A stretch of 64,000 nucleotides of DNA from Candidatus Nomurabacteria bacterium. Its GTDB lineage: Bacteria; Patescibacteriota; Minisyncoccia; Phycocordibacterales; UBA9973. A program made the position numbers and the translations under genes. Location: contig JAPLXU010000013.1 in NCBI GenBank assembly GCA_026395915.1, positions 16,428 through 80,427 on the forward strand, written 5' to 3'. Below, piece by piece: positions 1 to 64,000 of this stretch; within the stretch, counting starts at the first letter, position 1, and each line of letters opens with the position of its first letter. Below the pieces are notes generated by a model. That model saw nothing but the letters and a program-made list of their open reading frames with translations, ran no database searches and was not told where the DNA came from.

Positions 1-2
1 CT

Positions 3-791
3 GTTGTTTTCTTCATCTTCGGCCTTATCATCGGCAGTTTTTTGAATGTCGTTATTTTCCGGCTCAATACGAAGAGGTCTTTCGGTGGCAGGAGCGGATG
101 CATGTCTTGTTTGAATAAACTCTCTTGGTATGAGCTTATTCCGCTTTTCAGCTTTCTCGGTTTGAAAGGAAGGTGCCGAAATTGCAAAAGCAAAATTTCG
201 ATTCAGTATCCTTTGGTGGAATTTGTGACGGGCATCGTTTTTGCTTTTCTTTTTTTAAGACTTTTTGCTTCTGGTGGACAAAATAGCTTTTTAACTTTAC
301 CGTTTATTATAACTTACACTTATTATGCTATCACCTTTTCGCTTTTGATGGTTATCTCAGTTTACGATTTAAGACACAAAATAATTCCCGATTCACTTGC
401 TTTTATTTTTGGCGCACTGGCTTTTCTCGGTTTATTTTTCTTCCACGGCGGAAATTTTTACTGGCAGATGCCGTCAATTCTAGAATTTTTGTCGGGCTTT
501 TTAATTGCTTTACCTTTTGCTTTTTTTTGGTTTGTGTCGAGTGGCAGGTGGATGGGTCTTGGAGATGCAAAGCTCGCTCTCGGCATCGGCTGGTTGCTCG
601 GTTTTGTCGGCGCGCTTTCAGGTCTCGTCATAGCTTTTTGGTCTGGAGCACTAGTAGGGATTTGTCTTATTATTTTCAAGAGCAGTAAAACAAGTAGATT
701 AGGAATGAAAAGCGAAATTCCATTCGCTCCATTTCTGGTCTTCGGAGCCTTCCTGGTTTTTATTTTTGGATTGAATCTTTTTGGGCTATGA
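3..791 (+). CDS. pilD: Prepilin peptidase (A24 family), 5'-partial
   Basis: Frame open from the window edge (VVFFIFGLIIGSFLNV); CxxC pairs, YDLRHKIIP, MGLGDAKL and IPFAPFL motifs. Confidence 0.92.
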   Translation, partial: VVFFIFGLIIGSFLNVVIFRLNTKRSFGGRSGCMSCLNKLSWYELIPLFSFLGLKGRCRNCKSKISIQYPLVEFVTGIVFAFLFLRLFASGGQNSFLTLPFIITYTYYAITFSLLMVISVYDLRHKIIPDSLAFIFGALAFLGLFFFHGGNFYWQMPSILEFLSGFLIALPFAFFWFVSSGRWMGLGDAKLALGIGWLLGFVGALSGLVIAFWSGALVGICLIIFKSSKTSRLGMKSEIPFAPFLVFGAFLVFIFGLNLFGL

Positions 792-1429
792 AAAAAATGA
801 TAAAAATACAAAAGAATAAAGGTATGACTTACATAGAACTGATTGTAGTTCTTTCTATTTTTGCGATAATGAGTTCGATAGTTATTTTTAATTATGAACA
901 GTTCCAAGCGAAAGTGGATGTCAAAAATCTGGCGAGCGATATTGCTTTGAAAATTGTCGAAGCGCAGAAGTCAGCTCTGGACGGACAATTACCATCACTC
1001 ACTCAGCAATCACAGATAGATTCAACGTGGAAACCTTCTTATGGAGTTTATTTTGATCTTTCAACTGACAGCAAAAGTTTTATTTATTTTACTGATCTTA
1101 ACAATATTAACAATAATCCTGGTACGCAAAATAGCCAGTATGACGGAACTTCTTCTTGTAATGGTGAATGCATAGATAAAATTCTAATAACTAGGAATGA
1201 TTCTATATCTCAGATAGCAAGTTGCACAGGTTCTCCCATTGTTTGCACTCCAATTACAAATCCTTTTTCTGTGTCTTTTTCGAGACCCAGCTCAACTGCT
1301 GTATTTTTTTCCAACACTACACAATTAGTATTAACGGGTGCTTCCTACATTCAAATTACAATCAAGTCGCCAAAAACAGCTTCCGCCACAATAAAAGTCT
1401 ATCCTTCAGGTAGGATTCAAGTAGACTAG
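788..1429 (+). CDS. Type IV pilin-like protein (N-methylation motif)
   Basis: KG|MTYIELIVVLSIFAIM class III signal peptide with E5. Confidence 0.85.
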   Translation: MKKMIKIQKNKGMTYIELIVVLSIFAIMSSIVIFNYEQFQAKVDVKNLASDIALKIVEAQKSALDGQLPSLTQQSQIDSTWKPSYGVYFDLSTDSKSFIYFTDLNNINNNPGTQNSQYDGTSSCNGECIDKILITRNDSISQIASCTGSPIVCTPITNPFSVSFSRPSSTAVFFSNTTQLVLTGASYIQITIKSPKTASATIKVYPSGRIQVD

Positions 1430-1458
1430 ATAATTGTAAAGTAAAAAGTTATAAAGAG

Positions 1459-2097
1459 ATGCAAAATAAAAACAACAACAACAGAAAAAGAGGATTCACA
1501 ATAATAGAAACGATGATTTCAGTTTCGCTTTTTTTAATTATTGTCATGGTTGGTATGGGGGCGCTTTTAAATGCCGACATGCTTCACAACAAATCAAAAA
1601 GCATGCGTTCCATTATGGATAATTTGAGTTTCATTATGGAAGACATGTCTAGAAATATAAGGACGGGATACAATTATAGGTGTTACGAGAGTGGTACTTG
1701 GCCAGGCATAAGTCAGCAGTCCGTTTTTAATACTCCTCAAAGTTGCATAAGTGGCGGAGTATTAGTTTTTGAAGAAGCTCATGGAAAAAATCTTTTAACT
1801 ACTCCACCTGATACAAATGCGACCGATCAATGGATATATAAAATTGAATCAACCGATGGGGGTCTCACTTTTGATATTAGCAAATCTGTTGATGGCGGAG
1901 TTACTTGGGTTCAAATGAATTCAGATGAAGTCAGTCTAAATGGGGTAAGCGGTTTTTCAGTAATAGGCGCAGAGGCGGGTGATAATCAGCAACCTTTTGT
2001 CACCATAAAGTTGGTCGGAAATATAAATTTGCAAAATAATATTCAAACACCTTTCTCTTTACAAACTTCAGTTTCGCAAAGACAGATAGATAGATGA
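1459..2097 (+). CDS. Type IV minor pilin, PilW-like
   Basis: RG|FTIIETMISV motif; position in pilin cluster. Confidence 0.8.
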   Translation: MQNKNNNNRKRGFTIIETMISVSLFLIIVMVGMGALLNADMLHNKSKSMRSIMDNLSFIMEDMSRNIRTGYNYRCYESGTWPGISQQSVFNTPQSCISGGVLVFEEAHGKNLLTTPPDTNATDQWIYKIESTDGGLTFDISKSVDGGVTWVQMNSDEVSLNGVSGFSVIGAEAGDNQQPFVTIKLVGNINLQNNIQTPFSLQTSVSQRQIDR

Positions 2098-2135
2098 GTA
2101 GTTATAAAGTTGAAAGTTTATAAAGTTATAAAGAA

Positions 2136-2579
2136 ATGAAATTATTTTTTAAAAAAGTTAATAAGACAAATAAGGGTTTCACTTTAGTAGAGATGCTTGT
2201 TGCCATTTCGATTTTTACTGTGTCATTGCTTGGCATAATGTCTGTTTTGGCATCTGGTGTTGCTAATACCACTTATGCTAAACAGAAAATGGTAGCTACT
2301 TATCTGGCGCAAGAAGGTATCGAATATGTGAGAAATATGCGAGATACCGAAGTTTTATATGGGTCTGGTAATATTATCGCTAGATGGAATAGATTTAAAA
2401 ATAATCCCAACATTGCTAGTACAATACCTGCTCCTTCTGATGCAAGTTTTACTCGCACAATCTCAATGACCAAAATAAATTCAGATGAGGTGCAAATTTT
2501 TTCGAAAGTTGAATGGACCCAAGGTTCCGGCTCTTACAGCATAACTTTTTCAGAAAATTTATTTAATTGGATAGAATAG
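2136..2579 (+). CDS. Type IV minor pilin, PilV-like
   Basis: KG|FTLVEMLVAI and ATYLAQEGIEYVRN motifs. Confidence 0.8.
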   Translation: MKLFFKKVNKTNKGFTLVEMLVAISIFTVSLLGIMSVLASGVANTTYAKQKMVATYLAQEGIEYVRNMRDTEVLYGSGNIIARWNRFKNNPNIASTIPAPSDASFTRTISMTKINSDEVQIFSKVEWTQGSGSYSITFSENLFNWIE

Positions 2580-2583
2580 AATT

Positions 2584-3114
2584 ATGGAGATAAAAAAATT
2601 ACAAAAGAATAAGGCCTGCCCGCATTACTACGCAAAGCGTTGTAGGCGGGGATTCGTAATACTTTTTGCAGTTACGTTGGCGGCTATTCTTTTGTCTATA
2701 GCTATCGGTGTTACGAATGTGGCTTTGAAAGAAATAAAATTTAGCACATCAGCCAAGGGTACCAACGACGCTTTTTTTGCTGCTGATACAGGTATTGAAT
2801 GCGCGCTAGTTAATGATAAATCAACTATAAACTCTTTTACACAATCTGGAGGTCCATCTTCTATACAATGCATTGGTTTGACAATTACTCTCACTAAAAC
2901 CGGCACTTCTTTAAATCCTGTTTGGGATTTTGTAGTTCCAAGTTTGGGAAGTTCAAGTCAGTCTTGCGCTAAAGTGAAAGTTACGAAAGATTTTTCGCTC
3001 AATACTGCTGTTGTTGTTTCAAAAGGATACAATAACGGAAGTGGTGGGGATCCTTCGAATTGGACGTGTTCTAATACCAATAATGTAGAACGAGAATTAC
3101 AGGTAAGCTATTAA
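2584..3114 (+). CDS. Type IV minor pilin, PilX-like
   Basis: G|FVILFAV without E5; AFFAADTGIECAL motif; last gene of the cluster. Confidence 0.75.
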   Translation: MEIKKLQKNKACPHYYAKRCRRGFVILFAVTLAAILLSIAIGVTNVALKEIKFSTSAKGTNDAFFAADTGIECALVNDKSTINSFTQSGGPSSIQCIGLTITLTKTGTSLNPVWDFVVPSLGSSSQSCAKVKVTKDFSLNTAVVVSKGYNNGSGGDPSNWTCSNTNNVERELQVSY

Positions 3115-3121
3115 CTGCGGT

Positions 3122-5245
3122 ATGGATAAATCTAGCATTCAAAAAAGAATAACAAAACTGCGAAGCGAAATCGCGCGATTGAGAGACGCTTATCATACAA
3201 AAAATGCGCCTGACGTTACCGACGAGGTGTATGATTCTCTGACTCGCGAGCTGAAAGAGCTTTTGCAAAATTATCCAGAATTTGACGATTCAAATGCTCC
3301 GGAAAACAGAGTGGCAGGCAAACCGCTCGACAAATTCGTCAAAGTAAAACACGAAGTGAAAATGTTTTCAATCGGCAATGTGTTTTCAGCAGAAGAACTT
3401 TTTGCTTGGGAAAAAAGAAACTTAAAATTACTTCCCAATCTACAAAAACAATCTTTGGATTATTTTTGTGAGTTAAAATTCGACGGACTGGCTATATCGC
3501 TTATCTACGAGGATGGAAAATTTGCAAGAGGTGTGACGAGAGGAGATGGAGAAATCGGCGAAGACATTACCCAAAATTTGAAAACAATTAAAACGATTCC
3601 GCTCGCGTTCGAGGCGCCATATCCAGAAAGGATAGAGATTCGTGGCGAAGCGATTATGAAAAAAAATGTGTTGAAAAAACTCAATGAAGAAAACGAAAAA
3701 GAGGGGAAATTACTTTTTGCCAATTCGCGAAACGCTGCGGCGGGAAGCTTGCGCCAACTCGATCCAAAACTCGCAGAAGAAAGGCATCTAGATTTTTTTG
3801 CATATGAAATAGCGCAAATCAAAGGAGAAAAATGGCAGAAATATGTTGATAAACATTCTTTGAAACACGAATTACTAAAAAAATTAGGCTTTGCCGTTGA
3901 TGTGTACGCGAAGGAGGTTGTCGATTCAAAAGACATTTTAAATTTCATCGATAAGATTTCCAAAGTCCGCGACAGTTTAGATTTTGGCATTGATGGAGTG
4001 GTTATCAATGTGAATGAAACGAAGATTTTTGAAAATCTTGGAGTGGCGGGGAAAGACCCTCGCGGAATTATTGCTTTTAAGTATCCGGCTGAGAAGGCGA
4101 CTACCATCGTGAAAGATATTTTGATTAATGTTGGGCGTACTGGTGTCTTGACGCCACTTGCCGTTTTTGAACCGACTCTCGTAGCGGGTTCTAGAGTTTC
4201 AAAAGCAACCTTGCATAATATGGATCAAATAGAACGTTTAGATTTACGAATTGGTGATACTGTTGTTATAGAAAAAGCGGGGGATGTTATTCCGAAAGTT
4301 GTCGAAGTTTTGACACGTATGCGCACAGGCAAAGAGAAGAAATTTAAAATGCCGAAAACTTGCCCAGCTTGTAGGGGGAGCATAGAGAAAAAAGAAACAT
4401 CTGCGCAAATTCGCGAAATTTCCTCTGGCTTGACCCTTCCCGGAGTACCGGGTGGGACCCACACCATTCAGAAATCTCGCGAATTTGCGCAGATGTCTGT
4501 TGCTTACTATTGTTCAAATCCAAAATGTCCGGCAAAAAATGAAAGATATCTTGAACATTTTGTGTCTGTTTTTGAAATATACGAGCTCGGTCCGAAAATT
4601 TTGAGTCGATTTAAAGACGAAGGATTGATAACAGACGCGGCGGATATTTTTACGCTTGAAAAAGTTGACATCGCGCCCTTGGAGAGGTTCGGAGAAAAAT
4701 CAGCCGAGAATATTATAAAAGAAATAGAAAACAAAAAACATGTTTCCCTCACACGTTTTCTGTGGGCGCTTGGAATTTTGCATGTGGGTGAGGAGACTGC
4801 GCGAGACTTAGCAGAACATTTTGGCACTCTGGAAAAGTTAATATTCTCTGCAAGGCAAGACCTTGCAGAAGTAGATAATATCGAAAACATCGGTCCCGCG
4901 GTATCAAAAAGCCTTGTTGTTTTTTTTAATGATAAAAATAATTTAAACTTCATAAAAAAATTAAAAAAAAATGGTGTGGTTGTGGAAAAAGCAGAAGAAA
5001 ATCTAGCAAAGAGAAACGGGAAATTAAAAGGATTAAGTTTTGTTTTGACTGGTACGCTCCCAAATATGTCTCGAGAGATGGCAAAAAAGAAAATAATCTC
5101 TTTAGGAGGAAAAGTTGTGGGTTCAGTTTCAAAAAACACTTCCTATGTCGTAGCGGGGGTTGATCCGGGTTCCAAGCTAAAAAATGCGGAAAAATTAGGC
5201 GTTAAAGTGCTAGATGAAAAAAAGTTCCAAAATATGATAGGATAG
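3122..5245 (+). CDS. ligA: NAD-dependent DNA ligase
   Basis: ELKFDG adenylation motif, OB fold, C4 zinc finger, HhH and C-terminal BRCT. Confidence 0.97.
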   Translation: MDKSSIQKRITKLRSEIARLRDAYHTKNAPDVTDEVYDSLTRELKELLQNYPEFDDSNAPENRVAGKPLDKFVKVKHEVKMFSIGNVFSAEELFAWEKRNLKLLPNLQKQSLDYFCELKFDGLAISLIYEDGKFARGVTRGDGEIGEDITQNLKTIKTIPLAFEAPYPERIEIRGEAIMKKNVLKKLNEENEKEGKLLFANSRNAAAGSLRQLDPKLAEERHLDFFAYEIAQIKGEKWQKYVDKHSLKHELLKKLGFAVDVYAKEVVDSKDILNFIDKISKVRDSLDFGIDGVVINVNETKIFENLGVAGKDPRGIIAFKYPAEKATTIVKDILINVGRTGVLTPLAVFEPTLVAGSRVSKATLHNMDQIERLDLRIGDTVVIEKAGDVIPKVVEVLTRMRTGKEKKFKMPKTCPACRGSIEKKETSAQIREISSGLTLPGVPGGTHTIQKSREFAQMSVAYYCSNPKCPAKNERYLEHFVSVFEIYELGPKILSRFKDEGLITDAADIFTLEKVDIAPLERFGEKSAENIIKEIENKKHVSLTRFLWALGILHVGEETARDLAEHFGTLEKLIFSARQDLAEVDNIENIGPAVSKSLVVFFNDKNNLNFIKKLKKNGVVVEKAEENLAKRNGKLKGLSFVLTGTLPNMSREMAKKKIISLGGKVVGSVSKNTSYVVAGVDPGSKLKNAEKLGVKVLDEKKFQNMIG
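4397..4496. repeat. 100-bp palindromic element inside ligA
   Basis: Perfect 20-bp inverted repeat acatctgcgcaaattcgcga (4397-4416 / 4477-4496) with an inner cccgg-agta-ccggg hairpin. Confidence 0.9.
4847..4869. repeat. REP-like hairpin inside ligA, identical to the RAYT2 flank
   Basis: tctgcaagg-caaga-ccttgcaga, 23/23 identical to 62474-62496. Confidence 0.88.
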
Positions 5246-5262
5246 TTTATTGCAGATGATAA

Positions 5263-5349
5263 GGAGGGTTCGCATAGTGGTCTAGTGCGCATCCCTGGAA
5301 AGGATGTATGTCCGAAAGGGCATCGAGAGTTCGAATCTCTCACCCTCCG
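5263..5349 (+). tRNA. tRNA-Ser(GGA)
   Basis: Cloverleaf with catcc-ctGGAaa-ggatg anticodon arm, long variable arm, gttcgaatc T loop; CCA not encoded. Confidence 0.93.
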
Positions 5350-5387
5350 CACGGCCATTTTGGCTGTTTAAAAAATAAATAAAATTT

Positions 5388-5460
5388 GCCATCCTAGCTC
5401 AGTTGGTAGAGCACGTCTTTCGTAAAGACGGGGTCCCGAGTTCGATCCTCGGGGATGGCT
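5388..5460 (+). tRNA. tRNA-Thr(CGT)
   Basis: gccatcc/ggatggc acceptor stem, cgtct-ttCGTaa-agacg anticodon arm, gttcgatcc T loop. Confidence 0.93.
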
Positions 5461-5461
5461 C

Positions 5462-6343
5462 ATGGATAAAGAAAGCATACAGCAAAAAATAAATGAGTTA
5501 GAGACGCAGATGCTCGCGCCGGAATTTTGGAATGATAAAAACAAAGCGCAAACGATCATCAAAGAAATTGCCGATTTGAAAAGTTCGCTTTCGGGCGTCG
5601 GTAAGTTTGATAAGGGTAACGCTATTGTGACTATTTTTTCCGGCGCAGGCGGGGACGACGCGGAAGATTTTTCGGCTATGCTTTACAGAATGTATAGGAA
5701 ATTTTTTGAAAAAAAAGGCTGGGGAATGGAGCTTATTCATTCGAACGAGAACGATCATGGAGGTTACAGAAATATAACTTTTGAAATATCCGGTAAAAAT
5801 GTCTATGGAACTTTGAAAAACGAATCAGGAGTGCATCGCTTGGTCCGCATTTCGCCTTTCAATGCCAAACAGCTTCGTCACACTTCTTTTTCGATGGTGG
5901 AAGTTATACCGAAATTTGAAAAGACTAACAGCGCGGACATAGAATTGCCGGAAAAAGACATAGAAATTTCTATTGCTCGTTCTGGTGGTCCCGGAGGACA
6001 GAATGTGAACAAGAGAGAAACAGCGGTGAGAATTGTGCATAAACTTACAGGGCTTTCCGTTCACGTGACGTCAGAAAGATCTCAAGCGCAGAATAAAGAA
6101 AAAGCGATAGATATTTTGAAGGGTAAACTTTTTAAAAGAAAGGAAGAAGAAAAAATCGCGAGAGAAAAAGGAATGTACATAAGCAAGACAACTTCCATCG
6201 AGTGGGGGAATCAGATTCGCTCGTATGTCCTTCATCCGTATAAAATGGTAAAAGACCACAGGACAGATACCGAGACTTCCAACGTTGACGCAGTTTTAAA
6301 CGGCGATTTGGATATTTTTATTGAAGCAGAGAAAAATTTGTAA
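5462..6343 (+). CDS. prfB: Peptide chain release factor 2 (shortened)
   Basis: SPF recognition motif (RISPFN), [19 protein letters not shown]. Confidence 0.92.
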
Positions 6344-6359
6344 AAGCATTTAAAAAGCA

Positions 6360-7280
6360 ATGATATTTTCTATATTGATTACAATAATCGGCCTTTCGCT
6401 TTTTGAAACGGTTTCGTCTGTTGATAATGCGATTATCAATGCGGAAGTGCTTTCTACGATGGGCGCGCGGGCTCGGCGCTGGTTTCTTACTTGGGGGATA
6501 CTGGTTGCGGTTTTTGTTGTCCGGGGACTTCTGCCTTTCGTAATAATTTGGGCTTTCAATAAGTCGCTCAATCCGATTCAGATCTTGTCGGCCACATGGT
6601 CGAACGATCCTATAGTTTTGGAATCTATAGAGAAATCGGCTCCGATTTTGCTCGTGGCGGGTGGAATTTTTCTTTTATTTTTATTTCTGCATTGGCTTTT
6701 TCTTGAAGATAAACATCTTGGGTTACCGAGAACGGAGAAATTTTTTATGTCGAAAGGCGTTTGGTTCTATGCGACGGTTTCCATCTTACTCGCAGTTATT
6801 TCATGGTTTGCTCTAAAAGAAAATAGCCTGATGGGTTTTGGAGCTGTTGTTGGCTCAAGCATATTTTTTATTACTCACGGTTTTAAACAGAATGCAGAAG
6901 CACAAGAGAAGAGACTGTCCAATAGTGGGCGTTCCGATTTGAGCAAACTTTTATTTTTGGAAATAATTGATAGCACTTTTTCTGTCGACGGGGTTCTAGG
7001 CGCTTTCGCTTTTACTCTTTCGGTGCCTTTGATTTTGCTCGGGAATGGTCTAGGCGCTTTTATAGTACGAGGTCTAACAATTCGGAACATTGAGCGTATT
7101 AAAAAATATGTTTATTTAAAAAATGGGGCGATGTATTCCATTTTGGTTCTTGGTATAATCATGATATTGCACAGTTTTGGTTTCCGTGTTCCCGAATATG
7201 CTTCTCCGCTCGCCACCTTTTCCATAATCGGATTTTTCTTTTGGAAGTCAAAAATACATCTTAAATTAAATTTTAAATAA
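6360..7280 (+). CDS. DUF475/TerC-like integral membrane protein
   Basis: ETVSSVDNAIINA and LEIIDSTFSVDGVLGAFA motifs; multiple TM segments. Confidence 0.8.
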   Translation: MIFSILITIIGLSLFETVSSVDNAIINAEVLSTMGARARRWFLTWGILVAVFVVRGLLPFVIIWAFNKSLNPIQILSATWSNDPIVLESIEKSAPILLVAGGIFLLFLFLHWLFLEDKHLGLPRTEKFFMSKGVWFYATVSILLAVISWFALKENSLMGFGAVVGSSIFFITHGFKQNAEAQEKRLSNSGRSDLSKLLFLEIIDSTFSVDGVLGAFAFTLSVPLILLGNGLGAFIVRGLTIRNIERIKKYVYLKNGAMYSILVLGIIMILHSFGFRVPEYASPLATFSIIGFFFWKSKIHLKLNFK

Positions 7281-7281
7281 A

Positions 7282-10251
7282 ATGAAAGATTCAGAAAAAA
7301 AATTCAAAGAGGAATATAGCAAGTTGAACAAAGCCCAGAAGGAGGCTGTGGATGCTATCGACGGACCAGTGATGGTGGTGGCTGGACCGGGGACAGGGAA
7401 GACACAGATACTGGCTCTTCGCATCGCGAATATTTTAACCAAGACGGACAACAAAGCAGATAGTATACTCTCTCTCACTTTTACGAACTCCGGTGTGAAA
7501 GCTATGCGCGAACGTTTGCGCGAATATATCGGCGTCGAGGCTTCAAAAATTCATGTTTCCACTTTTCACAGTTTTGGTATGGAGATTATCGAGAAATATT
7601 TTCGTGTTTTGGATTTAGAAGAGATGCCAAAATTGATGGATGAGATGGATTCTGTAGCGATCTACGATGCGATTTTGGAGGATAATGAATGGGAATATAT
7701 CCGTCCGAGGTCAGACGCTTCTAGATATTTTAACGATTTGAATAATTTGATTTCACTCTTGAAACGCGAGCGGATAGATCCTGAAGCTTTCGAAAATTTG
7801 ATAAAAGAGGAAATTGACAGTCTAGAATCCGATCCTGAAAATATCTCTTCGCGCGGGGCGACAAAGGGCGAACTAAAGAAAGATGTGCAAAAAAAGATAG
7901 AAGGATTGGCACGCACACGTGAAGCCGTTAAATTCTATGAATTTTACGAGGAAGTGAAGAAAGAAAAAAACTTTATTGATTACGACGATATCTTTCCATA
8001 TTTGGTGAAAATCATAGAGAACTCAGAAGAAGCATCTTTTGATTTGAAAGAGAAATACCAATATATTTTGATAGACGAGCATCAAGACTCTTCCGGCGTG
8101 CAAAACGAATTTTTGGAAAAAGTTTGGAAATCGGAAGAAAAGCCGAACATTTTCGTGGTGGGTGACGATCGTCAGCTTATCTATGGTTTTTCAGGCGCGT
8201 CTCTTTCTTATTTCGAAAATTTTAAGCATGTTTTTGGAAAAGCCAAGCTGATCACTTTGGAAGAGAATTATCGTTCAACGGAAAATATTTTGAATGCCTC
8301 TCATAGTTTGCTTCAAAGTTCCATTACTGATGGAAAGTTGAAAAGCAGTCATAAAGAAAATTATCCACTTCGTTTGGTTGAGGCGAGCTATTCCCGCGAT
8401 GAAATTATTGCCTGCGCGCTTGAGATAAAAGATAAAATATCAGCAAAAAATAGCGAGAAGAAAGTTGATCTTGACGAGATAGCCATACTTGTCCCCAAAA
8501 ATAAGCAGGCGCGAGAGGCTGTAGCGATTTTGCGAGATATGGGTATACCTGTGGCAGGTGGAGAGAAGTTGAATTTTTTTGATTCAGAAGAAGCACAGGC
8601 TTTCTTACAAGTTTTGAAGATAATTGCGAACCCAGCAGACGAAATTGTTCTTTCCGAATCTTTTTTCAATAAGTTTTCAGGAGTTTTACCACTCGAAGCT
8701 CACAAATTTGCAAAAGAAAATCATATGCGGGAATTTTCTATTTTGAATACCGTTTCGGAAACGCCAACCCTTTTTCAAGATGAAAGTTCTGTGAAAATTT
8801 GGCTAGCGAAATTAAAGTCCTGGATACAAAAATCCAGTGATTTGAGTTTGTATTCTTTGTTGCAAAATATTGGTTCAGAATTTTTGCTTGATACCGCGAA
8901 AAATCATGAAGATTTGATGGTTCGTATAGAGGTTGTACGCACACTTTTGCATTTAGTGCTTGCGCAAATGGAGAAAAATCCAAAAATGACATTGAAAGAA
9001 TTTTTGACTTTTGTGAATCGTCTAGAGTCTTACGGAAAACATATTCCACTCGCTGTATTTTCTGCGGATGTCGGCGTAAAAGTGCTGACGCTTCATGGTT
9101 CAAAGGGCTTAGAATTTGATTATGTGTGGATTGCGCATATGGATGAAAAATCTCTCAGTGGTGGCAGGCATGGCGGTTTCACGCTACCAAAAACATTGGA
9201 AGAGAAAGTTGAAAAGAAAGACGAGGAAGTATTGAAACGCCAACTCTATGTCGCTATTACACGAGCGAAAAGATTCTGCACGCTTTCATATTCCTTGCAT
9301 TCATACGGAGGAGGGGACTTGGAACTTGCAAACATTGTATCTGATCTCGGAGAACATTTTGAAAAGCAAAATGCGGAAGAAACTGAAAAGATAATTTTGA
9401 AAAATGATCCGAGAGCGTACGTGGGAAAAAAGCAGACAGAAAATAAAAATGTCACGTTAGCGGATTTGCAAAAACTGGTTGCTAAAGATTACGAGGATAG
9501 AAAAGTGTCCGTATCGCTTTTGAACAATTTTTTCGAATGCCCTTGGAAATGGTACTTCAGAAATTTGCTTCAGCTACCAGAAGCGAAGAGCGTGAGTTTG
9601 GAATTTGGCAACAAAGTGCATTCATCAATCGACAAGATTCTGAAGCTAAAGAAAATTCCTAAGGAGAAAGATTTAGATGAAATAACAGGTGGAGACAAAG
9701 AAGTTTTAAAAATCGTCTCAAGATGGATAAAAAATAGATTGGGAGAGATAGAACAAAAAAGAGAAAACGAGCGAAGTGTTTCTGTTTCCGACGACAGATT
9801 TCCTCATTTGAATGTCTACGGCAAGATAGACTTGATAGAAAATTTGAACGACAAAAGTGTTCGCGTGACGGACTTCAAAACCGGGAGCGTAAGAAAAAAA
9901 GTAGACATAGAAAAGATTGATGAGCATGGCAGGATGAGTTCGTATATGCGTCAGCTTTCAATGTATTCGTATTTATTAAAACAGAGTCCGAAATGGAAAG
10001 CGGATGTCAGCGAGTCGCGTTTAGAATTTTTAGAAGCAAAAAATGAGAAGGAAAGCATTTATAGTACATTGATTAAAAAAGAACAGATTGATTTGCTTAT
10101 CAAAGATATAAAAGATTACGATGAATCTGCAAAGAAAGGCGAGTGGGTAGATCGTCCTTGCAACTATAATTCCTATGGAAAAAATACTGAATGCGAATAT
10201 TGCAAAATGGCGGAAATTTACACTGGTCCATTATCCAACCAGCCAAAATAA
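7282..10251 (+). CDS. UvrD/PcrA-family helicase with C-terminal PD-(D/E)XK nuclease domain
   Basis: AGPGTGKT, LIDEHQD, TLHGSKGLEF, YVAITRAK; C-terminal GKIDLI..DFKTG and Cys cluster. Confidence 0.9.
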   Translation: MKDSEKKFKEEYSKLNKAQKEAVDAIDGPVMVVAGPGTGKTQILALRIANILTKTDNKADSILSLTFTNSGVKAMRERLREYIGVEASKIHVSTFHSFGMEIIEKYFRVLDLEEMPKLMDEMDSVAIYDAILEDNEWEYIRPRSDASRYFNDLNNLISLLKRERIDPEAFENLIKEEIDSLESDPENISSRGATKGELKKDVQKKIEGLARTREAVKFYEFYEEVKKEKNFIDYDDIFPYLVKIIENSEEASFDLKEKYQYILIDEHQDSSGVQNEFLEKVWKSEEKPNIFVVGDDRQLIYGFSGASLSYFENFKHVFGKAKLITLEENYRSTENILNASHSLLQSSITDGKLKSSHKENYPLRLVEASYSRDEIIACALEIKDKISAKNSEKKVDLDEIAILVPKNKQAREAVAILRDMGIPVAGGEKLNFFDSEEAQAFLQVLKIIANPADEIVLSESFFNKFSGVLPLEAHKFAKENHMREFSILNTVSETPTLFQDESSVKIWLAKLKSWIQKSSDLSLYSLLQNIGSEFLLDTAKNHEDLMVRIEVVRTLLHLVLAQMEKNPKMTLKEFLTFVNRLESYGKHIPLAVFSADVGVKVLTLHGSKGLEFDYVWIAHMDEKSLSGGRHGGFTLPKTLEEKVEKKDEEVLKRQLYVAITRAKRFCTLSYSLHSYGGGDLELANIVSDLGEHFEKQNAEETEKIILKNDPRAYVGKKQTENKNVTLADLQKLVAKDYEDRKVSVSLLNNFFECPWKWYFRNLLQLPEAKSVSLEFGNKVHSSIDKILKLKKIPKEKDLDEITGGDKEVLKIVSRWIKNRLGEIEQKRENERSVSVSDDRFPHLNVYGKIDLIENLNDKSVRVTDFKTGSVRKKVDIEKIDEHGRMSSYMRQLSMYSYLLKQSPKWKADVSESRLEFLEAKNEKESIYSTLIKKEQIDLLIKDIKDYDESAKKGEWVDRPCNYNSYGKNTECEYCKMAEIYTGPLSNQPK

Positions 10252-10322
10252 AATCCAAGCAAAGCGAACAAGATTATGGCGATAATCAAAATCAAATAAA
10301 TCCTCTTTGTTTTCTGGTCCAT
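10218..10322 (-). CDS. Small single-TM protein (34 aa), not in the ORF track
   Basis: MDQKTKRIYLILIIAIILFALLGFYFGWLDNGPV; TGa-TACAAT box 6 nt before the ATG. Confidence 0.55.
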   Translation of the reverse strand: MDQKTKRIYLILIIAIILFALLGFYFGWLDNGPV

Positions 10323-10377
10323 CAGTGAATTGTATCAAAATCTTGTAATTTTGTCTTTTTTTCGTTAAGATAACGAT

Positions 10378-11088
10378 ATGAGCACCGAAAATAAAAAAGG
10401 CACAGAGCATCCGCTTTCTATTGTTATAAACGAAGCAGTAAAGATCTTTACTGATTTGGGTTTTGAAGTTGCCAGCGGTCCAGAGCTCGAAGATGTTTGG
10501 CATAATTTCGATGCCTTGAATGTTCCCAAAGATCATCCAGCGCGTGATATGCAGGACACTTTTTACATCAAAGGAGAAGATGGAAAAGTTTTGAGAACTC
10601 ACACCTCGAATGTGCAGATTAGATATATGGAAAACTTTGTGAAGTCCAACAGGAAACCACCGTTTGCGGTCATTTCAGTTGGTAAATGTTTTCGCAATGA
10701 GGCAACCGACGCGACTCATGAGATGCAATTCTATCAGATCGAGGGGTTGATGGTTGGAGAAGATATTTCGATGGCAAATTTGAAAGGAGTGTTATCTCAT
10801 TTTTATAAAAAAATGCTTGGCGAGGACACGAATCTTCGTTTTCGTCCGAGTTTCTTCCCATTTACTGAGCCCTCGATAGAATTTGATTTGAAATATAAAG
10901 GAAAATGGATTGAGATGGGCGGGGCGGGCATGGTGCATCCGAAAGTTTTGGAAAATTGCGGGATTGATTCAAAAAAATACCAAGGTTTTGCTTTCGGTCC
11001 GGGACTCGAGAGGCTCATGGTTATAAAATACGTAATGCCGGACATCAGACCGGCTTATCAAGGCGACTTAAGGTTTAATCAGTTTTAA
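10378..11088 (+). CDS. pheS: Phenylalanyl-tRNA synthetase alpha subunit (N-terminally short)
   Basis: HPARDMQDTF, LRTHTS, RPSFFPFTEPS, GFAFGPGLERL. Confidence 0.95.
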   Translation: MSTENKKGTEHPLSIVINEAVKIFTDLGFEVASGPELEDVWHNFDALNVPKDHPARDMQDTFYIKGEDGKVLRTHTSNVQIRYMENFVKSNRKPPFAVISVGKCFRNEATDATHEMQFYQIEGLMVGEDISMANLKGVLSHFYKKMLGEDTNLRFRPSFFPFTEPSIEFDLKYKGKWIEMGGAGMVHPKVLENCGIDSKKYQGFAFGPGLERLMVIKYVMPDIRPAYQGDLRFNQF

Positions 11089-11091
11089 TTT

Positions 11092-11484
11092 ATGGAATAT
11101 GTGAAAGATTTTGATGCATGGAATACAAAGAAAAAAATAATTGATCAAAAAGAAACGTCTGATCATGTATTTTTTGCTGAACGTGAAATCTGGTGGGGCT
11201 CGTTAGGATTAAACATTGGATATGAACAAGACGGAAAGAATGAAAATTTTGAGCGTCCTTTGCTTTTGATAAAAAAATTCAATAGAGATATTGTTTTAGC
11301 AGTTCCATTAACAAGTGTTGCAAAGAATAATAAGTTTCATCATAAGTTGAAATCAAGCGGTTCTTTTGTCATACTTTCGCAGATGAGACTTATTAGCACG
11401 AAAAGATTACTTCGTAGAGTGGAGAAAATAACAGATTCGGAATTTGAAGAAATTATTAGTAAAATTAAGAGTTTGTTCCCATAA
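11092..11484 (+). CDS. PemK/MazF-like endoribonuclease toxin (orphan)
   Basis: EREIWWGSLGLNIGYEQDGK..FERPLL, AVPLTS, ILSQMRLISTKRL; paralog at 45648. Confidence 0.8.
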   Translation: MEYVKDFDAWNTKKKIIDQKETSDHVFFAEREIWWGSLGLNIGYEQDGKNENFERPLLLIKKFNRDIVLAVPLTSVAKNNKFHHKLKSSGSFVILSQMRLISTKRLLRRVEKITDSEFEEIISKIKSLFP

Positions 11485-11536
11485 AAGCGAAACCCCGCTT
11501 TCGCGGGGAATCTCGGGGGCCTAACGACCATTTACC
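11485..11536 (-). ncRNA. Candidate small structured RNA, copy 1, convergent on the MazF-like gene
   Basis: Minus strand GTAAATG-hairpin-CCCGAGA-hairpin-TTTCG, downstream of a sigma70-like promoter; two related copies near 46.0-46.2 kb. Confidence 0.6.
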
Positions 11537-11541
11537 TAAGT

Positions 11542-11570
11542 AGTGTATACTAGACGAAAGGTAAAGTCAA
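11542..11570 (-). promoter_or_regulatory. Sigma70-like promoter of sRNA copy 1
   Basis: TTGACT-17 nt-TACACT on the minus strand. Confidence 0.6.
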
Positions 11571-11607
11571 GCAAAAAAAATATTTATAAATAATATATTC
11601 ATAAATT

Positions 11608-11886
11608 ATGGAACTCGAATTAATAGTAATTATTGGATTTATAACGACAGTTTTAACTATCTTGGTAAAAATTGTTGGTTTTCCAGACCAAATAAAGAAA
11701 AATTATCAAAGAAAATCCACTGAAGGAATTTCTACGGCTTTTTATGTACTTTCTTTTATAACATATATTTTTTGGACTATACATGGAATTTTGCAAAATG
11801 ATTGGGTAGTATATTTTGGTCAAGGTCTGGGAATACTAACTACTGGTATCATTGTATTTCAAATATTCTTTTATCATAAAAAATAA
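11608..11886 (+). CDS. SemiSWEET/PQ-loop family small transporter
   Basis: 92 aa, three TM segments, FPDQIKKNY.RKSTEGIS and WTIHGIL motifs. Confidence 0.75.
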   Translation: MELELIVIIGFITTVLTILVKIVGFPDQIKKNYQRKSTEGISTAFYVLSFITYIFWTIHGILQNDWVVYFGQGLGILTTGIIVFQIFFYHKK

Positions 11887-11895
11887 TTTTTTGAC

Positions 11896-13716
11896 ATGAA
11901 AATTTCTTACAATTGGCTCAAATCATATATACCAGAAGCTCCCACGCCTGAAAAACTCGCAGAAGTTTTTACTTTTCATATTTGTGAAGTCGAAAGCTTT
12001 GATAGATTACCAAATGGCGACGTTGTTTTTGATTTGAAAATATTGCCGAACCGCGCGCATGATTTGCTTTCTCACCAAGGCATTGCTCGAGAACTTGCTT
12101 CGCTTCTTGATATAAAATTCGTTGATCCGACGGCAAAATATAAAATTCCAAAATCAAAACCGACAAAACTAAAAATAGAAATAAAAAGCAATAAGTGTCG
12201 CCGTTATATAGGCAGAATTATTAGGGGAATAAAAATTGGTCCATCTCCAGAATGGGTAGTAAAACATTTAGAATCCATAGGCCAGAGAAGTATAAATAAT
12301 ATAGTTGATGCCGCAAATCTCGTAATGTTTGATTGTGGTCAACCGACGCATGCTTTCGATTTGGATAAAATACCGGAAGAAAAAATCATTGTAAAGAATG
12401 CTACGGATTTAGAAAATGCTTCCATTACAATGGAAACTCTTGATGGAAAAGTTTGCAAACTGTCGAAAAACGATCTGGTCATAGCTTCTGTCAGCAATAC
12501 ATTAGCTATAGCAGGAATTAAGGGTGGTAAAAAAGCAGAGGTTCATAATGAAACCACAAATATAATTCTCGAATGCGCCAATTTCGATCCTGTGAGTGTT
12601 AGAAAAACTGCGCAAGCCTTGAATATCATTACCGACGCAAAAAAGCGTTTTGAGAATGATTTATCTCCTGAATTAGCCGAGTACGGAATGATGGAACTCT
12701 CAGCGCTTATTTTTGAAATGTGTCCAGATGCGATTTTTGAAGATGTCATTGACGTTTATCCTAATAAGGCTGAACAGAGAAAAGTTTTTGTTTCAGTCGA
12801 TTATATCAACAAGCGTCTCGGCTCGGATTTTTCAAAAAAAGAAATTGAGAATGTTTGGAAAAAATTAAATTTTAAATATGTAGAGAAAAATGGAGAATTT
12901 GAAATCGTGATTCCGTTTTCGAGGATTGATATAAACGATCCATGCGATTTGACGGAGGATGTAATAAGCGTTTTGGGGTACGATAAAATCAAAGAAAAGT
13001 TGCCAGAAACAAAAACTAAATCAAAAATGAATGAAACCTTTGCCAAAATGCTTTGGGCTAGAAACAAACTGCTCGATGATGGATATAGTGAGGTGATGAC
13101 ATACGTTTTCAGAGACAATGGTGAATTGGAAGTATTGGCTTCTGCCTCGGATAAAAAATTTTTACGCACGAATTTAACTGATGGGCTCAAGGAAAGTATT
13201 AAATTGAATCAAACAAACGCGTCGCTTCTTGGAATTGACAAGGTTAGGGTTTTTGAGATCGGGACCATTTTCAAAAAGAAAGGCGAGGAGATGCATGTTA
13301 CGTACGGAGACAAAAAAAATGTTGCCGAAGTCTCTTTGGAAGATTTTTGTAAAGGGCAGATTTTGCAAGGACAGTCCTTAAGAGAGTTTCCCCAAGGACT
13401 GTCCTTGGAAAAATCTAAGGAAACTAAGTTCAAAATGTGGTCCCTGTTTCCCTTTATTGCGCGCGACGTAGCTGTTTGGGTTCCGGAAAATGTAAAAAGC
13501 ACTGAAGTCGCTCAAATAATAAAAGAAAACATGGGAGAAATGGTGGTCCGAGGTCCGGAACTTTTTGATGAATTCAAAAAAGATGGAAAAACTTCTTATG
13601 CTTTCAGATTGGTTTTCCAATCTTACGACAGGACTCTCACCGACGCCGAGGTGAATGAAATTATGACGAAAATAACTGATAAAATAAAAGAAAATGTAGG
13701 TTGGCAGGTGAGGTAG
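11896..13716 (+). CDS. pheT: Phenylalanyl-tRNA synthetase beta subunit
   Basis: MKISYNWL, PNRAHDLLSH.GIARE, GQPTHAFD, C-terminal FDX-ACB domain (RTLTDAEV). Confidence 0.95.
   Translation: MKISYNWLKSYIPEAPTPEKLAEVFTFHICEVESFDRLPNGDVVFDLKILPNRAHDLLSHQGIARELASLLDIKFVDPTAKYKIPKSKPTKLKIEIKSNKCRRYIGRIIRGIKIGPSPEWVVKHLESIGQRSINNIVDAANLVMFDCGQPTHAFDLDKIPEEKIIVKNATDLENASITMETLDGKVCKLSKNDLVIASVSNTLAIAGIKGGKKAEVHNETTNIILECANFDPVSVRKTAQALNIITDAKKRFENDLSPELAEYGMMELSALIFEMCPDAIFEDVIDVYPNKAEQRKVFVSVDYINKRLGSDFSKKEIENVWKKLNFKYVEKNGEFEIVIPFSRIDINDPCDLTEDVISVLGYDKIKEKLPETKTKSKMNETFAKMLWARNKLLDDGYSEVMTYVFRDNGELEVLASASDKKFLRTNLTDGLKESIKLNQTNASLLGIDKVRVFEIGTIFKKKGEEMHVTYGDKKNVAEVSLEDFCKGQILQGQSLREFPQGLSLEKSKETKFKMWSLFPFIARDVAVWVPENVKSTEVAQIIKENMGEMVVRGPELFDEFKKDGKTSYAFRLVFQSYDRTLTDAEVNEIMTKITDKIKENVGWQVR
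13358..13416. repeat. Inverted REP-like doublet inside pheT
   Basis: caaggacagtcctt (13366-13379) and its reverse complement aaggactgtccttg (13394-13407). Confidence 0.8.
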
Positions 13717-13862
13717 AAATTTTATTGACAAAAAATGGGCAGTTGCTAATATATACAATACAGATGAAAAACTTACGAAAAAACTATTATTTTAGTTTTT
13801 GGGCTCCACATTTGAGAGTCGATTTTTCTTATTGATTTCAACTAATTTAAACGATCAATTGA

Positions 13863-13894
13863 AAAAATGGGCTCTCAAGTGAGAGCCCATTTTT
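13863..13894. terminator. 14-bp stem hairpin, likely intrinsic terminator
   Basis: aaaaatgggctctc-aagt-gagagcccattttt. Confidence 0.6.
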
Positions 13895-13966
13895 AGTTCT
13901 TCTTTGTTTTCACTGCCCGATCTCGGGATGAGTGAATTGTTCTTGTACAAATAAATCAGTGTTGTT

Positions 13967-14209
13967 ATGGTAAAAAGAATAGAGTCTGGCTGTAAGCTAA
14001 CGTTGGCAGATGAATTGCACCTATCTTTGGTGCTTGGTCCTGGCAATGGCGATTCTCCTAAACCAGAGGATATGCTCCATCTTGAGAGGGGGACGATAGT
14101 TACTGTGGCAGGAGATCATCCTGAAAATGCCTTTGAAATTGGGTTCAGAGTAAACAAAAAACCAGGAACTTTCTATGCTCCAAGGTCGCATTTTGCCGGA
14201 TGTGCCTAA
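13967..14209 (+). CDS. Hypothetical 80-aa protein
   Basis: ATG-started ORF filling the pheT-gyrB gap and followed by structured sequence; no family recognised. Confidence 0.45.
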   Translation: MVKRIESGCKLTLADELHLSLVLGPGNGDSPKPEDMLHLERGTIVTVAGDHPENAFEIGFRVNKKPGTFYAPRSHFAGCA

Positions 14210-14302
14210 TGCGCTTGGCATTAACCAAGCAAAGGCTGAGAGTCCTTACGTAAACTCTTCGTGTTCGGCGGGACCGGACAGCATTGGGTGCTATACTCAA
14301 AG

Positions 14303-14340
14303 AACCGCAACGTGCAAAATGAACGTTGCGGTTTTTTTTT
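14303..14340 (+). terminator. Intrinsic terminator
   Basis: aaccgcaacgt...acgttgcggtt followed by a T run. Confidence 0.75.
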
Positions 14341-14406
14341 GTAAACAAAATTGTTAGTAAATATGCTGGCAAATGCAAAGGAAATTTGCTATAATGCAAG
14401 TACATT

Positions 14407-16488
14407 ATGGCAAAAGAAAAGGAAGAAAAGAAAGGAAATGGGCATCATTATGATGCTTCAGATATCTCGGTTTTAGAGGGTCTGGAGCCCGTACGGCGCC
14501 GTCCTGGCATGTATATTGGCACCACAGGCCCGGAAGGGCTTCATCATTTGGTGTGGGAGATTTTTGACAACTCTCGCGATGAAGCGATGGGAGGATTTTG
14601 CAACGATATCGAAGTGACTCTTTTGCCGGAAAATCGCGTGCGAGTGGTGGACAATGGACGAGGCATACCTGTCGATATTCACAAAAAAACAAAAGTTTCA
14701 GCTTTGGAAACTGTCATGACGACTCTCCATGCCGGAGGAAAATTCGGCGGAGAAAACAGTGGATACAAAGTTTCCGGCGGTTTGCACGGAGTAGGCGCGT
14801 CTGTTGTGAACGCTCTTTCTATTTATTGCAGAGTGGAGGTTCATAAAGACGGTGGTATTTACATGCAAGAATATTCTCAAGGCAAGAAAAAATCTGCAGT
14901 AAAAAAAATCGGCAATTCGAAACTCCATGGCACGGTAGTGACTTTCGAACCAGACCAAGAAATTTTCAAGGAAATAAAATTCGACTGGAACACGATAGTG
15001 AATCATATCCGCCAGCAAGCGTACTTGGTCAAAGGATTAAAGATTTTGATAATCGACGCGCGAGGATGGGACAACAAAAAAGGTTTGAACGAATCGGATG
15101 TTTTTTATTTCAGAGATCTTGGTTTGGAGCTTCCATCGGTTTCTTTTTATTTCGAAGGCGGACTGATTTCTCTTATAAAATATTACAACAAATTTCAGAA
15201 AGCTATCCAGAGCCATATTTTTTACGTTGAAAAAGAGCTTGATGGCGTGGGAGTGGAAGTGGCTTTGCAATATGTCGATGACATAACCGACCGCATTGTT
15301 CCTTTTGCCAATAATATCAATACTCCAGAAGGTGGAACGCATGTGACCGGTTTCAAAACGGCGCTCACGAGGACTTTGAATACCTACTGCAAAAAAAATG
15401 AAATGATGAAAGAATCCGAAGGTGGATTCACTGGCGAAGACGTCTTGGAAGGTTTGACTGCGGTTATTTCCGTCAAACTTCGTGAGATACAGTTTGAAGG
15501 TCAGACAAAAGCGAAACTTGGCAGTCAAGAAGCGCAAGGGGCTGTGGCAACTGTGTTCGGCGAGGCGTTCAATAATTTCTTGGAAGAAAATCCTGATGAA
15601 GCTAGAGCTATAATCAACAAATCAATTCTTGCCTTGAAAGCTCGCAAGGCCGCAAAGGCTGCCAAAGATTCGATACTGCGAAAAGGCGCTCTCGAAGGCA
15701 TGACGCTTCCCGGCAAGCTCGCAGATTGCCAGAGCAAAGACGCTTCCGAATCCGAATTATTTTTGGTGGAGGGAGACTCGGCAGGAGGTTCCGCCAAACA
15801 GGGCAGGGATCGTCGAACGCAAGCCATACTCCCGCTTCGCGGAAAAATTTTGAACGTTGAGCGCGCTCGGATAGACAAGATGCTTGCGTCCAAAGAAGTG
15901 AAGTCACTCGTCATCGCTATGGGCACTTCGATTGGGGATACTTTTGATCTTTCAAAAATGCGTTATCATAAGATAATTATCGCAACCGATGCTGATGTCG
16001 ATGGATCACACATCCGCACATTGCTTTTGACTTTATTTTTCAGATATTTCAGAGCAGTTGTTGACGCTGGATACATTTACATCGCTCAGCCACCACTTTA
16101 CAAAATAAAAAAAGGTAAGGAAATTTTATATGCTTACACCGATGAAGAAAGGACAAAAATAGTCGGCAAGGGCTTAAATGTCAGTGATATAGAAGAAGTT
16201 GAAACGGATCTTCCAGCCGAGGAAGAGGCGGAGCCGGAAGAAGGTACCGAAGAAGCAAAAAAGAAATCAAACAAAGTTCATATCCAGCGCTTTAAAGGTC
16301 TCGGAGAAATGAATCCGGAAGAACTCTGGGAGACGACGATGGATCCTGCGCACCGCATCCTCAAAAAGGTAAATATCGATGACGCCGAAGAAGCAAATAA
16401 AATCTTTGATATTCTAATGGGTTCCGAAGTCCCGCCGAGAAAGTCTTTCATTCAATCAAATGCCAAATTGGCGGAGATAGATATCTAG
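14407..16488 (+). CDS. gyrB: DNA gyrase subunit B
   Basis: VRRRPGMYIG, LHAGGKF, VEGDSAGG, DADVDG, QRFKGLGEM. Confidence 0.96.
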   Translation: MAKEKEEKKGNGHHYDASDISVLEGLEPVRRRPGMYIGTTGPEGLHHLVWEIFDNSRDEAMGGFCNDIEVTLLPENRVRVVDNGRGIPVDIHKKTKVSALETVMTTLHAGGKFGGENSGYKVSGGLHGVGASVVNALSIYCRVEVHKDGGIYMQEYSQGKKKSAVKKIGNSKLHGTVVTFEPDQEIFKEIKFDWNTIVNHIRQQAYLVKGLKILIIDARGWDNKKGLNESDVFYFRDLGLELPSVSFYFEGGLISLIKYYNKFQKAIQSHIFYVEKELDGVGVEVALQYVDDITDRIVPFANNINTPEGGTHVTGFKTALTRTLNTYCKKNEMMKESEGGFTGEDVLEGLTAVISVKLREIQFEGQTKAKLGSQEAQGAVATVFGEAFNNFLEENPDEARAIINKSILALKARKAAKAAKDSILRKGALEGMTLPGKLADCQSKDASESELFLVEGDSAGGSAKQGRDRRTQAILPLRGKILNVERARIDKMLASKEVKSLVIAMGTSIGDTFDLSKMRYHKIIIATDADVDGSHIRTLLLTLFFRYFRAVVDAGYIYIAQPPLYKIKKGKEILYAYTDEERTKIVGKGLNVSDIEEVETDLPAEEEAEPEEGTEEAKKKSNKVHIQRFKGLGEMNPEELWETTMDPAHRILKKVNIDDAEEANKIFDILMGSEVPPRKSFIQSNAKLAEIDI

Positions 16489-16490
16489 TT

Positions 16491-17072
16491 ATGAAAAAGA
16501 AGGCTTTAATTTTTGATTGTTTTGGGGTCGTTGCTTCAAGGGTGTTGGGTGGCTGGATCCCAGATAATCTGGGAACTAAATTTGAGTTTGATTCAAGCGA
16601 CATATTTAATAAAATTGACCTTGGTCAAATGTCGGAAAATGAAGCTATTTTAGAATTTTCGAATTTAGTTAATCGCCCACCTCAAGTTGTAAGAAAAGAA
16701 ATTGATGCCTATTTTAGGCCTAATTTGGAATTAGTAGATTGTATCAAAAAATTAAAATCCAAAAAGTATAAGATAATTTTGTTAACAAACTCTAGCCACT
16801 CATTTTTTGAAAGGTTTGTTTTTATTGAACATCCATGGTTTCGTGAATTATTTGATGACATAATTATTTCTTCACAAATAAAAATGATTAAGCCATATAA
16901 AGATATTTATTTATATGCTCTAAAACAAAATAATTTAAAACCCGAAGATGCTGTTTTTATTGATGATAGTCAATCTAATGTTATCGGTGCACAGAATGTT
17001 GGCATCGGATCAATTTTATTTAAAGATGTAGCTCAACTAAAAAAAGATCTATTAAAATATCAGATTGGTTAA
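16491..17072 (+). CDS. HAD-family phosphatase
   Basis: IFDCFGV, LLTNS, KP, VFIDD motifs. Confidence 0.85.
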   Translation: MKKKALIFDCFGVVASRVLGGWIPDNLGTKFEFDSSDIFNKIDLGQMSENEAILEFSNLVNRPPQVVRKEIDAYFRPNLELVDCIKKLKSKKYKIILLTNSSHSFFERFVFIEHPWFRELFDDIIISSQIKMIKPYKDIYLYALKQNNLKPEDAVFIDDSQSNVIGAQNVGIGSILFKDVAQLKKDLLKYQIG

Positions 17073-17152
17073 TTTTTTTAAGCAATTTTTAATATACCAT
17101 ATATAGTAGGTTAAAGAACAGGAATTTTAAAAAGGCAAAATCGATTTTTAAA

Positions 17153-17551
17153 TTATTTATATAAGAATTTCCATTTGCCTCGACCCGCGATTGGAGGTAA
17201 TCCAGCTCTCAAGATTTTCTCCAAAATTTTCCAAATTTCAGTGTCATCTTTTTTAATTGCCTTCAAGAGAGAAGAATATCTACCAATATCATATTTAGCC
17301 GACATTCTAAAGATAGTAGTCGGACTCATGCAAAGAGATTCAGAGATATATGAAGTTGGAACATCCTTTGACAAAAGGTATATAACCGCAAATCTTTTTG
17401 CTAGCATTATTTTTTCCGTGTAGGTTAAAAAATCGTTTAAGAAAAGTTTTGTCCACGATTTTCTCGCTGATTTTTCAAGGGCAGTACCAAGTTCATTGTA
17501 AAGTTTTTGCAAGTGTTCCTTTTTAAGTTTTTTTGATGATACATGAGGCAT
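17153..17551 (-). CDS. TrpR/YerC-like helix-turn-helix protein
   Basis: FLTYTEKIMLAKRFAVIYLL followed by an HTH (ISESLCMSPTTIFR). Confidence 0.7.
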   Translation of the reverse strand: MPHVSSKKLKKEHLQKLYNELGTALEKSARKSWTKLFLNDFLTYTEKIMLAKRFAVIYLLSKDVPTSYISESLCMSPTTIFRMSAKYDIGRYSSLLKAIKKDDTEIWKILEKILRAGLPPIAGRGKWKFLYK

Positions 17552-17621
17552 ATATTTTATTTATTAGTATATCATATATGATAGATTAAGAAATGTAAAT
17601 TAAAAAGATTAAAATTGATAT

Positions 17622-18242
17622 CTAAAAAAGTTTAGTTTGTTCGACTTTTTTGTTTTCTTTTTCCTCCTTTTTTATTTTTTCCAAAATCTTTGGGATTTTT
17701 TTGAAGTCTTCCGTCAAAGTTTCTCTCATGTTTCCGTTGTAAAGAGCGGCTGCTGGGTGGTAGAGGGGGAGAAAATATTTTACATTCACGTGGCTGAATT
17801 TTTTCACTAAGAGTTTCCCATGCACCGAAGAAATTTTCTCTGTCGGGAAAAAGTCGTTCATTGAATGCCTGCCTAAAAACACTACAAGCTTCGGATTTAT
17901 AAAGTTGATTTCCTCTATTAACCAATCCCTGCAAGCGTCTTTTTCTTCCGGAAGTGGGTCGCGATTATTCGGCGGTCTGTATTTCACAATGTTTGTTATA
18001 TAAATTTCTTCGCGTTTCAATTTTATCGCTTCGAGCATTTCTGCCAAGAATTTTCCCGCGGCGCCGACAAAAGGTCGGCCTTGTTTGTCTTCATCTCTTC
18101 CAGGCGCTTCGCCAATGAAAATCATTTCTGAATCAGGATTGCCATCTCCGGGGACGGGTTGAGTCGCCGTCTTTTTTAGTTCGCATTTACAATCAGCAAA
18201 CCATTTTTCATGTATTTTTTTTAGCCCTTCGCTTTTATCCAT
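17622..18242 (-). CDS. Uracil-DNA glycosylase, family 4
   Basis: GEAPG..ED..GRPFVG, TNIVKYRPPNNR, YHPAA. Confidence 0.92.
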   Translation of the reverse strand: MDKSEGLKKIHEKWFADCKCELKKTATQPVPGDGNPDSEMIFIGEAPGRDEDKQGRPFVGAAGKFLAEMLEAIKLKREEIYITNIVKYRPPNNRDPLPEEKDACRDWLIEEINFINPKLVVFLGRHSMNDFFPTEKISSVHGKLLVKKFSHVNVKYFLPLYHPAAALYNGNMRETLTEDFKKIPKILEKIKKEEKENKKVEQTKLF

Positions 18243-18261
18243 TGAGAAAGTCCAATTAAAA

Positions 18262-20013
18262 TTATTTTTTGTTCTTGATTTCCTCCAAAAGTTTTTTCAC
18301 GAGTTCTTCTTTTGATATTTGACCAAGGTTTCCAGAATCGCGGGATTCTAATGTAACCTTTTTTGCTTCCATTTCTTTATCTCCAACGACAATCCAATAA
18401 GGAATTTTATTATTTTTTGCGTCGCGGACTTTTGTGCCAAGATTTTCATCATCATTATCGAATTCTGCGCGGATGTTATTTTCTTTCAACAACTCATAAA
18501 TTTGTTTAGCATATTCGTTGTGATTTTCTCGAACAGGGATGACTTTTACTTGCACCGGCGAGAGCCAGAGAGGGAAGGCGCCAGCAAAATGTTCGATGAT
18601 TATAGACATGAATCTTTCAATAGATCCCATGATAGCCGCATGAATCATTACGATTCTTTCTTTTTCTCCTTTTTCGTTCGTACAGGAAAGATCAAATCTC
18701 TCTGGCATATTCACATCCAATTGGATTGTTGCCACTTGCCATTCTCTTCCGAGCGAATCTTTTGCCATAAAATCAAGTTTCGGCGCGTAAAAAGCCGCTT
18801 CGCCGGGGGCTTCATAATGTTCTGTATTATTTTCTTTTGCCACTTCTCTCAAAACTTGTTCGGCTTTATCCCAATGATCTTTATCACCGAGATATTTTTC
18901 CGGATGCGCGGGATCTCTCAAAGACAGTCTCAAGACCAAAGGAAAATTAAAAGCCTTGTAAAACGCGTGAACTATTTCCCACACATTTTGTATTTCATTT
19001 TTTGCTTGGGAGATACGGCAGAAATCGTGAGCATCGTCTTGGGTAATACACAACACTCTAGACAAGCCAGAAAGTTCTCCTGATTGTTCGTCTCGGTAAA
19101 CCATTGTTGTGTTGGCATAACGCTGGGGCAACTCTTTGTAACTCCATGTTTTACGATTGTATATTTGAGTGTGGTGAGGACAACTCATAGGTTTCATGGC
19201 AAATTCGTGTTTTTCGCGGGTTGTTATTTTAAACAAGTCATCTTTGTATTTATCCCAGTGTCCGCTTGTCATGTAGAGTTCCTTTTTGGTGATATGTGGG
19301 ATTTCTACTTTTACGTAACCATATTTTTGACGAAGTTCCCAGACAAAATCATCCAGCAAGTTTCTCATTAAAGTCCCTTTTGGTGTCCAAAGGGGAAGTC
19401 CGCTTCCGACAAGTTCAGAAAATACGAAAAGATCTAGCTCTTTTCCTAATTTTTTATGATCTCTTTTTTTTGCTTCTTCTCTCTGTTTTGTGTAGGCTTC
19501 CAATTCTTCCTTTGTCTCAAACGCCAACCCATAAATACGAGTGAGCATTTTGTTTTTCTCGTCTCCTCGCCAATACGCTCCCGCTACGCGGTCGAGTTTG
19601 AATGAGTCCGGATCTATTTCCTTGCTCGGATTTTCCAAATGTCCGCCTCGGCATAAATCAGTGAATCCTCCGCAAGTGTAAGTGGTGATTTTTTCGCCAC
19701 GGTCGGCAATCTCGTTTATCAATTCTGTTTTGTATTCATTTTTGAAGAATTTTAAAGCTTCGTCCTTGCTTATTTCCTCATGTTTCCATTCAGTCCACTT
19801 TGGTAACTTTTTCCGCATTTTGTCTTCGATTTTTTTCAAGTCAGAATCAGTTACTTTTTCTCCGCAAAAATCGATATCATAGTAAAAACCGTTTTCTACA
19901 GCTGGTCCGAGGGTGAGCTTTATTTTGTCGAATTTATATATTTCTCCGACCGCGGACGCTAGTAAGTGCGCCAACGTATGCCTCAAATTGTTTAGTTTTT
20001 CTGTCTTTTCCAT
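18262..20013 (-). CDS. thrS: Threonyl-tRNA synthetase
   Basis: RHTLAHLL, DLCRGGH, RDHKKLG, IHAAIMGSIERF; start moved to the ATG of MEKTEK. Confidence 0.96.
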   Translation of the reverse strand: MEKTEKLNNLRHTLAHLLASAVGEIYKFDKIKLTLGPAVENGFYYDIDFCGEKVTDSDLKKIEDKMRKKLPKWTEWKHEEISKDEALKFFKNEYKTELINEIADRGEKITTYTCGGFTDLCRGGHLENPSKEIDPDSFKLDRVAGAYWRGDEKNKMLTRIYGLAFETKEELEAYTKQREEAKKRDHKKLGKELDLFVFSELVGSGLPLWTPKGTLMRNLLDDFVWELRQKYGYVKVEIPHITKKELYMTSGHWDKYKDDLFKITTREKHEFAMKPMSCPHHTQIYNRKTWSYKELPQRYANTTMVYRDEQSGELSGLSRVLCITQDDAHDFCRISQAKNEIQNVWEIVHAFYKAFNFPLVLRLSLRDPAHPEKYLGDKDHWDKAEQVLREVAKENNTEHYEAPGEAAFYAPKLDFMAKDSLGREWQVATIQLDVNMPERFDLSCTNEKGEKERIVMIHAAIMGSIERFMSIIIEHFAGAFPLWLSPVQVKVIPVRENHNEYAKQIYELLKENNIRAEFDNDDENLGTKVRDAKNNKIPYWIVVGDKEMEAKKVTLESRDSGNLGQISKEELVKKLLEEIKNKK

Positions 20014-20088
20014 AATCCATCCATAATAACACACTTTTTTATATATTAAAATTGCTTTTTACCCACAATATGCTAGGATGTATTCATT

Positions 20089-20319
20089 ATGGTAGTACGA
20101 ATGAGAAGCACAAAATCGCATACAGGCAACAGACGTTCGCATCATGCTTTGGAGAGCACCAGTTTTTCCAAGTGTGAGAATTGCAAAGCTTTGAAGAGAC
20201 GCCACACGGTTTGTTCTTCTTGCGGTTTTTATAGGGGTAAAAAAGTTTTAGATTTAGTCAAAAAGATAGAAAAGAAGCAGAAAAAAGAGAAAGCAAAAAA
20301 AGTGGAAGCAGGTAAGTAG
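20089..20319 (+). CDS. rpmF: 50S ribosomal protein L32
   Basis: RRSHHAL..CENC..RRHTVCSSCGFYRG. Confidence 0.93.
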   Translation: MVVRMRSTKSHTGNRRSHHALESTSFSKCENCKALKRRHTVCSSCGFYRGKKVLDLVKKIEKKQKKEKAKKVEAGK

Positions 20320-20323
20320 CGAT

Positions 20324-20396
20324 TAGACCTTAGGCACTAGGCGCTAGCAAGTTTTTAAAATGCTAAAGCCTAACGCCTAGAGCCTAGCGCCTAAAA
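20324..20396. repeat. Inverted arrays of degenerate heptamers
   Basis: tagacct-taggcac-taggcgc-tagcaag facing gctaaag-cctaacg-cctagag-cctagcg-cctaaaa. Confidence 0.7.
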
Positions 20397-20398
20397 TC

Positions 20399-21346
20399 AT
20401 GGCAAATAGGCACCTTTCAAGATCAATAGTACTCCAAACACTTTTCGAGTGGGACTTCTTGCCTGCAGGAAAGAAGATCGATGACGCCGAAAGCGAAAAA
20501 ATCAAAAAAGCGTTAGAAAGAAATCTAAAAGAATTTGCTCCCGGACTTGAGGATGATGATTTTGTGTTTTCTCTCATGGATGAAATTCTGAAGAAGCAAG
20601 AAGAGATCGATAAGATCATAGTGGCGTCGGCGCCGGACTGGCCGATCGAAAAGATTTCTGTCATCGATAGGAATATTTTGAGAATTGGTCTGACTGAACT
20701 TTTATTCGGCGATAGGTCGCAAGTGCCTCCAAAGGTTGCTATCAACGAAGCTATAGAATTGGCAAAAACTTTCGGTGGGGAAAATTCCGGCAAGTTTGTG
20801 AACGGCGTGCTTGGGGCAGTTTACAAAGAAATGGGCGAGCCTGAAAAAGAGCACCAAAAGTCTTCCAAAAAAAAGAACATCGCTGGTCAAAAAGAAAAAA
20901 ATGAAGTGGTTGATATTAGTAAGTTGCCTGTAGAAAAAAAAGGAGGAGCGTTAGTGTACGCAAAAAAAGATGGGAGTATTTTCTTTGCTTTAGTGCATGA
21001 TGTTTTCGGATATTGGACTATTTCAAAAGGCAGTATTGAAAAAGGAGAAAGCGAAGAAGTGGCGACAGTTAGAGAAATTAAAGAAGAAATTGGGCTTGAT
21101 ATTACGATAGAAGAAAGACTCGGGGAGAACGAATATGTCGCGACGCATCCTGCCAAAGGCAAAAGTCTGAAAAAAGTCGTGTATTTTCTCGCTTACAGCG
21201 AATACAAAGAGCTCCAGCTTGAAAAATCTGGCGGGCTTGATGGCGCTAGATGGTTCGAGATGTCAGAGATTCCAGAACTCCGCATTTACAACGATATTAT
21301 TCCACTTATCACAAAAGCGGTTGAAATTATTAGTAAAAAACGCTAG
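20399..21346 (+). CDS. nusB: NusB fused to a C-terminal NUDIX domain
   Basis: [25 protein letters not shown]; then [23 protein letters not shown] Nudix box. Confidence 0.9.
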
Positions 21347-21404
21347 ACCTCACCCCGCCTTTGGCACCCCTCTCCTTGGCAAGGAGAGGGGCCAGGGGTG
21401 AGGT
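21347..21404. repeat. GC-rich nested palindrome (REP-like)
   Basis: acctcacccc...cccctctccttg-gcaaggagagggg...ggggtgaggt. Confidence 0.75.
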
Positions 21405-21439
21405 GAATTGAGAAATTATTAATATCCTTAATATTATCT

Positions 21440-22135
21440 ATGATCCAATTTTCAAATTTTGAGAAAAAAACAAAAATAATTTTTAAAAATAAAAATCTGC
21501 TAGAGCAGGCTTTTATTCACCGCTCATATATAAACGAAAATCCGGGAACCAAATTGTCGCACAATGAGAGGCTTGAGTTTTTGGGCGACGCCGTGCTAGA
21601 ACTCGTCGTGACAGATTTTCTTTTCAAAAAATATCCGAATTATGCGGAAGGAGAACTGACCGCCTTGCGTTCGGCTCTGGTTAACGCGGTTATTATTTCT
21701 GAAATTGCGACCGGTCTCGGTATGAATGATTTTTTGCTCTTATCAAAAGGTGAGACAAAAGATAACGGCAAAGCAAGACAGTATATTTTGGCAAACACGT
21801 ACGAAGCGTATATCGGCGCCTTGTATCTCGACCAAGGCATCGAGGCAGTGGATAAATTCGTGCACAAATCGCTCTTGCCGAAGACCGAGGAAATAGTTTC
21901 AAAAAAACTTTGGCGTGACGCGAAGTCTCTAGTTCAGGAAAAGGCGCAAGAATTCGTGAACGTCACGCCCGCTTACAAAGTTTTGCACGAGTCTGGCCCC
22001 GACCATGACAAGCATTTTACAGTTGGCATTTATTTCGGAGGCAATTTGATTGCGGAAGGCAAGGGTAAATCAAAGCAAGAAGCGGAGCAAAAAGCCGCCG
22101 AAGCGGCGCTCAAAACAAAAAATTGGCTAGATTAA
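21440..22135 (+). CDS. rnc: Ribonuclease III
   Basis: NERLEFLGDAVL signature and C-terminal dsRBD. Confidence 0.97.
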   Translation: MIQFSNFEKKTKIIFKNKNLLEQAFIHRSYINENPGTKLSHNERLEFLGDAVLELVVTDFLFKKYPNYAEGELTALRSALVNAVIISEIATGLGMNDFLLLSKGETKDNGKARQYILANTYEAYIGALYLDQGIEAVDKFVHKSLLPKTEEIVSKKLWRDAKSLVQEKAQEFVNVTPAYKVLHESGPDHDKHFTVGIYFGGNLIAEGKGKSKQEAEQKAAEAALKTKNWLD

Positions 22136-22156
22136 AAACGGTGCTAAATTTTTAAT

Positions 22157-23848
22157 ATGCAAGCGCAAAATAAAAAATGTCAGAATTGCAAAAAGGACTT
22201 CACGATAGAGTCGGAAGATTTTAATTTCTATGAAAAAATCAAAGTGCCTGCGCCCTCTTGGTGCCCTGAGTGTCGAATGATGCGAAGATTGAATTGGCAG
22301 GGATATCGGATTTTGTACAAAAGGAAATGTGATTTCACGGGAGAGATGATGTTCAGCACGTATCATCAAGATTCTCCATATAAAGTCTATCGCCAAGATA
22401 TTTGGTGGTCAGACAAATGGGATCCGAAAAGTTACGGAAAAGATATCGATTGGAATAGACCGTTTCTTGAACAATTCAAAGAGTTGATGTTAGAAGTTCC
22501 ACACGCTTCTTTAGCCACTGGACATTCGACGATGATTCGTAGCGATTATTGTAATGCGGCCTCAGAGTGTAAAGATTGTTATTTATGTTTTCGCATCACT
22601 GGCGGAGAGGACAGCGCGTATTTGAATACCATTGTCGATGGCAAGCAGTCTTTTGATTGTTCTTTTTTGAATCATTCCGAACTTTGTTATGGATCTACAA
22701 ATATAAATAAATGCTATCAGACTTTCTTTTCACAAGATTGCGCGGAGTGCCATTCTATCTGGTTCTCGCGCGATTTAGTCGGATGTTCTGATTGCATAGG
22801 CTGTATCAATTTGCGTATGAAGCAATATTGCATTTTCAACAAGCAATACAGCAGGGAAGAGTACAAGAAAAAATTTATGGAATTCGATTTCGGAACACTG
22901 GCAAAAATACAAAATTTCCAAAAAGAGACGGAAGAATTCACGAAAAAAGAACCGAGAAGACAATTTCATGGAGTAAAAAACACCAATGTCTCCGGAGAAT
23001 ATATTTCCAATTCAAAAAATGTGCACGATTCGTACCTGTTTGCAAACGGGCTCGATTTGCGATACTGCCAATTTTTAAAAAACGGACCGGCATCCTCATC
23101 CTATGACTGGTCGTTTTTTGGCGACAACGCAGAATTGATGTATGAATGTTGTTGGTGCGGACTGGATTCTCATAATGTGAAATTCAGTTCATGGAATTAT
23201 TACAATCATGATGTCGAGTATTGTTTCGGTTGCCATCATTCCAGCAACCTGTTTGGCTGTGTGAGTTTGATAAAAGGGGAATATTGCATCTTAAACAAAC
23301 AGTATTCGAAAGAAGAATATGAAAAATTAGTTCTTAAAATAAAAAAGCAAATGGCAGAAATTCCATACGAAGATAGACTTGGCAGAGAATATCGTTATGG
23401 CGAAATGTTGCCTGCGGAACTTTCACCGTGGTCTTATAACGAAGCGACAGTCTTCGAATGGTTTCCTCTTAAAAAGGAAGAGGCGGTTGCGAAAGGTTTT
23501 AACTGGCGCGATCCGGATTTGCGCGAATACAAAGATGCGACTGTGGAAATCCCGAGTCATATAAAAGACGTGGAGGACGATGTTTTGCAAGCAATCTTGA
23601 AATGTGTCTCTTGTGGAAAAAATTATCAAATTATTCCAAAAGAATTGCAATTTTTGCGCCGTTTCAATCTTCCGATTTCAGACAATTGTCCACTTTGTCG
23701 AGATCGAGCTCGTATTAAACAACTGAACCCGATGCAGATTTATAATCGTGAATGCGCAAAATGTGGCAAAGAAATTAAGACTTCCTATGCACCTGACCGT
23801 CCGGAAGTAGTATACTGTGAAAAGTGTTACCAACAAGAAGTGTATTAG
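22157..23848 (+). CDS. Cys-rich zinc-ribbon protein, paralog 1
   Basis: CQNC, CPEC, internal CxxC repeats, terminal YCEKCYQQEVY. Confidence 0.8.
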   Translation: MQAQNKKCQNCKKDFTIESEDFNFYEKIKVPAPSWCPECRMMRRLNWQGYRILYKRKCDFTGEMMFSTYHQDSPYKVYRQDIWWSDKWDPKSYGKDIDWNRPFLEQFKELMLEVPHASLATGHSTMIRSDYCNAASECKDCYLCFRITGGEDSAYLNTIVDGKQSFDCSFLNHSELCYGSTNINKCYQTFFSQDCAECHSIWFSRDLVGCSDCIGCINLRMKQYCIFNKQYSREEYKKKFMEFDFGTLAKIQNFQKETEEFTKKEPRRQFHGVKNTNVSGEYISNSKNVHDSYLFANGLDLRYCQFLKNGPASSSYDWSFFGDNAELMYECCWCGLDSHNVKFSSWNYYNHDVEYCFGCHHSSNLFGCVSLIKGEYCILNKQYSKEEYEKLVLKIKKQMAEIPYEDRLGREYRYGEMLPAELSPWSYNEATVFEWFPLKKEEAVAKGFNWRDPDLREYKDATVEIPSHIKDVEDDVLQAILKCVSCGKNYQIIPKELQFLRRFNLPISDNCPLCRDRARIKQLNPMQIYNRECAKCGKEIKTSYAPDRPEVVYCEKCYQQEVY

Positions 23849-23897
23849 GGAAATACATATTTAAGCCATGGCGTAAATATGTATTTGAAGTAAAAAC

Positions 23898-25643
23898 ATG
23901 AAACAAGAAACAAAAAAATGTCAGAATTGCAAAAAAGAATTCACGATAGAGTCGGAAGATTTTAATTTTTACGAAAAAATAAGAGTGCCCGCGCCGACTT
24001 TTTGTCCTGAATGCAGATTGATCAAGCGTCTGCTTATGCGCAACGAGCGCACTCTTTATAAGCGAAAATGCGATTCTTGCGGTGAAGAAAAAATACTAGT
24101 TTTCCCGAAAGAAAGCGAATATAAAGTCTATTGCCACACTTGTTTTTACAGCGATGATTGGGACGGGCAAACTTATGAAAAAGATTACGATTTTTCTAAA
24201 ACTTTTTTTGAGCAATACAAAGAGCTATATGACAGTGTTCCCAGATTGGGAATTGCTAAACAAGGCTTTCAAGTGAACAGCGAATATGTAAATCGCGCGA
24301 GCGACGTGAAAAATTGTTATCTTATTTTTGCAAGCAACGTCAACGAAGATTGTTATTATGGCGTGGCATATTGGGAATCAAAAAATTGCATGGATTGCTA
24401 TAACGCACGAAAATGTGAGAGGTGTTATGAGTGCATAGATTGTTATAAATGTAACGGCGTGAAGTATTCGAAAGAATGCAACGAATGCATCGATTCCTAT
24501 TTCTTGAACAATTGTCGAAACTGCCAAAATTGTTTCGGTTGCACGAATTTAAGAAATAAAAGTTACTGCATTTTTAACAAGCAATACACGAGGGAAGATT
24601 ATTTGGCGACAATTTCCGAACTCAAGCTTTCGAACGGGGCGGAAATAGAGAAAATCGAAAAAGAAGTGAAAAAGGAATCTCTAAATTACGTTGTACCTTG
24701 CATCGTGGAAAAACATTCGGTGAATGTTTCCGGCAATTGGATTGAGAATTCAAAAAATGTGCAGAATTCTTATAATTGCGACAGGGTGGAAGATGGAAAA
24801 TATTTGTTTGGTGTTTCTGACGCCAAGGACGCTATGGATAACACATATTGGGGAGCAGGAAGCGAGCTAATTTATGAATCGTCCAGTATCGGCAGGCAAT
24901 GTTCGTCGGTATTTTTCTCGAATGAATCTTGGGATCAATTGGTACGAGCTGAGTATTGCATCAATTGTTTTGCTTCCTCGGACTTGTTTGGTTGTGTGGG
25001 GCTTCGCAAAAAGCAGTATTGCATTTTGAATAAACAATATACGAAAGAAGAGTACGAAGAATTGGTTCCTAAAATCAAAGAGCAAATGAAAAATATGCCT
25101 TTTGTGGACAACGTCGATAGAACTATCAGTTATGGCGAATTTTTCCCATCTGACATGCTTCCTTTTGCCTATAATGAATCTATAGCGCAAGAATATTTTC
25201 CAAAAACCGAAAAGGAAGCGCTTGCCGAAGGATATCGCTGGAGAAAACCGGATACGAAAAATTATGTTCCGACAATGTCGGCCGATGAATTGCCGAAAAA
25301 TATTAAACTGGTCAACGACAATATCACAAGTGAAATAATAGCTTGCGCGCACGAAGGGAAGTGCAACGAGCAGTGCACAACCGCTTTCAAAATTGTTTTC
25401 AATGAATTGCAATTTTACCGCGCAAACAATATACCGCTTCCGAAACTTTGCCCGAATTGCCGTCACTACGAAAGATTACTGAAACGCCAGCCGATAAAAC
25501 TCTGGCACAGGCAATGCATGTGTGACAAAGAAAATCACATTCACGGCGCGAATGTTTGCGAAACAGAATTTGAAACTTCATACGCTCCAGACAGGCCGGA
25601 GATTGTTTATTGCGAAAAATGTTATCAACAAGAAGTGTATTGA
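23898..25643 (+). CDS. Cys-rich zinc-ribbon protein, paralog 2
   Basis: Same architecture and near-identical termini as 22157..23848. Confidence 0.8.
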   Translation: MKQETKKCQNCKKEFTIESEDFNFYEKIRVPAPTFCPECRLIKRLLMRNERTLYKRKCDSCGEEKILVFPKESEYKVYCHTCFYSDDWDGQTYEKDYDFSKTFFEQYKELYDSVPRLGIAKQGFQVNSEYVNRASDVKNCYLIFASNVNEDCYYGVAYWESKNCMDCYNARKCERCYECIDCYKCNGVKYSKECNECIDSYFLNNCRNCQNCFGCTNLRNKSYCIFNKQYTREDYLATISELKLSNGAEIEKIEKEVKKESLNYVVPCIVEKHSVNVSGNWIENSKNVQNSYNCDRVEDGKYLFGVSDAKDAMDNTYWGAGSELIYESSSIGRQCSSVFFSNESWDQLVRAEYCINCFASSDLFGCVGLRKKQYCILNKQYTKEEYEELVPKIKEQMKNMPFVDNVDRTISYGEFFPSDMLPFAYNESIAQEYFPKTEKEALAEGYRWRKPDTKNYVPTMSADELPKNIKLVNDNITSEIIACAHEGKCNEQCTTAFKIVFNELQFYRANNIPLPKLCPNCRHYERLLKRQPIKLWHRQCMCDKENHIHGANVCETEFETSYAPDRPEIVYCEKCYQQEVY

Positions 25644-25663
25644 AAATATGCTAGAATAAAAAT

Positions 25664-27934
25664 ATGCGACTCAAGACACTTGAAATAAATGGCTTTAAAT
25701 CTTTTGCCCAGAAAACCGTTTTGGAATTCAATAACAGCATCGTCTGCGTGGTTGGCCCGAATGGTTCTGGAAAATCAAATGTTGTAGAAGCTCTCCGTTA
25801 TGTTTTGGGCGAGCAATCTATGAAGTCAATGCGCGGAAAGTCGGGTTTAGACCTTATTTTTAAAGGCTCAAAAAGCTTGTCCAAAGGTTCACGCGCCGGT
25901 GTCACAATCTATTTTGACAATTCCGACAAGGTTTTCAAACTTTCAAATAGCGAAGGAGGGGAGATAAATTTGAATTATGAAACTGTCAGCATTTCTCGCG
26001 AAGTTTATTCTGATGGATTGAACAAGTACATTTTGAATGGCTCGGAAGTTAGGTTGAAAGATATTCACAATCTCTTGGCGTCGGTCAATATCGGTTCCTC
26101 AGGACATCACATCATTTCTCAAGGTGAGGCGGATAGAATTTTAAACGCAAACATGGTGGACAGACGTGAGATGGTGGAAGACGCGCTCGGTCTCAAAATT
26201 TATCAATACAAAATAAAAGAAAGCGAGAGGAAACTCGAGCGAACGGAAGAAAACATGAAAGAGGTGACTCTTCAACGAAGAGAAAACGCTCCGCATTTGA
26301 ATTTTTTAAAAAAACAAGTAGAGAAGTTTGAGAAAGCAAAAGAAATGCAGGCCGACTTGGCTATTTTATATAAAGAATATTTAAGCAAGGAAAGTGTTTA
26401 TCTTGAAAATGAAAAAAACACGCTATCTCTTCAAAAAGATAAACTAAAAAGTGAACTTGAAAACGTTGCAAGCAAAATTTCAGCTACTGAAGATAACAAT
26501 TCTGCCGAGGGTAATAAAAAAATAAACGCCTTGCGTGTCGTTGAAGGCAATTTGAATTCTATTCGCGGAATGAAATCTGAAATGGAGCGCAAGCTCGGCA
26601 GAATAGAAGGAATGATCGAAATGGAAACTCGCAGGGCGGAACAAAATATCGCCGTTGTTGAAATTTCACAAGAAGAAATTAAAGCCGTTATCGCCGACAT
26701 CAACAATTCTATCGATGAAGCTATTTCCAAGAATGACGTGAGCGAAGTTAAACCAATTTTGGAGCGTATCAAAAGTATCTTGAAGAAATTCTCTTCGCAA
26801 AATACAGAAAAGTCCGGCGAAAATATCGAAATAAAAAATCTTAAACAAAGCCAGCAGGAGATTCTCGAAGAGATGAAGGGGATAGAGAGCAAGGAAAAAG
26901 ATATTGCAAAATCAGCAGAACTGCTCAAACAAGAAATAAACAAAGAGATGGAAGCCTTGCGGGATCTCGAACGAGAGAAATTCACTTGGAAGGTCAGGCA
27001 ACAAGAGTTGTCTTCTGCTTTAGAACTTACAGCGATCAAAGAAGGGAATCTAAAAAGCCGAACCGAAGCTTTTCTTAATGAGATAAAAGAAGGTGTGGCG
27101 CTGATCGGGCAAGAGATTTTGGCTTACAAAGATGAAGTTGCGGAAGCCTTGCTTCCGCCAGCTGGCGGAAGCAAGGCTTCCGCAACAACTCAAGAAGAAT
27201 TGAAACGCAAAATTGAAAGGATAAAAATAAAATTGGAAGATGCCGGCCTCGGCAGTGGCGCGGAAGTCCTGAAAGAATTCAAAGAAGTTTCGGAGAGGGA
27301 TGGATTTCTGGCTAAAGAAATGGAAGATTTAGCGAAAAGCATAGAGTCATTGGAAAAATTAATCGCAGATCTCAAAGAAAAAATAGATTTGGAATTCAAA
27401 GAAGGCGTTAGAAAAATCAATGTGGAATTTCAGGAATTTTTCTCTCTAATGTTCGGCGGGGGAACAGGTTCTCTTTCTATCGTGGTTGAAAATAAGAAGA
27501 AAAGGAAAAACGAGTTTGAAGAGGATGAATCTGTCGACGTCGAAAGCTCTGGCGAGTCGAAGGAAGAAATCGTGTTTGAAAAGGGGATAGAAATAAATGT
27601 TTCTCTTCCGCACAAGAAAGTCAAAGAGCTCAATGCTTTTTCAGGGGGAGAAAGATCGCTCACTTCCATCGCGCTTCTTTTTGCCATGTCGCAAGTCAAT
27701 CCGCCGCCATTTCTCGTTTTGGACGAGACCGATGCGGCGCTCGACGAAGCAAACTCTCGCAAATATGGAGACATGCTTGAGAAGTTGTCCAAACATTCAC
27801 AGCTCATCGTCGTCACCCACAATCGTGAGACGATGTCTCGAGCGGGTGTGCTTTATGGAGTGACGATAGGAAGCAACGGAGCCTCAAAACTTCTTTCTGT
27901 GAAATTCGACGAAGCAACTGCTATCGCGAAATAA
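25664..27934 (+). CDS. smc: SMC-family ATPase (short, 756 aa)
   Basis: GFKSF, GPNGSGKSN, IISQG, FSGGERS, LDETDAALD, VVTH; coiled-coil middle. Confidence 0.88.
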   Translation: MRLKTLEINGFKSFAQKTVLEFNNSIVCVVGPNGSGKSNVVEALRYVLGEQSMKSMRGKSGLDLIFKGSKSLSKGSRAGVTIYFDNSDKVFKLSNSEGGEINLNYETVSISREVYSDGLNKYILNGSEVRLKDIHNLLASVNIGSSGHHIISQGEADRILNANMVDRREMVEDALGLKIYQYKIKESERKLERTEENMKEVTLQRRENAPHLNFLKKQVEKFEKAKEMQADLAILYKEYLSKESVYLENEKNTLSLQKDKLKSELENVASKISATEDNNSAEGNKKINALRVVEGNLNSIRGMKSEMERKLGRIEGMIEMETRRAEQNIAVVEISQEEIKAVIADINNSIDEAISKNDVSEVKPILERIKSILKKFSSQNTEKSGENIEIKNLKQSQQEILEEMKGIESKEKDIAKSAELLKQEINKEMEALRDLEREKFTWKVRQQELSSALELTAIKEGNLKSRTEAFLNEIKEGVALIGQEILAYKDEVAEALLPPAGGSKASATTQEELKRKIERIKIKLEDAGLGSGAEVLKEFKEVSERDGFLAKEMEDLAKSIESLEKLIADLKEKIDLEFKEGVRKINVEFQEFFSLMFGGGTGSLSIVVENKKKRKNEFEEDESVDVESSGESKEEIVFEKGIEINVSLPHKKVKELNAFSGGERSLTSIALLFAMSQVNPPPFLVLDETDAALDEANSRKYGDMLEKLSKHSQLIVVTHNRETMSRAGVLYGVTIGSNGASKLLSVKFDEATAIAK
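27137..27186. repeat. Perfect 50-bp palindrome (REP doublet) inside smc
   Basis: gttgcggaagccttgcttccgccag|ctggcggaagcaaggcttccgcaac. Confidence 0.92.
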
Positions 27935-27963
27935 GAACTACGGAGGCGTTGCCTCCGTAGTTC
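27935..27963. repeat. REP-like hairpin downstream of RAYT1
   Basis: gaactacggagg-cgttg-cctccgtagttc (12-bp stem, 5-nt loop). Confidence 0.85.
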
Positions 27964-27971
27964 GGCTACAA

Positions 27972-28607
27972 CTAATTATTATCAAAGTTAAGCCATTCAA
28001 ATAGCTCTTTTTTGTGATCGTCAGGATTTTTAAAATATTCAGGGAATTGAGAAGGATTTATAATTTTGAACTTTTTGTCTTTATATTCTTTTAAACTTGA
28101 ATATGAGTAAGAAAAAACATATTTTAGTAAATTTGCTACATTTCGATTTTTATTTTCTTTCCAGTTTTTATCTATTAGTTTTGCCGGATTTAAATGTATG
28201 TATGAATAAAGATATTTTAAATAATTATCACTGTTTGCGTGGATTGATTTGAATACACTCTCGTACAATTTTCCGGTCCTCTCATATTTTTTATTGAAAT
28301 ACATTGAATAACTGGTCATAAGTTTAAGCATATATTTTGAGATTCCGTGTTCTATTTTCTCATGAACCAGAATGTGAAAATGATTAGGCATTAGACAATA
28401 TGTTCCAATATCAATAATAGTTTCCCCACGATCAAAATTCTCGCCAATATTTCTTAATTCTATACTTTTTGCTGTGTTGCAGATGTACATTAAAAATAGG
28501 AAGTGCTTATGGTCCTGTTCATCCAGAAATATTGTTCTTTTTTCTGTACCACGATTATATAAATGATAATACTCACCTGGAGCAAAAACTTGTTTTCGTA
28601 AAGTCAT
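27972..28607 (-). mobile_element. REP-associated tyrosine transposase (RAYT/TnpA-REP-like, Y1 HUH), RAYT1
   Basis: YYHLYNRG, YCLMPNHFHIL (HUH), YIHLNP, YSSL; flanked by matching hairpins. Confidence 0.88.
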
Positions 28608-28631
28608 GTATAAAGTATAGCAAATAACTAC

Positions 28632-28652
28632 TACGGAGGCAATGCCTCCGTA
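28632..28652. repeat. REP-like hairpin upstream of RAYT1
   Basis: tacggagg-caatg-cctccgta, same stem as 27935-27963. Confidence 0.85.
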
Positions 28653-28665
28653 TGTTCTCCGTATG

Positions 28666-29673
28666 TTATTTCACTTTTTCTTCTTTACCTTGAATTATTT
28701 TTTCCGGCTGGAAAACGGAATTTAGTTGCACGGTGTCTTTTTTTACTGTCATTGAACCATCTTTGTTCAATCTCACTTCGAGGAGCATTCCTTTCATCGT
28801 CGGCGCGCTCCAAGATTGATCAAAAATAAAGTTACCGAGAGAATAAGCGATGAAACTCGCGCACGAACTTTGAGTGCAATCTTTTCTGCTGTAAACTTCC
28901 GTGTCTTCCACGACGTGTGGATGAGTTCCGATAATAATTTTCGCGCCGTCATCGACTGCACGATGCGCGAGGTATTCTTGTCTCGCATTGTGTTTCGGTT
29001 TATATTCATCGCCAAAATGAAATGCGACGACGAGATAATCGACTTGTTTTGTCGCATTTTTTATTATTTCGTCAAAACGCGGATCGCTCGCCAAGAGGAT
29101 TCCATTTTGTTCGGCAGTTGCTTTCATCCAATTTGGATCGACGTCAGAGAAGCCAAGAAATCCTATTTTCATTCCGTATTTTTCAACAATAACTGGCGTT
29201 TCCGCTTCGATATTATTTTGTCCTCCACCAGTGTAGGCTATTTCATTCTCTTTTAAACGCGAAAGGGTGTCTGCAAAAGCAAGACGACCCCAATCTCCGA
29301 CATGATTGTTTGCTACAGATAAAACGCTTATGCCCGCGCCTTTCAAAGCAGGAATTGTTTCGGGATCCATTCTGAAAGAATAAAGATTGTGCATGTCACT
29401 GCCTTGGTCCGAAGCGGTACCTTCTAAATTTGCAAAAGCGATGTCAGAATTTTTGAATTCGTCCACGTTTTCAAAAAGCGCCGAGTAATCGTTGCTGAAA
29501 TTTTTTACGACTGATTTTCTCACTCCGCGGTCAAGCATTATGTCGCCCCCGAAGGCGAGCGTTACAAATTCAGGAGCTTTGACTTCCGGTATTACAACTT
29601 TTTCTTCTACTAAAAAATAAACGGGGAAAAGTATTACAATAACAATAAAAAATATATAAAGAAATTTTTTCAT
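28666..29673 (-). CDS. CapA-family metallophosphatase-like protein
   Basis: GDIMLDR, ANLEG, ANNHVGD, HFGDEY, GTHPH, YSLGNFIFDQ; N-terminal TM. Confidence 0.9.
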   Translation of the reverse strand: MKKFLYIFFIVIVILFPVYFLVEEKVVIPEVKAPEFVTLAFGGDIMLDRGVRKSVVKNFSNDYSALFENVDEFKNSDIAFANLEGTASDQGSDMHNLYSFRMDPETIPALKGAGISVLSVANNHVGDWGRLAFADTLSRLKENEIAYTGGGQNNIEAETPVIVEKYGMKIGFLGFSDVDPNWMKATAEQNGILLASDPRFDEIIKNATKQVDYLVVAFHFGDEYKPKHNARQEYLAHRAVDDGAKIIIGTHPHVVEDTEVYSRKDCTQSSCASFIAYSLGNFIFDQSWSAPTMKGMLLEVRLNKDGSMTVKKDTVQLNSVFQPEKIIQGKEEKVK

Positions 29674-31709
29674 ATCAAAACATATTCTATCGTCTTTCGT
29701 TCCAAATCAACTCCTTTCACTTTTATTTTGACTCGATCACCCAAGCGATATCTTTTTTTATTTTTTTGTCCAACTAATTCCAATTTCTTTTCATTGAAAA
29801 TATAAAAATCGTCTTTGAGATCTCGCACACGCACCAAGCCTTCACATTTTGTTTCTGCCTCCTCGACATAGAAACCCCATTCCGTGATTCCGCTTATTAT
29901 TCCCTCGAAACTTTCTCCTAAACGTTTAGACATGTATTCTGCTTGTTTGTATTTTATAGATGCTCGTTCGGCATCGGAAGCGCGTTTTTCTTGTTCGGAT
30001 GAAATTCGTGCGATTTTTTCATATTCAAACATGCGTTCTTTGCCGACTTTTTTACCAGACAAATAATTTGTAAGTAGTCTGTGCACTATTATGTCCGGAT
30101 ATCGCCTAATCGGGGAAGTGAAGTGCGTGTAATGAGAAAAGGCTAGACCGTAGTGCCCGATATTTTCTGTGGAGTAGATCGCTTTTGCCATAGACCTTAT
30201 GACTGCTCTGTTGACCGTATTTTCTTCAGTTTTTCCTTCCAATTTTTTGAGGAGATTATTTATCTCATGACTGGGGATGATTCCGTTTACCAAGGATATC
30301 TTGTGTCCCAAGCTTCGCAGGAAGAATGCCAAGTCGTGCATCTTTTCTTTGCTTGGAAGATCGTGAATGCGGTACAAAGAAATGCTTTCATCTTTTTTAT
30401 CTTTCATTTTTTTTGGAGACAAAACCTGCGCCACTTTTTTGTTTGCTAAAAGCATAAATTCTTCAACCAATCTGTTTGAATCGCCTCGTTCTTTGGTGAT
30501 TACTTTTGTCGGGACTCCATCTTTGTCCAATACGAATTTCACTTCTTCTTGTTCGAGCGATATAGCGCCTTGCGCGAATCTTTCTTTAGTAAGTTTTTTA
30601 GCCAGATCATTTAATATCGACAATTCTTTGTGAAATGGCGCTTCTCTATTTTTGATTGATTCTTCTGCTTCCTCATAGGTGAATCTTTTTTGAGAATGAA
30701 TAACTGTGCGTCCGAACCATTCACTTTTAATCTTGGCATTTTTATCCACGACAAAAACCGCGCCCATCGTGAGTCTGTCTTTGTTCGGCACCAAACTACA
30801 CAAATCGTTCGAAAGTTCTTCCGGTAGCATAGGTATCGTCCTATCCACCAAATACACCGAGGTCCCGCGTTCGCGAGCTTCGAGATCAAGCGCGCTACCT
30901 ATTTTCACATAGTGCGAAACATCAGCGATATGAATGCCGATTTCATAGAGATCTTCTTCTACATAAACCTGCTTTTTTTCAGGTCCTCGGTTCTCCGGGG
31001 CCCCGACCCCGGCCAGACCATGAAAAAAAGCAGGTTTATGTTTCAGACCACAAAACGAAATTGCATCGTCGAAATCTTTTGCGTCAGATGGGTCGATAGT
31101 GAATGTCAAAGTTTTTCTAAAATCTCTGCGTCCCGCATAATCGCTTTCCTTTATACCTTGCCTTTTTATCTCCAAAGCTTCGTGCTCCACATTTTTTGGC
31201 AGTTCCGAATCGAAACCTTTTTCTATGGCGATAGCATGCATTTCGACGTTATTATCTCCCGGATTTCCCAAAATTTTAATAACTTTTCCTTCCGGCATTT
31301 TTCGGGAGTCAGACCAAGAAATTATTTCCACGAAAACTTTCTGACCAACCCTTGCGCCGTTTAACATATTTTCTGATACCAATATATCTATGTACATTTT
31401 CGGATCGTCAGGATTCAAGGAAAAAATATGGTTCTTTGATTCTAATATTCCAACAAAACGCATTTTAGCGCGAGTGATTATTTTTGTTACTTCAGCAGTC
31501 TGTCTTGACTTACCTTTTGAATGCAAAACAATTTCCACCATGTCTCCATGCAAAGCAGTATTCAAATGCTTGAAATCAACTTCAGGATCTTGTTTATCTT
31601 TCTTATTTCCAGTTCCAATAGCGACATATCCAGTGCCTTTTCCTGAAATGGAAATAATGCCCTGCAATCTATTTATTTTCGCTTCTTCATGTCTTCTTTG
31701 GTGTTTCAT
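29670..31709 (-). CDS. rnr: Ribonuclease R
   Basis: TIDPSDAKDFDDA, HIADV, HFTSPIRRYPD, S1 domain; start moved to the ATG of MKHQRR. Confidence 0.93.
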   Translation of the reverse strand: MKHQRRHEEAKINRLQGIISISGKGTGYVAIGTGNKKDKQDPEVDFKHLNTALHGDMVEIVLHSKGKSRQTAEVTKIITRAKMRFVGILESKNHIFSLNPDDPKMYIDILVSENMLNGARVGQKVFVEIISWSDSRKMPEGKVIKILGNPGDNNVEMHAIAIEKGFDSELPKNVEHEALEIKRQGIKESDYAGRRDFRKTLTFTIDPSDAKDFDDAISFCGLKHKPAFFHGLAGVGAPENRGPEKKQVYVEEDLYEIGIHIADVSHYVKIGSALDLEARERGTSVYLVDRTIPMLPEELSNDLCSLVPNKDRLTMGAVFVVDKNAKIKSEWFGRTVIHSQKRFTYEEAEESIKNREAPFHKELSILNDLAKKLTKERFAQGAISLEQEEVKFVLDKDGVPTKVITKERGDSNRLVEEFMLLANKKVAQVLSPKKMKDKKDESISLYRIHDLPSKEKMHDLAFFLRSLGHKISLVNGIIPSHEINNLLKKLEGKTEENTVNRAVIRSMAKAIYSTENIGHYGLAFSHYTHFTSPIRRYPDIIVHRLLTNYLSGKKVGKERMFEYEKIARISSEQEKRASDAERASIKYKQAEYMSKRLGESFEGIISGITEWGFYVEEAETKCEGLVRVRDLKDDFYIFNEKKLELVGQKNKKRYRLGDRVKIKVKGVDLERKTIEYVLI
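30961..31041. repeat. 81-bp palindromic element inside rnr
   Basis: Perfect 21-bp inverted repeat acataaacctgctttttttca / tgaaaaaaagcaggtttatgt with a GC-rich inner hairpin. Confidence 0.9.
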
Positions 31710-31775
31710 TCCTTTTAATATAGCATAAAAGTGCAAATACTTTGCTTTTTTTAGTTTTTATGTTAGGCTATGCCT

Positions 31776-32096
31776 ATGTTAAAAATAAGATTACAGAGAA
31801 TAGGCAGGAAGAACGATCCATCTTTTCGGGTGGTTTTGACTGATTCTAAAAACAGCACCAAGAGCGGAAGGTTTTTGGAATTGCTCGGCACTTATAACCC
31901 AAAGGCCGTAGATAAGAAAACAAGGACGAGTTTTGTTGATGACAGAATAAAATACTGGATGTCGCAAGGAGCGAAATGTTCAGACACAATGCACAATTTT
32001 TTAGTACAAGGCAAAATCATAGAAGGCAAGAAAATAAACGTTCTCCCAAAGAAAAAACCAACGGTAAAAAGAAAAGAATTGAAAGCTAAAAAATAA
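31776..32096 (+). CDS. rpsP: 30S ribosomal protein S16
   Basis: MLKIRLQRIGRKN..GRFLELLGTYNP..WMSQGA. Confidence 0.95.
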   Translation: MLKIRLQRIGRKNDPSFRVVLTDSKNSTKSGRFLELLGTYNPKAVDKKTRTSFVDDRIKYWMSQGAKCSDTMHNFLVQGKIIEGKKINVLPKKKPTVKRKELKAKK

Positions 32097-32203
32097 CTTG
32101 CCTCGCTGTGGTGAGGTAGAGTATAATTACAGGTAGAGCAGTATTTCAGGTCGTAAAACTGCCAAGATATTAAATTAAAAATTAAAATAATCCTGAAACA
32201 CAT

Positions 32204-32548
32204 ATGGAAGAAGCAGACAAGGTATTTTTGGAATATGTAGTGAAGGCTCTCGTTGACAATCCGAACGATATAAAAATCGATCGCACTGTTGACGAAATGG
32301 GAGTGCTTATCAGTCTCACTGTGAATCCTGCCGACATGGGCAAGATTATCGGAAGAATGGGAAACACTGCCAAAGCTATTCGCACTCTTCTCCGAATCAT
32401 CGGTATGAAGAACAATGCTCGCGTGAATTTGAAAATCAACGAGCCGGAAGGAAGCACGAGACCTGAGAGGTCCATGGGCGCAAGTAGCGTTGCTCCTTCT
32501 TCGCTGAAGACTGTTGACCAAGCGATGGAAGACCTTAAGGGTATATAA
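32204..32548 (+). CDS. khpA: KH-domain RNA-binding protein (KhpA-like)
   Basis: LVDNP, DMGKIIGRMGNTAKAIRTLL; located after rpsP. Confidence 0.88.
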   Translation: MEEADKVFLEYVVKALVDNPNDIKIDRTVDEMGVLISLTVNPADMGKIIGRMGNTAKAIRTLLRIIGMKNNARVNLKINEPEGSTRPERSMGASSVAPSSLKTVDQAMEDLKGI

Positions 32549-32597
32549 TTAGTTTCTTCCAGATAGTGCTTAAGTACTATCTGGCTAGGTTCTAGTG

Positions 32598-32623
32598 AAA
32601 GGCCCAGAGCAATCTGGGCTTTT
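32598..32623 (+). terminator. Probable intrinsic terminator after khpA
   Basis: aaaggcccaga-gcaa-tctgggctttt. Confidence 0.6.
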
Positions 32624-32639
32624 CGTTTGCTTTTTTATA

Positions 32640-32670
32640 CTAGAAGCTATAACCTAGAAGCTATAACCTA
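32640..32670. repeat. Heptamer tandem repeat upstream of trmD
   Basis: (ctagaag-ctataac)x2 + cta. Confidence 0.7.
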
Positions 32671-32674
32671 ATTT

Positions 32675-33367
32675 ATGCGTTTTCATATAATCACAATTTT
32701 TCCGGAGATTTTCGATTCATACATTCATGAATCTATTTTAGGGCGGGCGATAAAAAACAAACTTGTAGAAATGAAATTTTACAATCCGCGAGATTTTGTT
32801 AAAGTGCCGAAGAATAAAAATCAGAATAATTATAAACCGGTGGATGACAGACCATATGGTGGGGGACCGGGCATGGTGATGAGAGCCGAGCCGATTTTGT
32901 CTGCCGTCGCCAAAGCTATGACGGACAAGAAAGTTAAAAAAGGCAAAGTTAAAATTATTATTTTTTCCCCCTCAGGAAAAAAGTTTGATACGGCTTACGC
33001 AAAAAAATCTGCGCAAAAATACACGGACATTGTCCTAATTTCTGGACGTTATGAAGGCATAGATGCCCGAGTGCAAAAGATTTTACGCGCGGAAGAAATT
33101 TCAATAGGCGATTATGTGCTGACTGGCGGTGAACTTCCAGCGATGGTTTTGATAGATTCTATTTCTCGTCAAATTCCGGGAGTTTTAGGCAAGTTTGAGT
33201 CTCTAGAAGAAGAAAGAGTTTCCAGTAGTGAAGTTTACACCCGTCCGGAAATTTTGAAATATCCCTTCGGCAAGGCTCAGGGTAAAAATTATAAAGTTCC
33301 AAAGGTCTTATTGTCAGGCAATCACAAGCTTATTGAAAACTGGAAAAAATCTAAAGGTAACTTGTAG
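32675..33367 (+). CDS. trmD: tRNA (guanine-N1)-methyltransferase
   Basis: VDDRPYGGGPGMV, GRYEGIDAR, SIGDYVLTGGE, YTRP, VLLSGNH. Confidence 0.96.
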   Translation: MRFHIITIFPEIFDSYIHESILGRAIKNKLVEMKFYNPRDFVKVPKNKNQNNYKPVDDRPYGGGPGMVMRAEPILSAVAKAMTDKKVKKGKVKIIIFSPSGKKFDTAYAKKSAQKYTDIVLISGRYEGIDARVQKILRAEEISIGDYVLTGGELPAMVLIDSISRQIPGVLGKFESLEEERVSSSEVYTRPEILKYPFGKAQGKNYKVPKVLLSGNHKLIENWKKSKGNL

Positions 33368-33404
33368 TGTTTGTTTTTTGGAATTATGGTATGATAAAAA
33401 GCGT

Positions 33405-33809
33405 ATGATAATAAATGATGAGCAAAAAAATAGTGTCCAAACAGTGGCCGAAAAATACGGTCTGGATTTGTTGATGCTATTTGGTTCATACGCCGAAGAC
33501 AGGAATACAAAAAATAGCGATATTGACATTGGTTATCTAAAAAGTGAAAGGCTTTCTTTTGATGCCGAGATAGAACTTGCATCTCTATTTCAAACTATTT
33601 TCAAAATAAAACGGGCGGATATCGTGTATATTCCAAGCTCTTCGCCATTGTTTATGTATATGATTTTGCAAAAAGGCAAGATTTTATTTAAGCGAAATTT
33701 AACACTTTTTCCAAACATATACACATACGCGCTGAAACGATTTGAGGATAATAAACCTTTATATAAAGCGCGTTTTGATTATTTGTGCAAGCAATATCAA
33801 GTGGTATAA
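33405..33809 (+). CDS. Minimal nucleotidyltransferase (MntA-like antitoxin)
   Basis: FGS-x10-DID motif; paired with the downstream HEPN gene. Confidence 0.85.
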   Translation: MIINDEQKNSVQTVAEKYGLDLLMLFGSYAEDRNTKNSDIDIGYLKSERLSFDAEIELASLFQTIFKIKRADIVYIPSSSPLFMYMILQKGKILFKRNLTLFPNIYTYALKRFEDNKPLYKARFDYLCKQYQVV

Positions 33810-33827
33810 TATAAAACATAAAAAAAT

Positions 33828-34250
33828 ATGACCATCAGTCAAATTTTTATAACAGAAAAAGCGCGTTTGTTAAAAGAGTACATTCAAAAATCCAAAGATA
33901 TTTTTGGGATGGTTTCAGATGATAAGATTATTCTTGGATCGGACAATGTCTATGTTTTAGAACGGATGTTTCAGCTTGCCGTGGAAGTGGTGATTGACAT
34001 TAATAATTATTTAATAAAAGAACTTGATATCGAACCGGCGGAAGATATAGAGGGGACATTTCAAACTTTGGCTAGGAAAGATATTCTGCCTATGGATTTT
34101 GCCGTTAAAATTAGTCCGACAGTAGGGTTGCGAAATAAACTGGTTCATGTTTACGAAAAAGTGGACAGAGCTTTTTTTGTTAGCAATTTCAGAAAAAATG
34201 TCGATGATTTTGATAAATATATTTCGTATGTTTTAAAATTTGTGAAATAA
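33828..34250 (+). CDS. HEPN/DUF86 RNase toxin (HepT-like)
   Basis: GLRNKLVHVY Rx4H motif; ERMFQLAVE. Confidence 0.85.
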   Translation: MTISQIFITEKARLLKEYIQKSKDIFGMVSDDKIILGSDNVYVLERMFQLAVEVVIDINNYLIKELDIEPAEDIEGTFQTLARKDILPMDFAVKISPTVGLRNKLVHVYEKVDRAFFVSNFRKNVDDFDKYISYVLKFVK

Positions 34251-34287
34251 AAATATGTATGATTCAAAAAATATGTCAGCATTTTAC

Positions 34288-34308
34288 GAGAGAGAGAGAG
34301 AGAGAGAG
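34288..34308. repeat. (GA)10G microsatellite at the 5' end of the surface-protein gene
   Basis: gagagagagagagagagagag, 21 nt. Confidence 0.9.
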
Positions 34309-34361
34309 TAAATCTCGCTCCGCGGAAGTTTAATTTTGGTTTCGTTAAGACCATTGCGGTT

Positions 34362-37300
34362 TTGTTTTGCTTTGGATTTTTGCTTTTGGCTTTAGTGGCT
34401 GTTGCCTTTGTAAAATTTTCTCCGGTATCTGCTACAGTATCATCTACCTCTGCAACCGTTCTCGCCAAATCCGATCTCCTCCAATTCACTTCGCATGGTC
34501 AAGTTATCGGTTTCCAAAACACAGGCTTTATCCTCGCATCTCCCACACACATGCTCAAAATTGATTTTTTAAATTCCAACAACATCACGCCAGTATCAGA
34601 TAGCGCGCCAACCACACCTTCCACTTCTACCACCTTACCTTCCACAACAGAAAAAGCCGCTCCGCTTACAAAAGTTACTTACTCCAATGTTTGGAATGGC
34701 ATAGATATTGTTTATGAAGCCAACAAAGATTCTCTGATGAAAAGCACCTATTATGTTGATATCACAAAGCAAGGAGTTTCTCCAGACAGTATCAAGCTTC
34801 ACTACAACCGTCCTCTTTCTTTGGATAAAAATAAAAGTCTCACAATCAAATATGACATTGGCACAATCACCGAATCAGCTCCTCTCGCTTGGCAAATAAT
34901 AAATAACAAAAAAGTTTTTGTACCAATTTCTTACAAACTTATAAACGAAAATGATATCGGATTTACTCTTGGAGCTTACACTCCAAATATTCCAATAGTC
35001 ATCGATCCCACTTATACATGGAATCCTTTTTTGGGAGGAAGCGGGAGTGATACTGGCCACGGGATTGCGGTAGACGTTAATGGAAACGTTTATGTCAGTG
35101 GTTATAGTAGTTCCACATGGGGTTCACCTGTGCGAGCATATACTGATGGTGGTGATGCCTTTGTAGCAAAACTCAGTAGCACAGGAATTCTTATCTGGAA
35201 CACCTTTTTGGGTGGAAATGGAGAAGATTATGGTTTTGGTGTCGCCGTAGATACAAACGGAAATGTTTATGCTACTGGATACAGTAATGATACATGGGGG
35301 GTAACACCAGTGCGATCATATACTTCAAGCACTGATGCTTTTGTCGTTAAACTTGATAGTGCGGGCGTATTAACTTGGAATACTTTCTTGGGAGGTAGTA
35401 GAGAGGATCAAGGAAATGGAATCGCCGTAGACATCAGCGGAAATGTTTATGTTACCGGAACTACTAGTGGCGCCACTTGGGGTTCACCTGTAAAAGCATA
35501 CCTGTCAACTCAAGATGCTTTTGCCGCTAAAATCAGTAGTGCTGGCGCTCTCACATGGAATACTTTTGTGGGTAGGAGTAGTACTGTTGGTCAAGGAATA
35601 GCAGTTGATACTAGTGGTAATGTTTACATTGCTGGAAGTGTTGGTGGTGGCTCCGGTTTTGCCTCTATTGTTAGAGCATATACCTCATCTAATGATGGCT
35701 TTGTTGTAAAATTCGCAAATAATGGCGCTCTCACGTGGACCTCTTTTTTGGGTGGAAATGGAGGTGATGAAAGTTACGCAATTGCAGTTGACACGATTGG
35801 AAATATTTACGTAACTGGACTCAGCGACACCACTTGGGGTTCACCAGTGCGAGCGTATTATGGTTCTAGTTACGATATTTGGGCAGCTAAGCTAGATACT
35901 AATGGCGCTCTTACGTGGAATACTTTTTTAGGCGATAGTGGTAATGACTATGGCTACGGGATCGCTATCGACATTAATGGAAACGTATATGTCGTTGGAT
36001 ACACTTCAGCCACTTGGGGTTCACCAGTGAGAACATACTCTTCCGGTCTTGATGTCTTCGCCGCTAAACTTGATGGTGTTGGTACTCTTGTATGGAATAC
36101 TTTTTTGGGAGGAAATGAGACCGATGTTGGTTACGGTATCGCTATCGACATTAATGGAAATGTTTATATTGGCGGGGCTGGTCCCACTACCTGGGAATCT
36201 CCAACAATTGCTCATGATTTAGGAGCCAACACAGATGCCTTTGTAGCCAAGTTAACCTCCCTTGGCGCTCTCACCACCATCATCGTTCCCACAATCACTC
36301 CAACAGCAGGAAGTAACGGTGCAATATCTCCAAGTGTTCCAACTGATGTAACAAGCGGTGGCAGCCAATCCTTCACCCTCACCCCATCAGCTCACTACCA
36401 CGTAGCCGATGTATTAGTCGACAGTGTCTCTCAAGGGGCAATAACTTCATACACTTTTTCAAATGTCACAGGAGATCACGCAATCTCTGCCACCTTTGCC
36501 ATAGACACCCAAACAGTTACCTTCAACAAAAACGGTGGTGACACAGAAGCAAGTCCAACAACCAGAACAACTAATTACAATACAACAGTAACACTACCAA
36601 CAGCGCCAACAAAGACAGGTTATACTTTCTCTGGCTGGAACACAGCAGCCAATGGTTCAGGCACTGCATTCATAGGAAGCACTGCAGTTGTTGCAGATGT
36701 TACTGTATATGCTCAATGGACTATTAATAGTTATACTTTGACCTACACCGCCGGCTCTCATGGTTCAATCACAGGCACTTCTCCTCAAACAATCAATTAC
36801 GGTTCAAATGGTTCAGAAGTTACTGCTGTCCCAAATGCTCATTATCACTTTGTAAACTGGTCTGACTCTTCCATTACTAACCCAAGAACAGACACAAACA
36901 TAACTGACAATCTCTCTTTCTCAGCTAACTTTGCCATAACTACCCACACCCTCACTCCATCCTCAGATTCAAACGGTTCAATCAGTCCTTCCACATCAAC
37001 CACAATAAATGACGGTGACTCAGAAACCTTCACCATCATCCCAAACAACGGTTACCGCATCTCTGACATTCAAATAGACGGTATATCTCAAGGAACAATT
37101 GCTTCCTACACTTTCTCAAACGTTACAGATAATCACACTATCTCTGTCACCTTTGCTCGTCGTCCATCCGGTCGTCCCATAATTTCAATAACTCCACCGA
37201 CTCCAGTAGTTGCAACCCCTTCTCCTTCGACAAGCTCAGGACAAGCAACCACTCCGCCTCCTTACACAAATACAACAACAGTTTACAACTTCGGTACAAA

Positions 37301-37514
37301 AACTTTAAAGAATGGTAGCACTGGTGATGCAGTCAAAGAACTTCAAAGATTCTTGAATGCCAAGCTGAATCTTAATCTAACCATTGATGGCAAACTAGGT
37401 CCAAAGACTATTCTTGTCATCAAAGCATGGCAGAAAGCTCATGGTTTAACTCCTGATGGACTTATTGGAGCAAAGACGAAGGAGAGGATGAAAATCGAAG
37501 CGGAAAAATTCTAA
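34362..37514 (+). CDS. Large secreted surface protein: SBBP-type beta-propeller repeats, InlB-B/Listeria-Bacteroides-like repeats, C-terminal peptidoglycan-binding domain
   Basis: Seven WNTFLGG..GIAVD..GNVYV.G repeats, PTKTGYTFSGW, VKELQRFLN..DGKLGPKT; true start uncertain (see finding). Confidence 0.82.
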   Translation: MFCFGFLLLALVAVAFVKFSPVSATVSSTSATVLAKSDLLQFTSHGQVIGFQNTGFILASPTHMLKIDFLNSNNITPVSDSAPTTPSTSTTLPSTTEKAAPLTKVTYSNVWNGIDIVYEANKDSLMKSTYYVDITKQGVSPDSIKLHYNRPLSLDKNKSLTIKYDIGTITESAPLAWQIINNKKVFVPISYKLINENDIGFTLGAYTPNIPIVIDPTYTWNPFLGGSGSDTGHGIAVDVNGNVYVSGYSSSTWGSPVRAYTDGGDAFVAKLSSTGILIWNTFLGGNGEDYGFGVAVDTNGNVYATGYSNDTWGVTPVRSYTSSTDAFVVKLDSAGVLTWNTFLGGSREDQGNGIAVDISGNVYVTGTTSGATWGSPVKAYLSTQDAFAAKISSAGALTWNTFVGRSSTVGQGIAVDTSGNVYIAGSVGGGSGFASIVRAYTSSNDGFVVKFANNGALTWTSFLGGNGGDESYAIAVDTIGNIYVTGLSDTTWGSPVRAYYGSSYDIWAAKLDTNGALTWNTFLGDSGNDYGYGIAIDINGNVYVVGYTSATWGSPVRTYSSGLDVFAAKLDGVGTLVWNTFLGGNETDVGYGIAIDINGNVYIGGAGPTTWESPTIAHDLGANTDAFVAKLTSLGALTTIIVPTITPTAGSNGAISPSVPTDVTSGGSQSFTLTPSAHYHVADVLVDSVSQGAITSYTFSNVTGDHAISATFAIDTQTVTFNKNGGDTEASPTTRTTNYNTTVTLPTAPTKTGYTFSGWNTAANGSGTAFIGSTAVVADVTVYAQWTINSYTLTYTAGSHGSITGTSPQTINYGSNGSEVTAVPNAHYHFVNWSDSSITNPRTDTNITDNLSFSANFAITTHTLTPSSDSNGSISPSTSTTINDGDSETFTIIPNNGYRISDIQIDGISQGTIASYTFSNVTDNHTISVTFARRPSGRPIISITPPTPVVATPSPSTSSGQATTPPPYTNTTTVYNFGTKTLKNGSTGDAVKELQRFLNAKLNLNLTIDGKLGPKTILVIKAWQKAHGLTPDGLIGAKTKERMKIEAEKF

Positions 37515-37565
37515 CTATTACGAAGCCATTGACATATTCTTTCAATATGATATGTTACTGACAAT

Positions 37566-37730
37566 ATGCAAACCATTGACAGAAGTAGCAACGTGTATTT
37601 GCTACCTGTATGGATGAGGGTCGTATTGTCGGTAGGTATTGGTATCATCGCGATCTGTATTGTGATTGGTGCTTGTATCTGTTTCGACTATGCGGCAGAA
37701 CAGTTCTCCTTGTGGTGTGCTCGACATTAG
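37566..37730 (+). CDS. Small hydrophobic protein (54 aa), not in the ORF track
   Basis: MQTIDRSSNVYLLPVWMRVVLSVGIGIIAICIVIGACICFDYAAEQFSLWCARH; TTGACA promoter just upstream. Confidence 0.5.
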   Translation: MQTIDRSSNVYLLPVWMRVVLSVGIGIIAICIVIGACICFDYAAEQFSLWCARH

Positions 37731-37827
37731 GGCAGATAACGAGGAGGAAAAAAGCGCGCTGGCTTGAGGGACAACTCCTTCTTGCTGGCGCTTTTTATTT
37801 GCCTCCTTCGTAATCCCCAATTCGCAT

Positions 37828-37856
37828 TTGACAAAAAAAGAAAAATAGAGTAGGCT
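37828..37856 (+). promoter_or_regulatory. rpoB promoter
   Basis: TTGACA-17 nt-TAGGCT. Confidence 0.6.
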
Positions 37857-37931
37857 GTTTGAGATTCATTGATTGAGTATTGGATGCAATCTCCGTAATT
37901 ATTATAAGCTTTAACAGGCCTTTTTTAATTT

Positions 37932-40900
37932 ATGCATACAATAGCCAAGCGTCCGAAGAAGTATTTTTCTAGATACAAGAAACCTCTCGTCGAATTTCCG
38001 AATTTGATCGAGGCACAATTAAAAAGTTTTAAATGGTTGGTGGAGCAGGGAATCGGAGAAGTGTTCAAGGAATTTTCTCCCATTAGCGATTACTCCACAA
38101 AAAAGTTTCAGCTAGAATTCACTTCTTTCTCTCTTTCTGAATGCAAGTATGATGAAAATAATGCGAAGGTAAATAAACTTTCGTATCAAGGTCTCTTGAA
38201 AGCTCGAGTAAAATTGACGAACAAAGTTTTGGGCACTGTGAAAGAGCAGGAAATTTTCATGTCGGAACTTCCTCTCATGACGAATCACGGAACTTTTATC
38301 ATCAACGGTGTAGAACGCGTTATCGTTCCGCAACTCGCGCGAAGTTTTGGAGTTTTCTTTACAGAATCCGAAAGCAAAGGCAACAGATATTTTGGCGCCA
38401 AGATTATTCCTGCGCGAGGTGTTTGGATTGAGATAGAGTCGGAAGCTGATGGAGCCATTTATATAAGAATAGACAAGAAAAGAAAATTCCCTGCGACAGC
38501 GCTTCTGCGAGCTATGGGTTATGAGAGTAATGAGGATATTTTGAAGGCTTTTTCCACGAATTCTATTTTCGAAGAAACGATAAAAACTTGTTTGGCGAAA
38601 GACGGAGTTAAAAGTCTGAATGATTCGTATGTAGAAATCTACAAACGCTTGAGAGATGGAGATATGGCTACAGCGGAAAACGCAAAAGAATTTATCAATT
38701 CTTTGTTTACACCTGAGCGTTACGATCTTTCTCCTGTCGGCCGTTTCAGATTCAACCAACGTTTCGGGAAGCCTATGGATGAAGTGGCGCTCGCTCGTCG
38801 AACTATTTCCAAAGAAGATTTAGCGACGGTGATTATGAATATCATCACTTTGAATAATACTCCCGACGCAAAGAGCGATGATATAGATCACTTGGGTCAG
38901 AGACGTGTAAGATTTGTCGGCGAAATACTTCAACAGAAAGTTCGCACTGGTATGATGCAGATCAAGAGAAACATTCAAGACAGAATGTCTATTATCGACG
39001 TTGATACTGCGATGCCTATCGCCATTATCAACCAACGTCCGCTTCAAGCTCGAATAAAAGAATTTTTCACCACGAACCAGCTTTCCCAATTTATGGCGCA
39101 AGAAAATGTGCTTTACGAAATAGAACATTTGCGCACTCTTTCGGCTTTGGGACCCGGAGGTCTCACTCGCGAGCGCGCAGGACTCGAAGTCCGCGATGTG
39201 CATCCTTCTCACTATGGAAGAGTTTGTCCTATTCACACTCCTGAAGGTCCGAACATTGGGCTCATTTTGCACCTTTCCACTTACGCTAAAATAAATGATT
39301 TTGGAATTATTGAAACTCCATATGTAAAAGTTTCAAAAGGAAAAATCACCGGCGAAGTAGTTTACTTAAACGCGCTTGAGGAAGAAAAGTACAATATCGC
39401 GCATGCCGGAATTCCTTATGATGAAAGTGGAAGAATCACAGAAGAAAAAGTAGAAGCCAGAATCAAGACAGAGCCGGGTCAAGTTTCCCGCGATGAAGTT
39501 GATTTCATTGACGTCTCTCCCAACCAAGCTTTTTCGATAGCGACTTCAATGATTCCGTTTTTGGAACACAACAATGCAAACAGAGCATTGATGGGAAGCA
39601 ACATGCAGAAGCAGGCAGTGCCTTGCGTGTTGCCCGAAGCTCCTCTTGTCGCCACAGGCATAGAAGAATTAGCGGCTCGCGATGGAGGACGTTTGGTTAT
39701 CGCTGAAGAAGATGGTCTAATCTCTTATTTAGATGCGAAAAAAATAACTATCAAAGGGAAAAAAGAGCAGACTTATCCTCTTGTTAATTTTATGAGGAAT
39801 AACAACTTCGCTGTATTTCATCAGCGTCCGTTGGTGAATGTCGGTGATAAGGTGAAGAAGGGCGATGTGTTGGCGGATACCAGTAGCACAGTAGGTGGGC
39901 AAATTTCTCTAGGGCAAAATATTTTTGTTGCCTTTCTGTCTTGGTCTGGATCAACTTATGAAGATGCAATAGTTGTTTCTGAACGTTTAGTGAAAAAGAG
40001 TAAATTTACGTCGGTCTATGTCGAAGAATTCACTTGCGTTGTTCGTGATACGAAACTCGGACCTGAAATCACTACTCGAGATATACCAAACGTCGGGGAA
40101 CTCAAACTGAAAGATCTAGACGAAGATGGCATTGTTCGCATTGGCGCGGAAGTTAGAGAAAATGATATTTTGGTTGGTAAGATCACTCCAAAAGGTGAGA
40201 CAGAACTTACTCCAGAAGAGCGACTCTTGCGTTCGATTTTTGCCGAGAAGGCGCGAGATGTCAAAGACACATCACTCCGAGTGGAACACGGAAAACGCGG
40301 ACGCATTATTGGTGTGAAGATTTTTTCTCGCGATTTGGGACATACGCTTGAAGCGGGAATCATCAAAAAAATTGTGATTGAAGTGGCTCAGATTAGAAAT
40401 ATTTCGGTTGGAGACAAACTTTCCGGACGACATGGAAACAAAGGAGTTATCTCAAGAATTTTGCCTGAAGAAGATATGCCTTACATGGCAGATGGCACGC
40501 CGGTTGATATTATTTTGTCGCCACTTGGTGTTCCTTCTCGTATGAACTTGGGACAAATATTGGAAATGCATCTTGGTATGGCGGCAAACAGTCTCGGTTA
40601 TCAAGCTATCGTTCCGCCGTTTTTGGGAGCTAAACACGAGGAAATCAGTCAAGAATTGGAAAAAGCCGGATTGCCAGCAAATGGAAAAGTGAAACTTTTT
40701 GACGGACGCACCGGAGAAGCTTTTGAACAAGATGTCGCTGTCGGTTATATGTACATGTTGAAACTTCATCACATGGTGGAAGACAAGATTCACATGCGTT
40801 CTATTGGACCTTATTCTTTAATCACTCAACAGCCTCTCGGCGGAAAAGCTCAAGGCGGTGGACAGAGATTCGGGGAAATGGAAGTCTGGGCGCTCGAAGG

Positions 40901-41102
40901 TTACGGCGCGGCTTATACTTTGCGTGAAATGCTTACTATTAAGTCTGACGATATTCTAGGTCGTTCGCAGACTTTTGATTCTATTATCAAAAATGAAATG
41001 ATTCGACCGCCAAATTCACCAGCTTCGTTCAATGTGCTCCTAAATTACTTGCGAGGGTTGGCGCTTGATGTGAATTTAAAGAAAGGCGTAGACGAGAAAT
41101 AA
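37932..41102 (+). CDS. rpoB: RNA polymerase beta subunit
   Basis: GTFIINGVERV, TPEGPNIGL, GDKLSGRHGNKG, GGQRFGEME. Confidence 0.98.
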   Translation: MHTIAKRPKKYFSRYKKPLVEFPNLIEAQLKSFKWLVEQGIGEVFKEFSPISDYSTKKFQLEFTSFSLSECKYDENNAKVNKLSYQGLLKARVKLTNKVLGTVKEQEIFMSELPLMTNHGTFIINGVERVIVPQLARSFGVFFTESESKGNRYFGAKIIPARGVWIEIESEADGAIYIRIDKKRKFPATALLRAMGYESNEDILKAFSTNSIFEETIKTCLAKDGVKSLNDSYVEIYKRLRDGDMATAENAKEFINSLFTPERYDLSPVGRFRFNQRFGKPMDEVALARRTISKEDLATVIMNIITLNNTPDAKSDDIDHLGQRRVRFVGEILQQKVRTGMMQIKRNIQDRMSIIDVDTAMPIAIINQRPLQARIKEFFTTNQLSQFMAQENVLYEIEHLRTLSALGPGGLTRERAGLEVRDVHPSHYGRVCPIHTPEGPNIGLILHLSTYAKINDFGIIETPYVKVSKGKITGEVVYLNALEEEKYNIAHAGIPYDESGRITEEKVEARIKTEPGQVSRDEVDFIDVSPNQAFSIATSMIPFLEHNNANRALMGSNMQKQAVPCVLPEAPLVATGIEELAARDGGRLVIAEEDGLISYLDAKKITIKGKKEQTYPLVNFMRNNNFAVFHQRPLVNVGDKVKKGDVLADTSSTVGGQISLGQNIFVAFLSWSGSTYEDAIVVSERLVKKSKFTSVYVEEFTCVVRDTKLGPEITTRDIPNVGELKLKDLDEDGIVRIGAEVRENDILVGKITPKGETELTPEERLLRSIFAEKARDVKDTSLRVEHGKRGRIIGVKIFSRDLGHTLEAGIIKKIVIEVAQIRNISVGDKLSGRHGNKGVISRILPEEDMPYMADGTPVDIILSPLGVPSRMNLGQILEMHLGMAANSLGYQAIVPPFLGAKHEEISQELEKAGLPANGKVKLFDGRTGEAFEQDVAVGYMYMLKLHHMVEDKIHMRSIGPYSLITQQPLGGKAQGGGQRFGEMEVWALEGYGAAYTLREMLTIKSDDILGRSQTFDSIIKNEMIRPPNSPASFNVLLNYLRGLALDVNLKKGVDEK

Positions 41103-41105
41103 AAT

Positions 41106-41936
41106 ATGGACAAAAATCAATTGGCTATTTTTGAAAACTTTAAAATAAGAAGGCATTATAACGAGAAAGAAGAAGTCTGGTATTTTTCAGTGGTTGATAT
41201 TATTGGAGCGCTTTTAGATCAGAATGATTTTCAAAAATCTAGAAGTTATTGGAAAAAGCTGGCACAACGACTCAGAGAGGAGGGAAGTCAAGTGGTGACA
41301 AATTGTCACCGGTTGAAAATGGTGGCAGCTGATGGAAAAATGAGAGAAACTGATGTAGCTAGTGTAGAAACTATTTTACGCATTATTCAAACAGTGCCAA
41401 GTAAAAGAGCTGAACCATTTAAGCTCTGGCTGGCGAAAGTTGGTTATGAAAGATTGCAGGAAATGGCTGATCCGGAAAAATCAATAAACAGAGCAAGAGA
41501 AAATTGGCAAAAACATGGACGTAGCAATCAATGGATACAGCAAAGAATGATGGGGCAGGAAATTAGAAACAAGCTCACGGATTATTGGAAAAATAATGAA
41601 GTAAAAGAAAAAAAAGAATATGCCATTTTGACGAATATTATTCACGAAGAATGGAGCGGTGTTTCTGTCCAAAGTCATAAAAAAATGAAGGGGCTAAAAA
41701 CTCAAAACTTGCGCGATCATATGTCCGACGCGGAATTGGTTTTTACCGCTTTGGCTGAATTATCCACCAGACAAATTGCTGAAACGATGGAAACAAAAGG
41801 ATTGGAAGAAAATAAAATTCCAGCAATAAAAGGTGGAAGCATTGCCAAAAATGCGCGAAAATCATTGGAGGCAAAAACTGGAAAGCCAGTGGTAACCGGC
41901 AAAAATTTTTTATTAGCAAGTGAAGTTAAAAAGTAA
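41106..41936 (+). CDS. BRO-N domain protein (phage antirepressor-like)
   Basis: WYFSVVDII, LKMVAADGKMRETD, AEPFKLWLA, NLRDHM. Confidence 0.8.
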   Translation: MDKNQLAIFENFKIRRHYNEKEEVWYFSVVDIIGALLDQNDFQKSRSYWKKLAQRLREEGSQVVTNCHRLKMVAADGKMRETDVASVETILRIIQTVPSKRAEPFKLWLAKVGYERLQEMADPEKSINRARENWQKHGRSNQWIQQRMMGQEIRNKLTDYWKNNEVKEKKEYAILTNIIHEEWSGVSVQSHKKMKGLKTQNLRDHMSDAELVFTALAELSTRQIAETMETKGLEENKIPAIKGGSIAKNARKSLEAKTGKPVVTGKNFLLASEVKK

Positions 41937-41940
41937 ACAT

Positions 41941-44900
41941 ATGAAAACTTTAAACACAACTGAATTTGATTCCATCGGATTGCGTCTCGCTTCGCCAGAG
42001 CAGATACAGGAATGGTCTTTTGGAGAAGTGACCAAACCGGAAACCATAAATTATCGCACGGGAAGGAGCGAACGTGGAGGTCTCTTTGACGAAAAAATAT
42101 TCGGGCCGGAAAAAGACTACGAATGTTACTGTGGAAAGTATCGCCGAATTCGTTACAAGGATATTATTTGCGAAAAATGCGGAGTGGAAGTTACGCGTTC
42201 GATTGTTCGTCGTGAACGCATGGGACATATCGAGCTTTCTACACCGGTATCGCATATTTGGTTCTTGCGTGGAGTGCCTTCTCGCATGAGCATCTTGCTC
42301 AATATCTCCGTGATTGATCTTGAAAAGGTTATTTATTTTGCCGGCTATATAATCACCAAAGTTCATGAGGAAGAAAAACAGTCAATAATCACAGGCTTGG
42401 ACAAAGAATATAAAGCCAAGCTAAAAAATGCGGCTGATGATGACATCAAAGAGAAGCTGAAAAATTTGCTTTCCGTCACCAAAAAAGAAATTGGAGAAAT
42501 CTACGAAGGAAAAGTTTTGAATGAAATTTCTTTCCATCATTATTCTCTGAAATACGGAACTTGTTTTGAAGCGAATATCGGCGCCGAAGCTATTTACTCA
42601 ATTTTCAAAAATCTTGACTTGAATAAATTAAAAGCTCACACCGAAAAAATGTTGGAGAAGGCGAGCGCTGCGGAAAAAGACAAATTACAGAAGAGGCTTT
42701 CTCTCATTCGCGCTATGACTTATGCTGGGATCAGACCGGAATGGATGTTCCTTACGATTATTCCTGTCATTCCTCCAGTTTTGCGTCCGATGGTGGCTCT
42801 CGATGGAGGCAGACATGCTACTTCTGATTTGAACGATCTTTACCGCAGAGTTATAAACAGAAATAATCGTTTGAAAAAATTAAAAGAGATCAACGCGCCG
42901 GACGTAATCTTGCGAAATGAAAAAAGAATCATCCAAGAAGCTGTCGACGCTTTGATTGATAACTCAATCGCGAAACAAAATGATTCTGCGGCGATGAGTC
43001 AATCTCAGAAACGCCCACTAAAATCTCTTTCGGACAATTTGAAATCTAAACAAGGTCTTTTTCGCCAAAATTTGCTCGGAAAAAGAGTAGACTATTCTGG
43101 ACGTTCGGTTATTGTTGTTGGTCCCGAACTCAAACTCAATCAATGCGGTTTGCCGAAGCATATGGCGCTCGAACTTTTCCGACCATTCGTGATTTCAAAA
43201 ATCTTGCAGGCGGAATTGGCGTTTAACATTCGCGGGGCAAATAAGCTCATCGAAGAACGCACCCCCGAAGTTTGGGCGATGCTCGAAGAAGTTATTGCGG
43301 GAAAGTATGTGCTTTTAAACCGCGCGCCGACCTTGCACAGATTGGGTATTCAAGCTTTTAATCCAATTCTGATTGAAGGAAATGCTATTCAAGTGCATCC
43401 TCTTGTTTGTCAGGCTTTTAACGCTGATTTCGATGGAGACCAAATGGCTGTCTATGTTCCTCTTCTCGAAGAAGCGCAGTCTGAAGCGAAAGAATTAATG
43501 GCTGCGAATAAAAATCTGCTCAAACCTCAAAACGGAGAGCCGATCGTAAACCCTCGCATGGACATGGTGCTCGGAAGCTATTGGATGACAAAATCAATGG
43601 AAGGAGAAAAAGGGGAGGGAAAATATTTTTCGCGACCTAATGTGGCTATTAGCGCCTATGAATATGGGATCACTTCTTTGCGCGCGAAAGTAAAAGTCTT
43701 AGCGGATACAGCTAAAGTAAAATACAAGAAATTTGATGGGGGAATTTTTGAAACTTCTGCCGGCAAACTTCTCTTTAATAGTATTTTGCCAGACGATTTT
43801 CCTTACGTGGGCGATGAAATGACTCAGGACAGACTGATTGCGCTTCTCGATGAACTCATAGTGCATTACGGCGTGGACGCTACTCCTAAAATCTTGGACA
43901 AGATAAAGGCGTTTGGTTTCAAATATTCGACAGTTTCTGGCACCACTTGGGGACTCGATAATGTTTCTGTGTCTCTCGACAAGCCAAAAATTATTGCGCA
44001 AGGTAAAAAATTGGAAGAAGAAATTATCTCTCAATGGAGGGAAGGTCTTTTGTCTGAAGAAGAGAAGTATCAAAAAATTATTGAAATTTGGACTCACACA
44101 AAAAAGGATTTGGAAAAAATTCTACCAAAAACATTGGATAAAAAAAGTTCCACTTACGATCTTTTCACTTCGAAAGCTAGAGGCACGATGTCTAGCTTGA
44201 TGCAAATGACAGGCATGATCGGACTTATCCAGAACAACCAAGGCAAGACTTTGGAGTTCCCGATTATTCCTTGTTATCAAGAAGGACTTTCTCCGATCGA
44301 GTATTTCGTCATCACACACGGAGCTCGTAAAGGTGCTTCTGATACCGCGCTCAATACCGCAAAAGCCGGATATTTGACGCGAAGACTGGTTGACGTTGCG
44401 CAGGATGTTGTCATTACGGAAATAGATTGTGGTACAAAAGAAGGAAGAATGGTCAGAAGCGAAGATATTTCCGGAATAAAAATTCCACTTTCAAAAAATA
44501 TTCGTGGACGAGTTTTGGCAGCCGATCTAAAAGACAAGGACGGCAAAGTGGTTTACAAAAAAGGATTTTTGGTCACCAAAGAAGAAGCTTACAATATCGA
44601 AGGCGCTGGTTTCACAGAAGTTTTTGTCCGTTCTCCACTAACCTGTGAGACTATTCACGGCCTCTGCGTCAATTGTTACGGACTTGATTTGGGACGCAAT
44701 CATCTTGTCGAGCTCGGTGAAGCAGTCGGTATCATTGCCGCTCAAGCTATCGGCGAACCGGGTACTCAGCTTACTCTTCGCACGTTCCATGCTGGAGGCG
44801 TGGCGGGAACTGATATCACGACTGGTTTGCCTCGCGTTGAAGAAATATTTGAAAGAAGAGTTCCCAAAAATCCTGCTATTATTTCTGAGACAGACGGAGA

Positions 44901-45579
44901 AGTTGTTGAGATAAAAGTCAAAGATGAGAAAGAGAAAATCATCAAAGTATTGTCCGATATTAAAGCCGACGGGAAAGGGGGTGATAAGAAAAATGAAATG
45001 GAATATATTGTGGCTTTTCATCGAACGCCGACAGTTAAAGTTGGCGACCACGTGAAAGCGGGCGACCTTTTGACTGACGGATCGGCTGATATTGCTGAGA
45101 TCTTCAAATTCGGTGGCAAGGAATTGGTTGAAAGATATATCATTCGAGAAATAAATAAAGTTTACGAATTGCAGAGCGCTTCGATTAGCAGAAAGCACAC
45201 GGAAATAATCATCCGCCAGATGTTCTCACGTCGAAAAATAAAAGATGCGGGTATCACCAATTTTTCGATTGGTGATATTGTTGAGAATACTGCATTTATA
45301 GAGGAAAATCAAAGAGTTGCTGGGTTAGATAAAAAAATAACTGAAGATGAAATTGGAGGACAGGCAAAAGCAGAAACAGTTGTACTCGGCATTACCGAAG
45401 TCTCGCTTCGTACAAAGAGCTGGCTCTCTGCCGCTTCGTTCCAAAACACAAATCGTGTTCTTATTGAAAACGCAATAAAAGGGGGAGTAGACGACCTACG
45501 AGGATTGAAAGAAAATGTCATAATCGGGCGACTCATTCCGGCCGGAACTGGGTTTAAAAATAAGATAAAGGCTGAATAA
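41941..45579 (+). CDS. rpoC: RNA polymerase beta' subunit
   Basis: [43 protein letters not shown]. Confidence 0.98.
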
Positions 45580-45580
45580 A

Positions 45581-45605
45581 TTTATCAAGGTGAGTCCTTG
45601 ATAAA
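45581..45605. repeat. REP-like hairpin between rpoC and the MazF-like gene
   Basis: tttatcaagg-tgagt-ccttgataaa; CAAGG-N5-CCTTG core as in the RAYT2 REPs. Confidence 0.7.
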
Positions 45606-45647
45606 GTAAAAGTAGTGGTGAAGGTTGAAAAGGGGAAATGGATATTT

Positions 45648-46127
45648 ATGCAAAAAGATTTTGATAAATGGAACACAGAGAAAAAAGCTGTAGATGCAAA
45701 AGTTGTAAATACAGAACTTTTCTTTCATGCTCGGGAAATTTGGTGGTGTAGCGCAGGATTAAATGTTGGAGTAGAAGCAGATGGAAAACACGAAAACTTT
45801 GAAAGGCCGATGCTAATTGTAAAAAAGTTTAATGCGGATATGGTATGGGCGCTTCCACTTACTACGCAAGGAAGAAAAAATAAGTATTATTATAAGTTGA
45901 ATCACGAAGAAGTAAAATCGTGGGTTGTTCTGTCACAAATAAAAACAATAAGCACAAAAAGATTTTTGCGAAAGGTAGGATCTATTTCTGAGTCAGATTT
46001 CAAGGAAGTAATTTTGAGGTTGCAAAAGTTGCTAAAAATCGAAAACCCCCTTACGGGGGCTTTCTCGGAGGCCGAAGCCACTAATACAAGAAGTATAAAC
46101 GGCAATCAAAACAAAGTCAAGCGATAG
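45648..46127 (+). CDS. PemK/MazF-like endoribonuclease toxin (orphan), paralog 2
   Basis: REIWWCSAGLNVGVEADGK..FERPML, ALPLTT, VLSQIKTISTKRF. Confidence 0.8.
   Translation: MQKDFDKWNTEKKAVDAKVVNTELFFHAREIWWCSAGLNVGVEADGKHENFERPMLIVKKFNADMVWALPLTTQGRKNKYYYKLNHEEVKSWVVLSQIKTISTKRFLRKVGSISESDFKEVILRLQKLLKIENPLTGAFSEAEATNTRSINGNQNKVKR
46036..46087 (-). ncRNA. Candidate small structured RNA, copy 2
   Basis: ggc-ttcg-gcc hairpin, TCCGAGA, ccccc-gtaa-ggggg, TTTCG; promoter TTGACT-17-TATACT at 46120-46092. Confidence 0.6.
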
Positions 46128-46183
46128 ACGAAACCCCCTTTCGGGGGTTTCTCGGGGTCTCCGACAAGGGAGACATTTACAAC
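46127..46183 (-). ncRNA. Candidate small structured RNA, copy 3
   Basis: GTAAAT-gtctcc-cttgtc-ggagac-CCCGAGA-ccccc-gaaa-ggggg-TTTCG; promoter TTGACA-16-TATACT at 46214-46187. Confidence 0.6.
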
Positions 46184-46269
46184 GTAAGTATATCAAATAC
46201 AAAAGACATGTCAAGTAAAAAATCAACCTTAATTTACAAGCTTATTATTAAAAATTTAACCAAAATAAT

Positions 46270-47889
46270 ATGAACAAAAAAATTATTTGGAGGGTTATCG
46301 TAGCGATTGTCATAATCGCAGGGGGCTTCGCGTATAATTATCTATCAAAACCAAAACCAGTGTGTTGGCCTTATTGTCCTGGAATGACGGATCAAGATCG
46401 TGAAGCAATCAAAAAATCTGCGCTTGAAGCCGAAACTGCGAATTGGAAAACGTACACAAATACTAAATATGGATTTGAAGTAAAGTATCCAGTAGATTGG
46501 AGAACTGAAGAGACAAAAACACGTTATGGTTCTACTATTTTCTCTCTAGCTCTAGTATCTCCAGAAACTGATGATTTTATCAAAAAAGTTCCTGGCACTG
46601 ATGCAAGTACATTTGACGTTGATTTTATGATATATCCATTAAATTACAGATCTAATGGTGTTCGTAGTCAGGTTGTGTTTAATGGAATTAATGCAGAAAA
46701 AGTTGTATCTGAATCTGAGCTGGGTACTCATAGTATTATCTATTTGGATGGAAAAAATTATACGTATGGGATATATAATATTAGTCCAAGAAACATTGAG
46801 GAGAATGATCAAATTCTCTCTACTTTCAAATTCATTGAGCCAACGACACAAATTGATACTTCGAATTGGAAAACGTATACAAATGAAAAATATGGTTTTT
46901 CATTATCATATCCAACCGACTTTGAAAATGTGAATGATTTAACTGCCACACAACAAAATTCTCTTTTGACGTATATGGCAGTATGTCTTGTTGGTAATAA
47001 TAATTCACGGATACGGCCAGATCAAAGTGGTTTCTGTTATGTAGGAAAACAAACGTCAGATGGGTTTACAATGGCTTCTTTGAACATAACTCCTAGTGTA
47101 TCGAAAAGTGCGCAAGAATGTAATAATACATCTGCTCAAATTAAGCAAACGACACTTAATGGTATTATCTTTGATCAATCCCATCTCGACGACGCTGGTT
47201 TAGGTCACTATGTATCAACAGATTCTTATAGGACATATCACCAGGGAATATGTTATACGATAGATCTAAACATTGAGTCGAATATAGGTAAATTAGAAAA
47301 GGGACTTAGCGTTGATTTTGCTTCTTTGATACATTCTAAATTAGAATCGATTCTTTCCACTTTCAAATTCATTCCAACCGCAAATATTTCCTCAAATGAT
47401 TCTTTGTTAAAAGCTGGAACAGATGTTTTGACTGCATTAAGAGATGATAATTATCAAAAACTAGAGGAACTTACGAGCTCAAGTGGTTTATCTTGGAATG
47501 AATATCCGCAACTTGATTTTACGAAAAATGATATTTCTAAAGATAGCATATCGGATATATCAACAGACAATAAAACTTATATGTTCGGTTACACAGATGG
47601 AAAAGGTGATCCTATCGTTTTAACAAAAAAAGACTATATAAAAGAATATCTTTATAATTACGACTACTTGTATGCTGAAAAGGTTGCTGTAAATAAAACA
47701 TTAGGTAGTGGAAACAGTGTTAATTCTATTATTAAGGATTCTGGAAATAGAACTGTCGTAGCTTACTATTTTTCTGGGTTTGATGCAAAATATGGTGGTA
47801 TGGATTGGACAACTTTGTATTTAGTTTTTGACAAGGAAAATGGTGTGTATAAGCTTTGTGGAATTGCAAAAGACAATTGGACAATTTAG
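46270..47889 (+). CDS. Membrane-anchored surface protein with two PsbP-like (WKTYxNxKYGF) modules and an unrelated C-terminal domain
   Basis: N-terminal TM; modules start with NWKTYTN.KYGF and end with ILSTFKF. Confidence 0.7.
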   Translation: MNKKIIWRVIVAIVIIAGGFAYNYLSKPKPVCWPYCPGMTDQDREAIKKSALEAETANWKTYTNTKYGFEVKYPVDWRTEETKTRYGSTIFSLALVSPETDDFIKKVPGTDASTFDVDFMIYPLNYRSNGVRSQVVFNGINAEKVVSESELGTHSIIYLDGKNYTYGIYNISPRNIEENDQILSTFKFIEPTTQIDTSNWKTYTNEKYGFSLSYPTDFENVNDLTATQQNSLLTYMAVCLVGNNNSRIRPDQSGFCYVGKQTSDGFTMASLNITPSVSKSAQECNNTSAQIKQTTLNGIIFDQSHLDDAGLGHYVSTDSYRTYHQGICYTIDLNIESNIGKLEKGLSVDFASLIHSKLESILSTFKFIPTANISSNDSLLKAGTDVLTALRDDNYQKLEELTSSSGLSWNEYPQLDFTKNDISKDSISDISTDNKTYMFGYTDGKGDPIVLTKKDYIKEYLYNYDYLYAEKVAVNKTLGSGNSVNSIIKDSGNRTVVAYYFSGFDAKYGGMDWTTLYLVFDKENGVYKLCGIAKDNWTI

Positions 47890-47907
47890 TGTGAATTAAA
47901 AAAACAT

Positions 47908-49275
47908 ATGAAGATTAATATAAAATTTATAGCATCGGTGATATTAATTGCGCTTTTTGCTGCCGGATTTTATTTTGTTGTATCACAGAAAAAGGTGCCA
48001 ATTACTTCTGCAACAGATGATTGGAAAACATACACAAATGAAAAGTACGGATTCGAGTTTAAATATCCAGCTTCAAAATATACGGTATTAGGATATGAAC
48101 TTAGTAGTCGGTATTATAAAGATGAATATGAAGTTGGTGTATATCCCATTGAAGAATATGGAGAATATTCAGGTACTGGACTCGGTATCTCTATAAGGAA
48201 TTTAGGAAAAACTCCAGTCAAATTAGAAGAGCTTATCAATTATCGTCCTCTTGGTATAGACAATACTCACAATACTAAAAAAATATTGGTGGGAGGCCAG
48301 GAGGCTGTTCGAGTTGATCATGATCTTATTCAGATTTCTGGATATGACGGTCAGCAATCAATTTTTCAGTCTTATGTTTATTTTATTAAAAATAACTTGC
48401 TTTATACTATAAATATAGAAAAAGATTCAGTCGACTTAGAAAAAAATATTTCTTTAGAAGAAATTCTTTCTTCTTTTGAATTTACTGATCCAACGACTGA
48501 CGTTTCAAATTGGAAAACATATAGCGGATATGGAATTTCTTTTAAATACCCTAGCTCTATGGGTGAGCCGAAGATCACGCAGTTAAGTACCATGACGTCA
48601 TTTAGTTTTAGTAATAGTGTAGAATTTGATATAGGTGTTTATTATGATCAAAATTTTGGTAGAAATAAAACATTTGACGAAGTTGTAAATAAGGCAAAAA
48701 ATAATCCGGAAGTTGTCTATCGTGGAGAAAAAGATATTACTGTGGGTAATAAAACTGGTGTAGAGCTTTTTCTGTTAGATAAAGTCTCTGGCGGTGAATC
48801 GGTAGAAATTTATGTTCCAAACATAGATAAGCATGGAAATATGTTATCTGGTTCTGAATATAACAGGGCGGTGGCTAATGTTGGTGGTGCTGATCTTCTG
48901 TCAATCATGAAAACTTTAGAATTTACTGAACCAGCAACACAAATTGACACTTCAAATTGGAAAACATATAAAAATGAAGACTATGGGATAGAGTTTAAAT
49001 ATCTTAGTACTTATAGCATATTAGATAGAAGTTATATAACTCCAGGAGGAGGTGTTTTTCCATCAGTAGCGATTGTTCCTCCAACTGATCAAGAAAATGA
49101 TCTAATAATTATTGGTTCTAGAACTTTAGTAAGTACGGCACCTGCAATTTCTTGTAATTCTACATTTACAAGGTGTAAAGAATTTGGGTCAAATATTGTA
49201 TATACTAAAGCTCAAAATAGTAACATTCAGGTTCTGTTTGATAACTTTATTGATACCGTAAAATTCACCAAATAA
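47908..49275 (+). CDS. Membrane-anchored surface protein with three PsbP-like modules
   Basis: N-terminal TM; three WKTY..YG..FKY modules. Confidence 0.7.
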   Translation: MKINIKFIASVILIALFAAGFYFVVSQKKVPITSATDDWKTYTNEKYGFEFKYPASKYTVLGYELSSRYYKDEYEVGVYPIEEYGEYSGTGLGISIRNLGKTPVKLEELINYRPLGIDNTHNTKKILVGGQEAVRVDHDLIQISGYDGQQSIFQSYVYFIKNNLLYTINIEKDSVDLEKNISLEEILSSFEFTDPTTDVSNWKTYSGYGISFKYPSSMGEPKITQLSTMTSFSFSNSVEFDIGVYYDQNFGRNKTFDEVVNKAKNNPEVVYRGEKDITVGNKTGVELFLLDKVSGGESVEIYVPNIDKHGNMLSGSEYNRAVANVGGADLLSIMKTLEFTEPATQIDTSNWKTYKNEDYGIEFKYLSTYSILDRSYITPGGGVFPSVAIVPPTDQENDLIIIGSRTLVSTAPAISCNSTFTRCKEFGSNIVYTKAQNSNIQVLFDNFIDTVKFTK

Positions 49276-49280
49276 AACAT

Positions 49281-51026
49281 ATGTCTTCATCAGTCGATCA
49301 AATTAAATCACGAATAGATATCCTCTCGCTCGTTTCATCTTACATGAAGCTAGACAGGGCGGGAGCTAGTTGGAAAGGCAAGTGTCCATTTCATAACGAA
49401 AAGACACCTTCTTTTTTTGTGTCGCCAGATCGAGGAAGTTATTATTGTTTTGGTTGTGGAGCCTCTGGGGACATTTTTACTTTTGTGGAAGAATTCGAAG
49501 GGCTTGATTTCAAAGGCGCGCTTAAACTTTTGGCAGATAGGGCTGGAGTCACCCTCGAGGTTTACAGCAAGAACGACAAAGATGAAAAAGAAACAAAAAG
49601 CGAGAAAGAAAAACTCTACGAAATAATGGAAGAAGCCACAAAGTTTTTTGAGAAAAATCTGAAAGAAAATACAAAAGAAAGTGAAGAGGCTCGAGCGTAT
49701 TTGAAGTCGCGCGGTTTGACGGATAAAACTATCCAAGATTTCAGAATCGGTTTTGCAATTTTGGATTGGCGCAAACTTTATGATTACCTGAAAGGTAAAG
49801 GTTTTGTTGATAAAGAAATAGAGCTTGCTGGATTAGCAAAGAGACCAGAAGATGTAAAAAAGGCCATGTATGATCGTTTTCGTGGGCGAGTGATGTTTCC
49901 AATAAGCGATTCGAGCGGGCGTATTATTGCTTTCTCAGGTAGGATTTTAGTTGACGACGGCAAGTCCGCAAAATATCTAAACAGCCCAGAGACCCCTATA
50001 TTCAATAAATCTTCCGTGCTCTTTGGTATAGACAAAGCGAAAGATTCTATTCGCAAAAATAATTTTTCCATTTTAGTCGAAGGCCAGATGGACTTGGTGT
50101 TGTCCCATCAAGCTGGTTTCAAAAACACAGTTGCGTCTTCCGGTACAGCGATGACAGACAAGACAGTGTCCAAAGAAAATATTATAAACAACCTCGGGCT
50201 TGTTTATAGGTTGTCAAAAAATATTGTTCTAGCGTATGATGCCGACAAGGCCGGAGTGAACGCTTCAAATCGTTTTGCAAAAATTGCGCTGTCTCTCGGC
50301 ATGGATGTAAAAGTTGCTAGCATGAAAGAAGGAGTGGATCCCGCGGATGTTATTTCAAAAGAGGGGAGAGACGCTTGGCATGAGGTGATAAGAAATTCAA
50401 AACATTTTATTCCATTTATGCTGGAGAGAATTTTGAAAGATGCTTCCGGCGACGAGAGAAAAGCAGGCAGAGGAATCAGGGAACGCCTTTTGCCTTTTGT
50501 GAATGACTTGGAAAGTTCTATAGAAAAATCTCATTTTATAAGGCTTATTAGCGACAAATCGGGCATTGCTGAAGATGCTTTGATTGAAGATTTGAAAAAG
50601 GTCGAGTCTGAATTAAAATATGAAAAAGAAGAAACAGAAATTGCGAAAGCCAATGTCGAGAAAAAATTTAGAAAAGATCCCATCGAGCGCAGGCTCCTTG
50701 GTATAGCCTTTTGGCAAGAAGGCGTTAAAGATAAAATTATTGAACCGGAATTGATTTTTAATAAACTAAGCAAAGTAAAAGACGCTTACAAAGATATCAG
50801 AGAAGATTTGATTTACGAAGCGGAGGAATTTTATTTAAATAGTGAAAATTTACAAAAAGATGTGCAGGAAATGTTATTATCCATAGAAGAAGAATATCTT
50901 AATGAAGAACTTGTTAAAATGATGGTAGAATTTAAAAATCTTAAAGACAAATCAAAAGAGGTGGAAATTCTGAAGAAGATAAATGAAATAAATAAAAGGA
51001 AAGAAGAAATTAAAAATAGTCGTTAG
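49281..51026 (+). CDS. dnaG: DNA primase
   Basis: CPFHNEKTPSF, CFGC, KYLNSPET, VEGQMD, YDADKAG. Confidence 0.97.
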   Translation: MSSSVDQIKSRIDILSLVSSYMKLDRAGASWKGKCPFHNEKTPSFFVSPDRGSYYCFGCGASGDIFTFVEEFEGLDFKGALKLLADRAGVTLEVYSKNDKDEKETKSEKEKLYEIMEEATKFFEKNLKENTKESEEARAYLKSRGLTDKTIQDFRIGFAILDWRKLYDYLKGKGFVDKEIELAGLAKRPEDVKKAMYDRFRGRVMFPISDSSGRIIAFSGRILVDDGKSAKYLNSPETPIFNKSSVLFGIDKAKDSIRKNNFSILVEGQMDLVLSHQAGFKNTVASSGTAMTDKTVSKENIINNLGLVYRLSKNIVLAYDADKAGVNASNRFAKIALSLGMDVKVASMKEGVDPADVISKEGRDAWHEVIRNSKHFIPFMLERILKDASGDERKAGRGIRERLLPFVNDLESSIEKSHFIRLISDKSGIAEDALIEDLKKVESELKYEKEETEIAKANVEKKFRKDPIERRLLGIAFWQEGVKDKIIEPELIFNKLSKVKDAYKDIREDLIYEAEEFYLNSENLQKDVQEMLLSIEEEYLNEELVKMMVEFKNLKDKSKEVEILKKINEINKRKEEIKNSR

Positions 51027-51039
51027 AAAATAAAAAATT

Positions 51040-52218
51040 ATGAAAAAGAAAAAAATCACAAAAAAAATAAAAAACAAAAAGCTTAAAACAAAGAAGACTA
51101 AAAAAAGAAAAATTTTAAGAAAAAAAGTCGCGAAATCTTCTTATCTCGAAAAGAAGGCAGATAATTTGGCTCGCATCTCGAACGAACTCATAGAAAAAGG
51201 ACGCAAGAGAGGATTTATTACTTATGATGAGATACTGAAAACTTTCCCCGATATTGAAAATAACATTTTGTTCTTAGACGAGCTTTATGAAAAGTTTGCG
51301 ATTGCTGGTATCGACGTGCTTGAGGGGGGGAATTTGCTTAATCTCAATGTTGACTTGACCGATAAAGATTTGAACAAGTCTACGATGCATGACTCTATTC
51401 AGATGTATTTGAAAGAGATAGGACAATATCCGCTCATTCATGCAGGCGACGAAAAAGATTTGGCCAAGCGCATCGAACAGGGTGACCTCGAAGCGAAGAA
51501 TCTTCTTGCTCGAGCAAACTTGCGTCTTGTGGTTTCGATTGCTAAAAAATACGTCGGCAGGTCTGCCAATCTTACGCTTCTCGATTTAATTCAGGAAGGC
51601 AATTTGGGTCTATTTAAAGCAGTTGAAAAATTTGATTGGACGAAAGGATATAAATTCTCCACTTATGCGACTTGGTGGATCCGCCAGTCTATCACTCGCG
51701 CTTTGGCTGACCAATCTCGTACTATCCGCATACCTGTCCACATGGTGGAGACGATTTCTAAATATAAACAGACGCACAGAAGGTTATCGCAAGACTTGGG
51801 ACGAGAACCGCTTGCTGAAGAGATTGCCACAGAAATGGGTATTCCGGTGGATAAAATCCATGTCATTGAAAACATCAGTCAGGAGACAGTCTCTCTTGAA
51901 CAGCCGGTTGGAGATGACGATGATAAGTCAACGCTGGAGAATTTTATTCCCGATGATAAAATTTTGCGTCCAGACCAAGAATCTTCTCGCAGAATTCTTT
52001 CTGATCAAATCCGTGAAGTGTTAGGCGAACTTAATCCAAAGGAACGCAAGATACTCGAGATGCGTTATGGACTGTTGGACGGCATTCAACATACTCTTGA
52101 AAGAGTGGGGGAAGAATTCGGTGTGACTCGCGAACGCATTCGTCAAATAGAAGCGAAAGTTCATGAAAAACTCCGCCAGCACGAAAAAATCGCAAGATTG
52201 AAGAATTACTTTGATTAA
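51040..52218 (+). CDS. rpoD: Primary sigma factor
   Basis: [39 protein letters not shown]; follows dnaG. Confidence 0.95.
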
Positions 52219-52219
52219 A

Positions 52220-53053
52220 TTATTTTAATTTCATTTCTTTCGCAAATAGTTTCAAATTAAGACTTGAAAAGTTTCCCTGATTTTCTCCATCTTGGTGTCC
52301 ATACAGATAGTCATGGTATTCCCAGAATTTTCCTTGATCTCCAGCGCATCTTGCTGCTTCAGCTGATTTTATAGATTCCGGACCTAGAAATGCCCAATCT
52401 CTATAAACAAATTTCACATTTCCCTTTTTTGTGTATTCGTTAACTCCAAGCATAAAAGGATTCCAGCTCGGATCTCTCTGTATCAGGGATTGTATTAAGG
52501 GTGCATCTGATTTCATCAAACCAGAAACTGCTCCGCAAAAAGGACATTGGAAGTCCTCATACAACACTAAAACAACTTTTGCTTGAGTGCTTCCAATTGA
52601 AAAGTCTGAAATTGAAATCGGATCTAAATTTATATTATTTATCGTTTTTTCATTACCAACCAAAGCTTTGTCTATCTTCTGGATGACAAGTTCTGCAGAT
52701 TCAGCACCGTCGACAGTAGCGACAACCTTACCATCTCTTAAGAGAAATCCTTTAGGTGTTCCACTTACTCCAGCATTAGTTCCTTTTGTCTTAGAATCCG
52801 CAATTGCTTGCGCATATTTTCCAGAATCAAGACAACTGCTGAATGTTGGCATAGATTTCGTTAATTCGGCTTCTTGTTTTACAGGATCAATTTTTGCGGG
52901 TATTCCACCACCTTTTAACAAAATCGCTCCGGCAATAATAATTCCGGCAATGATTATTGCTCCAGCTATTTGTTTTTGGCTATTGTTCTGATTATTATTT
53001 GGCTTGCTTTCCGCCGTATTTTCTTCTTTATTTTCTATATTGTTTTCTTCCAT
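52220..53053 (-). CDS. DsbA/BdbD-like thiol-disulfide oxidoreductase, circularly permuted
   Basis: DFQCPFC active site lies downstream of the GVSGTP cis-Pro loop; N-terminal TM anchor. Confidence 0.85.
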   Translation of the reverse strand: MEENNIENKEENTAESKPNNNQNNSQKQIAGAIIIAGIIIAGAILLKGGGIPAKIDPVKQEAELTKSMPTFSSCLDSGKYAQAIADSKTKGTNAGVSGTPKGFLLRDGKVVATVDGAESAELVIQKIDKALVGNEKTINNINLDPISISDFSIGSTQAKVVLVLYEDFQCPFCGAVSGLMKSDAPLIQSLIQRDPSWNPFMLGVNEYTKKGNVKFVYRDWAFLGPESIKSAEAARCAGDQGKFWEYHDYLYGHQDGENQGNFSSLNLKLFAKEMKLK

Positions 53054-53177
53054 GCGTTTTTATGTTAATTACTAATATTGCCATTGTAGCATTTTTTTGG
53101 AATATGGTATACTTGCTTCATTAACAAATAAAGGTCTCTCTTATTAATAACTAATGTCCCTGACGGGATAAAAACAT

Positions 53178-53468
53178 ATGTGTAAATCAATGAATGGTTG
53201 TTGCAAAGGTTATTGCGTTCCGGCTTTGATTGGCAAAATCTTGCTGATAATCGGAGGCATTAACTGGGGTTTGATTGGTGTCGGAATGTTGATGGGTAAC
53301 GATTGGAATGTCGTCAAACTGCTTCTAGGATCTTGGCCGACTGTTGAGGCGATTGTTTACATACTCGTAGGTATTGCAGCCGTGGTGAAAATTTTTGGTT
53401 GCAGATGCAAGAAGTGTGGCACATGTGCTTGTGCTCCAGCCGAAGAAGTTATGGATAAACAGATGTAA
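53178..53468 (+). CDS. DUF378 small membrane protein
   Basis: LLIIGGINWGLIG...IVYILVGIAA; Cys-rich termini. Confidence 0.85.
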   Translation: MCKSMNGCCKGYCVPALIGKILLIIGGINWGLIGVGMLMGNDWNVVKLLLGSWPTVEAIVYILVGIAAVVKIFGCRCKKCGTCACAPAEEVMDKQM

Positions 53469-53482
53469 AATTTGTGTTTTTC

Positions 53483-53516
53483 ATCAAAAAAGCCCTTTTG
53501 AAAGGGCTTTTTTGAT
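53483..53516. terminator. Bidirectional-type intrinsic terminator
   Basis: atcaaaaaagccc...gggcttttttgat. Confidence 0.75.
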
Positions 53517-53557
53517 TGCATTTTGCCAGAAAAATGCTATAGTGTGAAGATAAATCT

Positions 53558-54802
53558 ATGGCTTCAATTCCAGACATAATGTTTTTTGTTGTGACTTTTT
53601 TGGCTATTTATATACAGATTTTTTTCCTTGTCACGTTTATGGACAATAGAAATAAACTGGTCACAAGACGGGGTCAAACAAAGTTGGCGAGTTATCCAGC
53701 AGTCACTGTTATTGTGCCTTGCTGGAACGAGGAAACAACCATATTTGCCACGATAAAATCTTTGCTTGCTCTGAATTACCCAAAAGATAAAGTAAATATT
53801 ATTTTAATTGACGACGGTTCGACGGACAACACATGGGAAGTTATTAAGAAATTTGTCGGACATTCTAATATAAAAATTTTCCACAAAGAAAATGGAGGAA
53901 AGCACACTGCGCTCAATTTTGGCCTTCTTCATACCAATACCGAATTCGTGGGTTGCTTGGACGCCGATTCGTTGGTTCATCCAGAATGCCTCGTTCGGAT
54001 TATGAGTTATTTTGAAGCGGATCGAGATACTATGGCTGTGGTTCCTTCAGTGGTTGTGTATAATCCAAAAAATATGATTCAGAAAGCTCAGGCTTTTGAA
54101 CATTTCATTACTGTTTTCATGAGAAAGATGCACGGGCTTCTGGGCGCTGTTTCTGTGCTTCCTGGACCGTTTTCAATATACAAAAAGAAAGTATTTGACG
54201 ATCTTGGTCCATATCGTCAGGCTTATAATGTGGAGGATACAGAGATGGCCTATCGTATGCAGAAGAATCATTACAAGATTGATGATTGCAATGACGCTTA
54301 TGTTTATACCAATATGCCGTCCACATTGGTGAAGCTTTACCGCCAAAGACTGCGCTGGATTTATGGAATTATAAATAACATTATTGACTATCGAGATGTT
54401 ATTTTCAAAAAAAAATATGGTGATTTTTCAATGATTATTATTCCTTCAGTTATTATCTTGATGTTTTCCGCGCTCTATATGTTTGGCATAGGGGTTTATC
54501 ATCTGCTCGATTTTATTATTTCAAAAATTATGAAGTTGGAAATAATCGGGTTTCATCTTTCAAATTACTTTAGTCATTTTGATATGTTTTTTGTGCCGGC
54601 TAGATTTTCTTTTATTATTATATTGCTTGTGTACTTTTTTATTGTATTAGTAAGCACGCTTGGAAGGAAAATGGTCGAAGACAAATGGGTAATTTCATTT
54701 GATGCCATTTACTTTTTTCTCATATTCAGTTTTTTCGCTCCGTTTTGGCTTATGAAAGCTGTTTATAATACCATTTTATCCAAGAAACCTGTGTGGAGAT
54801 AA
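53558..54802 (+). CDS. Processive-type GT2 glycosyltransferase
   Basis: IDDGSTD, GGKH, LDADS, ED and QRLRW motifs; TM helices. Confidence 0.9.
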   Translation: MASIPDIMFFVVTFLAIYIQIFFLVTFMDNRNKLVTRRGQTKLASYPAVTVIVPCWNEETTIFATIKSLLALNYPKDKVNIILIDDGSTDNTWEVIKKFVGHSNIKIFHKENGGKHTALNFGLLHTNTEFVGCLDADSLVHPECLVRIMSYFEADRDTMAVVPSVVVYNPKNMIQKAQAFEHFITVFMRKMHGLLGAVSVLPGPFSIYKKKVFDDLGPYRQAYNVEDTEMAYRMQKNHYKIDDCNDAYVYTNMPSTLVKLYRQRLRWIYGIINNIIDYRDVIFKKKYGDFSMIIIPSVIILMFSALYMFGIGVYHLLDFIISKIMKLEIIGFHLSNYFSHFDMFFVPARFSFIIILLVYFFIVLVSTLGRKMVEDKWVISFDAIYFFLIFSFFAPFWLMKAVYNTILSKKPVWR

Positions 54803-54808
54803 TTTTAT

Positions 54809-55495
54809 ATGATACAAAAACAAATTGATTGGAGAAAATATTTGATAGTTTTTTTAATCACCTTAGGCATATTTTTAACTGCCAGCTATGCAAGCAATTA
54901 TTTTAGTAATAGAAAAATCAACGAATTGAAATCGATTCAAGATAAGATAGCCATTGATATTCTTTCTTCGGAAACTCAATTTTCTTTGCTTACAGAATTA
55001 TCTTGTAAAAATATCTCTGATTCTGTATATTCTCCCGAACTTGGAGAATTGGGAAGTAAATTAGAATGGAGCAGAAATAATTTGGGGGTTACTCCCGAAG
55101 TGTCTTATCTAAGAAAATATTATTCGTTGTTGCAAATTAAAGATTATCTTTTGGCAAAAAAAATATCTGAACGTTGTGGAGTAAAATCATCTTTCATTCT
55201 TTATTTTTACATCGCGCAAGAAAATTGTAGCGAGTGCGAAAAAGAAAGCTTGGTGCTTTCAGATCTGCGTGACAAGTATCCAGAATTGCGCGTTTATTCC
55301 TTTGATTACACTACAAAATTAGGAGCAGTGGAGGCCATGCTTCAAATTTATAAAATAAAGGACACTGAACTTCCGGCGCTTGTCTTGGACGACGAAGTGT
55401 TGACTGGCTTTCATAGCGTGGAAGATCTTGACGCTCGTATTGTAAAATCTTTCAAGCTTCAAGAGAAGAAATCTATCAACAAAACGAACTCATAA
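54809..55495 (+). CDS. Membrane-anchored hypothetical protein with a thioredoxin-like CxxC region
   Basis: N-terminal TM; ILYFY..CSEC; LPALV. Confidence 0.6.
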   Translation: MIQKQIDWRKYLIVFLITLGIFLTASYASNYFSNRKINELKSIQDKIAIDILSSETQFSLLTELSCKNISDSVYSPELGELGSKLEWSRNNLGVTPEVSYLRKYYSLLQIKDYLLAKKISERCGVKSSFILYFYIAQENCSECEKESLVLSDLRDKYPELRVYSFDYTTKLGAVEAMLQIYKIKDTELPALVLDDEVLTGFHSVEDLDARIVKSFKLQEKKSINKTNS

Positions 55496-55496
55496 T

Positions 55497-55955
55497 ATGG
55501 TCTCAAAAAAAGTTAAGAAGAATAAAATAGGTTTTACTGCTGGAAGTTTTGATCTGTTGCATGCGGGGCACATTCTTATGTTAAAAGAATGTAAGACGCA
55601 GTGCGACTATTTGATTGTCGGATTGCAGACAGATCCTAGCTCGGATAGACCTGAGAAAAATAAACCGATTGAAACTTTAAAAGAAAGGATGATCCGATTG
55701 CAAGGATGCAGATATGTAGATAAAATTGTAATTTATGACACAGAAAGAGACTTATACGATATTTTAAAGAGATTAAAACCCAATGTCCGTTTTATGGGGG
55801 CAGATTGGAAAGGCAGGCCTAATTATTCGAGAGATTTGTTGCCTAATATAAGAGTTATCTATAACAGTCGGGATCATTCTTATTCGTCTTCATCACTCAG
55901 AAAACATATTTATGAAGCGGAGATGGTTTTAATTTACAAGAACAAAAAACACTAA
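55497..55955 (+). CDS. Cytidylyltransferase (TagD-like)
   Basis: GSFDLLHAGH, GADW, YSSSSLR. Confidence 0.85.
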   Translation: MVSKKVKKNKIGFTAGSFDLLHAGHILMLKECKTQCDYLIVGLQTDPSSDRPEKNKPIETLKERMIRLQGCRYVDKIVIYDTERDLYDILKRLKPNVRFMGADWKGRPNYSRDLLPNIRVIYNSRDHSYSSSSLRKHIYEAEMVLIYKNKKH

Positions 55956-55958
55956 GTT

Positions 55959-56819
55959 TTAAGGAAGGCTGTGTATCACTTCGCAGGCGTAAGCTTGTGG
56001 CATGAAGATTCTACATCTATCTTTGGAGAATTTTTCGTCGATAATTCCAATATTACTATCAAGAGACAAAAAAGCTCTTACTTGCGATTTATATTTTTCA
56101 ATGGCAACAATTTTTTCTGAAAGCATCGGCTCGCTTAATTCAATTGGATTTTCTTGAAATTTAACATTTTCTTTTTTTTCTAAATATGTGTTTAAGTCGC
56201 CAAGGCTAGAAGTTGTAAACTGCTTAATGTAGGGAAAATCTTCATAAATAAAAAAATGCGCATTTTGTGTTTTGTATTTTTTAAAGACATCCATAAACGC
56301 ATCGTGAATTATTTGATGGTCGGGATGTGTAATGGCCGCGCCAAAAGTAGCTGGTCCGTATATTAAAAGTTCTCGATTCTGATAAGTTTTTATTAGGTTT
56401 TCAATATCTTTTGAAATTTTTTCTTCGATTTCTTTGTCTTTATTCTTTTCTCGATATTGAGAATCAAGGTGGTCGTAATTTTTTATGATTACCTTAAAAG
56501 GTGATAAAGCATTTTCGTTTTCTTTCGTTCTGGCAAGCATTGCTTCGTCGCTATCTTTAAATCCGGAAATTTTATCCCAATAAGTATGCATAATTTCTGT
56601 TGGCTTTTTTGTGAAAAATGTCGCCACCAAAATATTAGTTTCTTTTTTTGCTATAAGTCCGCCGAGAGACAAAACCGCATCGTCAAGGTGAGGGGACAGG
56701 ATGATGGTAAACGGTGTCGTGGTATTTTGCTCAGTCGGAAATTTTAATGATTCTGTAAAATAAACTAGACTCCCAGCGAGCAGAACAAAAAAAATTATTA
56801 TTAGAAAATTCTTTTTCAT
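55959..56819 (-). CDS. PIG-L family deacetylase, membrane anchored
   Basis: SPHLDDAVLS, HPDH, YEDFPY, YKSQ. Confidence 0.88.
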   Translation of the reverse strand: MKKNFLIIIFFVLLAGSLVYFTESLKFPTEQNTTTPFTIILSPHLDDAVLSLGGLIAKKETNILVATFFTKKPTEIMHTYWDKISGFKDSDEAMLARTKENENALSPFKVIIKNYDHLDSQYREKNKDKEIEEKISKDIENLIKTYQNRELLIYGPATFGAAITHPDHQIIHDAFMDVFKKYKTQNAHFFIYEDFPYIKQFTTSSLGDLNTYLEKKENVKFQENPIELSEPMLSEKIVAIEKYKSQVRAFLSLDSNIGIIDEKFSKDRCRIFMPQAYACEVIHSLP

Positions 56820-56834
56820 ATTTCTTAAATATCT

Positions 56835-58997
56835 TTACGATTTCAATTTATCTAAAGGTATTGGATCTGAAATAAAGAATTTAAAATGAAATCCTTTATA
56901 AATATCACATTCACCTAATCCATTCTTTTGATCTATCGGACACTCTTCTAATGGAACACGATCAATACCCAAAGAAGCTTCCACGAGATAAAAATTATTA
57001 TTGACAAGATAAAATTGCACTGTTTGTTGTCCATTCTTCTCAAAAATAGCAGGTGCATACCAACGATTGGTCAGTTCATCAAACACATCCCAACCCACAG
57101 GATCGAAATGATGATATATTGATTGTATATATTCATGTCCCCAAATATATTCACGTCTTAAAAGATCAGTTGATATATTTTCGATGAAACGATCAAGGTC
57201 ATCTTGGGCAACACTTGCAGAATGAATAGGTGTTTGAGCAGATGTATAAATAATAGATCCGGCAACTTGAGACCCAGATACGTAAACGGTATGGTCCTTT
57301 GCAATAGATTTATCAAAACCTTTTTTAGTGCCGACGAATACCAATTTAGGCATCGAACTAATTTTAACTAGTGGAGATAATACAAATTGAGTATTTTTTG
57401 TGTCAAAAGATTCTTCAAACCAAAATCTGATTGTACTACTATCTATAGGTTTTCTATCTGAAATTTTTGCCGCACTAGTCTCTATCGCAGATATACCTAG
57501 TAGCCCAAGTCTTGAGAAATCTTTTCGTGCTTGTTCATAATGTTCTCCGTCGAATAAACCGTAGCACTCATCTTGTGCAGTGCCTCGCTCTTTACCATCA
57601 TGACATGTTGTCAGAAATGAAGTGATAACTTCAGCAGAAGGTTTGTAATCCTTAAAAAGAGGCAACAGACCATATACAAGTTTAGAATAACCACCCTCAA
57701 ACGCATAGTCCATTGCTGATAAGCCACTACTATCTTTGCTGTGGACATTTACGCCGAGCTTAACAAAATCAGTCGCGTAAGAATTTTCTACAGCTTGACC
57801 ATTTTTACTTCCTAAGGCTGAGTCAAGAATATACGATAAATAATTTTTTCCCGTTAGGTCTACACTATTCGGATTGACACCAATTGAAGACAGCCAATAA
57901 AGTATATCGGGGGTTTTGATCGGAACACCATATTTATCGTAGCCAGTAATAATATGCGCATTGAACCAGAGAGGTGTTCCATCTGCGTCTAACTCATTAA
58001 TAGTTTTTTTATCGAGACATTGTCCAATAATTACGGCATCTTTTCCATTATTGTCATCAGAACCATAATAACTCCCTTTCTTGATGGCATTAAAAGAAGC
58101 ACTGCACATAGAAGTCCACGCTTGAGTGCTGATGTATGGTAAAAGACATACAGCTCTTCGCGCCAGATTTTTAATTCCATTACAAGTTGCCGCTTTATCA
58201 TCTAATGAAATCGAAGATTGAGTGTCTTGTGCTAAGAGTTGAGCTTGGTGTGTGACACATTCCTGATAAGGATTTCCATTATAATCGGGCGCATTTTCAA
58301 AGAAACCACTCAAAATATCCTCTCTTGTAGATAACGGTATAAGTTCACAATGAGCATAATATTCTTTTTCTGTCTGTGAATCACGTAGGCATCTTATTCC
58401 TGCTCCTGGCGTATTAAAAAAATCGGGATCAAAAGATTTTCCAGGCATTAATGAACAGAATCTAGGCTGACGAAATAAAGTGGCTAAAATTTTAGGAAAA
58501 TTATTTATTGTAGGAATAGTCACAGTGCCATAGAGCGGTCCCCATGGTCCAAATAAAGCAAAAAGAAAAACGAGGACGCTTGTGACTGTTGCAAACTGTA
58601 AAAATAAACGAGATTTAGTTGGGGATACATCCGCTTCAGATGCTTTGATAGCATATATAATTCTGGTTCGAATATAAATAAAGCCAGCAACACAAGCTAA
58701 AAAAGTTGGCGCAATTGCGTAAAAATAAATAAGTTTATCTCCATAAGAGAATGCTAAAATTCCTAAAAGTTGCGCTATTTCTGGAGCGAGCAAGCGTGCG
58801 ACTAAGAATAATAAAAGACTAGCTAAGATTGAAAATAGTTTGCTTAGGATTAAAAAAACAACTGCTCCGACAGTAAACGCGAGGACTTTATTTTTGCAAA
58901 GTTTCCATAAATACCGACGAAGGAAAACCAACATTAGAAATGCTACGATTAGTGACAAAACAAAAACAAGAAGGGGGAAAAAAATGATAACAATCAT
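56835..58997 (-). CDS. Large hypothetical membrane protein with a Cys-rich region and ankyrin-like repeats
   Basis: Several N-terminal TMs; GVNPNSVDLTGKN and GVNVHSKDSSGLSAMDYA segments. Confidence 0.6.
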   Translation of the reverse strand: MIVIIFFPLLVFVLSLIVAFLMLVFLRRYLWKLCKNKVLAFTVGAVVFLILSKLFSILASLLLFLVARLLAPEIAQLLGILAFSYGDKLIYFYAIAPTFLACVAGFIYIRTRIIYAIKASEADVSPTKSRLFLQFATVTSVLVFLFALFGPWGPLYGTVTIPTINNFPKILATLFRQPRFCSLMPGKSFDPDFFNTPGAGIRCLRDSQTEKEYYAHCELIPLSTREDILSGFFENAPDYNGNPYQECVTHQAQLLAQDTQSSISLDDKAATCNGIKNLARRAVCLLPYISTQAWTSMCSASFNAIKKGSYYGSDDNNGKDAVIIGQCLDKKTINELDADGTPLWFNAHIITGYDKYGVPIKTPDILYWLSSIGVNPNSVDLTGKNYLSYILDSALGSKNGQAVENSYATDFVKLGVNVHSKDSSGLSAMDYAFEGGYSKLVYGLLPLFKDYKPSAEVITSFLTTCHDGKERGTAQDECYGLFDGEHYEQARKDFSRLGLLGISAIETSAAKISDRKPIDSSTIRFWFEESFDTKNTQFVLSPLVKISSMPKLVFVGTKKGFDKSIAKDHTVYVSGSQVAGSIIYTSAQTPIHSASVAQDDLDRFIENISTDLLRREYIWGHEYIQSIYHHFDPVGWDVFDELTNRWYAPAIFEKNGQQTVQFYLVNNNFYLVEASLGIDRVPLEECPIDQKNGLGECDIYKGFHFKFFISDPIPLDKLKS

Positions 58998-59061
58998 TTG
59001 AACTCAAGTATATCATATTTTATGTAAGAATTGGTACACAAATAGATATAACTTGTTCTTG

Positions 59062-59134
59062 AGCCGCCTCTCGGATTTGAACCGAGGACCTTCGCTTTAC
59101 AAAAGCGTTGCTCTACCAACTGAGCTAAGGCGGC
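59062..59134 (-). tRNA. tRNA-Thr(TGT)
   Basis: Reverse complement gives gccgcct/aggcggc acceptor, ttTGTaa anticodon loop and gttcaaatc T loop. Confidence 0.93.
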
Positions 59135-59158
59135 TTTTAAAACACACTACCATATTAT

Positions 59159-59560
59159 TTACAAATCTTCTTCTTTTTTGATTTTGTGCTTGATTTCTCT
59201 GATCTTGTGTTTGTAATCGCCAATGATTTTTAAAAACTTTGAAATCTCTCTTTTTTCGTCATCTATATGATTTTCCCTACTTCTGTTTTTTATTTTGATT
59301 TTTATTTCTTCGTATTTATTTTTGAAAAAACTTGTTCCACGGACATAATATCTGACTATCGCCACCAGAAGAGCGTATCCATGTTTTTTAACATTCGCCA
59401 CTGTTACATGCCTGATTTCCTTCAAATATGGAAATTCAAGCAAAACGTTTTCTTGATTCGAGATTTGTTCGTGATCCAAAAAGACCAATTTTCTGCCTAT
59501 CATAATGATGATGGAGACTAGCGACGCGAAGAATAAAGTTAAAAGAAAATACATCATCAT
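59159..59560 (-). CDS. Hypothetical membrane-anchored protein
   Basis: N-terminal TM and basic C-terminus; downstream of tsf; start uncertain. Confidence 0.6.
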   Translation of the reverse strand: MMMYFLLTLFFASLVSIIIMIGRKLVFLDHEQISNQENVLLEFPYLKEIRHVTVANVKKHGYALLVAIVRYYVRGTSFFKNKYEEIKIKIKNRSRENHIDDEKREISKFLKIIGDYKHKIREIKHKIKKEEDL

Positions 59561-59568
59561 ATCGTTTT

Positions 59569-60348
59569 TTATATTGAGCAACGTTTTACTTCTTTGATTT
59601 TTGCGCCTGCTTTTTCTAACAATTTGCTTACCGTCATTTCTCCGTTTTTTATGAATGCTTGCTCGAGCAATGTTTTTTCTTTGAAGTAAGTGCTTATTTT
59701 TCCATCAAGCATTTTTTTCTTTATATTTTCTGGTTTGTTTACATTTGCAATTTCTTTTTCGAAAATTTCTATCATTGTTTTTTTAGCTTCTTCGCTGATT
59801 TCAGCGCTTGTGATATATTCCGGTTTCATTGCAGTGATATGCATAGCTACATCTTTTGCAAGTTCTGAGCTACCTTTTTCTAAAGATACAATCACGCCAG
59901 TTTTGTTATTGTGCACATAATAGCCGAGAACGTCTCCACGCATTTCATAAACTTCTCCAAGCTGAATATTCTCTCCAGTTTTTTGAATTATAGGATCTAC
60001 CAAGTCCTTTGCCTCTTTCTTCATTTTTTCTATTCCATCTTTGAAAGTGATGTCTACCAATTTCTTAAGCAGGTTTGTAAAATCTTCATTTCTTGACACA
60101 AAATCTGTTTCGCAATGAAGAGATACGAGAACAATTTTCTTGCCTTCCGCTTTGACCATTACTGCGCCATCTTTGACTTCACGACTGACTTTCTTGAGCG
60201 CGATGTCGGAGCTTGTCTTTCTTAAAATAGCCAAGGCTTTTTTCATGTCGCCTTCAGCCTCTTCGAGTGCTCGTTTGCACTGCATCACAGAAATGCCCGT
60301 AGCATTTCTAAGTTCCTTTATTAACTCAGTTGTTATTTCTTGTGCCAT
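59569..60348 (-). CDS. tsf: Elongation factor Ts
   Basis: IKELRNATG..MQCKRAL, CETDFVSRN, VAMHITAM. Confidence 0.95.
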   Translation of the reverse strand: MAQEITTELIKELRNATGISVMQCKRALEEAEGDMKKALAILRKTSSDIALKKVSREVKDGAVMVKAEGKKIVLVSLHCETDFVSRNEDFTNLLKKLVDITFKDGIEKMKKEAKDLVDPIIQKTGENIQLGEVYEMRGDVLGYYVHNNKTGVIVSLEKGSSELAKDVAMHITAMKPEYITSAEISEEAKKTMIEIFEKEIANVNKPENIKKKMLDGKISTYFKEKTLLEQAFIKNGEMTVSKLLEKAGAKIKEVKRCSI

Positions 60349-60352
60349 ATAT

Positions 60353-61081
60353 TTATTTTGTTATAGTTGGCGCGACAGGAGCGTTTGTTTTATAAGCGGT
60401 CGCGATAGCTCCAGCGAAAAACTTTATAGAAGGAATACTGGAATCGTTGCCGATGATAGGATAGGCGATGTCTTTGATATTTGAATCAGAATTCATCAAA
60501 GAAATTACGGGCACATCTTTGCTTTTTGCTTCAGTCGCGGCGATATGTTCAGCCCTTGCGTCTATGATAAATAGCGCGTCAGGAGCTTTCTTCAAACCTA
60601 CGAGTCCGGAATAATATCTTTCAAGTTTCTCCATTTTTTTCGCCATGACCACTCGTTCTTTTTTGGTGTACTTATCGAGTCCGCCTTCGGCGCTATCTTT
60701 GCGATAATTTTCAAGCTCGTTGATTCTCTTTTTTATTTCTGTGAAATTGCTCAAGGTGCCTCCGATCCAGCGTTCACTCACATACGGCATATTCAAAGAT
60801 TCTGCCGTGTTCTTGGTCACATTTTTAGCCTCGGGTTTTGTGCCGACAAAAAGAATAACTCCATTTTTCGCGCTTAAATTTTTCACAAATTCTACTGCTT
60901 TATCTAGCATAATGCTTGTCTTTTCAAGGTCTATAATGTCTCCTTTGTTCTTGGTGGCAAATATGTATTTTGACACAGAAGGATGTCTGCGAGTTTTTGA
61001 GTACCCGTAATGCGCTCCGACTCGGAACATCTTTTCTACGACTGTATCGGAATTTTCTTTGATTTCTTTTGTTTTTTGCAT
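60353..61081 (-). CDS. rpsB: 30S ribosomal protein S2
   Basis: GAHYG, ILFVGTK, RWIGGTLSNF, IIGND; start moved to the ATG of MQKTKE. Confidence 0.95.
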   Translation of the reverse strand: MQKTKEIKENSDTVVEKMFRVGAHYGYSKTRRHPSVSKYIFATKNKGDIIDLEKTSIMLDKAVEFVKNLSAKNGVILFVGTKPEAKNVTKNTAESLNMPYVSERWIGGTLSNFTEIKKRINELENYRKDSAEGGLDKYTKKERVVMAKKMEKLERYYSGLVGLKKAPDALFIIDARAEHIAATEAKSKDVPVISLMNSDSNIKDIAYPIIGNDSSIPSIKFFAGAIATAYKTNAPVAPTITK

Positions 61082-61136
61082 GTGAATAATATAGCAGAAA
61101 GAATTGATTTTTGCAAACTTAGACAGCTTTGTATAA

Positions 61137-61715
61137 TTATTGTCTAACTCTTCCAACATTTATAAACAAGTCAGTGATTTTATCATTAGATATTTTATAC
61201 CCAACTGATGCTTTATTTTGTTGTGAAATATCAGATTCAACCCCAATTAATAATTCATCAAAATATAATTTTGGGGAACTTTTTATCAATCGTCGATCTG
61301 GATATTGAGAAGCGATGTAAGCCATATATTCTTTTACTACGGCGTTATTTTGATTAAAGGTAAATATAAGCCCCTTGATTCTTTTTAATTCTTGTATGGC
61401 GCGACTTGTAGAAACTTCACCACAACATGAAGATCCTTCAAGCACTACATATACTTTATCTGCAAAATATTTACTAGCATTACTGAAATCTGACTTATTT
61501 ATTGCTTCTTCAAATGCTACAATGTGTTCAGCAATAGTCACTTGTTGTGTTGGGATTGGTTGATTTTGATTATTTGTCTGTTGCGTTCCAGTATCAACGA
61601 TTGGAGGAGTTTCTGCTTTTTTATTTTCATAAATATAGACACCGCCACCTATCACTAATAATCCTATTATTACTAAAAGCACTGGCACAATGAAACCTTT
61701 TTGTAAGTTTTTCAT
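61137..61715 (-). CDS. Hypothetical protein with a pilin-like N-terminal signal
   Basis: MKNLQKG|FIVPVLLVIIGLLVIGGG. Confidence 0.65.
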   Translation of the reverse strand: MKNLQKGFIVPVLLVIIGLLVIGGGVYIYENKKAETPPIVDTGTQQTNNQNQPIPTQQVTIAEHIVAFEEAINKSDFSNASKYFADKVYVVLEGSSCCGEVSTSRAIQELKRIKGLIFTFNQNNAVVKEYMAYIASQYPDRRLIKSSPKLYFDELLIGVESDISQQNKASVGYKISNDKITDLFINVGRVRQ

Positions 61716-61767
61716 ATAGAAATTATATCACAAAGCCAAAAAAGTTATTCACAATAAAAATTTTTAC

Positions 61768-61796
61768 AAACCTGCAAGGCAAGACCTTGCAGGTTT
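61768..61796. repeat. REP-like hairpin downstream of RAYT2
   Basis: aaacctgcaagg-caaga-ccttgcaggttt. Confidence 0.88.
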
Positions 61797-62451
61797 AGTC
61801 ATTAAAACTTAACCATTCAAAAATTTCTCTTTGGAATGATTTGCTATCTGAAAAATACTCTGGAAAAGATTTGATGTCTAATATTTTATTTTGAATTCTT
61901 TTTATTCCCAAATAATCAAGATAGCTTGAGTATTTATAATTTTGCAAATATTCCAGAGTTTCTTTTTTATTTTTAATTCCAACTTCTTTCCAATCTTTTT
62001 GTATTAGTTTGATAGGATTCAAATGAATATAGGAAAATAAATATTTTAAGTGGCGGTCATCTTTTGCGTGTTCTGATTTAAATTTACCTTCAAAAAGTCC
62101 GCCAGTTCTTTTATATTTTTTATTGTAATACATTGCGTAAGCAGTTGTAAGTTTTTGCATAAATTTACTGATACCATTTTCTTCTTTTTGAGTTATTAGA
62201 ATATGAAAATGATTAGACATAATACAATAAGACCCGATGGACGCAATTTGTTTTCCTCTTCCAAAATCATATGGGCTTTCTCCTTTTGAAAGGATACCTG
62301 CTCTAAAATTATTAATAGAGTTACAAGCAAATAAAAGACCCATGAAATGGAAATAATCTTCATTGTCGTGAAAAATTTTCTGTTTACTATTTCCGCGATT
62401 ATAAATATGGTAATACTCGTCACTGATCAAATTTACTTTTCTTAAAGACAT
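61795..62451 (-). mobile_element. REP-associated tyrosine transposase (RAYT-like, Y1 HUH), RAYT2
   Basis: YYHIYNRG, YCIMSNHFHIL, YIHLNP, YSSY; paralog of RAYT1. Confidence 0.88.
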
Positions 62452-62470
62452 GTATATATTATATACTTGA

Positions 62471-62499
62471 AAATCTGCAAGGCAAGACCTTGCAGATTT
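62471..62499. repeat. REP-like hairpin upstream of RAYT2
   Basis: aaatctgcaagg-caaga-ccttgcagattt. Confidence 0.88.
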
Positions 62500-62501
62500 C
62501 T

Positions 62502-62530
62502 TTGACCAAAAGACTTTTTTCGGTTAAGAT
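62502..62530 (+). promoter_or_regulatory. proS promoter (possibly leaderless)
   Basis: TTGACC-17 nt-TAAGAT, 6 nt before the ATG at 62537. Confidence 0.55.
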
Positions 62531-62536
62531 TGCATT

Positions 62537-64000
<1,464 letters not shown>

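Follow-up and report, generated by a model that had tools for sequence, protein, structure and literature searches.

Behind an orphan gene for a MazF/PemK-family predicted endoribonuclease in Candidatus Nomurabacteria lies a sigma-70-type promoter that faces the gene and a short structured RNA predicted to start from it, and the same cassette was missing from only one of 149 homologous toxin loci. The predicted RNA is a structured RNA family that is absent from Rfam, undescribed, widespread and tied to orphan MazF genes; a literature search, with most subscription papers beyond its reach, returned no account of the RNA motif or of the Patescibacteria family. The pattern of conservation makes it very probable that the facing RNA serves as the antitoxin by one route or another, and a probability of roughly 0.55 is given to the reading that it acts by binding the toxin protein in a type III-like manner.

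The locus, its toxin and its predicted RNA

The window (the whole stretch of DNA analysed, 64,000 nt) belongs to an 812-kb genome with 38.7% G+C and an estimated completeness of 95.65%, for which the nearest homologues bearing a name come from Candidatus Nomurabacteria. The toxin gene sits within the phenylalanyl-tRNA synthetase genes, in the following order.

10378..11088, plus strand: pheS, the upstream flank (Pfam PF01409, E 9e-93)
11092..11484, plus strand: PemK/MazF-family predicted endoribonuclease gene, 130 aa (PF02452, E 6e-11)
11608..11886, plus strand: SemiSWEET/PQ-loop membrane protein gene (PF04193, PF03083)
11896..13716, plus strand: pheT, the downstream flank (PF03483, PF03484, PF03147)

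As the original prediction had it, the toxin gene starts 3 nt past pheS, whose stop is at 11088, and this gap leaves no room for the upstream MazE-like gene that it had declared absent. Comparison of 30 pheS loci of the genus found the pheT start no more than 38 nt from the pheS stop in 25, so the toxin gene occupies the usual start position of pheT in an essential operon. A toxin gene was found between pheS and pheT at three of the 30 loci (the window's genome included) and other genes at two; the toxin module inserts at gene junctions. The SemiSWEET-like transporter gene, also inserted between pheS and pheT, is a separate passenger and was not found after pheS at the 29 other genus loci. Searches for a protein antitoxin were negative: PF04014 was not found in the host genome (95.65% complete), no match to the MazE, PemI or ribbon-helix-helix families was found among 89 small flanking ORFs, one of which was an HTH_3 protein, and no family was common to the 38 small upstream ORFs.

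By sequence profile and fold the 130-aa protein is a member of the MazF/PemK ribonucleases, with activity and toxicity predicted. PemK_toxin was the sole Pfam family above cut-off (43 bits against 23.1), NCBIfam gave a weak MazF match only and PADLOC matched no family among three proteins searched. The predicted structure (pLDDT 91) matched MazF/Kid structures with Z 12-13.5 over residues about 26-130, the best being M. tuberculosis MazF-mt1 (Z 13.5, rmsd 1.5, 99 residues aligned), whereas CptN (Z 9.9), ToxN (Z 6.6 and 6.0) and AbiQ (Z 6.0) ranked below ten MazF/Kid chains. Residues 1-21 lie outside the MazF/Kid matches and the model has an extra N-terminal helix at residues 7-19, in which F/Y7, W10 and K14 are nearly invariant across the family. 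In a 66-row alignment W10, K14, E45, R55, Q97 and R105 were invariant and T/S74 was kept in 65 rows. In B. subtilis MazF the counterparts of R55 and T74 fall in the RP and AIT motifs, which supply the catalytic Arg and Thr/Ser.

The family is large: its profile reaches 2170 protein clusters when the E threshold is 1e-10 and 770 when it is 1e-30. Matches to the profile were found in 29 of 61 related genomes, a few of them weak, and the single toxin protein used as query matched in 31 of 301 genomes of the phylum. Viral sequences searched with the single protein yielded nothing, and with the toxin alignment 13 loci. The ESM Atlas also holds the toxin fold, N-terminal helix included, fused to an HTH domain (commonest in Bacillota) or to a cytidylyltransferase (commonest in Campylobacterota).

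On the opposite strand the cassette reads towards the toxin gene and ends at its stop codon.

11565..11570, minus strand: -35 hexamer TTGACT of the convergent promoter, from the sequence (TTGACA or TTGACT in 107 of 113 strict sites)
11542..11547, minus strand: -10 hexamer TACACT, from the sequence (commonest homologous form TATACT, 39 of 113)
11483..11535, minus strand: predicted small RNA of about 53 nt, start placed at +7 from the -10 box (model R2, 52.8 bits)
11530..11535, minus strand: unpaired 5' leader GUAAAU, from folding
11518..11529, minus strand: hairpin P1, 4 bp with a GUUA loop
11488..11517, minus strand: CC linker and hairpin P2, with two C-G/G-C pairs, an AG bulge, a long stem and a GAAA loop
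11482..11487, minus strand: U tail, terminator-like, overlapping the toxin stop codon

The predicted minus-strand TTGACT-17-TACACT past the toxin stop is indeed there (TTGACT at 11570-11565, 17 nt, TACACT at 11547-11542). The RNA quoted with it had the right elements and not quite the right letters, one G having been counted twice before the first hairpin and TT omitted before the second; the correct order on the minus strand is GTAAAT, the hairpin GGTC-GTTA-GGCC, CCCGAGATT, the hairpin CCCCGC-GAAA-GCGGGG, TTTCG and CTTTT. Leader variants elsewhere in the family include ACAAAU, AUUAGU, AUAAAU and ACAUUU, and the modal P1 has 3 bp and a UUCG loop. Taken singly the promoter site, with 9 of 12 promoter positions matched, was not above chance (16 such sites against 11.0 +/- 2.9 in shuffles), and the folding z of the single RNA was about -1.9. 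The significance of the cassette comes from comparison: the host genome has 212 strict promoter-like sites, only five of which then carry both hairpins at matching spacing, and four of these five lie behind the genome's three toxin genes. The same four cassettes were the top four matches of RNA model R1 in the genome. Contigs of three RNA runs from the same sample gave no match to the locus, a result that counts neither for nor against a transcript. In the comparison with Rfam that had been proposed as a check, neither the window locus nor 20 homologous and two plasmid loci had a match. The Rfam pemK motif RF02913 (61 model positions), likewise a short RNA motif and named for neighbouring PemK genes, differs in having no match at the window locus or in 22 homologous loci; its best match in the genome scored 18.4 bits against a cut-off of 34.8 and was on another contig.

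A second toxin gene with two cassettes lies elsewhere in the window, and a third with its own cassette is on another contig of the host genome (C2).

45648..46127, plus strand: second toxin gene, 159 aa, 53% identical, its tail running through cassette 2a
46034..46120, minus strand: cassette 2a, TTGACT-17-TATACT, RNA leader AUUAGU, inside the extended 3' end of the second gene
46123..46214, minus strand: cassette 2b, TTGACA-16-TATACT, RNA leader GUAAAU, past the stop of the second gene

The layout had been predicted to occur twice behind this second gene. There are two cassettes, but the nearer (-35 at 46120) is inside the gene's extended 3' end and only cassette 2b (-35 at 46214) is beyond the stop.

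Conservation of the facing cassette

The family was examined at 149 distinct homologous loci, after 13 duplicates and 7 truncated loci had been dropped. A strict convergent promoter, defined as TTGAC-16/18-YAnnnT facing the gene at 60-130 nt from the gene end, was found behind 113 of the 149 toxin genes, compared with 7 of 759 long ORFs of the host genome and 5 of 386 flanking ORFs as controls and 0 of 149 on the toxin's own strand. Of the other 36 loci, inspected by eye, 35 have the hairpins and a -10 box, their -35 being weaker; the one toxin without a cassette (locus L013) has Pro-Pro-Ser where the family usually has Pro-Leu-Thr. The motif thus does accompany the homologues, a point on which the original prediction had staked itself. 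A caveat that must be applied to these counts is that they measure linkage and not independent events, since each locus is a best hit and many of them are related to one another. By eye, no such cassette was seen at a distant homologue (28%) on a Lacticaseibacillus plasmid, and four weak-scoring PemK-like loci (L092-L095) had no convergent promoter and no model match at E below 0.2.

The promoter-anchored loci provide the fair test of structure. Information was low at +1 to +6 (0.12-0.34 bits) and rose to 0.87 at +7, which was A in 75% of loci, and a hairpin started at +12 to +14 in 101 of the 113 (shuffles: mean 20, maximum 33); the distance from the -10 box to P1 was 12 nt in 92 of 139 loci. 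On the minus strand 72 of 115 P1 loops and 79 of 109 P2 loops were of the GNRA or UNCG type, against 2 and 4 on the plus strand. This polarity of the tetraloops, as a sign read from sequence, marks the minus strand as the RNA strand and not a DNA or toxin-mRNA side. Closure of P2 by CG, which forms a CG-[AG]-CG bulge, was found in 84 of 86 RNAs with a YGAG linker. Plain RNA alignments lost the stem register, and the models were seeded from an 18-sequence structure-selected set, so that the compensatory changes counted in 8 of 11 P2 pairs of that set are partly circular. Leader classes tracked toxin clades (16 changes against 52 shuffled; FastTree, 98 labelled of 139 rows), an agreement that linkage by itself would give.

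A second RNA subtype has, after P2, an A-rich spacer and then a separate terminator hairpin. Since P2 is kept even there (L004, L006, L074, L076, L078, L079, L089 and genome contig C2), it is more than a terminator. Variation in copy number was also seen, with a single promoter-like site followed by two tandem RNA units (L011), two toxin-cassette modules in tandem (L023) and two decayed cassettes (L009).

A search of 60 related genomes with model R2, which misses the second RNA subtype in several genomes carrying it (e.g. L076, L078, L085, L089), gave 36 matches. Twenty-five abutted a toxin gene or fragment, seven were full cassettes without an intact toxin and four were weak. At two of the seven, toxin remnants were found by hand, comprising the first codons only (L202) or the last codons only (L203). 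The asymmetry between seven cassettes lacking an intact toxin in 60 genomes and one toxin in 149 lacking a cassette is what an antitoxin predicts, in that cassettes survive loss of the toxin and the reverse is nearly absent. Cassette 2b of the window (46123-46214) belongs to an RNA subtype with a long P1 that is found repeatedly, in several genomes, as cassettes without a toxin (L191, L202, L208), and such cassettes might guard against toxins elsewhere in the genome. At another locus (L032:1101-1152, minus strand) a decayed cassette without a -35 lies just upstream of an intact toxin. The end of the gene upstream of it, presumably rpoC, matches that of the gene upstream of the window's second toxin, and the site looks like an insertion hot spot.

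The four weak matches were rejected as cassettes and proved to be another RNA. This RNA-like element, short and conserved but distinct from the cassette, has a promoter-like site and a terminator hairpin, lies beside the RNase P RNA gene of four Nomurabacteria-like genomes (L198:1500-1580, L199:1500-1600, L210:1081-1167 and L211:1132-1259), and gave sub-threshold matches only in Rfam.

Transcripts in Campylobacterota and mode of action

The toxin family is also present in Campylobacter prophage CJIE4, on C. jejuni pVir and on Helicobacter and Nitratiruptor plasmids, and in each case examined a -10 box faced the gene and a hairpin lay at its stop. pVir0047 is 32% identical to the window toxin over 117 aa and scored 106 bits on the family profile. 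In C. jejuni RM1221 a primary antisense start has been mapped behind CJE1470, the toxin gene of prophage CJIE4 (step 74.4, enrichment 9.65), below the 220.66 of the toxin mRNA start (PMC3656092), and it falls exactly at the predicted promoter. The same study reported a Northern-confirmed 77-nt sRNA, CJpv3, on pVir, with a start step of 16164 against 28 for the pVir0047 mRNA (PMC3656092). CJpv3 faces pVir0047; its first base is at +7 relative to a -10 box, its end is 5 nt from the pVir0047 stop, and the antisense start behind CJE1470 is likewise at +7. The CJE1470 protein was detected in five of five isolates, and the prophage is described there as lacking MazE (PMC3995785). Transfer of these data to Patescibacteria is by position only, because model R2, run with filters off, had no match at CJpv3 or at ten other Campylobacterota-type loci; the Campylobacterota RNAs are also longer than those of Patescibacteria. 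Many large Campylobacter plasmids (matches H3-H31) carry a toxin homologue that aligns in three pieces and is apparently broken.

The original prediction had proposed a distinct arrangement in which a convergent downstream RNA is transcribed independently. An independently transcribed facing RNA agrees with the 149 loci and with the C. jejuni transcripts, but the arrangement is not without precedent, as an RNA antitoxin, cjrA, experimentally validated and placed in type I, is recorded for pVir of strain 81-176 (PMC7826846, PMC10470494). It is probable that cjpT is pVir0047 and cjrA is CJpv3, since of the 48 genes listed for pVir only pVir0047 is annotated as a toxin and CJpv3 faces it, and the pair thus probably belongs to the same family. 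The main text of T1TAdb does not name CjpT, CjrA, MazF or PemK, and cjrA is not mentioned in PMC5447181, PMC7048300, PMC8687705 or the supplement of PMC7826846.

In the mechanism that we favour, a small structured RNA transcribed from the facing promoter would bind the predicted MazF-type ribonuclease directly and keep it inactive. The toxin would be translated together with pheS, and the RNA would start at +7 with an unpaired 6-nt A/U-rich leader. This leader would occupy the substrate groove as a cleavage product does, offering the enzyme no bond to cut, and the extra N-terminal helix would be the docking site for P1 and for P2 with its AG bulge. Should transcription of the RNA stop, through loss of the cassette or phage shut-off, the RNA would decay and the nuclease would be freed, a release that is modelled on other toxin-antitoxin systems. 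The fixed length of the leader and the CG-[AG]-CG bulge favour protein binding because a cis-antisense RNA needs neither. The added basic and aromatic helix of the toxin was counted on the same side; type III toxins are homologous to MazF and have gained residues that bind RNA (PMC7781912). The leaders moreover resemble the MazF sites ACA, UACA and UACAU and the ToxN site AAAU (PMC7781912).

The RNA could instead act as a type I antisense RNA that forms a duplex with the toxin mRNA at its 3' end and so brings about cleavage by RNase III, although this is rather unlikely. Bacillus txpA/RatA is known to work in this way. The convergent cis layout, the lack of any terminator-like site on the plus strand behind the toxin gene and the RNase III encoded in the host genome all suit it, and by position the RNA is fully complementary to the 3' region of the toxin mRNA if that mRNA reads on to pheT. 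At 22 of the 149 loci the toxin frame continues into the cassette region for over 30 nt, and the upstream repeats that define ToxI are absent from the window locus. The published label of cjrA as a type I antisense antitoxin (PMC7826846, PMC10470494) and the large excess of sRNA on pVir (PMC3656092) point the same way. Yet a duplex at the 3' end leaves a start codon coupled to pheS exposed, RNase III would sever the pheS-pheT message as well, C. jejuni lysogens contain detectable toxin protein while they grow (PMC3995785) and antisense pairing leaves the fixed leader, the AG bulge and the loop polarity unexplained. Protein binding and antisense action may coexist.

Two further explanations were considered. 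In the first, the cassette would be no more than a terminator or insulator whose promoter arose by chance, and the protein would be a mild nuclease that requires no antidote; the terminator-like P2 and U tail and the failure of the single site to exceed chance would fit this. It is highly improbable, however, given that the U tail is on the minus strand (a U-rich tail was parsed, crudely, on the RNA strand in 92 of 139 loci and on the toxin strand in 4) and so would not stop the toxin mRNA, that P1 and promoter are kept at fixed spacing, that the C. jejuni homologues have primary transcripts (PMC3656092) and that the catalytic residues are kept. The second, also very unlikely, takes the short transcript as a leaderless mRNA encoding a peptide antitoxin, or the cassette as a DNA mobility signal. 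Of 118 parsed RNAs, 100 have a leader whose last three letters are ATG, GTG or TTG, in the window locus a minus-strand frame of 63 codons opens at that point and the module's habit of inserting at gene junctions would suit a mobility signal, but the frame is not kept relative to the conserved linker (45, 24 and 17 in the three frames), 18 of the 118 have no start triplet and a stop occurs within 18 codons in only 36 of 118. The strand polarity of the RNA-type tetraloops argues against both the peptide and the mobility signal.

Relation to known systems and significance

The window system is kin to cjrA/cjpT by toxin and layout, probably, and not by RNA motif. Both have a homologous toxin and a facing sRNA that ends at the toxin stop, a likeness that depends on cjpT being pVir0047; CJpv3 has 77 nt and another fold and does not match the Patescibacteria RNA model, and the C. 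jejuni pair is plasmid-borne with its own mRNA promoter, whereas the window gene is chromosomal and inside pheS-pheT. The name cjpT and a plasmid-curing result for cjrA/cjpT are said to come from Shen et al. in 2016. In citing papers the pair is labelled type I (PMC7826846, PMC10470494).

With definitions taken from PMC5367252, the window system lies outside type II MazEF and outside ToxIN, CptIN and AbiQ. It shares toxin family, fold and catalytic residues with type II MazEF/PemIK, but has no antitoxin gene and has an added N-terminal helix and a facing RNA cassette. With type III ToxIN, CptIN and AbiQ/antiQ it shares the pairing of a MazF-fold ribonuclease with an RNA partner, and type III antitoxins likewise have an A-rich unpaired segment that resembles a cleavage site (PMC7781912). 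It departs from them in a protein nearer to MazF/Kid and in an RNA that is single-copy, downstream, on the opposite strand and with its own promoter, pheS being what lies upstream of the toxin. ToxI-type antitoxins are upstream same-strand repeats with pseudoknots (PMC7781912). The one pseudoknot pairing tested here, that of the UUCG loop with CYGAG, did not covary, as 44 of 83 such linkers go with other loops. A non-repeat, cis-encoded structured RNA also binds and inhibits a ribonuclease toxin in AbiF/AbiFr, but AbiF is a HEPN protein of unrelated fold (PMC12737573).

The idea of an RNA antitoxin for such toxins therefore probably has a precedent; what is new is the large Patescibacteria family, the RNA motif and the signs, read from sequence, of RNA-protein binding rather than antisense action alone. 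We see an even chance that the system is a new type III architecture, in which a canonical MazF has given up MazE in favour of a 55-nt RNA that is encoded on the opposite strand, has its own promoter and mimics a cleavage product with its 5' end, spread through Patescibacteria and on Campylobacterota mobile elements, with cjrA/cjpT as its misclassified first member.

The RNA family, absent from Rfam, comes from a group with few described RNAs, and the choice between type I and type III is directly testable with a 480-bp cassette in E. coli. If the type III-like reading is true, cjrA/cjpT would be a model for how MazF-fold toxins acquire RNA antitoxins, and the family would link MazE-controlled MazF with the RNA-controlled ToxN and CptN toxins. 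In Patescibacteria and Campylobacter, solitary genes annotated as 'type II PemK/MazF' would be explained as systems under RNA control.

Follow-up and report, generated by a model that had tools for sequence, protein, structure and literature searches.

What keeps a MazF-like toxin in check when its gene follows rpoC, and why do two promoter-driven units face its 3' end? The question arose from a 64,000-nt stretch (the window) of genome G000, a Candidatus Nomurabacteria bacterium (812 kb, 95.65% complete), in which a preliminary description had placed two tandem promoter-sRNA cassettes at a toxin gene here called locus 2. The two minus-strand promoters that it reported were found at 46120-46092 (TTGACT-17-TATACT) and 46214-46187 (TTGACA-16-TATACT), and further details agreed as well: the stem-1 variants, the CCGAGA and TTTCG motifs and the GAAA, GTAA and GAAA loops are all present in the three copies, the 29-codon tail of the toxin reading frame takes in copy 2 together with its promoter, and the leader of copy 3 has GTAAAT in common with that of locus 1. 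The features are listed below, with bit scores from a covariance model, R1.

41920..45579, plus strand: rpoC, named from its translation
45648..46127, plus strand: MazF/PemK-family toxin gene of locus 2, 159 aa (PF02452, PemK_toxin, E 3.5e-15), with a 130-aa core up to 46037 and then a 29-aa tail that reads through copy 2
46034..46085, minus strand: copy 2, predicted RNA of ~52 nt (R1, 76.2 bits)
46092..46120, minus strand: promoter of copy 2, TTGACT-17-TATACT, predicted +1 at 46085
46129..46180, minus strand: copy 3, predicted orphan RNA with a longer P1 and without a U tract (R1, 56.8 bits)
46187..46214, minus strand: promoter of copy 3, TTGACA-16-TATACT, 11 of 12 consensus matches and a TG (extended -10), predicted +1 at 46180
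11092..11484, plus strand: paralogous toxin gene of locus 1, 130 aa, 52% identical to locus 2
11483..11535, minus strand: copy 1, predicted RNA of locus 1 (R1, 55.2 bits)
11542..11570, minus strand: promoter of copy 1, TTGACT-17-TACACT

The toxin of locus 2

Four PemK genes are present in G000. Locus 2 starts 68 nt past the end of rpoC, locus 1 begins 3 nt past pheS and has pheT downstream of it, a third paralog is carried by contig C2, and the fourth gene, on contig C7, is an ordinary type II one. The locus 2 protein was modelled by AlphaFold with a pLDDT of 91, and comparison of this model with known structures indicated a MazF fold (Z 14.7 to MazF-mt1, rmsd 2.0, 104 residues aligned), with Z scores of 10.4 and 7.3 to the type III toxins CptN (4rmo) and ToxN (4ato), respectively. 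By profile the nearest structure was B. subtilis MazF (E 3e-10), and no type III toxin was among the 37 sequence hits at E ≤ 1. The Arg and Thr that are named as catalytic in MazFs (PMC11394972) were kept in 99% (R53) and 81% (T72) of 121 homologues aligned to B. subtilis MazF, and the locus 2 toxin is predicted to cleave RNA. An N-terminal helix (residues 5-17), in which F5, W8 and K12 are conserved across the family, lies outside the aligned part of the closest MazF structures, which align only from about residue 21-25 on. Family toxins are basic, with a median net charge of +8.

The 29-residue tail is probably incidental read-through, because in 107 of 132 homologues the stop comes no more than 5 codons from the core end. 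A function for the tail was considered and found unsupported, as its length varies in close orthologues of locus 2 (18-31 codons) and most homologues are without one. A search of NCBIfam gave weak MazF/ChpB matches only, far under the cut-off, PADLOC made no defence-system call on the locus, and IMG/VR, searched with the single toxin protein, yielded no relative. The ESM Atlas search returned PemK clusters only, the commonest taxon being Minisyncoccota.

Occurrence of the unit and the case for a minus-strand RNA

The number of promoters alone was not above chance (3 found versus 1.9 expected), and minus-strand folding z-scores for copies 1-3 were -1.9, -2.8 and -5.1. R1, which was built from 70 promoter-plus-RNA units, produced exactly four strong hits over the 812-kb genome (76, 58, 57 and 55 bits; the next hit scored 20 bits), three of these four copies being in its training set and copy 3 outside it. 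All four face the 3' ends of the three solo paralogs of G000, the fourth being a variant unit behind the paralog on contig C2. No Rfam family matched the units at gathering level. The RNA of copy 2 is predicted to consist of a 6-nt leader, a hairpin P1 with a UUCG loop, a linker, a hairpin P2 with a GUAA loop, and a U tract. Three metatranscriptome contig sets, compared with positions 44800-46600, left the gene and the units uncovered and are uninformative on expression.

The preliminary description had proposed a covariance model and co-occurrence with this toxin subfamily as a check, and the association proved strong. Homologues were collected from the class, where 54 of 301 genomes had a match and 70 loci were taken, and from GTDB contigs (51 loci), and the 141 gene rows, minus exact duplicates and N-terminal fragments, came to 133, including one type II control. 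An R1 hit was found at the 3' end of 130 of the 132 family genes (hit start -40 to +80 nt from the core end), and the remaining two units were recovered by a pattern parser. Because 70 of the 130 units had trained R1, 27 held-out loci from other classes were tested, and 23 of them had an R1 unit; of the other four, two have the layout when inspected by eye, one has diverged and in one nothing was seen. None of eight type II PemK genes had the unit; all eight overlap a small gene on their upstream side, and three of the five such genes scanned gave antitoxin Pfam hits. The controls include the ordinary type II PemK gene of G000 on C7 (G000:C7:62464-62739), with an overlapping upstream gene and no RNA unit.

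A protein antitoxin encoded upstream was rejected for the family: locus 2 follows rpoC, locus 1 follows pheS, and none of 33 small upstream ORFs carries an antitoxin domain. Clustering of the 92 ORFs upstream of family genes gave 85 groups unrelated to one another. In a reverse test on 80 unselected genomes, in which 54 candidates per genome were scored and four units of one genome (G059) were missed, 13 of the 16 hits of at least 35 bits adjoined a family gene; the exceptions were one orphan in a toxin-bearing genome, one unit behind an NYN gene and one at a contig end. The family profile matches 760 clusters at 50% identity (E ≤ 1e-30), and within the class 54 of 301 genomes were found to carry the family, within the phylum 31 of 301. 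Ordinary type II PemK is no commoner than the family in the 80 Patescibacteria genomes searched. As judged by comparison, this solo-MazF family is large, is without a recognisable protein antitoxin and is mis-annotated as type II.

Units lie downstream of the toxin gene and are convergent with it, nearly always with their own promoter; two units under one promoter were seen only in L046 and L258, and perhaps L109. At L035 (G192:C5:1-7500), L036 and L039-L041, two to five paralogous modules of toxin and RNA are clustered in a span of a few kb, every module having an RNA variant of its own. In part of the family the toxin mRNAs may be leaderless, as suggested by 28 of 117 genes in which exactly 6 nt separate the end of a -10-like hexamer from the ATG, versus 0-10 genes at other offsets (L002-L125).

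Sequence conservation in 110 non-redundant units followed the pattern expected of a promoter and its start site, with up to 2.3 bits per column in the -35 and -10 boxes, which are among the best conserved columns, a spacer near zero, and, 7 nt after the -10 box, a pyrimidine (92%) followed by a purine (94%). All 13 modelled base pairs have changed on both sides; 90.9% were paired, versus 68.0% in shuffled and 42-61% in slid controls, in an alignment that had been fitted to the modelled structure. Among four-base loops, GNRA or UNCG was found on the promoter strand in 72 of 101 (P1) and 55 of 71 (P2), and on the opposite strand in 0 and 1. In P2 the excess of G-U over A-C was only 31 to 17 (p 0.06). 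Of 51 class A units, 47 have P2 closed by a conserved bulged-GA motif, and a U tract follows P2 in 60 of 107, while other classes have a third hairpin in the last codons of the toxin instead. CCGAGA and TTTCG, which are invariant in the three copies, are so only inside one RNA class and not family-wide. The earlier proposal that the minus strand is the functional RNA gained support here: because of the covariation, the tetraloops and the conserved YR start, a predicted RNA of ~50 nt on that strand is likely the functional product. Pairing of the P1 loop with the linker in a pseudoknot was rejected, because 22 of 51 class A units change the loop yet keep the linker; an H-type pseudoknot is unsupported, this being the only candidate checked.

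The same conservation bears on two readings in which the RNA itself would matter little. In the first, which we hold to be highly improbable, the hairpins would act as DNA to mobilise the gene, in the manner of REP-like repeats, of repeats recognised by a nuclease or of attC-like sites, a role that could suit modules that move between many sites; against this, the genome holds only four copies, all at toxin genes, the identity of the tetraloops is strand-specific and typical of RNA, and every unit is tied to a spaced promoter and YR start. In the second, transcription itself would act, by collision or interference from a strong convergent promoter, or the unit would be a mere terminator with an antisense promoter. 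The conservation of the hexamers fits this view, as do the scoring of P2 and the U tract as an intrinsic terminator and the similar promoter-plus-hairpin behind a clade of NYN genes. We nevertheless regard it as improbable, since a terminator ~50 nt downstream would halt the polymerase before it reached the gene, the sequences of P1, leader and linker are conserved, and orphan units persist away from toxins.

The NYN/LabA-like clade shows the same layout in G000:C8:35044-35460 (L269) and in L266, L268 and L270-L273, with further units in L090, L021, L036 and L061. The unit there comprises a convergent TTGAC-17-TAnnnT promoter and a short structured RNA that ends at the stop codon. The strict promoter pattern was present in 6 of 12 NYN loci printed, a seventh (that of G000 itself) shows the RNA by eye, and the five best-scoring canonical NYN genes have no promoter-plus-RNA unit. 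This RNA differs from the MazF-linked one and possibly represents a parallel RNA-antitoxin family.

Copy 3 and the site behind rpoC

Which of the two units belongs to the locus 2 toxin was indicated by its orthologues. All five close orthologues (72-90% identity) carry a single unit that is near-identical to copy 2, and for this reason copy 2 is the toxin's own antitoxin candidate. Copy 3 keeps a near-consensus promoter and a fully paired yet different P1; it is without a U tract and therefore may read on into copy 2. Outside P1, 35 of its 38 nt are identical to the RNA of a toxin clade (L204/L213) that sits at the same rpoC site in two congeners and whose toxin type is absent among the PemK genes of G000. 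When 124 RNAs were ranked by similarity to copy 3, members of the L204/L213 clade took ranks 1-3, locus 1 rank 4 and copy 2 rank 14, and on that last rank the idea that copy 3 is a duplicate of copy 2 was rejected.

A family toxin follows rpoC in 5 of 34 rpoC loci of the genus and family, most of which run straight to dnaG, and the toxins at this site are of four types, 36-74% identical to the G000 paralogs. On this comparative record the site just after rpoC is an insertion hot spot for these modules. A mirror case is seen in the L222 congener, where a locus-1-like toxin with its own RNA is preceded by a foreign, decayed unit. At least 7 of the 132 loci (the window, L009, L031, L033, L046, L048 and L109) carry extra units, as do L238, L256 and L258 in the held-out set; judged by eye, these units are mostly of another class than the unit that belongs to the neighbouring toxin. 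Their foreign class and the kinship of copy 3 are best explained by serial replacement that leaves antitoxin genes behind, and copy 3 is likely an orphan antitoxin RNA left by a replaced toxin at the same site. Of the alternatives offered in the preliminary description for the stacked cassettes, that of remnants of replaced toxins thus holds for copy 3, while cross-protection of the locus 1 paralog is weakened by the higher ranks of the L204/L213 clade.

At L161 (G076:C7:29610-29687), in a genome with other family toxins, an orphan unit is followed by an apparent remnant of the last codons of a toxin. The rpoC-dnaG junction of the window (45580-49280), where the two genes are adjacent in most congeners, holds the toxin module and two genes with PsbP_2-like repeated domains; other congeners have other inserts at this junction. 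A Bro-N domain gene lies between rpoB and rpoC (41106-41936). Elsewhere in the window are a perfect 50-nt palindrome without a loop (27137-27186) and a family of short palindromic repeats (4844-4872, 61768-61796 and 62471-62499).

Relatives and proposed mode of action of the RNA

A tblastn search found distant members of the family outside the Patescibacteria, on 45 records of plasmids and 7 of phages, of which nearly all belong to Campylobacterota. One of these, WP_011117588.1, is the only annotated TA toxin among the 48 features of plasmid pVir of C. jejuni 81-176; it matches the family at 31% identity by tblastn (E 3e-8) and by profile at E 1.6e-34 over positions 4-126, and it has the family's N-terminal helix. 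Behind it lie a convergent promoter and a ~100-nt hairpin RNA that ends near the stop codon. The same layout was visible by eye in five of seven loci (pVir, CJIE4, two Helicobacter plasmids and Nitratiruptor) and was not clear in L278 and L279; in these seven, R1 scored 13-19 bits at the right place in three, with 13 bits for the pVir RNA.

The pVir locus is probably the published cjrA/cjpT pair, in which cjpT is the name we take to be that of the toxin partner of cjrA, and the solo-MazF family of Patescibacteria is probably kin to that pair. The CjrA antisense sRNA is described as a type I antitoxin, with credit to Shen et al. 2016 (PMID 27291507), in three citing papers (PMC10470494, PMC7826846, bioRxiv 2020.01.02.893479), of which two name strain 81-176 and one places CjrA on pVir. 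Common to both systems are a full-length homologous toxin with the N-terminal helix and a convergent promoter with hairpin RNA at the 3' end. They differ in that the pVir RNA is ~100 nt long, has other hairpins, is plasmid-borne and was published as type I antisense, whereas the modules of Patescibacteria lie among housekeeping genes, are multi-copy, have an RNA of ~50 nt and stack orphan units. If the pVir RNA is cjrA, then RNA antitoxicity has already been shown for one distant family member. Copies of the pVir RNA, 84-93% identical, lie at NC_004997.1:3080-3174, NZ_CP084081.1:3411-3506 and NZ_OU701460.1:7110-7165 (L282-L284, in that order). Two of these records are small plasmids with no family toxin in any frame, and in the third a 2.4-kb stretch was checked. 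The copy on pCJ419 keeps the -10 promoter box. Hits to cjrA without the toxin are reported for four isolates (PMC7826846).

Among known systems, type III modules (ToxIN, CptIN, TenpIN and AbiQ) likewise pair a Kid/MazF-fold protein with a non-coding RNA, and ToxI RNAs are described as a conserved structured core with clade-specific single-stranded flanks that set specificity (PMC8860590), an arrangement of unpaired flanks that is found in the solo-MazF RNAs too. Type III RNAs, however, are tandem repeats upstream of the toxin, on the same strand, under one promoter and with a terminator between, whereas solo-MazF units lie downstream, on the opposite strand, with their own promoter, and are mostly single-copy with no supported pseudoknot; the toxin is closer to type II MazF (Z 14.7) than to CptN or ToxN. 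By layout and pseudoknot, the solo-MazF modules are outside the classical type III families. Nor, judged by gene content, are they type II: fold and catalytic Arg and Thr are those of MazEF/PemIK, but a recognisable protein antitoxin is lacking and an N-terminal helix of ~22 residues is extra. AbiF/AbiFr is similar in combining a solo RNase with one conserved structured ncRNA, without a repeat array and with unpaired bases that inhibit AbiF, but AbiF is a HEPN protein, and fold and RNA are unrelated (PMC12737573). Going by its name, the Rfam pemK RNA motif (RF02913) is a structured RNA associated with pemK genes, and Rfam types it as cis-regulatory; its covariance model gave no hit at any unit, the best in the genome being 18.4 bits elsewhere (cut-off 34.8). 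A literature search that was mostly without subscription papers found no description of this MazF-RNA system in Patescibacteria, and no paper on a PemK-RNA system named RemIN.

We asked how the RNA would act, and give a probability of about 0.55 to a toxin-antitoxin module in which the MazF-fold toxin is held inactive by direct binding of the ~50-nt two-hairpin RNA made from the facing promoter, the second unit being the orphan antitoxin of an earlier toxin at the site. In such a module the toxin would be co-transcribed with rpoC and, with its catalytic Arg and Thr conserved, would be an active RNase. The strong convergent sigma-70 promoter would yield the short RNA, whose leader, P1, linker, P2 and U tract are supported by conservation, and which would dock on the toxin, presumably a MazF-like dimer. 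The single-stranded 5' leader might occupy the substrate channel as an uncleavable mimic of the 3' product, while the hairpins might bind the basic, family-specific N-terminal helix; the mimic is proposed because ACA-like leaders are commonest and ACA is a MazF target (PMC7826846). Should RNA synthesis stop, through loss of the element, stress or phage shut-off, free toxin would cleave mRNA, as in known TA systems. Modules replace one another at hot spots such as rpoC-dnaG, a pattern that was observed, and leftover RNA genes would be kept, probably as immunity to toxins of the lost class.

Direct binding is favoured over antisense pairing because the unpaired bases of the RNA track toxin clades. 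For toxins more than 80% identical, the identities of spacer, leader and linker were 0.51, 0.95 and 0.97; at 60-80% they were 0.37, 0.80 and 0.84, at 50-60% 0.33, 0.69 and 0.54, and below 30% 0.32, 0.37 and 0.29 (pairs are non-independent). At 60-80% toxin identity the promoter spacer is thus near background (0.37 versus 0.32), a comparison to be read with the caveat that linkage alone gives RNA and toxin one tree and that related genomes are non-independent. The tree itself was a quick version with crude class labels and visible mislabels, and was for that reason taken only as a sign of clustering.

A type I antisense mechanism, which is possible though on balance doubtful, would have the convergent RNA pair with the 3' UTR of the toxin mRNA and RNase III destroy the duplex, with orphans acting in trans on near-identical mRNAs. 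YUNR motifs are typical of antisense kissing loops, and of 121 units 94 have one at P1 when the RNA strand is read, mostly by way of UUCG, versus 28 for the mRNA strand. G000 encodes an RNase III (PF14622, E 2.3e-37), and a toxin-strand U tract after P2 was found in 0 of 107 units, so that the toxin mRNA probably extends across the entire RNA and the two could pair over its full length. The convergent 3' overlap is the layout of txpA/RatA and par RNAI/RNAII, in which the antitoxin RNA is likewise transcribed toward the 3' end of the toxin gene (PMC8167048), but those toxins are short peptides, whereas the solo-MazF toxin has an RNase fold and the RNA core lies mostly beyond the stop codon. The label of cjrA in the citing papers and, in some classes, the third hairpin within the last codons of the toxin also agree with antisense action, as do the near-identical pVir RNA orphans on toxin-free plasmids, which fit the binding model equally.

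Antisense pairing leaves unexplained why unpaired bases are conserved by clade while the spacer is saturated, since a cis-antisense RNA is complementary whatever its sequence and has no need of conserved unpaired bases. It also leaves the bulged-GA motif unexplained. The RNA is very short and mostly paired: the P1-P2 core has a median of 42 nt and a longest single strand of 6 nt (median), and 86 of 107 loci have it past the stop codon. On its own toxin mRNA the core showed no second site at which pairing was preferred (rank 0.48 and 0.51, p 0.47 and 0.68). Many toxins lie a few bases behind housekeeping genes (pheS, rpoC), which cutting of the mRNA would hit too. In copy 3 the P1 is wholly different from that of its nearest relatives, a change that would break a duplex yet keeps the shape.

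Direct binding can be placed in a wider joint reading, which we advance tentatively, as somewhat less probable than not. The family would then be a separate and very large one of direct-binding RNA antitoxins, in which a type II MazF, having parted with its protein antitoxin and acquired a basic helix at the N-terminus, came to be inhibited by a pseudoknot-free RNA of ~50 nt; the 5' leader would mimic the cleavage product and encode clade specificity, and orphan RNA genes would form compact immunity stacks against toxin clades no longer carried. RNA antitoxicity as such likely has a precedent in cjrA/cjpT, on which the preliminary description was silent, and this lowers the novelty; new here are the size and spread of the family in Patescibacteria, the comparative case for direct binding, the stacking of orphan antitoxins and a possible NYN counterpart. 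Even if the RNA acts as antisense, an isolated report from Campylobacter gains a phylum-wide family and the orphan cjrA hits are explained. Few direct-binding RNA antitoxins are known (ToxI, CptI, TenpI and AbiFr), and the many matched toxin-RNA pairs, together with natural orphans, make a specificity code directly testable; from the pairs one would learn how a protein antitoxin can give way to an RNA, and they are a possible source of new sequence-specific RNases with 50-nt off-switches. If the joint reading is true, the filing of cjrA/cjpT under type I would be wrong, NYN nucleases of one clade may have arrived at the same solution in parallel, and the orphan RNA stacks would resemble the orphan immunity genes of polymorphic toxins.
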